Shown here piece after piece: positions 1 to 64,000 of a stretch of DNA of 64,000 bases. The number at the start of each line of letters is the position of its first letter. The stretch's first letter is position 1. The DNA is from Moniliella sp. 'wahieum' (lineage: Eukaryota): contig RSEE01000106.1 in assembly GCA_003971905.1 (NCBI GenBank), positions 1 through 64,000 of the forward strand, in the 5' to 3' direction. Below the pieces are notes generated by a model. The model made no database searches. It was not told where the DNA came from and saw only the letters and a program-made list of their open reading frames with translations. Made by a program: the position numbers and the translations under genes.

Positions 1-8
1 GCAGGTAG

Positions 9-804
9 CTAGCCAGCAAGGTGGCTGGTGGGACGGGAGACGAAGCAGGGGACGAGGGTGGTTGTGCGCCGGTGGCGACAGGGGGGTGGCAAGACGGGCG
101 TGGTAGTCGGTGCAGCCATCAACGGCACGGCTGAAGCAAGCGGCGAAGAAGGGGGAAAGTACGTCCCGGCCGACGTCCCTTCGTACATATGCGGTCCTAC
201 GGGAGCCGAGCCTTCCACGGAGGCGTAATATGGCCACCCGGCACCGCCGTGCCATGCGGGCAACACCGACGGGTCCAAGTAGGGCGTCCATCGGAGGTAA
301 GCAGAGGCGGGCACTTGGTACGCTGCCGCTGCTGCTGCCGACGCAAGACCGGCATTGGCGGTACGCAGGGGGGGCAGCCTGAAGCGCGCCGAAGGAGTGG
401 CATCAGACGGGCCGCGGTAGGCGGCGGGGTCCGAGGTGGTGCTGGCGGCCTGTTGGGCGCGCAGGTGCGGCGGGAAGGGGGAGGTGCGATGGTGGGGGGC
501 AAACGGACGGAGTGAGGCGCGAGGGGGGGGGAAGGGGTTAGGCACAGGACGGCGTGGCAGACTGAGGTGGCACGTGCATCCCTCGCCTGGGGGCGCCGGC
601 GGGGAGGAGGTGGCAGAGGCAACAGTCTGTGCAGAAGACGAGTGCCGACGGCGTACGCGGTGGTCGCGGCAGTACTGGCACAGCTTGGGCGGCCGTCCTC
701 GCGGCCGGATCTCGACGAGCGTGGCTGCGTCCGAGTGGGAGCACTTGGCGCTGCGGTGGCCGTTGATGCATTTTGGCACGCATACTTTTTGCGTTGAGCA
801 TCAT
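9..804 (-). CDS. Copper-fist (Ace1/Mac1/Cuf1-type) DNA-binding transcription factor
   Basis: Correcting two 1-bp deletions near the start gives MMLNGKKYACQKCINGHRSAKCSHSD..LVEIRPRGRPPKLCQYCR, the copper-fist consensus; Pro/Ala-rich tail follows. Confidence 0.85.
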
Positions 805-3800
805 TCTGCCCGCAAACGCCACCGGCAGGGGGGAGGGGGCGGGGGCTGTGGGATGGATGTGTGGCTCGAGCGCAACAGCCGAGGAGAGGGGGGGGGGGGG
901 GGAGAGAGGGCAGTATTCCGCAGAGCGACAGAGATCGACGGTGGGGGCGGGGCAGACGGTGGCGAGGGTGATGAGGGTGAGGGTGCGGATGAGGGTGATG
1001 GCGAAGCTGATGGTGCTGGGGGAATGATAGGTCTGGGGGACAGGGGGGCCGGGAGGGCCACAGCTGTCTGAGTGGCGTAGGGCGGGAGGGGAGGGAAGGA
1101 GCGGAGGAAGGGCGTCTCGGCCGTCGCGCGTGGGCGGTTGTGCGCTCAGACCGGGTGGACATAGTCACCACGCGCGCGTGTTCCGCCCGCGGCTGATGGC
1201 GCAGCGCGCCTGCGATTCGCACGGCCACGCGGCCTGGCCGGCGGAGACGACGCCGGGCCGCTGCCTCCCACGGTTTCCGCTCTTGGGGACAAACAGTCGC
1301 CGACGCGTTTTTGCTGCCCGACAAGTGGGGTCACCCGCCTCCTCACATCGGCGGGCTCGCACCCTCTGGCACCAGTCCAGTGGCGCCTGTTGGAGAGACG
1401 CGTCCGAAGTGCTTCTCCACATATATACCCACCAGCCAGCCCTCTGCACATCAGCCTCGGCTATCGCAATCTCTTCCGCGCACATGTATGGACGATTCCG
1501 CCTGGCTCACATGCAGACGTTCGCGCTCTTCTGCCATTCTCGCATATATAAGCGAGTGGTAAGTGAGTAGAGAGTCACTTTCGAGATCCGTCTTGACGTC
1601 TCCCCACACATGCTTTCCCTCAATTCAAAAAGGAGATCTCCTCCTCTCATAGTAGGCGAACGAGGTATACCTTGCTCTGGGCGGTTATATAGTCTCCCAC
1701 CCCAAGAACCACAAACGACTGTACTAGCTGGTGACATACGGATGGCGGTAGTGGGGCGAGAGAAGAGGAACGAGAGATGGAGAGGGTTTCTTCACAGGAA
1801 GGACGAAGTGTCGCATATTTTTTTCAAAGAGAGATGGCACAGAGGGCGGTGACGACCCGCGAAGAGATATCTGCAAAACCCACAACAATCATCGTTTCTC
1901 CGCTCACGCTCCTCCAAAATCCAAAACACAATACGTTGTTTTCGACTCGGTTTCTCGTGTCGTTTCTCACCTCAGGTTCACTTGCCCTTGACCCTCATCT
2001 CGTCTCTGCCTCGTCCCTCTCGGGCTTGGTCCCCTTTCTTCCCTTTGACTCGTTTCCCCTTTTCCACTGTATAGACCTCTTGGTCTTCCCTTGTTCCCTT
2101 CTCTTCTATAAAACCTGCCTGTTCTTAGAGCCAATGGTGATGGCCCAAGCCGCCGACCATAATGTGACGGGCAGGGAAGGTCTCCGCCTGGAAAGCCAGC
2201 CACCCCGTCACAGTCTGTCGATATAACCATGTCCATGGAAGCTGACGATGATCTAAACGGGGGCGTGACAGGGTACTATTATGGAAATGATGGGGGCAAC
2301 AAACTGAGGGTTGATTATATAGCAAGTCGCGAGCTTCGTCGAACACATTGAAGGGGGGGGGATCTCTCTGCACCAAACAGATCCACAGGTCATGAAGCCA
2401 GGTGCGGCCCGTATACCGCATCCCCGGCCACAGACGTGATCGGGTCCAAGGCTTGATTGATGTATCGACCCGGTCAATTGCTCGCAAGAAAGGGGTAGCG
2501 CTGAGCAGGTTAAACGCAGCGCAGCAGACATCGTGGCGAACGTGTCGGAGCGAAGTGGAACGGCTGCGGCAGCTGCAGCTTTGATAGGTCCCGGGCAAGA
2601 GGGTTGTCTGGAAGGAAAGCTTGGATGGGTTTACTCCCCCTCCGACTCGGAGTGTTATTGTGGTGTGGTCAAGACGCCAGTGACGCTGGCGACGCCAGCA
2701 ACAGGCGCGCTCGTGCTCGTGGGGCATTGATGGGACCGGTGCGCCATTCGGCGCGGATCCAGGCTTCACTACCCTGATCAGGGCCATCATCGCTCATCCC
2801 CAACTTCAGTTCCCTTGCCATGACCGCCCACAGGCTGTTAGACTATATAATCCTGAAGCTGCTCCTATCCCGGCTCTCGAAGAGTAGAGGTTATGCGCGG
2901 CGTCAGATCCCTGTGGCCAAAACGCGAGAGAGGTCTCGTCATTATGGGTTGGAGTTTCCTTTTTCCCGATCTTTTCTCTCGAGGGCAACAACCTATCGCA
3001 TCATTGAGCTGTATCAAGGGGGGGGGGGCTTCTGTGGCCGAGGAGACCACCGAGCAGATGATGCGTCCGGGTTAATTAATGATTTACGAGATCAATAATA
3101 CCTGTGATGGGGGCGATGTCACAGATGTGCAAGTATCGCTCCGACACGCGCTGTTACCCTCCATGTATAGTGTGTGCGCCTTGTAAGACTGGATGAGAAC
3201 CGGGAACCCAAGAAGTTGGGCAATGGAATAATTTAATTGAAGATGAAGATGGTCTCGAGGTCTGATATGCGCTTCTCATGCACGCACCACACCGGGAGGA
3301 GATAGGGTACCAAAAGAGGGAATGGCGATAAGACCACAAGGTACCTAGTAGAGCTATACGTACGGGACCTTAGAGGGCCAACATGTACCGTTAGTCCGTG
3401 GTGATGGGCCAGTGAAGTGCTTTCCCTCCGCCCACACGTCTCTTATCAGTTGTTCGCAAGTGGGATTGGTTTGTTCCAACGGTGCACTCACAGCACAGAC
3501 ATTTGCCTTCTTCCGGCACATTTGACTTGTATACTAAAGTCTCTATCTCTATCTTTTGGATGAGATCACAATGAGACCGAGATCTGAGATATGGATCTGA
3601 GATTGGAGACAAAGTCGGTGTGACTCTCTTTGGCTATATCCCACTTCCCGGTACTTACGCGTTCCGCGTGACGCGTGACATTGCACGAGCTCAAACGCGT
3701 CACGCCTTTATAACCATCCAGGAATGCATTCGCAGCTCCGACTACGCCGCGGCAGTCCATTGACTGTGGCGCGTTTTGCTGCATGGGGCGATATATTGTG

Positions 3801-5072
3801 TGGCCAGGGAGTGGGCCGGTTCACGCGGTCACTGATCACTGGTGCCATCCGGTCATTCTCCAATGCCCTGGGCCAGCAGGGGCCCGTGCTGAGCAGGAGG
3901 CTACCACGAGAGGTAGCGAGGGCGAAGAGTCTGCTGGGGAGGCCGGTAGTGGATGTGGATGTGGACGGTGGGCTGGGGAAGGGTGCGGAAGGGGTGGATG
4001 GGGCGATGAGGCGGAGGGTTGCTGCGTAGTTTGGGCTCGCAGCGCGCAGCAGCGGGTGACCGGTGAGGGCGCAGCGGCACAGCGGCCGAGTGCGGCGGAT
4101 GGGGTGCAGCCGTGAAAGAGACATGGCGATGCATGATGGCGATGCATGACCGTGGAAACGCAGCGACGGCTGTCTGAGACTCCGAGATGTCTCTGAGACT
4201 GGCTTCCAAAAAGCTGAATCAGAATAATCAGGCTGTCGGGTGGCGACGCTGGCCGTCACGCGTCACGCGTCACGGTGAGGTCAACACTGTGACATGCACA
4301 TGTGACCAGGCGGCCAGTGGCAGTCACTTGAAGCATTGAAGCATTGGAGCTTGGAAGCTCGACTCACTTGGCTGGCTCGACGAGCCAGCTTCAAGCTTCA
4401 AGCTTCAAGCTTCAAGTGACTCTGGTGACTCGGAAAGAGGTAGTGGCAAAGTCATGTCGTCACCGTCACCCACCTCAACACCCCTATCGACCATTCATCC
4501 CATCTGCTATCCGCCCCTCCCGCGTCCACGGCCCCTTGGCCCCAACACCGAAGGCCCGGCGACCGTGCTGCCTCCGACATCCCCCTTGGACGCGTCCAGT
4601 GGCCGGTGCGCCCCATTAAAGTACACTGCGCCCACTGCACCAGTGTTGGGGCTGCGGCACGGGGCCAGCCCGCCTCGCGCAGGGGCTGTCTGCCGATTTC
4701 ACACTCCTCCCACCGCCCCGCCCAGTGGCCCGTGCCTCCCCGACGCACTGCCCCTGCGCTGCCCCAGCGCTGCGCCGTACGCCGCCCGTCCCTGCCTGTC
4801 CCGTCCCCGCCCGCCCCCAAAACAGCCCAAACCCCCAAACCCCGAATAAGCCGCACTGCCTCCGAAGCGGCCCACGTCGAAATACGTCCCTCAGCCGGCT
4901 GACTCCCCTCGCCAACCCCCCGACGCTCTTCCGCCTCCACCGCCTCCGCCGTCTCCACCGCCCCCGCCGCTCCCCCGCCCTCCGCACCGCCTGCAAACGC
5001 TCTGGCCTGGGCGCGCCTCCGCCCCCTGCGCCTCCATCTTCGTCTCACCACGCCGCGTCCACCGACCGCCCG

Positions 5073-6421
5073 ATGCTCGACCGCCTCGGCGCTGCCGCCG
5101 CCGCGACGCCGCTTGGCCTCACGGCGTGCTGGCTTGCGGCCGCCATCGGCATCTCCACCTACTGTGCGTCCTCCCCCCCTCTCCCCCTTGCGCGTGCGCC
5201 TCTCGATCTCCATGCTGACGTCGTGCGCCTCCGCCTGCCCCCGGCAGTCTCCACCATGTTTCCCGTGTTGGCCCCCATCCCCCGCACCTTGCAGCCCTGG
5301 CAGCCGGCCACGTGTCCCTGGCCGCGCTCCCTTCCCTGGTAGCAGCCGCCGTCTCGGACGAGCCGCTGGCACTGGCTCGCCTCCTGTTCGCAGCCTTGCT
5401 TTGGGGTTCATCTGTGGCAACATTGCTGTGCACTACTACCTTGTTGTCACGCAGCCCCGGGCGGGTCCTCTCTGGCCTCTGCTCCTCTGCCCCTCCCCCC
5501 GCTTGGGACCGGGAGTGACGCCTGGTGGCTGGCCAATCGCAAGCGGGCTGCCCGGCCTCGCCCCGTTCGCTGCGCGCTTGTCCCGGCCCGGTCGTGGTTC
5601 CCTCCAAGCAGATCTCTGCTCAAGGCGACGCAGACGACTGTGCGCAAGTGGACCCACCTTCGTCTCCGCCTCCTCCCCCCCTGTCACGAGCTAGCACTTC
5701 CAGTGCAGAAGTGCGACGCCCACCAGCCTCACTTTTCCTCCAGCTCCATCCTCCAGTCCCCGCAAACCCCTGACCCCATCCTTCCCCATCTGGCTTCCCG
5801 TCGCCGACGATCTAGTTCGCCAAAGGCGTTTCCCCTGTCGGAAGGCGACGTGCCCGACTCGGACCAAGCGCAGAGGCCCAGCCTCGACTGGATGCTACGT
5901 TTTGCTATGACCAGCCTACCTTGGCCGGCAGGGCAAGTCCCCTTGCGCCGAGCACCACTCCGCTCCCGCCCCCTCGTAGGAACTCGCAGGTTCTGATTGC
6001 CCCCACTGCACGGCCCGGTGCGATCCATCACATGCCCACCATGCCCGATCCTGGATCGATGACCACGTCCTACTCGATGGCCAGTGTGCCGAGTGCTCTC
6101 GATTCTCGGCCCATCAGTCCCGAGGAACCAATGCAACCGTCTATGCTCTTTGGTGGGCATCCGCGTGATCGGTCCTGGATGACATTGATTCGGACGACTT
6201 GTTTCCGCTTGCCAGATGTGCCCCAAGTGTCCCAAGATCCCTCTGTTTAAGGCGCTCGCCGCCTTGCCTCCCGAGCTGCGACTGATGGAACGCACCATCC
6301 GCAACCAGAATACCTTGCCCTCCCGGCGCATGTCCTCCTTCGACCCTTGGGAGTCCCATGAGAGAAACAGGGCACGGGGTAGAGGAAGAGGACGGGTCGG
6401 GCTGGGATTCGGACCAGGATT

Positions 6422-6455
<34 letters not shown>

Positions 6456-7295
6456 CTCAGACTCGGTCGTCGGGGGGGTAAGGATGAAACCGAGGACGAC
6501 ATTCGTGCATGGCTGGGAGAAGAACAAGCTTGGCAATTGGTCCCGCCTCCCAAGCCTGAGCGTACCCACCACTGTTCGGTATGCAACACGTGGTACTCAA
6601 GTACGACCACCACTGTCACTGGCTAAACCGGTGCATGAATGGGACTGGGCAACGAGCGGTCCTATGTTCTGCTTTGTGTTGGATTGCTCTAGCCAACGTG
6701 CTCATCAGCCTTACGGGTCTGCCGATCGTGCGTCTTGCGGTGTGACGCGTCGGTGGGCGAGTGGCCGTTCCGTGTGCCTCGGTTGTGCGTGCTGCTTACC
6801 TGGTTGCTCGCTGTGGGTCTGGCCATCGGAATGACCAGCATGGCCTCTGGCAACTGCGTCTGGTCGTGCGAGGCGAAACATGGGGGTGGAATCGCACGAC
6901 AATCAGTACTACACCCAACTTGCTCGGCTCCGACGGCAACGTTTCCAAAACGTGTACGATCTGGGACCCGCCCAAAACTTGCATCTGTTCTTGACACGGT
7001 CCAGGACGAACCCAGTGCGCTGACGTCACTCCCAACGCGGACTGCTTCTTCCCTCGCCCGCCATCCTCGACGGGCAGCGGTTCTTCCTTGGGACTGCACC
7101 TCCGTTCTCCTAGCTCCGACTCGGTCCCCGATCTTCCCCGGACCGACAGCGGCTGGAAAACTGGCTCGGATCTTTTGGCCCTGTCGCGTCCTCCGTACTC
7201 GGACGGATGGCATTGGGCCAAACGGCGCGGCCTGGGCGGACGCCACGCTGGTATTGAAGCCGGAAGAGCTGTCTGACGTGGATGAAGTCTACTAG
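5073..7295 (+). CDS. Hypothetical multi-pass membrane protein (frameshifted, probably intron-containing; ends approximate)
   Basis: Successive + ORF pieces with hydrophobic segments (LGLTACWLAAAIGISTY; RLLFAALLWGSSVATLL; LCVLLTWLLAVGLAIGM) and an acidic DSDAESD patch; family not recognised. Confidence 0.4.
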
Positions 7296-8016
7296 GCTGC
7301 CCTCCCCCCCCCCCCTCCCCCTCCCCCTCCCCCCTTCCCCCCGCTCCCACGCCCTACACCCGAACATTCACTAGCTCTCTCTTTTCATTTTGTATCATCT
7401 TCACTCGGTCGTTCTCGGCATTCCCTTTTTTCCTGCTTCACGACCCGTCGTCCCTCCTTTCGCATCCATCACCCCCCCCCCAACCTCTTGCCTTTTCTGC
7501 CCCTCCCCCTCCGTTCCCGACCCAATGGCCTACCCGGCGCTCATGCCATCTTTGTGCCACCGTTACCCGGTTCCGCACTGTGGAGCTCACCCCATCACTC
7601 TCTTCTCCCTCCTCCTGCCCTGGCCACGTATATTTTCGTCCTGACCTCCTCACGTTCCCGGCCCCAGTGGCGCCCCTCTCACTACATTATTCGATTCGCG
7701 ACTCGGCTTTCGTCCTGGACCTAGGCTTGATTGCTCTCCCCAACGCTCACCGAAGACGTGCCATTCCTGGTTGCGCCTCTTGTGCCATGCTCGTCCATCC
7801 TGGGATATCATCTCGCCTTGTATCTTTGTAGAGTCTACCGGACTCGCTCCTCTCTGTACCTTTCAATGATTACTTTTAGTACTTCGCATGTTGCGGCCGC
7901 AACGACTGTTTGGAATAGTATGCTTACGAGGTTGACAGTGGCAAGACGAGGTAGTTGGAGGGGCGGGGAAGGGGTATGAACGTGGAGATAGACGAGGGGG
8001 CTGATTTAGATTTAGA

Positions 8017-9248
8017 TTAGGAGCGGTTCGGCTTGGTGCCGGCCCGGCGAGGGTCGGCCACAAAAGGTAAATTTTTGCGTTCTTTGGCAGCGTTGCGCTT
8101 GCGTTTGCGTTCGAGCGCTTTGCGTAGCTGTTTGCTGTTGCCCTCGCCCTGGGCGCCATCGGGACCTGCAGCGCCCGCGGCAGCCAAGCGCTCGTACCGT
8201 TTGCGTAGCAAGAGTTGTTTCTTGTCGCCCTTTTTCAAATAAAACGCCGCCTTGCCCTCGGCGAGACGTTGACGATTTTGTCGCGCTGCTCGGTTCGAGT
8301 TGGTCCATCTCGGATCGACGTTGTCGTTCGGCCGCGAGCGCCTGGGCGCGGTCCAGCTCGCGAGCCACCTGTTCCCGCTCATAGGCAAACGCTTCCTTTT
8401 GCGCCCCGTGCGCCGTACGCCTTTTGAACAGCGCGCTGTGCCGTGCCTTGAGCGACGCCAGTTCCGCCGCAAACACATCCTTCAAGAACCCATACTGGGC
8501 CTGGAACTCATGCTTCTTCGCTTGACCCGATAAGGCAGAGAACGCGGATCCCGCCGGTCCAGCTTCGGCACCTCCACCACCTGCCGCCGTCGCGAAACGG
8601 GCCGATTGAACTTTGCTCTGTCGGCGCATTCTGTCCCGCCTCGCTTGCAAGTCCCGTCAGAGCGCCGTTTCTTTTCGTGGCCAGAACGCGAGGGAGCGGG
8701 CTCGGCCGCCTCAGCGTCCGAGTCAGACATCGAAGAGTCCGACTCGGCCATACGGTTCCCCTTGCTCTTCCCTTCCCCTTCCCTTTCCCTTCCCCGTGCC
8801 CGCACAGAGAGAGTCTGTTGTGCCTTGAGCAGGTCCCCAAAAGGGATAGCGGCCAAACCTGGCGGGGGAACGGTTAATTTCTGGCACGCCAACGAGAGAA
8901 GGGTCAACATACCTTGCTTCACCTCTTCTTCTTCATCTTCCTCGTCCTCCTCGCTCCCTGAGCGAACCTTACCCTTGTCCTTGCCTTGGCGTGCTCTTGC
9001 CCTGGCTACCGCGCGAGACGTGCGCGCGGGCGGGGCATGGTCGGAAGAATCGCTGTCGCTCTCGCCATCGTCGTCTGAATCGAGAAACTGGGCAAACGTG
9101 GGCGCAGGCTCGTGCTCGCTCTCGGACGCAGAGCCGGGGTGGGCGGCGAGGTCGAACTCCACGTCGGAGGCAGCGTCGGAGCAGCGTGGAGGAGGGGTGG
9201 AAGGCGGGCTCGGTCGGAAAAGTCGGACTGGAACTGGGGGCGGCGCAT
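8017..9248 (-). CDS. RRP36: rRNA biogenesis protein RRP36 (DUF947)
   Basis: IPFGDLLKAQ, APTEQSS..PVSRRRQVV, RRDPR, YGFL, FYLKK, KALERKRKRNAAKERKNLP motifs across frames; probable intron ~8858-8913. Confidence 0.88.
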
Positions 9249-9989
9249 GGCGGATGGATGGTGGAGCAGAGGGGAGCAGAGGGCGACGGGGGGGAGTTGT
9301 TTGTTCGGTGGTACTGCCTCAGGTGGGTTGGGGTTGGCCCCACTTTACCCCGTTTCTCCTCCCAACTGGGCGAAAAAAAATATACCGGCCGGGCGGAACC
9401 GTGGGCGGAAGGGCCGGCAGGCCGCAGCAGCAACGAGCAGCCGTCACGTGATATGTGACGTGCTCTGTTTCACGTTTCAATACACTGAGTAATGATGCCC
9501 GCCTAGATCCTCAGCAGGCCCCAGCCCCAGCACGCCAAAGCCCGTGCGCAGGACGATGCAGACCACCGCTCGATCGGGAGGCGGGGGCGGGGTGTGTGCT
9601 GCTCCTGTCCCATCGCAGCCAGGTGCGACTATGGAATAGGGCGAATCAGCGTCCTCTCATCCTCTGCCGTGTGTAACATGTAACTGAAGTGGGGCGGCCG
9701 GGGCGGGCCACCGACGTGGATGCGAGGAAGCTACGGAGGTATGGGTGGGCCGGGGGGAAGAAACGAAGTGAGGACAAAGCGAGGACAAAGCGGACGAGGA
9801 ACGGGCGCATGTGCAGGGGCCATGCAAGCGCCCCTGTGCCATCGTGCGTCCTGCCCTACGCACGATCCAAGGCCAGGGCGACTGGCCTGGCTAGGCGGCC
9901 AGCGACAGCTGGTAGACCAGGTAGGCGCACAGGTGCTGCGACGCATGGCATGGTTGTGCGCGTGGTGAGACGGGCAAACTGGGCACACA

Positions 9990-11097
9990 CAAGTGAGAGG
10001 CATTTCAGTCAGTAAATGGTTCGTCCCTAACGACCTAGCAGTCGCCTCGCACGGTACCAATCTGTAAGGAGTGCGTGGGATGGGGAGGGGGACGAAAGGG
10101 AGATGAAAGCAAGCGAAGCTGGCCAGCAGACTACGTACCCCGGATTGACGATCGAGTTCGAGACGCAACAGGCAGCCAACATTGCCCAACTGCGAGGTAT
10201 GCAGTACGCCAGCGCCCACCAAGTTGGCTGGGTTCTTGTCGATGCCAGGCAGCTGCGCAAAGCCTGCGCGGAGAGAGGATGCGTCGGGCACGCAAGAGTG
10301 CATTGCCGACCGCTTGGTCGTGCTCTCGTGCGGCAGCAGACTCGGTGGCCCGCGCTTGGGGATCGGCGGAGGCGAGGCTGGGTTGGGACAGGCAGAAGAC
10401 GGGGGCGCGGCAAGGGGGAAAATGTGCTGAGCTTCTCGTGGGTTGGCCGAACCAATTTGGTGCCAGCGAGCGAAAAAGTCCGATGCGCCAATGCGCCTGC
10501 TACCGGTTGGAGGAAGCGCGCAAGCGGAAGCGGAAGGGGCAAGACAAGGTGTACGCGTGCACTGGAAGAAGAAGGAGCGGGATGGGAAGGCTTGGCGGGA
10601 GGCTGGACAAACCGCACTTCGAGCACCAAGGGCGCCTGGGAGATCTGGCCACTGGGATAGGGGATCGCACACTCGACGCGAACCACATGGCCCAGTTGCG
10701 TATCTGGCGACAGGGCCAAGGGAATGTCGTCCATATCAGGGATGCTGGAGCGGATCGAGAGCGGTGGGGAGCTAGGCTTGCCGGCTGAGGAGGAAGCCGA
10801 GGCGTCGGCAAGGGTGCGAGTGCGGAGGGTGACGGAGAAGTCCTCCAAGGCAGCCGAGGTGTGTTTGTTGCCATAAAAACAGGGCCACGTCCCCCTGGGC
10901 GCGCTCCCCATTGCGAAACTCGGTTTTGAGCCCGATCTGGAGGATGTCCGACTCATACAAGACGCCCTCGCCTCGGTCGAGCAGCGCGGCAAAGCGCGGG
11001 GGGTCATGGCCAGCAACAGACGGCTCGGGGGCGTGGCGCTTGGGTCGAGAGCACTCTGCGCTGGGGCCGCTGGCGGAGGCACATTGGTCGCAGCCAT
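9990..11097 (-). CDS. AP-2 alpha-adaptin C-terminal appendage (ear) domain protein, no trunk domain (3' end approximate)
   Basis: GVLYESDILQIGLKTEF, FYGNK, LPLPLARFLQP, FFARWHQIG..REAQHIF, GIDKNPANLVGAGVLHTS..GNVGCLLRLE match the Alpha_adaptinC2 and Alpha_adaptin_C domains; intron ~10063-10138. Confidence 0.8.
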
Positions 11098-13267
11098 GGG
11101 GAGAAGCCAGAGGGAGGGGCGAGAGAGTAGATAGTGGTTAGAGGCGAGCGGAGCCACCAAGCAAGCGTCACGCGCGTGACGATCAGCTTGCTGATGAACC
11201 AACGATCAAGACGAACGTTGTGCCTACAATTCTGAACTGACTCGCTGAGCGCTGGCCCACGGCGCGCCTTTGCTCCAAGGGGCTTGCTTGGCGGGGCAAA
11301 TCCGCTGTGTACTGCACCCGCACGGAGGGGGTCGTGCATCGGTCGATCGATGATCGATGATCGATGATCCGAAGCCGCCGCACTCAGCTAGCCCTGCGCC
11401 TGTGTGCTGGCAGTGGCATCGATGGTTATCCAGACGATTGAAATCTGAGATCTTCTAAGATCTGAGATGCTTCGACGCGTGTTGTTCTGCTATCTTCTTC
11501 CCTCCCGTTCTTGCCTTGGAAGATCAGCACAAGGGTCGTGAGCGCAGAGCAAAGGTTTTGCATCTCATTTGATTGACGGAACACGCAAAAGTTGGACGGA
11601 CAACCTCTCATCCTTAGAGTTGGGCGCGTCGTCTCTTCTCCTTTCTGATGTGTGTGCGTAGCCAAAACACGACGTGTGTGTGGGTGTCATATAGTTCGGC
11701 TGATCTCGCTCCATTTCCAAATTTTCGTCCCGTCGTCTCACTCTTCGTGCTTCTCCACGTCGCGTCATGTCCTGTGTTCTTGCTTCTTGAGCAAGCCCTA
11801 CTGAAAGAAACCACGAGTTGCAGTGTATCCACGTGTGAGTCGTAAATTCGCAAGTGTGGTAGAGGTGGAAGGGGAAGGGCGAAAGAGAAATAGAAAGTCG
11901 AGGGGACCAGAGACAGGATGGTCGACCAGGACCACAGCAAGCACGCCTTACTAGACATGGCTGTTTATATACAGAAGGAACCAGACCTCATCAAGTGCCT
12001 CATGAGGTATATAAACAGAAGATGGGAAACTCTACAGTAGTGAGGAGCAAAGGGCAGTTTGTCTGTCAAGACCGGGCGCCGCAGATACCAAGCTTCGTAT
12101 TGTAAGTCCAGTTCGCCCCTGTCTCTCCGCGGACAGCATCCGCGGCATGGATAAGGTTCTTCTGGCTCTCTCTCGCTAGTCTAAACGGGACTGACGCGTG
12201 TTGGATGAGATAACTAGGACATGCAGTTTCAGCGTCGGAGATAACCGGAGCGCCCCGGAAACAGGGCGAATCCTCTTTCCAAAAACCGGACGGTTGTTAG
12301 CACCAAACAAATGAAGAGCGTGCCAAATAGAGGGAAAAACCGATAGTGCAAAACGCGCAACAGAAAGAAGCATCACTATCGCACCTCCGCATCAAAGTAC
12401 AGGGGGGGTTCTGATGTTCGGACCCGAAGACGGGGAAGCGAATTATGAAGGAGTGGAGGATACCAACTGGTGCATCTGGCGGGCCGGAGCCTTCTACTCT
12501 GATCTTGTTGCTTGGCAAGCAAACTGGGATATGCATCCATTTTACCGACAGGTGCTGCTGCGGTGGGTAACAACAAAAGAAATTAGGCACAACAAACGAG
12601 ATTGTTACACTGTGTCCTGTGGTAATGGAACGCAGATCAAGGAGAAGAGGAAGTGAAAAAAACGGGTAACCCACTGATATATTTTCGACGTACATAATGA
12701 GAGAGGCCCGAGAGGATCTGCTGCAGATTGCCATGGCTTTGTCTTGATCAATGTCGATAGCGGCTCTGTGAGTGACGTGAGCAGTAGATACTGGCGCTTT
12801 GGTAGCAGTCCCATTCCTTCTCCATTCTTCGAGACGCCGTTGTTGGTACCAACCGCTACGACGGGCCCTGGGGTGGGTGCGTTGCTGTGGTGCGACGGAT
12901 GGATCATGCCACGCCCACTGCGGTCCACACAGGAGCCAAGCCAGGGGGCGTCACGTGCTCCTGGGGCTGCAGGGCGGGGCACGAGGCGAGTGTGGGGGCG
13001 CTTGGCCGGATGCGCGGTGGACGCGTGGACACTGGGCGTGTGCGGGGGGCCGTTGGGGCTCCCCTTGCGCCAGCGCTGGCTTCGACTCGTTTCGGCTGCG
13101 AAGAATTGGGCTCGCCGGGCGCCCCACCGCGCCTGTGCCCGCCCGGTGCTGGCTGCCTGCTGCGGCCATGCGCGCGCCACGCCGCCGGTTGCGCGGGCGT
13201 CGTGTCGAGCGACATCGGCGCCTCCCTCCCGCCCCCCACCCACCAAACCCCCCACCCCGCCTCCGCC

Positions 13268-13903
13268 ATGGCCCGTCGTGCGCGCAGCTTTGTGTGTGGA
13301 AAGCTCGGCCACCTCGCGTCAGAGTGCACCAGCCCCGAGCGCGTGTGCTTCAACTGTGGCAACACGGGCCACGAGAGCAACGCCTGCCCCGAGCCCCACT
13401 CGGCCACCCAGCGCCAGTGCTACCGCTGTGGCCAGTCGGGCCACATCAAGGCCGACTGCCCCAACGAGCCCATCGACCTCCCCGAGACCCCGGCGGCCGC
13501 TACCAAGGCCCCGTCGACGGCGACAAGCCCGCGCCTACGTCGGCGCCCGCACCCCGCCCGCCCAAGACCAAGGCATGCTACAACTGCGGCTCCCAGGACC
13601 ACTTGGCGCGCGACTGCACCCAGCCGCCCTCGGCCGACGCCCCGGCGCCCAACACCTCCCGCGTGCGCTGCCGCAACTGCTCCGAGCGCGGCCACTTTGC
13701 CCGCGACTGCCCCAACGGCAAGAAATGCTACCGCTGCCAGGGCATTGGCCACGTACGTCCCCCCCCCCCCCACCTTGCCTCCCCTTCTGGGCTGTGTTTG
13801 CTCTTTTTTGCTTCTCTTGTCCCCCAATCCCGTCGGACGTGGCTAACCTACCCTTGGGCCTTTGCAGATCGCACGTGACTGCCCCAACGAGCCGGCCGAG
13901 TAA
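13268..13903 (+). CDS. GIS2: CCHC zinc-knuckle nucleic-acid binding protein (GIS2/Byr3/CNBP-like)
   Basis: About six CX2CX4HX4C knuckles (CFNCGNTGHESNAC, CYRCGQSGHIKADC, CYNCGSQDHLARDC, CRNCSERGHFARDC, CYRCQGIGH|IARDC); intron 13753-13867 (GTACGT..CTAAC..CAG). Confidence 0.85.
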
Positions 13904-14220
13904 GGGCTGGAGCCTGTTTCGCTGCGCTCGGCTCTCGTGTGGCCTCACCTGTGACGCCTTTCATTTTCCCCTGGCCTGTTCCTGCTTGGTTTAGTGTGAA
14001 CTTGATATCCCGTCACCTCCCGCCCGTCCATGGTCGATCCTGTTTGCTCTGCTTCCTCCCCCGCCTGGCTCTATAGACATAGACGCACCGCAGCGCAGCG
14101 TATCTACCGAGCTCTGCGTTCTCACCCGCCTGCTATGGGGCCGGCCACGCGACGCAGTGAACGCAGCAGCTGGCCAGCGACAGAACTCGATTCGATTGGC
14201 TGCAACCATCCGCACAATGG

Positions 14221-14253
14221 GATACGATACAATACGATACGATACGGTACGAT
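14221..14253. repeat. Imperfect (GATAC)n microsatellite
   Basis: gatacgatacaatacgatacgatacggtacgat. Confidence 0.7.
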
Positions 14254-14292
14254 CCCGATGCGGCAAGTCAGCGATCCCAATCCTGATATCTA

Positions 14293-15730
14293 TCACGACA
14301 AGTCAATCTCCTCCGTTGGCAAGTCTTGGGAATCGCCACGGCCATGGAAGCCCGGGGAGGAGGCAAGGTTGACCTCTTCCATGCTTTCGGTGAGGTGGGT
14401 GGTGGCCGAAGCGTAGGCCGGCACGTGGGCGGCCAAGCCTTGGCCTTGGTGCGCAGCGATGGGCGTGTGCTCCGAGTCGAGCGGGGTAGAAGCCAAGCCT
14501 TGGCCTGTCCGGCCCGTTTCGGCCTCAGCCTCGCCCTCGGTCTCGCTCTCTTTCGGCGGCACGATCGTGTCGGACGAAAGGGGGGCGCATCAGGACGAGT
14601 GCCAAGGGCTCCAGCGGATCCACCGCTCCGTCCGAGGTTGCATCCGTGTCAGGATCGGCCGATGCGTCGTTGCCTCCCTCCTTGCCCTTCGTATCCTCCT
14701 CGTGCAGCAGCGCACCAATCGTTTTGCGCAGTTGAGCCAGGTTCGGTGGTTCCTGGCCAAGGTAGTAGGCAGAAATGGGGACCATCCTGCCGGACATGCG
14801 GGGTCAGTCTCAAGTCTCACGTCTCACGTCTCCAGTCTCAGTGCTTGTCGGATGTAGGGTGTGGTTGGTCGTGGGTCGGTGGGTGGTGGTCAGACAAACA
14901 GAGGGGAACAGCCACACGTACTTTTTCTCTGCGTAGCAGGCAAAGATCCAAGCGGGTTGAACGATGGGCAGGCTGAGTTGGGCCGCGCGGTTGTACATGG
15001 AGCCCATGCCGCCCTTGACGGGGTCGCCGCGATTGCGCGGGTCGGAGCAGACGTAGTGGGTCGTCTCGATTTGGATCTTGTCGGTGGGCGTATGGGCGTT
15101 CATCTTGCGCAGTGCCGCCACGGCCGCACGCTCAATGTTAGGGTCCTCAATGTGGCCGAGACAGACGGCGATGCCCGAGGTGTCCTGGATGGTGTGGGTG
15201 CGGAGGCGGATAATGTTGGAGGGCAAGGCACCGGCCGAGGTGCGCAGGACAAGGTGGAAGGTGTAGTCGGCATCAACGTCGAGACCACTGAGTTTGGTAC
15301 TGGTGTTGACGAGCGGATTGGGGATGGCGGCCAAGCGGGCGCCGTTGCGGTAAATGTCGAGGCCCAAGATGCGCGCCGAGGCGAGCTCGACCTTGTCCCA
15401 CTCGAGCGTGACGGAGGTTTGGGTGACGTTGCGCTCGCGCAGCAAGGCACGCGCGGCTTGGTGGAGCCATAGGCATTGAGGATCTTCTCCTGCAGGTCGA
15501 CAAACGCCTTGCGTGTGCGTTCCTCCTCGGTCTCGTTGCGCGTGACGCGGATGTTGACGACGCTGCCGCCGCCGACGCCGGGCGGGAGGAGGAGGCTGGG
15601 GAACTCGATCAGCGACGCACGCGGGCCAATGAGGATGGCCATGCCCGCATCGAGCTTGCCGACGGTGAAGGTGAAGCTCTCGCTGGCATCGTCCGTGGCC
15701 GGCGGCGCGGTGGGGGGCGAGGATGGACAT
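14293..15730 (-). CDS. CHS5: Chitin biosynthesis/exomer scaffold CHS5 (CHS5_N + FN3 + BRCT)
   Basis: FTVGKLDAGMAILI..LIEFPSLLLPPG..GSVVNI; RNVTQTSVTLEWD..IYRNG..TSTKLSGL; BRCT with ETTHYVC..PIVQPAW; intron ~14788-14921. Confidence 0.93.
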
Positions 15731-15959
15731 GGCGGGGGCGATGGCGGGAAACGAGCGGCGCGACGCTGCGCTCCCGAGCTGCGACGTGGCGGGGGCGTGG
15801 CGCAGGCGGAATCGCGTGCGGCGTCCCATTCCGCCCTGGGGCTGCTGGCTACGCTGGATGATGATGCAATGATGCATCGCAGTAATATATTCTGACTGTG
15901 CTGCCCCATCGTCTGATGGACGCCTGGAGAGTACGTGATGCATGCATTGGTAACGGCGC

Positions 15960-18917
15960 CTACTGCTTAGTGGGGGGATGGCGGGCGTAGTGCACATGCC
16001 CCCCCCGCGGCTCCTCCTCCACGTCCGAATCCGAGTCGTCGTCGCCATAGACGACGAGCGCCGTCTTGCTGGGGCGCAGCGCGCGTGGGCTGGCTGGCGC
16101 GGGGTTGCGCGGGCTGGCCACCAGATGGTCCGCCAAGTTGCCCGCCACCAACGACGCCCGTCGGTCCGCCACGCTCTGCCGGGCGGCATGCGCACTCGCC
16201 GCCAGTTCCGCTGCGACACTGCCCTGTCGCCCGCGCGTACGCCCGCCCACAGGCACAAGCGGTGTGTGGGCCCCGGCTGGCGGAAGCCAGCGGCAGTCAT
16301 GTGCCGGCGCGAGACGGCGGTAGGCGGCTTGGGTGGACCGGGACTGCCGTACCGGTCGGGACTGTAGGAGAGCGGAGGACTCTCGCTCTTTCCATCGTCC
16401 CCTCGGTGGCAGAGGAGCCAGGCAGGTCCATTGGCCCACCTGGCACCGGCACCGGCACCGGCGCCGCTTCCCCGCTGGCACGGGGCTCGGACACACCTTC
16501 CTCCGAGGACAGCTCGGCAGGCACACTTCCCTTGGGTGGTGCGCGGTGCGGGTCGAGGGACATGGTGGGAGAGGGAGGACGGGTGTGGTTGGTAGAGTGC
16601 GAGATGGGCGAGGCGCCAACCGAGGGCCCGACGGGCGTATGCGCACCGCTGCCCGGCATAGAGCGGGAGGACAAACGAGTACGAGACGGGGGCGAGCGCA
16701 AGGAACTCATTCGCATTCCCTTGGGCGCATGGGTACGGGTCAAATGGGACAAAGGCAGACGAGGAAGCGCTTCGGTCTTGCGCTGCTTGCCCGATTGCGA
16801 CCGTCGCATGTCTCCGCTCGAAGGCGCGGAGTAGAGGTACCGCCACCGCCACCAGCCCCTGGGCCCAACGACCCGATGGGGTCACACCTTCGCTAGGCGT
16901 AGTGGGATGGGTCGCTCTTCAATATCATACGACGCTTCGCTGTTCGAACGCGGTGGGGTGCCCGTTTTCCTGCCTTGGTCAGGGGATGGCGGTATGGACA
17001 TGGTTGATTCGCGAGTTGGATGGGAGCCGGGAGGAGCAGGGGGGGAGGCTGGCACCGGATTCTTCGTAGGGGTAGCGGAGCAGGCGCGGGTGCAGATTCC
17101 TGGTCCGGTCCAAGGGACTGGGACGACGAGGCCGCGGGTTGTGCAGCCGACGCAAGTGGGGGGGTGCATCTGCAGGTCCCGATGGTGTGTCATCTTCCTG
17201 CAGCTCGTCTTCCTCTGGGTCGTCCTCGAGGACAACAAATGACTTTTGGCGTTGCCGTTCGTTCCATTTGAGCGTGGAGGAGATGGCACGGAACCAGTCG
17301 ACGGATTGATTGTCGCGACAAACACTAGGGAACGGGTAGCGGGACGCAGTGACTTTAATGTGGTCGCCTTGCTTGAGCTCCACCCGGCCACGTCCATCAA
17401 AACTAGCCCAGGCCGTACTGCGCGAATTGTAAGGGACTACAATGCGTACGTCAATGCTGTCGGGCAAGAGCATGGGTCGGAAGGAGAGCGTGTGCGGGCA
17501 AATGGGCGTGATGAGAATCGCTGGGATCTCGGGATGAGCGAGGGAGCCACCGGCGGCAAGCGAATACGCAGTCGAGCCCGTTGGCGTCGCAATGCAAATC
17601 CCGTCAGCCTGGACCGTTGTCATGTGATGTTCGTTGCCGAAAATCTCAAGCAGGGTGACAAACGGACTGGGGCCACGGTCAACGACCAGGTCGTTGAGTA
17701 CCTCGAACGTCTCGTGAGGACGGGTGGTAAAGCATTTGACCTCCTTGTCCATCGCGGGACACCCGTCGCCTTGGTGCGAATCCGGATCGTTGCACTGGTC
17801 GGAAGTACACTCTTCGTGCTCGCTGTTTTCGATGGTCTGCCATGCCCCGCGTGACATTCCTTCATGTAGATGGCACCCGTCTTGCCGCTCTTGATTGCAT
17901 ATTGCCGTTCGGCATCCTCCTTGTCCTCCCGTACCACGCTACCACCAAACGAACGGCACACGCACACGAGTCAGCGGGTCTGCCCGGGGGGAAAACGGGG
18001 GGTAGGAGCAAAGCACAAAGGGCAAGGGAGGGGCAACCTACATAAACAGTGGCCGTAAAGCGCATCCGCATATTGACCCGAATCCTTCGTCCAAGACGGA
18101 TTCCATGACCTTTTGAACTGGCCAAACTCAAAGTTGGTCAAAAATCCGAGCGAGCCCAGCGAGAAGGGCAACACGGGCGGCACGATCCGCTGGAACAGCC
18201 ACGAGGCAAACAACACCGTTCCATCCCCGCCAGCGTGACAACAAAGTCCACCAGCTCGGGATGTTCGGTGCACAGGTCGGGCGTCCAGTAACGCAACTGG
18301 CCTTCGTACGGGAACGCATCGGCCTCGGGGGTGTGCCAGCCGAGGAGCGGCGCTCGGCACGATGCGCAATCGGCTCGAACACGTGCGGATAGTCGCGCTG
18401 AATGCCAGCCGAGTCAAAACCGTTTAGAGCGCTGCAGTTGCTGGTCCACATACACGATCAGGCCGCGTCCACGCGGGCGCTGGCTCAGCATGAGCCACAG
18501 CGCAAGGTCGCGTGTAGGTGATGAGTGGTTGTCGCGCGCCTTGGTAATAATCAGCACGCTCTCGATCTTGCTCTTGACGCGCGCACGGCCAGCTGCTTGC
18601 TCATCTCGCGCACGCCCACGGCTGTCTCGGCGAGCTGGCGGGTCAGGGACTGGTTCTGGTCCTCCTGGCCGTCCTCGTGGCCGCTGGAGAGGACATAGGA
18701 GCTGCCATCGAGTAGTAGCCCTCGTCGTCGTCGTTGCGGTGCGGGTGGCGGGGGGGGCGGTGTCGGCGGGGGCGGGGGCAAAGAGGTCGGGGTGGGGGGG
18801 CGGGTAGGGGCCGAGGGCGTGGGGGGGGGCTGGTGAGGCGCAGCGCATCGAGCTCGGCGCGGAGGTGGGCAGCGTCCATGGCGGGCGGGCAGCACCGGGG
18901 GGGTGCGCGGGGCGCAT
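15960..18917 (-). CDS. UTR1: ATP-NAD kinase (UTR1/YEF1-like) with long disordered C-terminus
   Basis: ETAVGVREMSKQL, VLIITKARD, GGDGTVLF, LGSLGFLT, VLNDLVVDRG, QADG..ATPTGSTAYSLAAGGS, TPICPHTLSFRP; intron ~17939-18041. Confidence 0.92.
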
Positions 18918-19319
18918 GGGTTAAACGCTAGGGGGGGCAGGCGGTGTGGGCAGCAGTGGCGACGCTCTGGCTCAGCTTGAGCGCAGGCTAGGCTCAGCCA
19001 GCCGGCGCCTCGGGACAGACCCGCCGCCCAACCCTAGCCCCCGCACGTGCCCTGACGTCACCCGCCCGCGCCTTTCACACCTGTCACGTGTCGTGTGCTG
19101 TGATGTCACACGTCACACCAGCGCCCGCGGCCTATCCAAGCTACCGCCCCAACCAGCCAACGCAGCATGACATCTGTGGAATTGCGGGCATCGCACCTGC
19201 GCCTCCCATCCACCGCCACGAGAGGGAGACAGGGCGAACGAAGAGAAGACCAAACTGGCGCAACGCGCAGTGCAACAGGCAAACAGACAAGGGGAAACGA
19301 CAGCGCAACTGGTTTGCCA

Positions 19320-22300
19320 CTACGCCCGGGCCGAGGGCGACGCCTGGGCCGAGAGCGCAGGGAAGCCGGCGGGCCGACGGCGCGCGTCTCGCCTGCCTCG
19401 GCGTCCTTGGCGGGGTCGACCGAGACCGAGACCGAAGCTGGCGAAGCCAAGCGCCGCTCTTGTCTCTCGACGAGCGTGCTGAGGCGCGCCTGCACGTCCG
19501 GCGGACACGTCACGTCCGGGTGAGGCATATGGGGCAAGTGGGTGGGAGGCAGGGGCGTGCAAGTAGGCAAAGGACGTGCGAACGAGCTCTTTTTCCGGCC
19601 CCAGCGTAGGTTGCGCCGAATACGCACCGTAGCGCCCGCTAGTGCCCGTAGCGCCCGCAGTGGACGAGGTAGAGGAAGGGGCAGGAGGGAGGGTAAGAGG
19701 AGGAGGGGTGGGATCAGGTACTACAGAGGTGGGTGAATCATGCCGACCTGCACCGGAAGTACAGGAGGAAGCAACCGACGGCGAAGCGAGACGAGAAATC
19801 GAGTTGGGCACAAGGGGGGAGGAGGGCCGTCCGGCAATTCGTCCTTGATGTAGGGTACGTGGCGGGGCAGCAGACACCGGTGCGGGCGTTGGCGCAGACA
19901 CGGACGCAGGGACACCGTCTCCCCTTGTCCCTACTGGGCTTGGACCAGCTTCCACCCCCGCCAAAGCGAGGGGGAGAATCGATGGGCTATCGCGTCCCTG
20001 CGGGTGCGGTTCCTGGGGTCCCTGGGATCCTTGGGGCCAGGGGTTCCATTCCTATTCCCATTGGCTTTGGCATTGGCATTCGCCACGCGAGAAGCAGGGG
20101 ACGGAGCTGGACTGTCCTTTCCTTGGAAGCCGAGGCCGAGGCGGAGCGAGAGTGACCGCGGGACGTACGGGGCTTGCGTGGTCCCAGCTGCGGGGAAGCG
20201 AGCAAGACGGGATCCAAGCGAGCGGTCTTGCGGGCGCGTTTAGAGCCCATGCCAGCGGTCCAGGCGAGGGAGAGGTTATTGAAACTGGTTCGTGCTGAGC
20301 CCTTAGTCTCAATCTCGGGATTGACCGCGTCGACGGCGGTCGAACGACTGCGACGCACGACGACGTTTGCCCTTGCCTCTGACGCCTCGGTCAGAGGACG
20401 ATGCAGAGGACGAGCTTGGGCCCGAGTCCGAGTCCGAGTCGGCGGACAGGGCAAAGGAAGATGCCGTCAAGGACTCGGGCACGTGCGCTTCTCTTCTCTT
20501 CTCGCAATGGCAGGCAAGTGAGAAGGCAGAGGGCCATTGCGTCGGTCCCCCTGGACGGCGATAGGCGAACCAGGTTCGCGACTGCCAGGCGTGGGCTTGG
20601 GGGAATGGGACGCATGGCGACAGCCGCAGAGGCCGATGCGTCCGACTCTTGGCTCTCGGAAATCCGAAGTTTCTTGCGCGGTCGCGTGGGGCCAAGAGCC
20701 ACGTCCTCCTGAACCTCCTCGTCTTCTTGCTTCACACGCACCACCTCGCTCGCCAGACGCCTCGTCTGGCCGCCTACACTGCGATCCGACGCGGCAGCCG
20801 AGAGCGTCCGCCGGTGCGCCCTGCCGACGCTGAGGGCGTGCGTCGATGGCCAGGAGGGAGAGACTGCGCGCTTTGGGCTGGGAAGGTGGACCAGGGGAAT
20901 CCTTTGGATCTACGCGGTAGGTCGGCCAGAGGCGTAAGTGTACAGCGCCTGGGGCGGTTGAGGCGGCATCGCAGCTCGCCTCCGCAATCGGCCCGTCTCC
21001 TCAGGCGCACCCCAATGCTGGGCCAAGGCATCGGTCGTGGCCTGTTTGCCCAGCATCTTGGGACCGAGATTGGTGTCGGACGAATCGGAAAAAGATCCGG
21101 CCGAAAGGGAAGCGTCGGACCTGGCATCAGATTTCGCTCCTGCCGCTTCCATTTCGGCATCGACATCAACATCGGCACCAGCTTCTACTTTCGTCCAACG
21201 CCGGCCTGCGAACGCCGGCCTCGACGCGAAGAGGAAGGAATAGATCGACTCTTCTTGGGTTTGGCATGCGGTGCAGGTTTCCTCGCCTCAGGCCGGCCCT
21301 CCTCCTCAGAGGAGCCCAACTCTGAAGCTTCCCACGCCGGGTCAGAATCTTCCGACTCGTTCGCCCTCTCCAACCTTGGACTGTCGGCCGGCATTGTGGG
21401 GGGCAATGTTACGGCTGACGTAGACGCCTGTTCAGGGCCCAGTGTGGGAGGGAGAAAGGAGAGGTCGGGAGCGTCCAAAGTCCGCTTCGACTTGGCGGGG
21501 TGGTCGGGCCGATTGTCATGCGAGGTACTGCCGGTGGCCTCAGACGCGCGACCACGGGCGAGCGTGTCGGGAGTGGAGCTGGCGGTGGTGAAATGAGCAG
21601 TGGTAGCCGAGGTAGTGGAGCCTGTGCTGCTAGCAGTGCTACTGGTGGAAGCAGCGATGCGGGGTAGGGGTTCGAGAAGGAGGATGGTGGGGAGGAGCAG
21701 AGACCAAGGGAGCAGCAGGGTGAGGCGACGTTTCGGTGGTTTCCGTGGGCCTCGGGCTTATTTCCTTCGCTTCGTGGACTGAGGAAGCTCATCTGGCTCG
21801 TAGTCAGGGTTCTCCAAGCTACGGAGAGGTGTGAGCACAACGGGGGTCCCGTCCCGCGAGGCGGCACTACTATCTGAACGCGCAGCGTCGGCCCCATCGG
21901 AGGGCAAATGGGTGCCACGAGACGAGAGGGAAGTCCGAGAACGAGAGGAGAGCTGGGGCTTCGTGCTCCCAACTTGGCGAACAGTGGTCGGGACGTAGAG
22001 TCGAGCCGAGACGCGCGCACCTGATCTGGCCGCTGCAGGGGCTTCTTTCCCCTGGACCGCGCAATCAATCCCTCAGTCGGTATTCGTCCAGGCCAATCAG
22101 CCTTGAAAATCTTGTAGTGGCGTTCGCACCTTGTGCATTCCTCTTGCGTCCACCACGACTCTTGGACCAAAAGTGAGCGCGGCAAGTCAGGCATACGCGT
22201 TCGGGGCCGGTATTGCCGCCTCCAGCGCTTTCCATTAAAGCTTCGGGCTCGTCCAGCAGTTTACGCGTGATGTGGCCGTCCTTGGTGTTGCTATTCTCAG

Positions 22301-23656
22301 GAGCGTACTTGACTTGTTCCCACTCGACGCATTGAGTCGAAGTACTGGGGGGGGGAGAAAGTTGTGCGGCTGAATGCCGCCGGGACGCCCTCTCGGCAAT
22401 GGACTCGTGGTTCGAGGCATCCTCTTCCTTGCTGGACATGTCGAGGGAGTCGTCCTTTATGGGCAGAGCGTTGCCGGCCTCGGCAGGAGCAAATGCACCT
22501 CGTTGTGTGCTTCGCAACTGGCGCACAAGCACTCTGCATTGCCCACGTCAAAGTAATTGTCGCCATAATAGGTAACAATCTCCTCGTTGACGCGAATGGG
22601 GCGAATACAACGAAAGGCCATTTGGTTGCCTATTCGGTTAAAACTCAACGTTGGGCTCGCAATCGTGATTGACAAGCGAGCGGGCCCCGAAGAGTTGGAA
22701 CAGCCCTTGCGGGCCGATCGGATCACGGAAAAGTCCCGGCCGGCCCCAAGAAGGCCTTGGGTGCGATAAGCTCCACCTGAGCTCGATGCAGAGGAACGGG
22801 TTGAGGGGGGCTTGGAAGAGGCGACAGGGTGCTTAATGGAACGTTGCTGCGCTGCATCCCCGCAATTGTTCGTCTTCATCCTTGGATAAGTCGGCAATGC
22901 CGCCCCGCAGGCATGCAGGATCTCTCCGGGGCTAAACTCGTGTGTGGCCAGGACACAGAGATCCGCCTTGGAGAGAAGCATGCCAGGCGATTCGGTGTCC
23001 GAGTTGATGAGGGGAGGGAGGTGCATCCGGTGGTGGATGTGGGACTCTCCATCCGACAGGGCCTGATTTCCATTCTCTAATGGGGAGGTGCCAGCATGAA
23101 TGGCCTGGAGGTGAGCGATCGCTTTGTGGCGACGCGACGGAGGGGCGCACTGGGTGACTGTTTGTACCGCATCGTCAAGGCAAATTCGATTCCGCTGTTG
23201 GGGAGGTAGCATTCAAGATACCGCTCCATGTGGGCACGAAATGCACTTCTGTTTGAGGGACTTGGAAGCGAGGGTAGCGCTGAACGACCTTGAGCCTAAC
23301 GGGAAATGAGGTTAGTGGACGCTGCATCAACAGAACGCAAGAGCGCGGGTAGGAGCAAGATATACATACTGGGACAACTGATCCACAGCACCCTTGACGT
23401 CCTGCTTCTCGACACACCATTTGCGGACGATGACCGAAACCTCTTTGCTATCGACGCGGGCCGAGCGGTAGGTTGGACTCATCTGGGTTGAAATGGGGGT
23501 TTCCCACTCGAGATGGCTGGAGCAAACGTCAGCACCAATGTCTGCCGTGCAAGGCGGGCAAGGGGGGGGGGCGGGGGGGACGCACTCGATGAGAATGTCG
23601 GAAAGAATGTCGTCGTCGGACGCAAGATCTTCCATGCTAAGGTGAGCGGGGGGCAT
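19320..23656 (-). CDS. SET9: Histone H4K20 methyltransferase SET9 (C-terminal end approximate)
   Basis: MEDLASDDDILSDILI N-terminus; RDFSVIRSARKGC..GPAR..NHDC, FRCIRPIRVNEEIVTYYGDNYF..NAECLCASCE SET/post-SET motifs; two 5' introns; long low-complexity C-terminal region. Confidence 0.88.
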
Positions 23657-25494
23657 ACTTGGGTGAGGGCGGGGGGTAGGAGGGGGCAAGTGTAAGGTTT
23701 GGGGGGTAAGCGCGGGTGAGCCTCCGAGTCGGGGCCGAGAGGAAGAGGGGGGCGATGGCGGGACGGCGGGGATGAAATGCAGTCTGGGCCACGCAAACGG
23801 AGCCGCGGGGAGGTGTGGGGCGGGGGGGGGCGTCAGGCGGACAAGGCGGACACACTGATGCCCGAGCAGACGGCGATCGAGGGGGGCTGGTGGCGGCTGG
23901 TGGGGGGGCAGCGGGCAGCCCGCATGGCCAGCGCAGAGGCAGGGGCAGACGGCGCAGCAGGCGGGGGAAGGTGGCGGTGGTGGCGGCGGTGGCGCTGGGA
24001 GCGGCGGTGGTGGCGGTGGCGGCGACCCCAACAGCAGATGGTGGTTGGGAGGCAGGAGGATCGGCTCTGGTGCTCGGGATCGAATCTCGGGCGGCGGGGG
24101 GCTGAGGTGCGTGTGTGCGGTGCTGTGCGTCGGCTGCGATGGGGCTGGAGGCGTGTCTAAGCGGGTGAATCACAGCACGCGGGCGGGCGGGGCGGTGTGT
24201 GGACACGGACACTGGCCGCGTGCTGTGCCCGCATCGTCTCTCAGACAGCGCGGCACGGCAGCCGTGTGCGGCGGCGGCCCGGCCCAGGCCGTTGCCGCGC
24301 CTGGCCAGCACCAGCCGAGCCAGCCGAGCCAGCCGGCCCAGCTCAGCCCCCGCCCAGGCCCGCTGGGCGCCACTGTGCGCAAGCCCCACCCGGTCTCGCA
24401 CCCGCTCCTCCGCCGCCCACACTGCTCCCGCGCCCGCGCGCCCGCTGCCCGCCTCTGCCCGCTGCCCCATCGAATCCGCCGCCATCGCCATCGCCATCGG
24501 CGTCCCGGTTCAACATGCAATAGCATCTGCAACGTTCAGCGCGTCAGCGTCAGCACCCGCCATCGCCCGCCACCGGCCGCCCCAGTCGAGCCAGCCCGAG
24601 CCTCAGCACCTCGGCCCCAGCCCGCTCCCTTCCAAATTTCCCTCGCCCCGATACGAGGGCGGGGGAATGGAGGCAAAGGGGCCGGGTGGGGGGTGGGTTG
24701 GCCACCCAGACGGCCACCACGCGGCTCCTCGCCACCAGTGACTAGTGACTAGTGACTCACCATGGTGACGCATGCCTCGCGCAGCGGGGCCGCGCAAGCG
24801 CCAGGCAGGCCACGCAGCCCAGCACCGGCCAGGCCTGCTGGGCCGCACGTGCTGCTGCCCCTGGTGCCACACACTCCCACCCCCACCCCTGGCCACCGTA
24901 GGAGCAGGCCGGAGGCTCGCCGTGGCCACAGACGATAGTGGGGCCATATCGCCAGCCTCCCCCCCAAAAAGGTAAGTCCGGGCAACGGCCGTCACAATGG
25001 CTGCCCCCGTGCGCAGCCCTCCGCCGCTTGGCACGACCCTGGCTGCTGAAAAATTGAGGCGGAGGATGACGTCACCCCAACAGGCGCAGGCCCGGGTGAC
25101 GGGTGGCATCACATGTGGCAAGGGTCATCACATGTGAGGTGTGTGTAATCAGCCGCCGCAGGAATGGAAACTTGCAACTGGGCCCCCTGCATCGAGCATC
25201 CCTATTGTTCAAACGGGCATTTATCCACACAAACACACAGAGCCGAACCCTAGTGGTGGATTATTGCGCACGCCCGCTGCGGCAGGCGCTGGCCTGCGCA
25301 GTGCGACCCCGGCGGGCAACCCTAGTGTGGGTGCGCCCCCCGCACAGCGCCCCGCTGCGGGCGTGCGGGCGGGCGCGTCGCTGCCCACCCACCCAGCAAG
25401 TGCGTCTCCTGTCCTGCTGCCCCGACCGTCGGTGCTGACGCGCTGCCCCCCCCCCGCCCCCACCCACGCCTCCAGCTGTCGACTGTAGCCCACC

Positions 25495-26525
25495 ATGGTC
25501 CGTGGCCCCCGCAAGCACCTCAAGCGCCTCGCAGCGCCCTCGAGCTGGATGCTCGACAAGCTCGGCGGCGTGTACGCCCGCGCCCCAGCACCGGCCCCCA
25601 CAAGCTGCGCGAGAGCCTGCCCATGGTTGTACGTCTTTCCTCCCTGCCTTCTCCCCACCCGCGCTGCTTGCCCCCAGGAGGGACGGTGATGCGATTTCCT
25701 ACCACATCATGCATGGCTTTCCGATCCTCTGTGGCGACACTTCTTTCGATGTCTTGTCTGAGCCTCCTCCTGGCCTTGCATGCCTCCTCTTTGCTCCCCC
25801 TCCCACCTTCACTTCTTGGCAACTTCTTTGGTACACGTGGAATACTGACGCGATTCGCTGGGATGTAGGTTCTGCTGCGGAACCGGTTGAAGTACGCGCT
25901 GAACGGCCGGGAGGTCAACACGATTGTCCAACAGCGCCTGATCAAGGTGGACAACAAGGTGCGCACCGACATTACCTACCCCACGGGCTTTATGGACGTG
26001 ATTAGCATTGAAAAGTCGGGCGAGTACTTCCGCATTCTCTACGACGTCAAGGGCCGCTTTGTCGTCCACCGCATTGCTCCCGAGGAGGCTGCCTACAAGC
26101 TGCTTAAGGTCAAGCGTGCAGAGCTCGGCCCGGCGCGGCGTGCCCCACATTGTCACCCACGACGGCCGCACCATCCGCTACCCGGACCCGGACGTCAAGG
26201 CTGGTGACTCGATCAAGTTCAACCTGGTTGAGAACAAGCTGGAGGAGATTGTCAAGTTCCAGCAGGGTGCCTCGGTCATGGCCACTGGCGGACGTAACCA
26301 AGGTCGTGTCGGCGTGATCATTGGTCGCGACTCGCACCCTGGTGATTTGACATTGTCCATGTCCGCGACCCGATCGGCCGTGAGTTCTCCACCCGCATTG
26401 GCAACATCTTCATCACTGGCAACGACGGCCAGCATTTGATCTCCCTCCCCCGCGGCGGCGGCATCAAGCTCACCATCACCGAGGAGCGTGACCAGCGCCG
26501 TGCTCAGCGCGAGGCTGCCAACTAA
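25495..26525 (+). CDS. RPS4: 40S ribosomal protein S4 (eS4)
   Basis: [60 protein letters not shown]; intron 25629-25868. Confidence 0.97.
25674..25773 (+). ncRNA. Intronic box C/D snoRNA (predicted guide for 18S rRNA Cm49)
   Basis: Terminal stem CCAGGAGG/CCTCCTGG; box C GTGATGC 25686-25692; D' CCGA 25721-25724; C'-like GTGGCGA 25731-25737; box D CTGA 25758-25761; 12-nt guide CATGCATGGCTT antisense to 18S AAGCCAUGCAUG. Confidence 0.8.
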
Positions 26526-27742
26526 GCGCTGGCTGTCGTGGTTTGGACCAAAGTCCAATCCGAAAAAGAGCGCCCACCTCGCCTGCTCGTTTTTCTGCTT
26601 CGAGTGCTCTTGGTCCCTGTCTGGTTGGGGAGGCGTGTATATCTCTCTGTCCCAAAATCGCTGGCCAGCCAGCGCATACTATGCCCATATTCCGCTTTGG
26701 TGTCCATGTGCGGTCCCTATGCCTTGCACGATCGGAAGCAATGGTCATTCCTCGCTGCTTCGGATTTTTTTGTGTAGTCACACTAGTGGTACTTGAGCAC
26801 TACAGTCTCCATGGAGCGGGGGGAAAATCCTTCGTCACAAGGCTGAGAACCATGGCTGCGATACATCGGTGAGAATAGGACTGCCATTTCATAGCTGGGG
26901 GAGCCACCTGAGTTGCTTGGGGCCCAGTGAATTAACAGCGAAATTAGCACAGGGGAGAGTGATGGAATCGGCTGGGAACGTCCAGTTTAGCATCTTCTCG
27001 GCAGCATTGTACCCTGGATGCAATCATACTACTACCCTTCACAATGCCAGCCTTGACTTTGAAGGTGCAGAACGCCATTGTGGGGGACGACAAACCGGGG
27101 GGGGAGAGGGCCGAAAGGGAAGCTCTTGAATCGAGGGTATGGTGATGATCTTGGCGTTCAGGCCAAGACCTTGCAGATTGCCCCGCAGTCTGCCCAGCTG
27201 TGGTTCGCGGTAGCAGCCTGAGGAGATGCGCACTCCACTGGGCAGTCCACCCCAAAGGCATTCCCGTGCCTTGGTAATCGGATCTTGCCACGGTGGCAAA
27301 AAAAAAAAAGGCAGAGTGGCACAAAAATTGTTCGTCCTCAGGCTCACAAGGTGTGATGATGCAGACTCGATGATCTTAACTCGACTGGCTGCCGTTATTG
27401 GGCAAAAAGCCAGATGGGCGACTAACAAAGGCAAACGCAAACGCAAATGCAAACAAGGAAAAGGAGAAGGAAAAGGGCTCGGGCGGAGCGCAGCGATCGA
27501 CTATCCAATGTTGAACGTTGAACGTTGAACTCAACGTGTTTAACGTTTAACTTAACCTTCATCGAGTCACTCTAGTCACTCTCGGCGTCATTCAGTCTTC
27601 CACTGTCCTCCGCGTGCTCCACTGAACTGGACCGACCCAGGGCGTGGTCCCTTGTCATCCTAGTCATTCTATAGCCACCCTAACCATCCGAATCATCCCA
27701 GTCGCGCGCGTTCTTCCAACCTCCTCCCGCCTGTCCCTCTCC

Positions 27743-30700
27743 ATGGGGCCGCGACCGGCTGGCTGCGACGCCCACGAGGGTGTTATATCCACCGTCGCTC
27801 TTTCTCTCGCTGTCCCGGCCGTCTCCACCCCCACCCCATCCTCCCCGAATTGCCGCGCCACCGCCATATCCGCTGCCGCCCCCTCTCTCCCCCCTCCCAA
27901 CTGCACCCCGCCTGAGCGTATCGCTCACGCCGTCCGCACCGTCCGCGCCCTCGCACCAGGCCAGCAACAGACATTCATCGATCAGCTCCAAGACGGCGAT
28001 GCGGACCAGCAATACATGGCCGCCATCGCGGCTTGCGCCGTGCACAACACAGCCTGGATCCACGCCCATCTTTCCCACCCCGACCCCCACATCCAGCGCC
28101 TTGCTCTACGCGCTGCTACGCCGCTGCGCGTGTCCGACCAGGCCATTGCCACGGCGCTTCAGGGCGACCTGTCCTGGCGTACACGCCATGCTCTTTGGCA
28201 CACCGGTCTTTCCCACCGTCCGCGCCTTGCTGAACAGCTTTTCCCCAGCGTACGCGCCGCATGGGGCAACTCGGCCGCGCTCATGTTCTCCCCACTGCAG
28301 TGCCCCTGTGGTAGCTCGCTACCTCCCTGAACTGCTCACCATCGCCTGTGAGGATTCCCACTGGCGCCCTTTTCCACATTGCACCCCACCGTTTTCCTTG
28401 AAGTGCTGGTCCAGAACCGGGTCCATCTTACCAGCCAAGACATATCTTCGCGCGCCTGGTGGAAACTCTTTGGTCCGAGTTTGACGGCGCTCGTCAAGCA
28501 ATCCCATCAGCCCCCCGACGTGGCCGTCAAAGTTCTCGACCTGGTCGACTTGACCCCTGAGGATTTCCCCTCGAGCCTACGAGGCTGCCTGTCGGAGCTC
28601 TTCCGGGCCGAGCCTGGAAGGATGGTGCACTATATGATGCAAGGGCTGGTCACCATGCCTTCCAAGCAAGCGGCTACTAGTGTGATCCGTGCCGTTGATC
28701 TCGCCGGGCTTATTCTCACCTACAATGGCCCATCCCTCAAGAGATTGCGGCCCTTGGCGGGGATTTACAGCGTGCCCCACCCTGTCCGCCTTGCTATGTT
28801 CGAAGCACTTCATCCCCCGCCCTGTACCGCCATGCCCTCCGACCGGGACCTTGATCTTCTTTTCCCGTGGGAGGGACCAAGTGGCCCAGCAAGTCCTGCA
28901 ACACGCCACGGATCCGAACGAACGGTTTTAAAGCCTACGGCTATCTTCCGCATGATTCCCGAGCGCAGCAAGAAGTCCTTGGCTCTTCGGAAGCCCGATC
29001 CGGCCGTTCGCCGCTCAGGTTACGCCCGGCTCTGTGCCCAAGCTGTGATGGAAGGCGATCCCGCACGGTGGGCTGCCATGCTCGCTGTTCGAGCCAAGCA
29101 TATCCAGAACGAGCGGCATCCCCTGCGCATGATGGCCATCCACGATATCGCGCGCCGTCCGTTCCGACCGTACCTATGGTCAAAGGCAGCCTTGTCCCCA
29201 CTCAAACAGATGACCATCGACGCCGTTCAAGCCCCCGATGCCATGCCTGGCGATTACTACGAGCTTTTATATCTGGCCTTGTGGATCGTCGGTTGGTTCG
29301 GGGAGGACGAAGAAGTCATCACGTGGGCGAGGGAACTGGTAGAAATCACGCGCCCAGGAATATACTTCGATCCCCGTGACCTCGCGCAAACCTTTCCTCG
29401 AGGCAAGGAAGAATTGATCGTACGGGTCTTGGGGCCGTACCTACAGACGCTGGTCGACCAGGGGAATATTCTATTCTGATCACTTTGGTAACGAGGTTGG
29501 GTGCCCGTGCGAATGCGTGCGACACGCTTTCGAACTTGCTTTCCCGTGCCATTCGCACGACAGACAACAAAGTGGATGCGCAGCGGCTCGTTCATTTACC
29601 TCAAGCCAAAGAAGACGCGACAAGTTCGGCTTGCGGAACTGGTGGAGCATGACCCATCAATTGTCGCCATTGACTCGGTAGCCAATATGGTGGCGCGTGC
29701 TCATCCCGAGCTCTTGGTCAGCGTGCTTCGGTTCGCGCCTTGTGGGCTGTACCTCGAAGAAAAGGACAAGGCAGAGAATGGGTCTTTCCCTGCATTGTCC
29801 GTGCCCTCCGTGCCGTGGCACCCGAAACAATCACTCTTCCTTGCACAGGTCCAACGCGCTCTGGCCCGTCTCGAGCCCAACCGCAACCGGGACCAAGTGC
29901 TGCATCGCACGCCCGCGTCCCAGGGGGGTTGGCGCTGGTTGCGTCTTTGGTCCAACAGGGCTTGAAGGGCCCGGAGCATGTTCGTTCCTTTGAGCAGACA
30001 CTAGCAGCGCTCTCCTCCCCGTCCTACCTGCACCTCCTTCTGCCGTATGCGTCGGACCAGCAAGCGCGGGCGGCCATGCCAGCTGTTCAGCGAGCAGCGA
30101 AACACGTTCCCATCGCACAACTCCAGCCCCTCGTCCTCTCCCTCTTGGAGGGCAACGCAAAGGTATCCAGTCGCAAGACGGCCGTGCGGATCGGAGCGCG
30201 GTACTTGCCCTTCAGGAGGCGGCAGCGGTGCTGCAGGCTCAGGTGGCCAAGTCGGACCTGCACCCCCACGTGCATGCAGTGATCATCGGAATGGCACGGA
30301 CGAAGCTTCTGGGACTGCCAGAGGATGGGCGATGCTGGAGCAGACTCTCGTTCCTTCTGCCGAGGAAATTGAGGCCAACGCCGGCCAAAAGCTCGAGGTG
30401 GATGCCAAAGAGCGGTTGACTCGTCACTTGTCCCTCCGCAGCCAGCTCGCCCACACCCGCCCCTCGCATGTGCCCACGGACGCAGCGAGAGCGCTTTGGC
30501 GCCCTCGTGGTCCCCTCGCTGCCTCGAAGCACACTGGGTAGCGGTTCCTGGCTTGCGCGCGTGCAGCATGGGCGCCGTTCAATCCGGGTGCCTTCCCCGT
30601 CTTGCGCACCGCGGCCACCAACTTCTCCTGCGAGAGCCACTTTGTCTGGCAGGAGGCAATCAAGGCACTGGTGCTCCTGTCCAAGTCGCCCCAAGGCCAA

Positions 30701-31420
30701 GAGACGCTGTGTACCACAATGGCCCAGCTACTCACCGTCCCGCACAATCCCGAGCACAACGCCGGGCCCGAGTGCGACTTGCCTGCGGTGCGGAGGGTGC
30801 AGGCTCTGACGCACCACCTGTGCCAGCAGTTGGAGCAGGACCGAGAAGTCTACCGGGTGCCTGCTGGCCTGCCTCAAGACATGGTTCGGTGGGAGCAAGA
30901 ACGTCGCGGATCACTCTGGCGCGGATCCGGGCCTGGGCCAGTGGCAGCGAATACGTGGGCGTTAACACGATCGTCTTGCGGCCCCACTTGGTTGACTGGC
31001 GTGGTCTCCTGGATTCGGCTGGGGTGCCCGAGCAGGCGCCGGACCACGCTCTGGTCCCTTTGTGCCGCGCTTGGACCCACGCCGCCGGAACCTACCGTGG
31101 TCCTAGTCACTGACCACCGTCTGGCTCGCCTGCCAGGCTTGATGGGCCATGTGCTCCCAGCATGGGACCCTCAGCTGCGCTCGACCCAGGTGCGCACCGA
31201 AGCACCCGGTCTCCTCGCCGTGCTCACTTGGCTCCAGGCCCGGTCCGCTACCATGGTACGTTGGTCGTGCAAGTTGTCAAGCGGGCCATCGGCGGGGGCC
31301 GCCGGCTCTGCCTCTGGTCCCCGGCCGCGCTCCAATTGGTGCGCACGCTCCGCTGCCACCCTGCCTGGACGTTCGTGTTGGCTTACGACGTTGAGACGGA
31401 CGCGACAAAACCGTCACTAG
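27743..31420 (+). CDS. Large (~1200 aa) intronless helical-repeat hypothetical protein resembling an actinobacterial family (frameshifted)
   Basis: Colinear ORF pieces 27644-28330, 28379-29479, 29501-29965, 29740-30282 and 30602-31476 with motifs LSHPDPHIQRLALRA, LAEQLFPSVRAAWG, RKPDPAVRR, IQNERHPLR, KVSSRKTAVR, LRCHP. Confidence 0.65.
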
Positions 31421-32543
31421 TCTTACATTCGTGTAGTAGCTCGGCGCGTCTCAATTCAAGCAATGCGATGATGTAGCGTTTGTTCTTCCGCAGCACGCCC
31501 ATGGGCCGATGACATCTTTCTCTGTAGCTAATACACTCCTGGACTCTTGTCTCTTGTATCTTGCTCTTTTCAGCGCTGTCAGCGCACAGCGCCGCACTAT
31601 ACATGTATCCTAGGCGAGAAGAAGCCTCTCTCATGCATCGATCGTGAGTGCGAAGCGCGCACTGCACACTCTCAGGTCTCATTCTTCTTTCATAGTTGGC
31701 GCGGTATCGGGCGCAGAGGAAAGAACAAAACGAGCGCCTTTGCCACGGTTCGACGGTGTAGCTGTCTTTGGTGGCGGATGACGTTTTCGGGCCGAGATAA
31801 TGGCAATGGATGTGGAGCTCGTCTGGATGAGCACAGCCCATTAGAAGCCATTCGGAGGGGAGTGGATACTAGGTTGCTAGGGGCGGCGGGAGGGGAGCGG
31901 GGCGAGGAGCGTACCTGCCCCTGGATTGGGGACATGGAAGGAAGGTGCGAAAAAAAGTGCGTGTTCCTGCCAGGGGCAGGGGGGGTGCGTTTCCTGCGAT
32001 GATCTGAGGTGGCCGAGAGAGAGAAGATGAGACCAGCGGTCGGATTCAGATGTCGAGGCTTATGCTCTGTCGAACCAAGGTGGACGGTGGACGGTTGAAC
32101 GGTGAGATCTGAGATTGAAAGTGTTAGGTGGGGAGAGGATGCAGAGGCCAGCATGGCACATGGCATGCTGACGCATGGCACATGGCACATGGCACTTGCA
32201 CCCCTCGCTTCCCCCTGTCAAGGCGAGACATACATACCCCATCCATGCACCGCCCCATGCTCGGTCGCACCCATCAGCCGGTACGCGCGGGTACGAGCCA
32301 ACCGCACGCTGCATGGTCCATATTCCATCCACTGCCCTGTGGCCTTTTCTTCCCAGTTACCGGTTACACACTCTCCGCACCCACCACGCCATCCTACCCC
32401 AAGTCGCTATAGTTGGGAGATCTCAGACGTAACACCGTCCCCTCCCATCGCTTTGTCTCCCTCTGTCTGCTCTCCTGGCTGCCGTGGGTGGATTGGAGAG
32501 CAGGGTGGGCGCATGGATGCCAGCGGGCACATGTGTGTGTTGG

Positions 32544-32783
32544 TGTTGGCCTAGGGAGCCGGACGGGCAGAAGGATGAGGAGAAGGTGATGGATTGGAGC
32601 CAGAGTTGGGTCTGGGTACAGAGGCATCTATATAGGAGGCTGGACTAGGCACAGGGACAGTGAGTCACACAGGAGAGAGTGCAGGGCACAGGGACAGTGA
32701 CACGCAGGGACGTCAGCGTGGAAGCCGATGGAACCGAGGCGAACCTGGTCTACCGACTGGGAGCCAGAGGATCACAGTCAACA
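32544..32783. repeat. LTR copy 1 (240 bp)
   Basis: Identical by eye to 33703-33942; TG..CA termini; internal TATATAG. Confidence 0.95.
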
Positions 32784-33500
32784 CCCCCTGGCCAGGGAAC
32801 CCGGAGACATCGGTTGTGGGATGAGCTCCTGCCAGTGGATGTAGAGAGGGGAGGACTTGAGTGGCAACCGGGACGAATGGCCTGGAGTTGTGCATGGCCA
32901 CACGACTGGCCTACACCCCCGCTGTCCAGGATGACACCTGAACGAGCCGAGCGCTTGTGGTTGGTGTATTGTGCGACCGCCAGATGCTTGTAGAAGTCTT
33001 AGAAGTAAAAGTAGTAGGGGTTGCGCCCCGAAGCGATTTGGTGGGCAAAAGTAAAAAGCACCAGTTATAGGTGTAGTGAAAGAAAATTGGAAACTTGGAG
33101 TAAATGCGGTCCAAGGTCGTTTGGCATCAAAATTGGATGCGTTTGGTAGTTGTTTGGTTCCGCATGCCTGGTGCCAGTGGGGTCCATTGGGCATGGGAAA
33201 TGAACGGGCGCTATGCGTCAACCGTCTTGATCTGTTTGGGTTCTCTTTGTTGTTGAAAAAGAGGAGTGGAAGAAGTTGGGTGACCACCCCCCCCCATCCT
33301 TTCCCCAGGTGCCCCGGATGAATTGGCAATCCGGGGCGTGTAGCCGTGGGTGGGGCACTTGATGAGCAGCCACCCCCGCTTTCTGCGATTCGCCTGCGCC
33401 GTTTTGTCGTTGGAGGAATTTCGTCTCGTTGACGATACCCGACACGTTTTGTTCCGTCGTGTGTTTGTCCCTAAAATCATTGCCCCATCTGTGGGGGACG

Positions 33501-33580
33501 AGTGTGCCGATTGTGGCGGTAGTATGCCGATTGTGGCGGTAGTATGCCGATTGTGGCGGTAAGGTGCCGATTGTGGCGGT
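33501..33580. repeat. 4 x 20-bp tandem repeat inside the LTR element
   Basis: Unit AGTATGCCGATTGTGGCGGT with variants AGTG.. and AAGG.. Confidence 0.9.
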
Positions 33581-33702
33581 GGTGTTGTTGGGCGGGAGGA
33601 CGGGTGTGTCTTGTGGGCTTGGCGGCTTAGCTTGGGCTTGTAGGCTTGGGGGTGGGCTTGCTTGAAGAGCGCTCCCCTTCCGGGGGGATCAGATTGTAGC
33701 TC

Positions 33703-33942
33703 TGTTGGCCTAGGGAGCCGGACGGGCAGAAGGATGAGGAGAAGGTGATGGATTGGAGCCAGAGTTGGGTCTGGGTACAGAGGCATCTATATAGGAGGCT
33801 GGACTAGGCACAGGGACAGTGAGTCACACAGGAGAGAGTGCAGGGCACAGGGACAGTGACACGCAGGGACGTCAGCGTGGAAGCCGATGGAACCGAGGCG
33901 AACCTGGTCTACCGACTGGGAGCCAGAGGATCACAGTCAACA
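33703..33942. repeat. LTR copy 2 (240 bp)
   Basis: Identical by eye to 32544-32783. Confidence 0.95.
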
Positions 33943-34461
33943 GTTGGTATTTTTGCATCGGGCGTGCTGTGTGTGCCACGTGCAAACGCTATCTTCGGCC
34001 TGCCATGCCACACGGAATGCGTACCGCCGTGTAACATGCAAGGAGCTTAAAGCGTCACGCGTAAAGCTTAAAGTCTACCCACCAGCTGCAGGAACGTATG
34101 CATATGCTGAGCGCTACGCTTCTTATCGTTTAGCGCTTAGCGCTAGCCTTAGCGCTTAGGCTAAGCTTCTTGCCGTTTAGCCGCCCTTGGGGTCACCGGT
34201 CAGGCTTCAAGCTTCAAGCTGCAATAAGGCCTAAGGGCCAGACAACAGAGTCAACTAGTCCACCACCGGCTCAAGTGGGGGAGGGGCTAAACAGGCCAAA
34301 ACAAGGCAAAACAGACGAGCCACGAGCCACCGATCACCGGCCCCTACTCCCTAGTTAACCCTGTCCCTGGGCCGAAGCAGGCCGAAGACCACCCCCTCCT
34401 CGCAGCAGTGTTATTTTGTTCGGCATGTCCTGGACGAGAAAGAAGAGTTCGAGAGAGAGTG

Positions 34462-34505
34462 TGTATATGTATGCGTATGCGTATGTGTATGCGTATGTGT
34501 ATGTG
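34462..34505. repeat. (GTATGY)n hexamer microsatellite
   Basis: gtatatgtatgcgtatgcgtatgtgtatgcgtatgtgtatgt. Confidence 0.75.
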
Positions 34506-35950
34506 AACGATTGTGTATGTACCCCACCCAGGGATTTATGCAATCGACAATCGACAGTCCCTTTTGCGTCCGTGTCGCGGATCGTATAGACTGCCGTGGC
34601 CCGTGGATCTCCGATCTCCGCACTCAGACCCTGAAGCTCAGAAGCCTGAGGCTCAGCGCGCTGAGATCTGAGCGCAGGCTGAGCACTCGAGCGAGAAGGA
34701 TGCACATTATTAGCCACACGAGTCGTAGTAGTCCCTAATAGTCACTAGTTACGCGTAACGCCGTCCGGCAAGGTGCGGCTGCGATGATATAGAGATGGCG
34801 GTACGTGGTATATGGCCTATGCCCCCCCCCCCTCCCAAAAGGAGAGACAGAAGGATGAGGGGCTGGACTCAACCGATCTCAGAACTCCGATCTCTGATCT
34901 CATTCGATCTGCGATCCCCGATCCAGGCAGCGCGCAGCAGGCTAGCAGGCCAGCAGGATACTAGGTCAAGACATGGAAGAGTGGGGCAAAGCGGGAGGGA
35001 AGAAAGGGGGCTGAAACTCAGAAGCTCAGAAGCTGAATGAAGCTGAAGCACGGAGAGCGGAGGGGGGGGGGGGGGTAGGAGGGACAAGAAAAAGGACAGA
35101 GCAAGGTAGGTCTGCCTCAAAGCGAGGGGAGGCAGAGAGGAGTCGAGCAACAGGCGCTGGGAAAGCGTAAGGGCCAAAAGGGAATTGGAAAAGGGCAAAA
35201 TGGAAGAGGGGAGGGGAAAAGCGAGACCCAGGGCGCATAGACGACCCACGGTGCATACATGTACATGGACATGGACAAGGTATAGGGTAGGGTAAAAAAA
35301 TGGGTGTAGTCGGTGGAGTGTAGAACTTGAAGCTTGAAGCGTGAAGCTTGAAGCTTGAAGTTTGAAGGGTTTGAAGAGTTTGGAGAGAGCAACAAGGAAA
35401 CAACGGGAAAGTTGGTTGCCCCCAACTGTGAGTCGTACGAGGGGCGTGGTGGAGCGTATAGAGGCAAAGAAGATAGCATCAGCAAGGCAGGATAGCCAGA
35501 GGAGGTGGTTGGATCGGGGTCAGATCTCAGATCTCAGATTGATCAGCCGAGATCCGAGGTTGGAGATCCGAGGTTGGAGATCTGAGATGGGATCCATGAT
35601 CGATAGAGAGCTAGAGGCATCACACCAAAGGAATAGCATAGCCGATAGAGAAAGAGCGTGGGGAACGGCCATGTGCGAAGACACAGCCGAGAGAGCAATA
35701 AGGGGCGTGGGGGGTCGAAGGCAAATCGTACGGAAAGGAAGGCAGGGAAAGGTAAGAGTAGGACAGGGCAGGACCAAGAAAAGGACAAAACAAAATGAAG
35801 CTAGGTCCTTGTCCAGAGGAGAGAGAGAGACAAGACACAAGAGAGAAAGAAGAGCAAGAAGAGGAGAAGAGAAGAAGAGAGGTATACATCTTGGTCCGGC
35901 CCACATGAGAAAAAAAAATCAAACCCTCAGAGGGCAGCATCGTCCTACCG

Positions 35951-37748
35951 TCAGCTCTCGGAGCCAGCCGAACCTACAAAGACCGGGTCGCTACCAAAGC
36001 CAGCGAGGGTGCCAAGGCAACAACTCTGCTCGGACGAAGCGGCATTGGAGCGAGTAGAGCGTGTAGAGCGAGTGGAGCGAAACGAGGAGGCGGAAGCGCG
36101 CGTAGCCGGAGGCGAGAGTCGGGAACTGACTGAGGGGGGCGCGGCCGCCCCCGCTCCCGCTCCCGATCCCGATCCTGGCGAACTGGGGGACCCGAGCACA
36201 TCCACTTGGGCTCGGGGGCGACGGCCATCCCAACCGTGGAATCCTGGTGGGTACCGGGGGACGTGGGGGACGTGGGGGACGTGGGGGACGTGGGGGACAT
36301 GGGGGACGTGGGAGCCGGCCGAGGCATGCGGGACGAAGGCCGTGGGCGTAGAGGTCATTCCGCTGCTCGTTTCCGAGGGCGAACGGAGCGTGCTGGAGCT
36401 AAGGCCGAGACGAGCGGTGGGCGTGGCAGTAGCGGTGATCGTGCCGTCAAGGGCGAGGGGAGGTCGGTGAGGATCGCGACGCAACGTTGGTGTAGTGCTA
36501 TGGCTCCGCGCCGGTTCGAGAGGCGAGTGGGTCGTGGTGCGGTCCTGGGTACGGTCGTGGGAGCGGTCGTGGGAGCGGTCCTTGGAGCGGTCCTTGGTAC
36601 GACCCTTGGTGGTAAAGAGGCCGGGGTCCTTTGGTTTCGGTGTACCCGAGCGGGAGAAGGGGCTATGGACGACTGGGCCGGCTCGACGGGGGCGCGAAAG
36701 TCGAGTGGGACAAGGCGAGACTGGTAGAGCGGTGGGAGGGCGCTTCCGGCGTCCGACTCGGACAGGGGTACAGGAACGTGAAGGGACTGGGCGCTGTTGC
36801 GATGGGAGACTGAGGCGGGTGCGACGGGAGCCGCGTGGTCCGACATGGATGCGCTCGAGCCGGCGCTGAGGCCTGGGAGGGAACCGAGCGAGGCACGGTG
36901 CGTCGATTCGCCCATCGTGCTCGAGCGTAAGCGCGCCCACGGCATCGGCGTCACGGGGACCAGCGCACGTGCCGGGTCGAGTTGAGCGGCCCGAGACTGG
37001 ATCCGGAGCGGCGGGCGGAGCTGGATCCGTAGCTGGAATCGAGGAGACCGAAGGCGAGCCTGACAGGGCGGTGCTGGTGGCGGTGGTACCCACTGTACTG
37101 TCGCTCCTGGACGGCTGCATTGCCAGCCCGGCCGAGAGCGGAAGGAGGCTGCCTGTGGACGGGACATCTTGGATCGGGTTCAAGGGGCTCGGCCATGAAG
37201 GAATCCCACGGCGATGGCCGGGCCGCCGAGTGGAGGGGGCCGTCAAATGAAACCCCGCAGCCGTAGTGGGCGCCGACGCAATGTGCGCCTGGGACGCCCG
37301 TCCAAACGTGTAACTGCTCAGCTGTTGGTCCACCCCGGGGGAGGCTGTAGGCGAGAGACTGGGATCCAAGACGGCTGCGTTGGCGGCCGACATAATCATG
37401 TCCCGCCCTCCGGGCCGTACACCGTGCATCCGCCGCATCCCAGCAATTTCAGATCGGGGTTCGACGGGCGTACCCGGCGTGGGCGGAGCCAAAGGTTGGT
37501 GGTGCTGCTCCTGCTGCGCCCCATGTGCGGGGAGCGAGAGGAGCCGGCAGGGTGGCCCTTGGGGAGACAAATGTACGCCCTGCAACCCAAACAGGCAAAG
37601 GCGGGGTCAGAGAAGAGACTGGATGGGTGGCGAGCGGGCGCAGATCGAGCACATGCACCACTCCACATGGCACACTGGCACCGCAACAGAAGCTCCGACG
37701 TACCCTGACAGTTTGGCCATCGTCTGGCTCAGCACCTCGGCGGGCATG
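35951..37748 (-). CDS. Hypothetical low-complexity Ser/Pro/Thr-rich protein (ends approximate)
   Basis: 544-aa ORF plus a probable upstream exon; contains codon-phase repeats (PHV)n and (DRSH/DRSK)n; family not recognised. Confidence 0.45.
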
Positions 37749-40700
37749 CCTCGGGGAGGGGCAAATACAGAAGGGGTGGTCGTTGCTCGCACGCGCAATG
37801 GGGGAGGACAAGGAGAGGAAGAGGGCGAGGGAGAAGGAGAAGGAGACGCAATAAGGGGGGTGCGCTCATGGGGCTCCTCCGGCACGCGGTCGGACGGAGA
37901 AGACTCGATTTCGAAGCTCTGGGATGGGCGGGGCGGCGGGCGGCGGCGGGCAAGACAGGGGAAGAGGTGGAGGAGCCATTGGCAGGCTTGCGGGCGGGGG
38001 CGTCGGGGTGGTCATCGCTGGGACGGGCGTAGGGCATGGGCGATGGGGCGTGGGCGTGGTGGGTGGGATATATGGGGCAGACGGAGCAGGGAGCTGGACT
38101 GCGGGGATGTTGGTTGGAGGGGAGGATAATGTGGTGGAGGCGGCGGGGGCAGGTGTGTGTCAGAGAGGGCGGGGCACAGCGGGCGCAACGCGCATGCTCC
38201 AGCGGAGGGAAGGGGTGGGGTGGGAGGCGAGGGGAGGGGAAGGAGGAGGTGGGATGGGCGGGGAGGGAGGGGCTGGAATGGGATGGAATCGGAGGGGCTG
38301 CGCTCTGGCGGGCGGGATAGCACGACCCCACTAATACACCCCCCCCCCACAGACACAGGCAGCAGGGCAGCCAGCGCAGCAGAGCCACAGACGCAGGCAC
38401 AGTGCCGCTGCTGGCAAACGCCAGTGGCAAGTGGGGGCAGGTGAGGCACGGGGGCAGTGGCGTGTAATTTCCCGCTTCGCTGGCCATGGGGGCGCAAGCC
38501 CTGAGGTGTGGATGTGGAATGTGCGACGGTCGCTGGGGACACGCCGAGGCGGGACGCCGCAGGGCAGATGTGAGACGCGAGATGTGAGATCTGACGCCTG
38601 ACGCACCACACCCACTTGGTGGCAGCTTCTGAGCTCTGGGCCCTGGCCTCACCGTCAATGTTCAACCGATGGAGATGGCTCGTGGAAGTACGAGGTACTT
38701 ACATGGTACAGGCACTTACAGGTGGTCCCGAGGTACTTCTAGGCACTTGCAGACACTTATACAGGCCCTTACCTGCCTCGCAGCCACTGACAGGCACTTG
38801 CTGCGGGTACTTAGCTGCTGGGTGCGCAGCCCAACCGAAGCAGCGCCAGGCAGGGCCAGTGCGGCGTCCTGCCCCGCTCTGCCACGCCTGGGCCGTGCGT
38901 CGGGCTCTGAGATCTCAGTCTGAGATCTGAGTTCTGACACAAGATGAACCAGGTGCCCGGTGCCCGCCCCTGCCCGCCCACGCCACCCCTACGTACCCAT
39001 CCTTCCATCCAACCAGCCCAGTCGTCGTGCGCCGTGCCCGGCTATTCACACCGACCCCCAAATGGAAATCATCAATCATCGGCATCAATCATTGCACGAG
39101 GTCATATTGAATCAGGCCAGCAAGCGATGTGATCACCGGTCCCCCCGTGCCGTCTTCCTCAAGCCTCGGGTGAGCCGGTAAGGTCGGCGAGGGGCTCAGC
39201 GCGCTCACCACAGCTTACCCGCCCTGAGTAATTGGGTACTGTGGCTGTACTGAGCGTCTTCCTCACCTCCCCAAGCCCCCCCCCCCCCCCCATTCCTGCC
39301 CCCCCAACATCCAAGCCATGCCCATACACCATGCGTATCCGACCATGCCTGTCCCCTTAGCCATGCTTCGCCAAATCCGCCACGACAGTTTCTTCTCAGC
39401 GAGACGCAGAAGCTTTGCTGCAAGCTTTGCATCCACCGCCCTTTGAGCGATTTGAGCTTTGGAAGCTTTGGAAGCTTTGAAGCTTTGAAGCGTGGGGGTC
39501 GGCCCAGATCGGCACTCTGCCGCTCACGATGCACACTCCATACTGCTCCACCCACCCATCGGGCCATCGCTCGTCCCTTCGACCTGGAAGCGTGGGACTC
39601 AGTACTCAATGAGTACTGAGTTGAGTTGTGCCCACCCGGCCATCGGCCACCGGCCACGCTGGCCACGCTAGCCACGTCACGCGTAACTGCGTACCCATGC
39701 CTGGCCACCAGAGCGATGCAGCCACGCATAACGTGGTATGGCGGTAACTGCCGGGAACCGGTACACACCGAAGTAGTAATGGGTAACACTCTCTATCCTG
39801 CACGTAAGACGCATAGGCTCAGCGGCCCAGCCGCCCAGCAGCTATAACGCCTCGACGCTCTGGAAGGGCTGAGGCGCTGAGGCTCAGCCCCCCAGCCTTC
39901 TGTGCTAGCGAGCAAGCCAAAACGAGGAGGTACGTGTGTAGGCGAGTGTGCACTGTACGCTCCATCGATTCTTGGTCCCCGACCATCGGCCATCATCCTA
40001 CCGACACTATCGATACCGACTATCGACTACCGACTACCGACTGTCGAGCATCGATCGAACTGATCGGTGCACCACCGGCCTCCCGGCTGCTGGTTCCCCT
40101 GTGGTGTGGTGGAGATCGCAGATCCCTAGGGCCTACCCTGAGGCCTGAGATGTCGTGGCACGTTGGAACTGGTTAGATACCGACTGCCCAAGGCGTATCG
40201 CGCAACAGCGTAACATGTAACCCCGCGTAACCAAGCCGGACCGATCTGGGTTTGCCACCTGCCAGCAATGCGTCGCTCGCATCCTGCCACTGTCCCTCCC
40301 TTGCGCTGTGTCCTGTGTCTTGTCTTGTTCCTTGTCACATGTGTGTCACACACCTGTCATGTGTCGTTTGTAATGCATCACATGTCACATGTCATCAATA
40401 TCAAGCTTCAAGTTCACCGTCGTATCCTTTCATTCAAAATGTCCGAAGCATCATGCATCATGCACATCAGTCCAGTTCGATCATCGATCATTGACCCTAA
40501 CCTCGACCATCTTGCTTGTCGACAGAGCACGAATAGAGTCAGGCACATATCGCGTCCAAGCCAGGCCCTCCAATCGTTCGCCCCCCCTCCCAACATCAAC
40601 AACCCCAAGCGAAGCATAGCCAAGCAGACGGCCCCAGTGGCTGATGGCCTCTGGCCCAGCCGAATAGGACACCCGTATACGAGCGAGTACATAGAGTTTC

Positions 40701-41840
40701 TCCTGCCGCCCCACCCCTTTTCGTGTTTCACGAATCGAACCCATCGAGCATTGAATATTGAATCACTAATATTCGGCCCCACTTCGGTGGCCTGTTGGTC
40801 TCGGACGTACGAGCGTCTCGTCCAGTTGGATCCACTCTCGTAACGCGTAATTGTCCAGCAGGGATCCTCGATCCACCTCCGACCTAACCAGCCGCTAACC
40901 CGTAACTGGTAACCGATCACCACCAAACGATCCCATCGCGGCCCCCTCCCACGCCCCGTCCGTCTCATGAAGAACACCGATGTCCGACCTGCAGTGCTTG
41001 CTTAGTACGGGGTACCGTTCTAGGTTGAATCCCACGGAAGAGAGAAGGACACATCATACAGAGGCTACAAAGTAAGAGAGCCAGCCCTCGGAAGTGGGAA
41101 GAAGCGTGTCACGAAGGTTCGAGCAGTACCTGGTAAGCGCCGTACAAGGAAGGAAGCTGGGCAGCTGTCTCTCGCATTGGCTTATACGGTGCATGGGGTC
41201 GATGAGCTATGGTCGGAGCGACCCAACTTGCCTGAAGGATTGTGCAATACCACTGCCCCGGGCTTTATAGGAGACAAACGCAGCTGAGGCGCCCATCGAT
41301 CGTGTCTTGACAATCCTCCTCTCAGTCCATTACCTGAGGGTCGCACTGACCCACGGAGATCCAAGGGAAAGCAGCGAGAATATACCAACTGTCATAAAAA
41401 GGATGTCTATACTTGCTGAGAATTCATGTCCAAGGGAGAACTGATCGATGGTTCCAAGCACCAACATGATTCTACCCTGTCGTAGTGGGGGGAAGAGAAG
41501 GGATTTCCAGATGGGCAGGGGGGATGTTTTCGATGCAGGTTCGGAGAGAGGGAGTATCACATTGTGAGAGTATATGCGGTTGGGGGTGTTTAATAGCTCG
41601 CATGTAATCAGTTTACTGTGGGGAAAATGTGGGGGCTGATGACCCAGACAAATAGTCCCCACAACGTTGAGAGGAGTATGGTTTCCAAGCCGCTTTGCTT
41701 TGGTTGAGCATCCCCACCCTCAAGGACACGCGCAAGGCACTGCTGCGCTCCGCCGCGAAGGAAGAAGGGGGGTTAAATGACAGCGGAATTGCTGTGTGCA
41801 TTTCCGCCGCGCCGCGCTGGTGCCTAGTGGCTAGTGCCTA

Positions 41841-43647
41841 ATGAAGCTAGTGAAGCCGCTGGACGGGGCGCCCGGCAAGGAGGGCGCGGGTGGGAGGCAG
41901 CGTGTTGGCCGCCTTGGTTGTCGTCCTCGATGCTGTTGCGCTGGGCTCGGACAGCACGGGGCGCCGAGGCACGGGTACTCCACCTCGGCGTGTGCGCAGG
42001 CGCGGCGTGGCGGGGGCGATGTGGATGCGCGCTCGGCCGAGCGGGAGATCGGCGTGTCGGTGGCGCGGCAGGCGTACCGGGAGGTGGTGCCGAACGAGGA
42101 GCAGCAGCTGGCGCTCTGGGCCGACACACAGCGGTCGTTTGCGCTGCGCGACGCCGAGGCCCAAGTGCTGGGCCCCGGCATCGACCATATGCGCCAGGCC
42201 AGGTCGCAGGCCCACCGCTTGGTGCCCTTTGCGGCGCGTGCTCTCCTCCGCGGCATCGATCCCTCGGCGCTGTCATCGACACGGAGCGTGCGGCGGCCAC
42301 CAAGGCTGGCCAGCGCGCCATGGGCAACGGCTGGGCCGGCATCTTGCGCGACCCCGACTGGCCTGTGCCCAACTTGTTTCGGCTGTGCAGCACGCTGCCT
42401 CTGGATGGCGTCGGGCTCAAGGTGCGCCGCAACTCGGCGTCGCGGCAGTACGTGTTCCAGCCCTACTTTCTCGGCTTTACGACCGCCGTGCCAAGCTGTA
42501 CAGCAAGGCGCTTGCGTTGGGCCAAGCGGCTGCCCGCACCTCGTTCAGCCGGAGGACAAGGCGTGCTGGCCGACGAACCGGAGCATGCAGTTGATTGGAC
42601 GCAAGACCATGAGCCAGTACTACGATGTCCATCGCGCCTTTGAGGCGACGTCGGCGACGCAGGTGTACCAGGAACATCGGTACGCACAGTGGCTCGTTCA
42701 GCACGCCGCCCAGACCCGCACTCGCCCACCTACCATGGACGAAGCTAAGCGCAAGTTCCGCCACAAGCTGCTGCGGGTAACAAGGCATGCGCGCCGGTGT
42801 GCGTTTCGGTTGCAGTGGCAAACGTTTTACCTCAAACATTATCTCTCGCGTTCGCACCGATTGCAGTTGGCGACGTGCCGTCCAAGGCACGCTTGCACGA
42901 CCAGCTCGCCGCCGCACGCCAGCACAACAGCCAGCACGTCGAAACCAAGATCTGGACCGAGAAGTTGACCCTGTGGGCCGAAGTGCTAGCTCAGTCGGAC
43001 ATTGACCGTGGACTGGATGGGGACTTGCTCCAGGAGCTGGGTCTGTCCCAAGGTGAGAAGGAGGAGTATGCCGAGCTGGAGAAGCACGAGGCAGAGGACC
43101 GAGCCGAAGGACGACGTGGAGGACGAGGCGGAGATCAGCCAGGACGACAAGGATTTGCACCAAGAAGATCTGTATGCGCTGGGCCAAGTTCCTGTGGGAT
43201 CGCCGGCTGCCGAACGGGCTGTGAAGAAATAGCTGCCTTGGCCAGCATCCCGCTCGCAGCCCACAAGACCTCGAAGCCTGTCCCGCTGACTCCCCGCCGA
43301 AGCCCGATACCCACCACCTCCACCCCACAATTCCGACTCGATCTACGAGTTGGATCTTCCCGGCGCGATGGTTTCGGAGCGGTACTTTGTGCTGACCCGC
43401 ATGGCTCTGCGCCTGCACCCCCACCAATACTACCGTGTGGCAGATCACTATTCGGGCAAGGCATTTGGCCTGGACTACCGACGCAGTACGTCAATTGGTC
43501 CGGTATCCTATCGGTGGGGTGGCGGTATCGTCCCGCTAGTAACTAACCTCGTTTGAATTCTATCTGTGTGCAGGTGCGCCCAAGAGGTGGAACACCGAGG
43601 TGGAGGTAGACCTGACATCCAAGCGGCGTTGGAAGATGATGGAATGA
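41841..43647 (+). CDS. Mitochondrial ribosomal protein mS34 (MRPS34)-like, with large internal insertion
   Basis: NLFRLCSTLPLDGVGLKVRRNS (~42370-42436) and RYFVLTRM..SGKAFGLDY|..SKRRWK (~43380-43647) resemble the two halves of the mS34 motif; intron 43486-43573. Confidence 0.6.
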
Positions 43648-43785
43648 ATGACACCAAGCAGGGAGGATCAGAGCGTAAGATCTACGCTCTTTTACGCTAC
43701 GCTTTGCCTCTGCATCTACCCCCCCGCCATCGATCGGAATCGGACAAAGCAGCAGGGCAGCAGGAACCTGCGCCTCCTTTTGTTT

Positions 43786-46111
43786 TTACCCTGCCTTGGC
43801 CTTGCCTGGCACCATCACGTTGGTCAAGGGCAGCACGCTGTGCGAGGTCAACCTCCGGGACCCATGGCGGGCATAGCGACCTCGCTTGACGCGCTTGGTG
43901 AAGCGCACCGTGCCGTACAGCAAGACAACCAAGACGACGGTACCGAGGAACGGGTGGTGGAAGTAGGTGCGAGCCAAGACGACGAGCAAGGAGGAGGCGG
44001 CATGCATACTGCGGTCGATGTACGTTTCCATGTGGATGGGCTTGACTTTGCCTGTGCGAACGGCATCGAGGCGGGCGAGCACGGTGCTGGTGTGGATCCA
44101 CGGCCGGCCGCGGGCAGCGGCAGGCAGGTCGCTCGGCATGTCGTAATACACCATCTTCTGTCCGTCGACCAGAAGCAGGTGGGGCAACTCGTTGGCGTGC
44201 AGGCTAAAGTACGATGCCAGCTGGGCGGCCCACTGGTCCGCGTCGATCCAAGCGAACAAGAGCGGCTCTTGGTGCGGCGTGGCATGCCACTTGGACGCGA
44301 GCTGGCTCAAGATGGACAGTTCGTAGTCCCGTTGATGAGATCCCGGTCCAGACTCGACCAGGTTGCCTCCGTGATGCGCCTGCGACAGCGCGGCAAGGAC
44401 GACTTTGATTCCTGCCTCGTTGAACATCACGTCGGCAAACGTGGTCGAGGTGAGCTCGACGAGCGGGGGGAAGCGTTGACTGTGTACCCAGGATTGGATT
44501 GGGCCACGGCATCGGGTGCCGACAAGGCAGCTAGGTTGAGCTGGGCATAGGGCGTTTGGGTGTTATGGTCTTTGAACACGAGCAGACCGGAGAGCGAGTG
44601 ACGCGCCACTTCGCTGCCTTGCCCAGGGTGCAGGTAGGAGCTGTACTGGGTCAGCAGCGCAGGGTCCGAAGACTCAAATGCAAACGTATCTTTCCCCAGC
44701 AAGACGGAGGTGGCGTTGCTGACTAGGGCCTACGAGAGAAGAGGCACGTAGAGTTAGTACGACCGATGGCAGGTCCCGACGGCTGTTGCGCAAGTGGGAA
44801 ACTGGGAGGCGAGGGGGGGGGGGGGGGGGGACGGCATACGTACCCGTTCTTCGTCCCTCGTTCCAGGCGAGAAGAGATAGAGGAAGAAAACGTCGTGGTG
44901 AGGAGCCAAGACGGCCAATTCGGAGGCAGTGATGGGATGCAGCCGATCCGCCTGCTTTGAGCGCCCACTTGACCATGGCGTCGTGCGAGCGGCCGCCATT
45001 GTACTCGGTTGCAACGCCATCCTTGTACATGCGGAGGGTGGGGAAACTGTTAATGCGGTAAGTGCGACACAGCGCCTGGTTCGCCTCACAGTCCACCTCG
45101 ATCGCGTTCACTTGGCTCTTGAGCGACGCACTTGCCTTGAGGAACGCAGGTCCCATGTGACGGCAATGCGGGCACCAGGGCGCCATGAACTTGACAAAGC
45201 TCGGTCCGTGCCCGCCATCGGCCGAGAGCCACGCAGCAAATGCCTTTTCGTCCGCAATCGGTTCCTGGCCATAGTGCAGCATGACCCCATCGGGGTTGGG
45301 CCCAAGAGGGCCAATGAGCTGGGAGGATGGATCAGAGAGGGGATAGTAGCAGCAGCAGAGTCCATAGGTGGTTCCTGGCCGCTGGGGGCGGGGGGGCGAG
45401 GGCTCGGCAGAGGGCTCTGCGGAAGTAGAAGTAGATGCAGGTGGGGACAGGGACAAAGACGAGGAGGACGAAGCAGAGGGCGATGCCGAAAGCAAAGAGG
45501 AAGAGGAAGACGAGGACAAAGAGGGAGACAAAGAGGAAGAGGAAGGGGAAGAGGAAGAAAAGACAGCGGCGCCGGTGGTGGCGGATCGGCAACACCCTTG
45601 GCCTGACGATACGCAGAGGCCTGCTCATCTACCCACGCAGCGAGCGAGACGTAATCGCGCGGACCCATGTAGGGCGTGGGGGCCTTGACTCCGTCGTGGT
45701 ACGCAATGAGAAACGGGGTACCTTTGATTTGCTCGTCAACGCATACCTGGGCAAACGCTTTGCAGTCCACCTGGGCCAGACCAAAGGGCGCAGCGGGGTA
45801 CTCGGTGCGCAGAAAGAGCTTGTTGCGCGCCAGCTCGGCCCAGGTCGGCGCAAACTGCTCGCTCTTTTGCTTGGCGTCCACAAACTCGACCAGCCTAACG
45901 AAACGGAAGGTCAGCGGCGCGAGGGACCCAAGGGACCGAGAAGACAAGGAGGGGGGAAGGAAACGCACCATGCTCCCTGCGCAAGCGTCGAGTGGAAGGA
46001 GGCCGTGCTGAGCTGGACCCACGGCGTGGGGGGGGCGTTGGCCACAGGCACAGCGCGCACGGGGACGAGGGCGGCGGCCAGCGCCAGCGCGGCGGGGAGG
46101 AGCGCGATCAT
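43786..46111 (-). CDS. ER membrane protein disulfide isomerase/thioredoxin family protein (EPS1-like)
   Basis: Signal peptide MIALLPAALALAAALVP; Trx domains, with FVKFMAPWCPHC..EVDCE..INSFPTL; Ser-rich linker; C-terminal TM HPFLGTVVLVVLLYG; introns ~45900-45968 and ~44728-44843. Confidence 0.85.
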
Positions 46112-46865
46112 GGCAGCCCCGCAGCAGACGAGGATGGGGAAGACACGCGACGCAACCACAAGACGCCGACACGAGATGGGTGGTGCGGGCGCGCAGACGA
46201 ACCGAGTGCTCTCCTGCCTGCCTCGTTACGTGGCCGTCACGTGACACTCCGGACTACCGCTTGCCCAGCGACCTAGCGACCCCTTATCGATTATCGCCGA
46301 TGCTATACGCGCCTCTGCCGCCCCACTAACACGTCTATCACCGCCCTGGCTTGGCCCTGGAGAGCAGCATGTGGATAGTAGCAAGAAAAGTAGGAGAACG
46401 AGGGAAACGGGTGAAAACAAGTGAAAACGAGCGGGTGGGTACGCTTGGCCAAGCCAACGTAGTCAACATATCAACCAAACCAGGGGGGAAACAAGCAGAG
46501 GGTATGCCTAGCAAGCGGTCCTCCCCCGTGCACCAGACCATGCACGCAACCTGCGTGGCGCGGGTGCAGTAGGACCGGATCCGATGTTAAAAGGGGGATG
46601 GATCGCCAGGAGGGGGGGGGGGGCAGGCCGACGAGGGCTGGGTCAAACCACTACCACTACCCTGGACGCAGGACAAAGGGCAGATGACAAAGGGCAGAGG
46701 AAGCGGGCTGAGACCCGAGCTGGGCCAGCGGGAGAGCCAAAGCCCAGAGCCAATGCCATAGCGCCGGCGGCGGGAGGACCGGGGAACTAGAGATGGGATG
46801 GATACCAAGGCACAGGGACAGGCACATATCCAAGGCCAGGCTTCCCTTTGCTGTGTCCGGCTGCG

Positions 46866-48840
46866 TCAGGTTACGTCCGGCTGCGGCGGGCTCAGTCGAC
46901 TCAGCGGGGGGGAACGTGGGCGCAAGAGCCGCTGGAGCGCCGGGAGGGAAACTTGGCGGCCCCACACTTTGAACTTCAAATCGTTGCATGGATCGGGGGT
47001 AGTTTCATGGCCAGTTTCGGGGCCGGTTTCGGGCGTGGCGGGTGGGGCGGGGAAGTACTTGCCAAAGAGGGGTGCCCAAGAGAGTGTACCATCGTCGCGC
47101 ATGATGTGGGTGCGATCGAGGAGGGTGATACCAGTTACGAACGGTTTGAGTTGGAGCCATGCGAGGCGCAATTGAGTTGCGGCGAGAGCGCGCTGCGACG
47201 CAGCTCGTTCCAACGCCTCGGGCGCAGTTAGTTTTCGTTGCGTTTGCGTTGGGCGGAAGCGTGGGAGGCGCGGGAGGTACGAGAGGTACGTGAGGTACGC
47301 GAGACTCGGGACGCGCGCGACGTTAAGCTTCCGGTGCTGGCGCGGTGGCCCACTTCGGCCCCTGGAGGTGTAGCTAGCGTAGAAGCAGGGCCATGGGACG
47401 AAGAGGAGCGAGGGAGGGGCTGGGATTGAGGTTGGGTTGGAGAGTGAGATTGAGATTGAGATTGGGAGGGATTGTGTCGAGGCGGGATGCGGCTCGGTTT
47501 TGGTGAGCGTGACATTGGCCAGGTTCTCCCTCGTCTCGGCCAGATCAGATTCGGATTCGGCATCGGCATCGTCCGCGCTGCTGTGTCCATCCGCGACCTG
47601 GGTCGGATTGAGCGGGGCAGGCAGGGCGGAAGCAGACGATGCTGGCGCGTGTCCCGCTCCTTTACATGATGGATCCACTTGCGCGTCACGGCTTCGAACG
47701 CGACGACCGCCTCGTCAAAGGCAGCCTGCAACCGAGCCTCGGTCTCGTCGCCTCCTAGGGCCTCGCGCGACTCGTGTTTTCACCAGCAACGGCGGGAGGG
47801 TCCCAATTCCAGCTCCAGCCATCCAGTTTGCCCCCCTCGACGTACGCCGCTGGCACCTGGTCGGCAGGAATCAGGTCCATTTCCTCCACGCTACTTGTCA
47901 AGCGGACCTTATCGCGAATGTTGGCATCGAGCAAGGGCCGGAGGATGGCCCAAATCGGACGGAAAATCCAAGGAGGGTTGTGGACGTAGACACGCTCCAA
48001 GGTCTCTGGGTACCACCGCTCCAGCGAGTTGCAGAGGAAAAAGACAGCCCACCAGTCCATGTTGCGCAACGTGAAGGAGGACAGGAGAAGACGACCACCT
48101 TGCGTTCCACTGCCGGACGAAATCCGGACTTGTGGGGGGAAGCGTCGCCGGTGAGCCGGGGGGCATGGCCAAGTTGAGCCATTCTTGGGTGAGAATGATG
48201 CCACGCTCGAGTTCGGCTTGGGTCTGGGACGAGGCCAAGTGAGCGCCTACTTGGAACCAAATAATCGGTTGGCCACCCGTCGCGTTTCCCAACGTAAAGC
48301 TCACGCCCTTTTGGAGCAAGTTGCGGCCGCCAACAGTGGCAGTGAGGCCTTCCTCGCCCTCCCGCACGAGCTGGTCAACGTTCTTCTCCAAGCGATAGCG
48401 AGCTGTCGAGCCAATCGAGTTGAGCGCTGCGTGTACATCCCATTTGCGCGCACGCAGGTAGCGAAGCATGACGGCATCGGATGGTCGCCACGCACCATGC
48501 CAGTCCAAAACAAGCGGCGCGGGGGACCGCCGTGCTGCTTGAGGATCAGGCGCAGGTCGCGGCTGTCGCCGGCGAGGAGCAGGTCGCCATGGACAAAGCC
48601 GTCGGGCTCATCGAGGGGCCAGGCTTGGCGGGGGCCCGCCGGGCGGGGCGGGATGGGCGTTGGGGTCGGCGGGCACGGCGCATACCGCGAAGAAGAGGCG
48701 CCACAAGTCGGCGAGAAGGGAGGCCTGCTCGGGCGCGAGGTTCTCTGGGGGAGGGGGGGGGTCAGCACCGGGAGCGGTGAGCGTGAACGCGGAAGAGGGG
48801 CGACATACCGCCGGACATAGGCAGGCGTGCGGGCAGGCAT
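46866..48840 (-). CDS. CRAL-TRIO/Sec14 phosphatidylinositol transfer protein (CSR1-like)
   Basis: DAVMLRYLRARKWDV; FTLRNMDW; LERWYPETLERVYVHNPPWIF..IWAILRPLLD; LAWLQLKPFV..LLDR. Confidence 0.88.
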
Positions 48841-49342
48841 GGAGGGGGTGGTGGTGGTGGTGGTGGCGATGGCGATGGCGATGGCGATGGCGATGGCGGG
48901 GGCTGGGTGCGGCGGGGTTGGCACGGCAGATGCTTGGCGGGGCGGGCGGGGCGTCGTCCAGCCGTCCCGCGGCGGAAGCGCGACGAAATGAAATTGCAGC
49001 CCACAGCGCTTGCCCCCGAGGAGGCACCGCGCCACTGTCCGGTGGGGGGGGCCTGCTGCGGGGGAGGCGCGGGGCGCAGGGCCACTGTGCTCTCCGCTGC
49101 TCGGCCGCGTAGCCGACGGGTGGATGCGATGAGTGTGGGGCACGGCGCCACTGCTCGCTGGTGCCATTAATTTGCCATTGGCAATCGCTACGCGTTGCTC
49201 CGACTACTCGTGTCTGTCCGCTGTAGCTACACCCACTAACACATGAGATGGCAGGTATGGTACAGATTACAACCGGCCTCATCGGTGCGTGGCAGAGACA
49301 AGAGCAGCCTCCGCTCCTGCGCCGCCCTCGGTCGCACATCCC

Positions 49343-50899
49343 CTACGCCCTTCTGGCCTTCTTGGCAGCCTTCTTCTCTGCCTTCTTCTTGTCCTTGTCC
49401 AGCTTGGCCTCCTTGTCTTTGACTTTTTCTGTCCGAGAGGAGGACTTGTCCTTCTTCTCTTTCTTTCCTTCTTTTCCTTCTTTTCCTTCTTGTCTTTCTT
49501 TTCCTTCTTCTCGGTGGACTTGTCCTCCTTCTCCTCCTCCTCCTCCTCCTCCTCGTCCACGTCCATCAACAGATCCCCCGCTTCGCCCTCGAGCGCATCA
49601 ATCGCACGCCGCATCGCGTCCGAGTTCTTGCCGGGCGGCTTGCCCGTCTCGTAAAACTCCAGACGCTCTTCCACCTGCTGGGCCATGACCGCACCAAACT
49701 TATCGTTCGGCTGGCTGCCGTTGGCCAGGGTGGTCGAGTCCGAAAAGCAGTCGATGCGACAGGCAATGCTGATCTTGTTGGCCAAGAAACGGGACATGCG
49801 ACCTTTGTTCTTGGGAGCTGCACGCTGGATGGCGGAAGCATGGTAGATCAAGCCATACTTGGGCGTGTTGCCCTTGGTCTTGAGTGCACGGAACAGGGCC
49901 TTTTCCGCCCCGAGAATCTGCACGGGGAAGCAGGGTATTGGCCAGGTTGGTCAACGATCCCGCGTGGGAGATGAGCCGTGCGCCAATCACTTCGCCCAGC
50001 AGGGCAGACAAGTTGGGGGCGACAAGGTGCATTTTTTCCACGAGGTACTGGTGCATGTGTTTCCTCGTCTCGCCAGCGTCACCACGCGCTCGGCAAACGT
50101 TTCAATGTGCTCATGTCGATCGGGGACATTGGGTGCCATCGACGCACGCGACGCATCGAGAATGTTTCGTGCTAGGGTATCGTCGCCGCCGAGCAGGTCG
50201 GCCAAGGGCTCCAGGTCGGCCTCGGTCAAGTCCTCCTTGTTCTTAATGTAGCGCGCCAACTTGGCGTACGTGACCGTGTCCGGGGCCATCTTGCTCACTC
50301 GGGGAAATGCCATCCGTACCACTCGCGCGCACGCATCGCAATGTATTCACGTCCTTGTCCAGGTGTCTACCAGTGCAATCGCCTGGATGATCATGTTGTC
50401 GGACCGGTTGACGTTGAACTTGACCTTGGAGCGGGAGTAGGAGTGGCCGAGGCCCAACTGCGCCTTGGCAAGGTCGCCCTCCGACAACCCCCTTGAGCAA
50501 CTTCTCAGCGTGCAGCCGGATCCCACGGAGCAGCTCCATCGTCCGTTCCCCCGTGTCGCACTGCATGCCTGTGGCCGCGACGATCGAGCTGGCCAAGTTG
50601 CGTTCCGACACGCGCCAACAGCACGCCCTGGCACTCTCAAAGTTGACCTGGAGCAGCTGCTTGAGGTTGTCATCGACGATGCCCTCCGAGATATCGAGAC
50701 AGGCCTGCAATGCCTCGACGGCCGATTTGAACGGCGCAAACGAGACGAGCGTCACCATTTTGGAAAAGGTGCGCAGGTCAGCAATTTGCGCCTGCACCTC
50801 GCGCGTCTTGTTGCCAATTTCCTCCACCTGGGCCGTTTTGAAGATGGCGAGCCCGGTGGCCGTCTCAAAGAGGAGGTGGGTGGGCGTGAGGGCGCTCAT
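49343..50899 (-). CDS. NOP56: Box C/D snoRNP protein NOP56 (SIK1)
   Basis: [97 protein letters not shown]-rich tail. Confidence 0.95.
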
Positions 50900-51438
50900 C
50901 GTCGTCACAGGTCCCCTCGGGCGGTAACGGAGGGTGCTAGGCTGGGAACTGGGAACAGAGCCAAGCGTCCGACTTGGGCCCGTCGGAAAAAAAAAGCAGG
51001 CCGCTACGAAAATCTGGGGCTTAGGTCAGCCTCCTGCCCGGGGCGGGCTGCCCTGCCGTTCCGCCCGGCGGCGGAGTTGGCGCGTCTGCCCTGTGTACTG
51101 CGTCCGACGAAAACTGCCTTTGCCTCGCCACTGTGAGGTGAGGCCGCCTGCGCCGTTCCCCACCCGACGGCTCAGATTAGCGGTACGAACCATCCTACAC
51201 CGCCTCCCTCTCCTGGGTTTAGGCCCACACCACCACCGGTATAGAGACGGTCAGATTCTCAGACCATCAGGCGATCAGACCGCGAGACCATCAGACCCCC
51301 CGACCCTCCGACCGGGTGGACGTTTACAATACGAGTATATCCATTTTTGGGGGGTGCGCTGCCTCGCGTTAATTGCACCTAGGAGCGCCGGGGGAAGCCC
51401 ACCAGACGCCAAGCGCAAGCTTACGCCGGCCCTTACGT

Positions 51439-52587
51439 CTACCCCTGGAGCCTGCGGCGTTCCTCCTCGACGCGCTGGTGGAGCATATTGACAGCGATCT
51501 GGATCGCGGCATGGGGGCCCGTGACGGTGACCAAGCGTTCGGCGTCGCCAGAGGGATCGGTGATTTTGATGTGCGTTCCCGACGTTTGCCGAATCTCATT
51601 AATCTTCGCTCCGCCTTTCCCGATCACGGAGCCGACGAGGTCATCGGGGATGTACAGTTGCTGCGTCTGCTGGGCCAGTGTGGGCGGGGGCACAGCAAGG
51701 TTGACGCGCTGTGGCGGCATACCGAATGGCATCCCGACTCCCATTCCCATTCCCATTCCGCCCGGCGCGCCGGTGGAGGCGGGAAGAACGGAGGTGGGAA
51801 CGCGTGTGGCGGAGGCGGGCCGCCCGGCGGCGGTTGGGTCAACGCACCAGGCGCACCAACCGTCCCTGTCCCATTCGCACTCCCACCCGGCGGCGCAAGG
51901 GGGTAGGGGCTATTGGGATTGGGATTGGTACTGGCGTGGTTCGAATTGGGGGTAGGAGTGGAGGTAGTGAGGCCAGGCGCGGATGCGGTGTGCGTCTCGG
52001 CGAGCAGGAGACCAATGTAGTACGTGGCAATGTGCACTGCGTCACCAACACCCGTGATGGAGAGGATATGTTGATTCCCGGCCAAGGGCGTTTCGGAAGG
52101 CTGCACGCGTGCTCCTGAAGCATCTTGAATCGACTTGATCTTGGATCCGGCCTTGCCTACGACCGAACCCATGCGCGTACTGGGCAACACCAAGCGCACC
52201 GTGTACGCGCGCGAGGTAGGCTGAGATGCTCGTGTCGAGCGGCTCGCCATGCACCTGCCGAACCAGCAGACCTAACGCGCGACTCACCGAGTCCAGCATA
52301 CCTGAAACGGTCAACACCCGGTCCGGGTTGCCCGGTACCACCGCCGACAGACGCAAGCGCGCCCCGCTCTCGTGCCGAATCGCACTGATCTGGCTCCCGC
52401 CCTTGCCTAGCACCGCTGCCGCGTCCGAGCAGGGCAGCAGCACACGCAATTGCACAGGAATCTGCCGCGCGTGTTCGGCGGCGGGGGCGGGAGCAGGGGT
52501 GGGGGGTGCAGTGCCGGCGGGGGGGACGGGGGGGGCAGCAGCAGCGGGGGGCGCATCGGGCATGGCTACATCCGGGTGGGCCGACAT
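51439..52587 (-). CDS. Triple KH-domain RNA-binding protein (PCBP/Hek2/Rnc1-like)
   Basis: Three GXXG loops: VLGKGGSQISAIR, VVGKAGSKIKSIQ, VIGKGGAKINEIRQTSG. Confidence 0.9.
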
Positions 52588-53557
52588 GGGGACAAAGGCG
52601 AGACGGGAAGGGGGGTGTGAGGCGGGAGGCCAAGAGTAGGAACGGCGGATGGGATGGGCTGGTGATTACTGGGCTCCCGTCTGCAGGCTGGACGTGCAGG
52701 GCGCGGTGCGTCGAACCCTACAGCTGCTGCCTGCCCAATCGACAATCCAAGCGAGTAAAAATTGCAAACTGCCTGGGGCCTTCGTTTGAAATTTGATGTT
52801 CTGCATCGCATAACCCGTCGTGTGCCAACCCTACAGCCTGTACGTAAGCATCTCCAGCCCAGCCAGTGGGGTTTGTTTCGGCCTGCCTTTGCAGGTTAGG
52901 TGACCGGTGACTAGGACTGAATGCAACACGGGGGACGAGCCAGCGCGCATTCACTGTGCCTGCTACGTCTGTCCACCCTCCTTTGGCCGCGTCGGACGCC
53001 TTGCCGCGCGTCCTGACCCGACTGACCAGACCCAATCCGACGCAGGCCGCTCCGAGCATGGGAGAATCAGACAACGGGAGAATGGAGAACGAGAGAAGGA
53101 GAGGAGAAGAGAATGGCATGTGACATGTGACACGAGCAACCGTCCAACTAAAAAGAGAGCGCAAGTGCAGCAGCGCAAAAAAGACGTGGATGAGCAAGGG
53201 TGGGGTAGGCGAGCGGGAGGGGGGGGCAGAGCAGAGCGGGGGGGAGAAATACATAAGATGCACCAGGAGAAGGGTAAGGCTTAAGGTCGATGGGGGTCGA
53301 TGGTGATAGATGGGGGTAGATGGGGGGGTACCGGGGACCCACCGGCACTGGGTTCCAGAGGAAAGCGTAACGGGATCAACCAAGTGGCCCAAGGGGATTC
53401 GGCAAGCGGCTTCAAAGCTTCAACGTTCATCGTGCGTCGCGCCCAACGCAACGCGACGCAACGCGACGAACCCAGACGAAATGAAAGGAAACGAAATGAA
53501 CCCGAACGAAACAAACAAGTCAAACAAAAGAAAGGGGCACGGTAGGGGGGGGGCAAG

Positions 53558-55534
53558 TTAGCCCGACACGTGCGTCTTGGTGAACGAGTCTCCATCTTCG
53601 TACATGACATGGGCCGCATCGAGCGTGGTCGGACCCGAGCCCATCTCAGGCGACGGCGAGGCGTACATGTGCCTCGCATCAGGGGGGATCGAGGGCGCCA
53701 GTTCCGTCTCGGGCTGCGTGAGCCCAGTCCCAGGCACAGAGACGGACACGGGCAGACCGGCAGCGTGTGGGCCAGGCGTGCTAGGTGCCGTGGGACCGAC
53801 ATGGGTGTGTGGGTAGAATAGGACGCCTGAGGCTCGGCATACGCCTGTCCGGCCACTTGGGTCGCAGGCGTATCGCCTGCCACACCGTACCCGTCCCGAG
53901 ATGGGTAAGGGTAATACGCTTGTGGTGGTGGGTGCGGGGCGGGGGCGCCGTAAGCCCCGCCGAGCTCAGGGTACCCACTTGGCGTCGCGTACCCCCCCTC
54001 GGCAGAAAGTGTGTGGTAGCTATGGCTCTGCGAACCTGATCCTGACCCTGAGGCCGTAACTCCCGTTGCGCCTGCTGCGCCAGCGCCCACGCCAGCCGCA
54101 AGACCGGCACCCGCCGTCGCGGCGCCTCCTGGACCGTGCCCGCCCGCAGGATCGTACAGCGCATAGGGATCGTACCCGTACGGAGCGGCAGGGGAGTCGG
54201 AGTAGGTCATCGAGCCGAGCGGGTTGCCAGGGGACGTGCGACCCGGGGAAGCGTACGCGCCATAGTCGCTGTATGCGCCGTGGGGTCCAGGTCCGAGTTG
54301 CGGGAGCAAGCTGCCCGAGGCGAACCGTGGGTCGGACGTACTTGCGCCACCGGGCCCGCTCATCTCAGGATCTTCCAATGCAAAGTCATCGTCGTCGTCA
54401 TCGTCAAATGGTTGACGGGTCGCTGCTGCACCAGCAGTTGTCGCAGCTACAATGTCTGCGTCCATACGGTGCTGTCGGCGTTTACGCACCAAGAGCCATA
54501 CCAGCAGACCGAGCAGTACGCACGCCACCACGCCCACCGCGGCAAACGTTCCGCCCACAGCGCCGTGGTTGGAGAAGAAGCCGTTGGACGAGGAGCCAGT
54601 CGCGGTGCTCTGCGTGTAAAGCGTGCTGGATGACGTGATGAGCGTCGTGCCGCCATTGTCGAGCGAAGAAGTAATGGTGACCTGTTTGACTGAGGTCACC
54701 ACGCTCTTGCCTGTGCTCGCTGGGCTGCTGCTAGGAATGAGACAAGTCAGAGGGATGAGAGGGCTGCGAAGGAGGCAAGAAAGAAGCAAAGAAACGAAAA
54801 AAAAGAAAAAAAAGAAAAGAAAACGTACCCAGAGGAGTGGGAGGTGGAAGTGACCGTGTCCGTGACAAAGGAAAACTGGAGCTGGTTTCAAACAAGGTGG
54901 ATAGGGACTGATGGGTGGACGTCGGTGCCGCCGGCGTGCTGGTGGAGACAACGACGGTGGTTTGGGTAGGAGCGGCGCTGGTCTCAGAGGGGGTAATGAT
55001 TACCTGGGTGGTGATTGTGCTGCGCGTAACGCCTCCGCCGCCCCCGTTGGACGGGGACGTGGTTGGCGTAGCGCTCGAGGGTGGCGAGGTGGAGGGCGTA
55101 GGCGTAGGCGTAGACGTAGGCGTATTGGGGTTGCCCGTCGAAGTGGGATTGGCCGAGGTGTTGCCTCCGCCATTGTCACTGCCATTGCCCGATGTGGGAC
55201 GGGAGGTGGGCGAGGGATCGGAGGTGGTACCGCCATTGCCGCCACCTCCATTGGTAGTGGTGCCACCCTGGTTGGTGGAGGTGGTACCGCCGCCGCCGTT
55301 GCCACCGTTGCCGCCGGTGGTGGTGCCGCCACTGCCGCCGGGGTCGGAATGGGTGGTGGTTTGGCCGCCGTTGCCGCCAGGGGTGGAAGCGGAGGTGGAG
55401 GGGTCGTCGCCACTGCCGCCCTGGTTGCTGGTGGAGGGGGAGGCGTGGCCAGAGGCAGCGTCGGAGGAGCGGGCCTGGCGGGGGCGGAGTGGGCGCGCGG
55501 GCGGGGCGGGGGTGGCGCGCGCAAGGACAGCCAT
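53558..55534 (-). CDS. Ser/Thr/Gly-rich single-pass surface protein (Mid2/Mtl1-like cell-wall sensor)
   Basis: Mucin-like ectodomain, GFFSNHGAVGGTF + TM (AAVGVVACVLLGLLVWLLV) + RKRR stop-transfer; Tyr/Pro-rich tail; intron ~54733-54898. Confidence 0.75.
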
Positions 55535-56207
55535 GGGCGTGCGGGGCGAAGGAGAAGCAGACGCAGCGGAGGCGGTGGGGGGGGAAGCAGCGCCGGCGGC
55601 CACCAACCACCAACCACCAACCAACAGAAAACAACCCACTCGAGGGGAAAAACAGACGACTGGCGTGTGACATGTGATAGACGCGCACCTGGCCACTCTC
55701 ATCCGCGTCAGACAGACACCGAAAACCGGGGGACCGCCGCTGCAGCGCCCACGGCGCAGGGGGGCAGTGCTCGCGCAGCCACGCGTCGCCTCCGAGCACC
55801 GCCGAGCCAGCCCATATCACATGTCACATTTCAACGTTCAACCGCCTGCACTGCGCCCGTGTGCCTGAGTGTGCGCGTGCCTGGCCTGCGCCCTGCAAGC
55901 TCCAAGCTGCACGGGGGACGGGGGGGCGCACCCTTGTCTCTGTGCTCCGGCATACAGACCCCACCACCAGGGCACCTGGCCAGCGTCACCGGTCGCCCGC
56001 CCCACAGCGGTCCCCCCTTCTGCGTCCGCGGATGCATGGATGCATCCCCCTGGATCTGAGTACGACTGCGACTGTACTGAGTACGCACAGCCAGGATCGG
56101 CGTGTGGGCTGCCCCCACTCTCTCACTCGACGCCCATCCAACATCCCAGTCCCTACTTAGTCCCCGAGGCAGGTTGAACGCGTCACGCTCTAGCACTGTC
56201 CAGACAG

Positions 56208-56246
56208 CAACACAACACAACACAACACAACACAACACAACACAAC
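56208..56246. repeat. (ACAAC)n pentamer microsatellite
   Basis: caacacaacacaacacaacacaacacaacacaacacaac. Confidence 0.85.
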
Positions 56247-57056
56247 GCGTCACGCGCACCTCCAACACCCAGCTTGGCGCCGCGGCCATCCGCAATCCAT
56301 CTCCCATCTTCCATCTTCCTTCTTGGCACCATTCACCACTCTGTCTGAGTCCACACCTCAAGTACTCAGTACTCAGTACTCACCTCAGGCCTCATTCAGG
56401 TTCCAGTCTTCCCATCCATGCTACCAGGGGCAAGCGAGCGGGAAACGACACGAGTACATTAGTTGAGGGGGGTGCGGCAAGGAGCAACAGGCATGCAACG
56501 AGAACAAACACAAGAGGGAGCACATGGAGAGAGGGGGGGAAGACAGGCCAGGCCAGGCCAGGCCAGACAGGATGGATCATGCGTACCACGATTCGATTCG
56601 AGTCGTTCCAGCGACGCGGTAAGCCAAGCCCAGGCAAAGGGAAGCTAAGCAAGGCTGCACAAAACAGCAGGGTGCCGGGTGGCACAAGAGCCTTGAGCTC
56701 AAGCTTGAGCCTGAGCCTGAATCTGAGTCTGAGCCTTGAGCCTTGACCTCAGCCCTGAGCCTCAGGGCTGAGCCTCAGGGCCGACCCAGTCGCACCCACC
56801 GTCCAGCGAGCCCGGCGAGGGGGTAAGGCAGTGCGCCGCCCAGGCGATAAGAATAACGATAACAAGAGGGGGGGGGACAGGGAGACAGGCTGGGGCTGGG
56901 ATCGGGCTCCGACAGGGACGAAGGAACACAGGAGATGACGGGGCGGGTCGGGGGTAGGTAGCGCAGCAAGCAAGCAAGCAAACAAGCAAACAAGCAAGCA
57001 TCGCGGGGTAGGCCGTCCCGTCCCATCCCATACCACCCCATCAGCTCAAGCCAACT

Positions 57057-58983
57057 CTACCCATGCGCTCTCGTCCTGTCTTGGCTACGCCGGGACCGTA
57101 TGGGCTTCCGAGGCGAGGGAAGGTGCGGGCAGGGGCAAGGGGTCGTGGGTGTGGGTGTGGGTGTGGGTTGGCTCGGACGCCAGGTCAGGCACCCTCGGAG
57201 CCGCGGCCGTCGAGCGATTCGGTCAAGTGGGGGATGTGGATGTGGAGGTGGAGGTGAGGGGGGGGCGGAGTGAGGTGGGGAGCCAGAGGGGGTCGGGGTC
57301 GGGGTCGGGGTGGAGGTGGAGGTGGAGGTGGAGGTCGGGTGGGTGCAGCTGGTGGAAGTGGAACTGGTTGAACGAAGTTGACGAGCATGTTCAATGTCAT
57401 GGAGGATATCTTGGAAGCACCATTCGACCGCGTCGGCGGCCCAAAAGTGATCGCAATGTTCTGCCTCGGGCTGGCGTTTCCAGCGGACGAGGCGAACGTG
57501 CGGTTCGTGGTGGTGGATACGATGGATGACAGGCTGGGTCAGCACCAAAAGTCCATGCCGCCAGAAAATATGGAGAGCGGGGGGAAGTCGGGTGTCCACC
57601 AAGGTTCCGAGGTGGGGGGGAGCGCACACCCCCTCGCGGCGAACCCACCGCGCCCAGTCCACCAGTAAATGCTCGCTGCTCAGGGCTGCGGGGCAAAGCG
57701 GAACATTTTAGCCTTGCGCCGCGGGAGCCAATTGGCATCGGTCCATTCGAATAGGAAGGCAAACATTTCGTATCCCAGCAGCGCATACGGTAGCGGGGCG
57801 TCCAATCGTACGAGATGCGCATCAGTGGGATGTAGTCCAGCCAGCCAAACAGCTTGCCCCATGTCGCTGGCCCAACCCGTTGCAGCAACGAGAGCGGGAA
57901 GGATTGCGTCAAGGGGCCCGCGTACAGCGCCGGTGCCAGAGCGGTGAAACTGGACAGATGCCGGCCTAGGCTCGGACAAAACATCCGGCTCAGCGCTAAG
58001 AACATGGTCATGTTGCCCTGCGAATGGCCAATGTAGGCAAGGTGGTCGTACCCTGTATCGGCCCGGATCCAATCCACCAGCGCTGGTAGGTCGTACCGCG
58101 CTAGATCTTCTACTGTCCAGGCCCAGAACTGCGGGTCGGAACGAGAATAGCGTGCCCCATCCCAAACACCGCGCGGTTGTTGCCCAAAAACACTTGGTAC
58201 CCGCCCTGCCGCGCAAGCCAGAACGCAATGCTCCGCTCTTCGCTCGTCACGAACGATCCGGACGATTGGAAGAGACCGTGCATGATCAGGACCGGGTAGC
58301 CGCCTAGAATCGGATAGCATAGCATAGCATAGCACAAACGCACAGGGTAAGCCATCATGAACCAACTGCATGGGCATCTTAGCCCGCCATCCGATCGGGA
58401 GAGAACGCGAACGAGAAAGAGAACGAGAACAAGAACGAGAACGAGAATAGGACAGAGAAGGTCAACGTACCTTGGCCCTTGGCACCCGGCTGCTTTTCCC
58501 CCGCTTGGGTGGGGTCAATGACGCGGTGCAGGCGTAGGTGGAATCCATCCTTGGTGGTGACCGTCTCGTTGACAATGTCAAACCCGCACGAGCGGGCATA
58601 GTACCTCACATCTTTGACAACTTTTCGTCTTTCCAGCGCGCTGGTTGTTCCCACGCCGGGGGGCCGTGCACCTTGCCGGCCGGCAGGTGATCTGACTGGC
58701 GCGCTGTCCTGTCCAGACCCGGGCTGGCAGGTGGGGAGTAGAGGGGAAGAGGAGGAGGAAGGCGTGGACGGGGTGGAAAGCGAGAAGGGAAGTAGGCCAC
58801 GTACGTCCCATGCCGCAGCGAAACGTTCGACCGTACGCGCCAGCAGGGCCCAGACGACAACAAGGATAGAAACAGGGAGGAGACCAGGGTGGCGGCCAGC
58901 TGGGCTGCGACAAAGCGCAGTTTGTGGCCCAACGTCCGATACGGCGGCCGCACCAGTGCTGGCTGGGAAGGGCAGGGGAGCAT
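57057..58983 (-). CDS. Alpha/beta-hydrolase lipase / sterol esterase (TGL1/YEH-like)
   Basis: VTTKDGFHLRLHR, PVLIMHGLFQSS, QVFLGNNR, FWAWTVEDLARYDLPA, GHSQG nucleophile motif, EHCDHFWA; N-terminal TM segment; intron ~58305-58470. Confidence 0.9.
58400..58449. repeat. Intronic imperfect (GAGAAC)n repeat; (GCATA)n nearby at ~58314-58333
   Basis: gagaacgcgaacgagaaagagaacgagaacaagaacgagaacgagaat. Confidence 0.65.
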
Positions 58984-61212
58984 CTGGCGGGATAGGGCGG
59001 CGAGGCGGAAAGGCCCAGCAGCCGAGGGGAGACGGTGGGAAAGGGAAAGGGGGAAGTGAGAAGGCGACAGCAAGTCGTGCTGGGTGTGAGAAATTTCCAG
59101 TGGAGCACCAGCCTAGCCTAAGGCCTAAGGCCTAAAGGCCTAGCCTAGCTGGTAACCTGCCTTGTCGCCGCTGCCAGAGCCTCTGGCCAAAGCAGGGGCG
59201 GGGGAGCACCAGACGAGGCAGGCACAGCAGCGCACTGCCAGCACAGCACACCAGCCCCGTGCCCACGCCGCTTCTGCGCCCCACGCGGCACAGCCCACCG
59301 ACCAACCACATCCCCCCGCCACGGCGTAACTGTCAGGCGCATGACCCATGTCACGTGCCATGTCACATGGCCAGCCCAGCCCACGGCAGCCCCCCTGCGC
59401 TATCATGCAGTACTTGGCATCATCCGTCATGCATCAGCTATCACCGGTCACCCTCTCCATCTTCTCACCCACCGCCTCCGCTGGCCAGGCCAGGCCCTCA
59501 GCGCAACCCATTGGGCTACTCTAGGCGTACGCCATGGGGCCAGTGTCAGACCAGCACTGTAGCCCCCCTGTTCACCCCCCTGTCGATATTATCGCTATCA
59601 AATATCGACTTTTGCCTGGCATTCGATTCCTAGCCGCTTCTGTAACCACGTATACGATCGTGTCCCATCTCCCATCTCCCCTCTCCCATCCCGCTCGAAA
59701 TACATCGCAGCATCGCATTGCCTGCCCCTGGCCCCATCCGGTACGCGCCAGGGTATCGGCACATATCGCAACCGTAGAACCCACCGATCGGTCCGACATG
59801 CTCGAATCATCCTCACGCGCTCTGTTCTCTCCCTCCACAAGGATGTAGCCGACGCTTGGTGTCGACACTGCCGCCTTCTGTGCCCGCCTCGAGTCTTGGG
59901 ACGTGTGTCAGTCCCAGTTTGACGTTTGCCAGCCAGCAACATGGGATGGTGGTCTGGACCGCGGAAGGCTCGAACGTCGAACCTCAACCGTCGAATGACT
60001 CCCTGGTACCAGGTCGAACCTGGCCCGCCCACGCTCATGCTCACGCCCAAGGCCACGGCATGACATTGAATACTGACCTAGCCGCCGAGTCGAGCCACGG
60101 ACGATGTGAACCGTGGGAACGCAGTTAACCCGCTCCCTCTCAGCGTGACAGCCGCAACGCATCGGAGCACGCTCACGGCCCGGGAGAGAGCGGGTGGTCG
60201 GGGCGACAGCGTCCTGTGTACTCGGCCGTACTGAGTCCTGAGGTACTCAGGGAATTCAGTACTGAGTTCTTAGACTGAGGACCGAATACAGGGTTCAGTA
60301 CGACTGAGGACTGAGGACCCAGTGGTGTACCACGTCGTTAGCTCGTACGCGGTGACGCCCGTCGTGGAACATGTGACATGTGCACCGTGGTCCGTGGTGC
60401 CTGCCACGGTCGTCACACGCCACGGTAGTTCCCCTGGGTCGCACACGACACGTACGACATGCCTAGGCGAGTGACAGCCGTAGCAGCCTACGCATCCAAA
60501 AAAAAGAGACTAGCAGACAACTCACTACATGTACGGGAACCAGATGAGGTCAAAGCACAGCTTAGGACAGAGAAGTACAACAAGCATCTTGCCTCCAAGG
60601 CAGACATGCGACGCTGCGTGGCAAGAGAGGACGTGAGGACAGGAGGGAAAAGGGCGAAAGGGGGGGGGGGGGAATAAGGAGTGTGTGTGGGGCAGGGTCA
60701 GAGACGACTTAGCCTACGTGTGGGGGCGAGAGTGAGAGTGGTGAGAGAGGGAAGCTAGACCCAGACAGGGCCTAGACTACAAAGGTGCACTTGCCATGCA
60801 TGCATCGTAATGTCGGGCTGGAAGAGAAAGATGGCTCGTCGCAACGAGACGCGCAAAGAGGGAGACAAACAGGCCACAAGGGCGGATCATCAGATCGGAT
60901 CGGATCGGATGGAACCCAGAGATCCCATAATGCCAGAGAACCCAGAGGACCCAACGATCCAAGCCAGAGAGGGAGGAAGAACGAGGCGGGGCAAGAACAG
61001 GTCGCAGAAGCGGACAAGAGCGGAGCAGGCACCGAGGGAGGATCACGACGACCCTCCCCGACGCATCAAAGAGACCAACGGGCGCAAAGAGACGAAACAG
61101 GGCGCGGAGCCCAATTCGGAAAGACGGAACCAGTAGCGAGTAGCGAGACGGGAGCGGCGGGCAGGAACAAAATTGACAGGGGACCATCGGACAACCTAAA
61201 GGAATGCCACGT

Positions 61213-62683
61213 CTAAGCAGAGGGATACGTAGTGCCCAGGAACGAGGCCAAGTCGGCCAACGAGTCCGGAGTGGCATGGTACGCATGACCCGCGTCGGGC
61301 AAGGTAAATGCGTGGAACATGTCAAAGTTGGTGCTGAGCGGAACCGAGGGACTCGGGGCCATCGCCGTCGGGCTAAACGTGGTGGTGACCACAGGCGAGC
61401 CCGACAAGGGCGAGCCCGTCGAAAGCTCCGTCTGACTAACGGGCGACGTGACGGGCGAAGCAGACACGGGCATCTGCTGGAAAAACATGGCCCCATTCAC
61501 GTCCGTGGGCATGGCAGCCGAGGAGGAAAACGAGCCGGTCGCCCGGTGCCAAACGCATTCGCGTTCGCGGCCGGGATCGGCATGCTCTCCGACTTGGTAA
61601 ACATAGACTGGGAGAACAACGAAGTGCGCTCGTCCGCTGCCGAGGCAACTTCATCAACAGCAAACGCACCTTCGTCGTACTCATCCAGACCAAATCGTCT
61701 CCGGCCAGGTCAAATCCGTCGAGACCGGCAAGGGTGCCACTGCTCTTGCGTCCGACAATGCGGGCGGTGGGCTTGTCCTTCGGAACGTCCGCCAGCGCGA
61801 CAGGGCAGAACAAGGTCAGGAACCGTCTCGACATAGTTTGCAGGCCATTGGCCATACGGTACTCGTTCAACTGCTCCGTCAACACACGTGTGCGGTCGTG
61901 CAGCTCGACGAGCATCTTGCGGTACATTGCCTCCCGGGCCAGTGAGTCGGCGACAAACTGAAGCGAGCGGTTGACAATCAACGACTTGGAAGGACGACGG
62001 ACCTCCGAGATGGCAGGAATCTTGGATGCCAGAACCTGGGGGTAGGAACGAGGGAGGTTAGTGAGCAAATCCGTGCAGACAGGAAAAACCAACGTACCAA
62101 GAAACGCTGATTCAAGCTTTCACGGCGAGCACGCTCAATGGCATTGTGGTTGGCGCGTTCTCCGGGTTGCCCTTGCGCTGCATCACGGCAGCGGTGGCAC
62201 TGCTAACGCGGCGCGGCGGCTTTCGGACGGCCGGCCGCCGGGGGGAGAAGGGTTGCGGCCCGCGGCAATGGCCGCCACGGTGGCCGTCGAAGGAGCCTGC
62301 ATCATCTCTTCGACTGCGGCTGCTGCGGAGCCGCGAAAAAGTGGGGGGAAGTGGGGAGAACAGCCATGGTGGGGAGAGAAGGCAAGAGGAGGGGGAAAGG
62401 AGCAAGAGGGTTGGGTGGAGAGGAGAGGTTCACAAGGGGTCGCTGGAGAGTCGAGGAGTACACCGAGACCAGTCAAGAGATCGTCGCGCCCAAGGGGGAG
62501 ATCAATCTTGCAGTCTTCAAGGTGACGAGGGTTGGGGAAGAGGGAAGGGGGAGGCCGTACTTTGGGGAAAGTCGTCTGCGAGGCGAGGGCGCAGAGCAAG
62601 GGAGAAGAGTTAGCATACAGTGTCGCACGACGGATTGGGCAGGGGCCGTGGTCGTGGCAGTGGCGAACAGCCGCCATGGCCAT
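61213..62683 (-). CDS. bHLH(-zipper) transcription factor (start uncertain)
   Basis: RANHNAIERARRESLNQRFL|VLASKIP..RPSKSLIVNRSLQFV followed by a coiled coil; intron ~62037-62096. Confidence 0.85.
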
Positions 62684-64000
62684 CCATGCTGCCACGCACG
62701 ACCTCCACCGCAGTAGCGTGGGGACGGCACGGACAGCAAGGGCAGCAAGGGCGTCCGGTGCACCGCACCGCCACCAAGCACCGGGGGGGGGGCTACTCAC
62801 GAGCTGGTGGTGAGGAAGGGAGGGGGAGAGGCGGCGTGTGGGCGACGCAAAGGGGGGCAGGGGGCTGGCCTGCGCCGGTGTGCCTCCGGCTGCAGCAGCA
62901 GCAGCGGGGCCGGTTGGCCGCAGCCAGCAGGGGGCGTACGCTGCCCAAGCGCAGCAGCCGGACACTGCGCCTGTGCGCCCCAACGCCCCAACGCACCCGC
63001 AGTGCGCAGACAGTGCCTGGGTGCGCTGGCGCGGGCCGCCGCAGCACGCCCCAGGCTGCCGCAATTCACTCCGTTCGGCCCCAAATGCGCGCGCTGCGCC
63101 TGTCGGGCCAGCATGCCGCACCAGCGCCCTGTTCTCCTTTCCTTTCCGATTCAGAGCTGCGGCCTGGTCCGACCCGGGGGTACACTGGGCTGGTGGCTTG
63201 GGGAGGAGTCAGCCTCGTCAGGCTCTTGCAGGCTCTTGCAGGCACCTGCAGGCACCTGCGGCAGGTACCGCCGCTATCCGGCAGGGCTGCCAGGGGACTG
63301 ACGTTGATGGAACCGGACGAAGAGCAGCAGTGTGGCCGAGGAAGCACGGGGGCAGCATCGCAAAGTTTATCAACGCCACGTTCGGTGATATCGGCAGATG
63401 CTGAATGCGTACGTAGCGACGGCCCAGGCACTGGGCCGCAACCCAGCGCAGTGCGTCTGCAGTGCGAAGGGTGAATGTGAAATTGCATGTGCTGGGGTGT
63501 GCTGGGTGTGCTGGCTGTGCTAGCTGCGCTCGCTGGTACCAGCGCAGTGTCCGCCCGCGGACCGCAAGCCCACGCCAGAGCCCGCCCAGCCGACACGAAC
63601 GCTCTGCGCGGCGCCAACCAGGCATGGCGTGAGTGTGACAGGGGTGCAGCGCACTGTATGTACCTCGGGCGTCCCAGGGAGCTTCCTTGCAAATGGTGCA
63701 CATGTCTGTCGCACGCCATCTGCTGGCGGGGTATCGAGCATCGAGTAGCGCTATCCGGCTATCGATTATCGATTATCGATCGATCATCCACCGCTCAGCG
63801 CTCACCGACCATCCCATGCATTACTAACTCAGCAGCACGCAGTGCGCCCGTGCCTGCCAGGTGCCTGTACACACCGGGTACTGGCAACAGAAGACGGGCA
63901 TAAGCGCTAAGGCTTAGCGCTAAGCCGCTGAACGTTCAAGCTAAACCGACCGCCTCCATGTGATTAATGTGTGATCGCGCTCACTACCTCAGCACTCCGT

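Follow-up and report, generated by a model that had tools for sequence, protein, structure and literature searches.

A probable actinomycete-derived HEAT-like gene, interrupted in frame, in a contig of Moniliella sp. 'wahieum'

The locus and its neighbours

The window analysed here (the whole stretch of 64,000 nt from Moniliella sp. 'wahieum') carries on its plus strand a coding region that is related over its full length to a family of large helical-repeat proteins. It lies between the ribosomal protein gene eS4 (RPS4), which is 1.2 kb upstream, and an LTR-type element downstream, in agreement with the placement given by an earlier sequence-only reading of this DNA. The features of the locus are:

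25495..26525, plus strand: eS4 (RPS4), from Pfam matches to RS4NT, S4, Ribosomal_S4e, KOW and 40S_S4_C over different frames and from PDB eS4 alignments
27743..27865, plus strand: possible N-terminal extension with putative start, from the first in-frame ATG (frame 2) in the ORF list
27866..31419, plus strand: coding region of the HEAT-like family (the candidate), from tblastn, a frameshift-aware alignment to the homologue P0001 and profile matches in three frames
31420..31476, plus strand: 3' end zone of the candidate, position uncertain, from the stops in each frame and the P0001 alignment
32544..33942, strand not assigned: short LTR-type element, from direct repeats (repeat finding, self-BLAST)

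Genes of eukaryotic type are found on both sides of the candidate, namely eS4, NAD kinase, CHS5, PDI and a Nop56/58-type gene with a Nop domain. The eS4 gene contains a single GT..AG intron of 240 nt (25629-25868). The LTR-type element is bounded by two direct repeats of 240 nt (32544-32783 and 33703-33942) that are 100% identical, have TG..CA ends and are flanked on both sides by the 5-bp target-site duplication GTTGG; a Pfam scan of part of its 919-nt inner region, namely the minus-strand ORFs of at least 150 aa, recovered no reverse transcriptase or other retroelement domain.

In the frameshift-aware alignment, residues 1-1161 of P0001, the nearest homologue, correspond colinearly and at full length to positions 27866-31419, with 457 of 1,128 aligned codons identical (40%) and a score of 1564, as against 128 for the reversed-protein control. 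The longest run of window codons without a partner in P0001 is four, and the alignment needs no intron. Eight of nine family members match this locus alone by tblastn (P0007 gives no match), and positions 15-977 of the family profile A1 match it across three frames. The ATG at 27743, which is the putative start, precedes the first P0001-aligned residue by 41 codons. At the 3' end stops occur at 31392-31394 (frame 0), 31418-31420 (frame 2) and 31474-31476 (frame 1), the last aligned segment being in frame 1.

The sequence-only reading had described an intronless, colinear gene of ~1200 aa at this place. The coding-like region on the plus strand and its freedom from introns hold, but it does not form one open frame: between 27743 and 31420 the longest ATG-started ORF has 285 aa and the longest stop-to-stop frame 375 aa. 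Following the P0001 homology from 27866 to 31419 takes 13 frame hops at the default penalty, 8 when hops are penalised very heavily and 15 along a path without stop codons. The coding region divides into 14 segments, all on the plus strand, in which the frame (f) is the start coordinate modulo 3:

Segments 1-5: 27866-28291 (f2), 28293-28367 (f0), 28370-28861 (f2), 28863-28925 (f0), 28927-28971 (f1)
Segments 6-10: 28973-29464 (f2), 29467-29592 (f1), 29594-29761 (f2), 29764-30210 (f1), 30213-30314 (f0)
Segments 11-14: 30317-30856 (f2), 30859-31071 (f1), 31073-31252 (f2), 31255-31419 (f1)

Frame interruptions in the candidate and in essential genes

Interruptions similar in kind and density are present in two essential neighbours. 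The eS4 gene has three frameshifts not attributable to introns in a coding sequence of ~790 nt (near 25579, 26130 and 26347), and the PDB eS4 alignments in the window abut at the same nucleotide. The Nop domain of the Nop56/58-type gene has two such frameshifts in ~680 nt, with Nop profile positions 98 and 95 meeting at nt ~50068-50080, and positions 142 and 144 at nt 49937/49935. The resulting rate of ~3-4 per kb is in line with that of the candidate, 2.3-4.2 per kb (8-15 hops in 3.55 kb). As these essential genes show a like density of breaks, we read those of the candidate, which would be indels of 1-2 nt, as errors of the assembly, and by this analogy consider it reasonably likely that the gene is intact in the organism. 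Intactness thus rests on the analogy with these two genes.

A true pseudogene, that is, a once-functional acquired gene decaying by real frameshift mutations, would likewise display 8-15 frame hops, but eS4 and Nop56/58, which are broken in a similar way, cannot be dead, and the homology path through the candidate forces no stop codon, the zero-stop path scoring 1561 and the best path 1564. The candidate keeps seven of the eight invariant residues of the family (in the H.DV motif, H takes the place of D805 of P0001) and 42 of 60 near-invariant ones; the losses are compatible with decay, although several of the 18 near-invariant positions concerned fall at hop boundaries (e.g. L140 and L141 at 28292). 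The best identity to any homologue, only 40%, and the long terminal branch of the window in the family trees (1.05-1.17 substitutions per site) also fit a decaying copy, but equally long end branches lead to other fungal members (P0003, 1.05-1.21; P0005, 1.01-1.16). Taken together, we regard a pseudogene as rather unlikely. If the breaks are indeed assembly errors, at roughly 3-4 indels per kb of coding sequence, calls of 'pseudogene' or 'frameshift' from this genome would need read support.

The protein family, its bacterial range and its predicted fold

A phmmer search with a 375-aa piece of the candidate against 1.84 billion representative sequences recovered 11 proteins at E<=0.001. P0001 was the best match (E 1.8e-41), and the others include Streptomyces proteins of 1,159-1,165 aa, which confirms the likeness to an actinomycete family of ~1,100 aa proposed by the sequence-only reading. 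A word-index search with the same piece, in the 'longer' length class, gave no match. The family is defined here by our alignments A1 and A4 and has no database name: no Pfam, NCBIfam or PADLOC model for it and no description in the literature were found. Its members span 1,085-1,231 aa, and the candidate matches them colinearly over the full length. The motifs noted earlier (KV.SRK.AVR, H.DV, LR.HP and others) coincide with columns that are conserved in the family alignments.

Two profile searches, one with A1 and one with the alignment A3 of fungal members only, each limited to 8,000 word-sharing candidates, recovered the same 27 proteins, with no further fungal member, and place the bacterial members in Streptomyces, Kitasatospora, Actinacidiphila, Catenulispora, Nocardia, Actinomadura, Nocardiopsis and Corallococcus. 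The actinomycete members, ~1,100-1,180 aa long, are annotated as hypothetical or 'HEAT repeat domain-containing'; examples are WP_053697313.1 (Streptomyces sp. NRRL F-5755) and RVR_4626 (Actinacidiphila reveromycinica). They have the same length as the candidate and are colinear with the whole of it. They share the NEQ.PVR, KVTSRKEA, H.DV and LR.H..PDVR columns and fall within the family as the profile defines it, but show 25-26% identity to the window (tblastn) and a bacterial composition.

Actinobacterial homologues are plentiful. When bacterial contigs, one genome per species, were scanned with the Streptomyces alignment A2, 445 of the 461 pattern matches encoded relatives. The best 80 of these 445 loci comprise 79 titled Streptomyces and one from an uncultured Actinomycetota MAG, and in all but one of the 80 an open frame reaches 900 aa or more. 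Of 121 genomes sampled from the family of one Streptomyces genome, the Streptomycetaceae, 41 have a match, as against five of 301 genomes drawn evenly from its phylum. Some bacterial genomes carry a second, divergent paralogue.

The gene neighbourhood is conserved in Streptomyces. A WhiB-family gene is adjacent on the upstream side in 35 of the 80 loci, lies further upstream in 31 and does not occur within 8 kb in the other 14; three more loci (L083-L085) likewise lack it in their 1.5-kb flanks. Given adjacency in just 35 of 80 loci, we do not take the WhiB gene as evidence of an operon or as a functional clue. Among 72,556 plasmid records a family match occurs in five, four of them replicons above 1 Mb and one with a weak partial match, so these records give no sign of a plasmid vehicle for the gene. 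Metagenome scans with A3 and with a piece of the window gave pattern matches, none of which encodes a relative. A protein atlas queried with P0001 returned clusters of HEAT type with lengths of ~1,080-1,200 aa; that one of these carries the label Eukaryota/Arthropoda on two records is no more than a lead.

The AlphaFold2 model of P0001 (67 aligned sequences; mean pLDDT 90.1, pTM 0.83) consists entirely of helices, ~70 in number, with no β domain, and has the form of a HEAT/ARM-like α-solenoid; it thereby bears out, for the nearest homologue rather than for the window product itself, the proposal of an α-helical repeat protein. A Foldseek search with this model gave at least 487 matches at E<=0.001, and those listed, 49 in number, are solenoids of HEAT or another helical-repeat type. 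The top matches are generic HEAT proteins (CAND1, mTOR, huntingtin and karyopherins) with query-normalised TM scores of at most 0.25. The known eukaryotic scaffolds CAND1, karyopherin-β, the N-HEAT of mTOR and huntingtin are likewise all-α solenoids of two-helix repeats, but differ from the P0001 model by rmsd values above 27 Å at 9-14% identity; the likeness is one of repeat type only, with no evidence of shared function. Matches to Pfam HEAT profiles remain sub-threshold: HEAT_2 (PF13646) scores 16.9 bits on the window piece 27626-28327, below its gathering cut-off of 27.7, and none of the ten homologues scanned reaches the cut-off for PF13646 or PF02985 (best P0007, 25.3 bits). Precomputed matches to PF13646 or PF02985 are nevertheless recorded for some bacterial members.

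The earlier suggestion of a possible role in defence finds no backing in PADLOC-DB 2.0, to whose models none of the six family members compared matches at E<=0.01. Because the proteins combine a long curved surface of helical repeats with no enzymatic domain, we tentatively propose that the product might serve as a scaffold or adaptor without catalytic activity, clamping onto one or more macromolecular partners.

Fungal members and the origin of the gene

The fungal clade consists of the window, proteins of Trichosporon asahii (XP_014179285.1 / EKC99159.1) and Apiotrichum porosum (XP_028472585.1), which are the named fungal members, and sequences of four further assemblies with fungal-like composition. 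The proteins grouping with the window (the above, P0001-P0003 and P0005) are 1,085-1,231 aa long, share 25-40% identity with it and have open frames, as against the frame-broken copy of this assembly. About six diverged fungal lineages were recovered besides the window, a non-exhaustive set to which the two profile searches, each limited to 8,000 word-sharing candidates, added none. Instead of a vertically inherited pan-fungal group, the fungal sequences recovered form a narrow clade that includes the window, has support of 100 in three trees and attaches beside or inside the Streptomycetaceae, with other actinomycete genera more distant. The amino-acid composition of the fungal sequences deviates from the rest, and this could help to pull them together in the tree.

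The exact point of attachment varies with sampling and model. With 25 rows under LG+G4 a single Streptomyces protein, P0031, comes out as sister to the fungi (100/99), whereas with 34 rows under LG+C20 the fungal clade joins a three-way fork with a metagenome protein and the Streptomycetaceae. The sister position of P0031 is thus lost under denser sampling with LG+C20, and we name no donor species.

The composition of the candidate is close to that of its surroundings. Its GC3 of 0.70 is comparable to that of host gene segments (0.67-0.83) and below that of a Streptomyces homologue (0.94), its GC is 0.625 as against 0.79 in that homologue, and the K/(K+R) ratio is 0.24 as against 0.02-0.06 in the actinomycete homologues. 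Among the members found, the locus and the family show together a narrow fungal and a wide bacterial range, a fungal clade attached beside or inside bacterial sequences, a position between host genes and a composition adjusted to the host, as a bacteria-to-fungus transfer would. Documented prokaryote-to-fungus transfers in general involve intron-less genes that combine a narrow fungal with a wide bacterial range and show a host-adjusted composition, as is the case here.

Given the actinobacterial homologues, the narrow fungal clade, the host-like GC3 and the flanking eukaryotic genes, the evidence supports the bacteria-to-fungus acquisition put forward by the sequence-only reading. The candidate is probably a nuclear fungal gene of actinomycete origin, derived from an old transfer of a member of this HEAT-like family. 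The transfer is old and common to other yeasts rather than specific to the genome of Moniliella sp. 'wahieum'. Beside the observed homology, colinearity, distribution, clade structure and composition and the predicted fold, we infer both the direction of the transfer and its single origin. As all family trees are unrooted, the direction rests on distribution and not on topology.

The converse direction, from fungi to actinomycetes, or a third, unsampled donor to both, draws on this same property of the trees, since the fungal clade occupies one side of a single branch on which the root could fall; in addition, the AU test on the 25-row LG+G4 data does not force the fungi inside the Streptomycetaceae (a monophyletic Streptomycetaceae excluding them is not rejected, p 0.095), and HEAT solenoids are typical of eukaryotes. 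Yet the bacterial range is far wider (eight genera and 445 species-level loci) than the ~six diverged fungal lineages, and the bacterial part of the tree follows taxonomy. The bacterial side also has a conserved chromosomal neighbourhood and, in some genomes, a second divergent paralogue, and the candidate is without introns next to an eS4 gene that has one. We therefore consider these alternatives very unlikely. Bacterial contamination or a chimeric contig join, which would place the candidate off the fungal chromosome, is scarcely credible: the gene is intron-less with bacterial relatives, but both GC3 and GC depart from the Streptomyces values, the GC profile shows no step where the locus meets its flanks, the closest relatives are not bacterial but belong to a clade with the proteins of T. 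asahii and A. porosum, whose contigs measure 425 kb to 3.79 Mb, and eS4 upstream lies on one sequence with the LTR element, its target-site duplication and the eukaryotic genes downstream.

Under the favoured scenario of an old bacteria-to-fungus transfer, a single acquisition from a bacterial donor near the Streptomycetaceae would have brought the gene into an ancestor of a Trichosporon/Apiotrichum-type yeast lineage. The gene would then have been inherited vertically without gaining introns, taking on the codon composition of its host and diverging fast (30-40% identity between lineages) while retaining the conserved repeat-signature residues of the family. Its product would be a protein of ~1,160-1,180 aa, in which degenerate HEAT-like repeats form an α-solenoid.

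Transfer from bacteria to fungi is a known kind of event, and the present case opens no new category. Most described prokaryote-to-fungus transfers concern enzymes or transporters. The candidate differs from most of these in being a large non-enzymatic repeat protein, and it is this cargo, a very large repeat scaffold without an enzymatic domain, that is of note, together with its apparent retention in several diverged yeast lineages that include opportunistic pathogens such as Trichosporon asahii. Seven diverged fungal lineages, the window included, keep the full length and the repeat-signature residues. Our judgement is evenly poised on the fuller proposition that a HEAT solenoid of Streptomyces type, ~1,150 aa long and non-enzymatic, entered a Trichosporon/Apiotrichum-type ancestor in a single event and was kept as a working gene. 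If true, it would be a rare instance in which a eukaryote domesticated a large scaffold protein from bacteria and not an enzyme or transporter, and the captured solenoid would presumably have been adapted to a partner of fungal origin. The fungal gene could in turn reveal the role of the equally uncharacterised Streptomyces family, which occurs in roughly one in three of the Streptomycetaceae genomes sampled, yet is without a Pfam, NCBIfam or literature description; hundreds of genes would gain an annotation from a phenotype in either host.

Reading frame and homology of the candidate gene

The region 27743-31420 (+) had been read, from sequence alone, as an intronless gene of about 1,200 aa with bacterial relatives, next to RPS4 and an LTR insertion; the gene, its neighbours and its relatives stand, but a single open reading frame does not. 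The longest ATG-started ORF is 285 aa and the longest stop-to-stop frame 375 aa, and the homology path needs frame hops. When this 375-aa frame (28352-29476) was searched with phmmer against 1.84 billion representative proteins, it matched 11 proteins (E<=0.001), nine of them 1,085-1,231 aa long, and the best was P0001, the nearest homologue of the window (E 1.8e-41, 35% identity). In tblastn searches of the window with nine family members the candidate locus was the sole match site for eight, with colinear pieces alternating among all three frames; the ninth, P0007, had no match in the window. A frameshift-aware dynamic-programming alignment, written for this analysis, aligned residues 1-1161 of P0001 to 27866-31419 with 1,128 matched codons, 457 of them identical (40.5%), and scored 1564 versus 128 for the reversed protein used as control. 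Given these phmmer, tblastn and frameshift-aware matches, the region is coding despite its broken frame.

The aligned path takes 13 frame hops under the default penalty, 10 under a higher one and 8 under a very heavy one. A stop-free path takes 10-15 hops depending on the penalty, the default version having 15 (score 1561 versus 1564). Window codons without a partner in P0001 never exceed four in a row; hence the candidate contains no intron, as had been claimed. Among the invariant residues of the family one of eight is altered (D805 of P0001 to H), and 18 of 60 near-invariant residues are lost, some at hop boundaries; these changes count against full intactness.

Assembly indels or gene decay, and the genomic setting

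The following features of the window bear on the breaks and on the setting of the candidate:

25495-26525, + strand: eS4 (RPS4), the upstream neighbour of the candidate, with matches to Pfam domains and solved eS4 chains
49282-51025, - strand: Nop56/58-type gene, a second essential gene, with a broken Nop domain
32544-33942: short LTR-type element, its 240-nt repeats (32544-32783 and 33703-33942) 100% identical

The Pfam domains of eS4 fall in different frames. Besides a normal intron of 240 nt (25629-25868), the gene has three intron-less breaks of 1-2 nt each. Near 25579, in a run of C with one base missing, VYA (25576-25578) is followed by two bases in place of a Pro codon, and 16 further residues are readable as far as a GTACGT donor. 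Near 26130, by comparison with solved chains, residue ~133 in one frame abuts ~132 in the next at the same nucleotide, which leaves no space for an intron. Near 26347, two bases replace one codon after HPG, and DIVHVRDP... comes next. Such breaks point to small indel errors that the assembly still carries. The Nop domain is likewise broken twice without an intron, profile positions 98 and 95 meeting at nt ~50068-50080 and positions 142 and 144 at nt 49937/49935. Indispensable coding sequence (eS4 and the Nop domain) thus carries five breaks in ~1.5 kb, roughly 3-4 per kb, and the candidate 2.3-4.2 per kb. As the densities are similar, the candidate is not callable as a pseudogene, and we infer that an assembly with uncorrected small indels is the simplest explanation of the breaks. 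Elsewhere in the window, zf-CCHC matches occupy two overlapping frames (12781-13875 and 12806-13843) within 12678-13994 (+); this is probably either a single gene with several knuckles, interrupted by the same indel noise, or what is left of a gag-like sequence. In a CHS5-type gene at 14810-16915 (-), CHS5_N and fn3_2 lie in different frames ~90 nt apart, separated by either an intron or a frameshift.

The candidate is flanked by eukaryotic genes, namely Copper-fist, RRP36, alpha-adaptin, CHS5, NAD kinase and eS4 upstream, and thioredoxin/PDI, CRAL-TRIO, Nop56/58 and KH-domain genes downstream. The two neighbours named in the sequence-only reading, RPS4 and an LTR insertion, are both real. The latter has TG..CA ends, a 919-nt inner part and a 5-bp GTTGG target-site duplication on both sides; its scanned ORFs gave no reverse transcriptase match, and it may be a recently inserted non-autonomous (TRIM-like) element. 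A possible primer-binding site (TGG...) begins 5 nt past its left repeat. GC3 along the corrected candidate path is 0.70 versus 0.94 in a Streptomyces homologue, with correctly framed host gene segments giving 0.67-0.83.

Distribution of the family and probable direction of transfer

Neither the window pieces nor 10 homologues scored above the Pfam cut-off, there being only sub-threshold HEAT matches, and seven family proteins had no NCBIfam match. Named bacterial members come from Streptomyces, Actinacidiphila, Kitasatospora, Catenulispora, Nocardia, Actinomadura and Nocardiopsis, with a single non-actinomycete, the myxobacterium Corallococcus. The contigs that carry the named fungal members, from Apiotrichum porosum and two Trichosporon asahii strains, measure 425 kb, 1.79 Mb and 3.79 Mb. 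The homologues P0001, P0002, P0003 and P0005, from run assemblies, are fungal-like in composition, with K/(K+R) of 0.30-0.37 versus 0.02-0.13 in the named bacterial members.

The bacterial relatives are genuine: 445 of 461 pattern matches in one-genome-per-species bacterial contigs encode one. Of the best 80, all but one bear a Streptomyces title, the exception being an uncultured Actinomycetota MAG; in 79 of these 80 loci an open frame reaches 900 aa or more. Taking the Streptomyces genome G001 as reference, 41/121 sampled genomes from its family have a match, versus 5/301 when its phylum is sampled evenly; in a plasmid collection the gene is nearly absent (5/72,556 records). Some Streptomycetaceae genomes have a second, divergent full-length copy (~250 bits versus 1,200 for the main copy), a potential outgroup for rooting the family tree:

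G002:C1:1019706-1023011, - strand: divergent second copy; further second matches in genomes G308, G408, G372 and others

A protein atlas places P0001 by language-model features (score 0.95) with a 115-protein cluster of ~1,197 aa labelled Eukaryota, commonest Arthropoda, the phylum being known for two members only; this similarity may be mere solenoid likeness.

Tree 1 was built from 39 rows under LG+C20 with a quick search. It unites the candidate with P0001-P0003, P0005 and the T. asahii and A. porosum proteins (SH-aLRT 100), and this clade shares a fork with a group of Streptomycetaceae and with P0010, a protein from a metagenome; Catenulispora is next, and Nocardia, Actinomadura, Nocardiopsis and Corallococcus lie across the midpoint root. 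With 25 rows, LG+G4 and a careful search, tree 2 makes the fungal clade (100/100) sister to one Streptomyces protein (100/99). An AU test on it did not reject a topology in which the seven Streptomycetaceae rows stay together and the fungi fall outside them (delta lnL 28.9, p 0.095), a group defined after the tree had been seen. Tree 3 (34 rows including nine added Streptomyces loci, LG+C20, quick search) repeats the outcome of tree 1, the fungi (100), P0010 and a monophyletic Streptomycetaceae (90) being the three arms of one fork, and Catenulispora following (87). The three trees together make the fungal clade robust; it attaches inside Streptomycetaceae or close to their base, and taken together the trees single out no donor species. 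The amino-acid composition of the fungal rows deviates in trees 1 and 3, which could inflate their cohesion. All three trees are unrooted; the bacteria-to-fungus direction is argued from the much wider, taxonomically structured bacterial range, from the conserved Streptomyces neighbourhood, and from the lack of an intron in the candidate while neighbouring eS4 has one.

Fold, gene neighbourhood and significance

An AlphaFold2 model of P0001, run with a 67-sequence alignment, has ~70 helices and no other domain (mean pLDDT 90.1, pTM 0.83). Foldseek matched it in the PDB to large HEAT solenoids only (query-normalised TM no higher than 0.25, identity 9-14%), in agreement with the earlier suggestion of an alpha-helical repeat protein; CAND1, mTOR, huntingtin, karyopherins, PA200 and condensin/cohesin regulators are alike in repeat type only. 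The motifs DPD..VR, NE..P.R, H.DV and LR.HP.DVR recur along the family alignment and are similar to the aspartate/valine-arginine signature of HEAT repeats. The protein may be a non-catalytic scaffold or adaptor, binding partner macromolecules along its repeat surface. A suggested defence role found no support, PADLOC giving no match for six family proteins.

In Streptomyces the gene sits in a conserved chromosomal neighbourhood (L001-L080), with genes for an acyl-ACP-type desaturase, an ABC-F ATPase, GPP34-domain and SsgA-family proteins and endonuclease V downstream. An example of the upstream regulator is:

L065:7547-7957, + strand: WhiB-family regulator gene

In 35/80 loci such a gene precedes the HEAT-like gene on the same strand by no more than 700 nt; in 31/80 it is further upstream, in 14/80 there is none within 8 kb, and at L083-L085, three additional loci, the 1.5-kb flanks lack it. 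With adjacency in only 35/80, the arrangement amounts to shared synteny and not to a fixed operon.

Among listings and abstract openings of the published literature we found no description of the family and no report of such a transfer in Trichosporon/Apiotrichum-type yeasts; in PMC8855340, no passage matching the search terms concerns the gene. The position of the fungal clade beside or inside Streptomycetaceae and the wide bacterial range support the proposed horizontal acquisition from actinomycetes. The evidence supports an old actinomycete-to-yeast transfer, probably single, of a large HEAT-like solenoid that this genome shares with Trichosporon and Apiotrichum. Bacteria-to-fungus transfer is an already known kind of event, to which the candidate adds another case.
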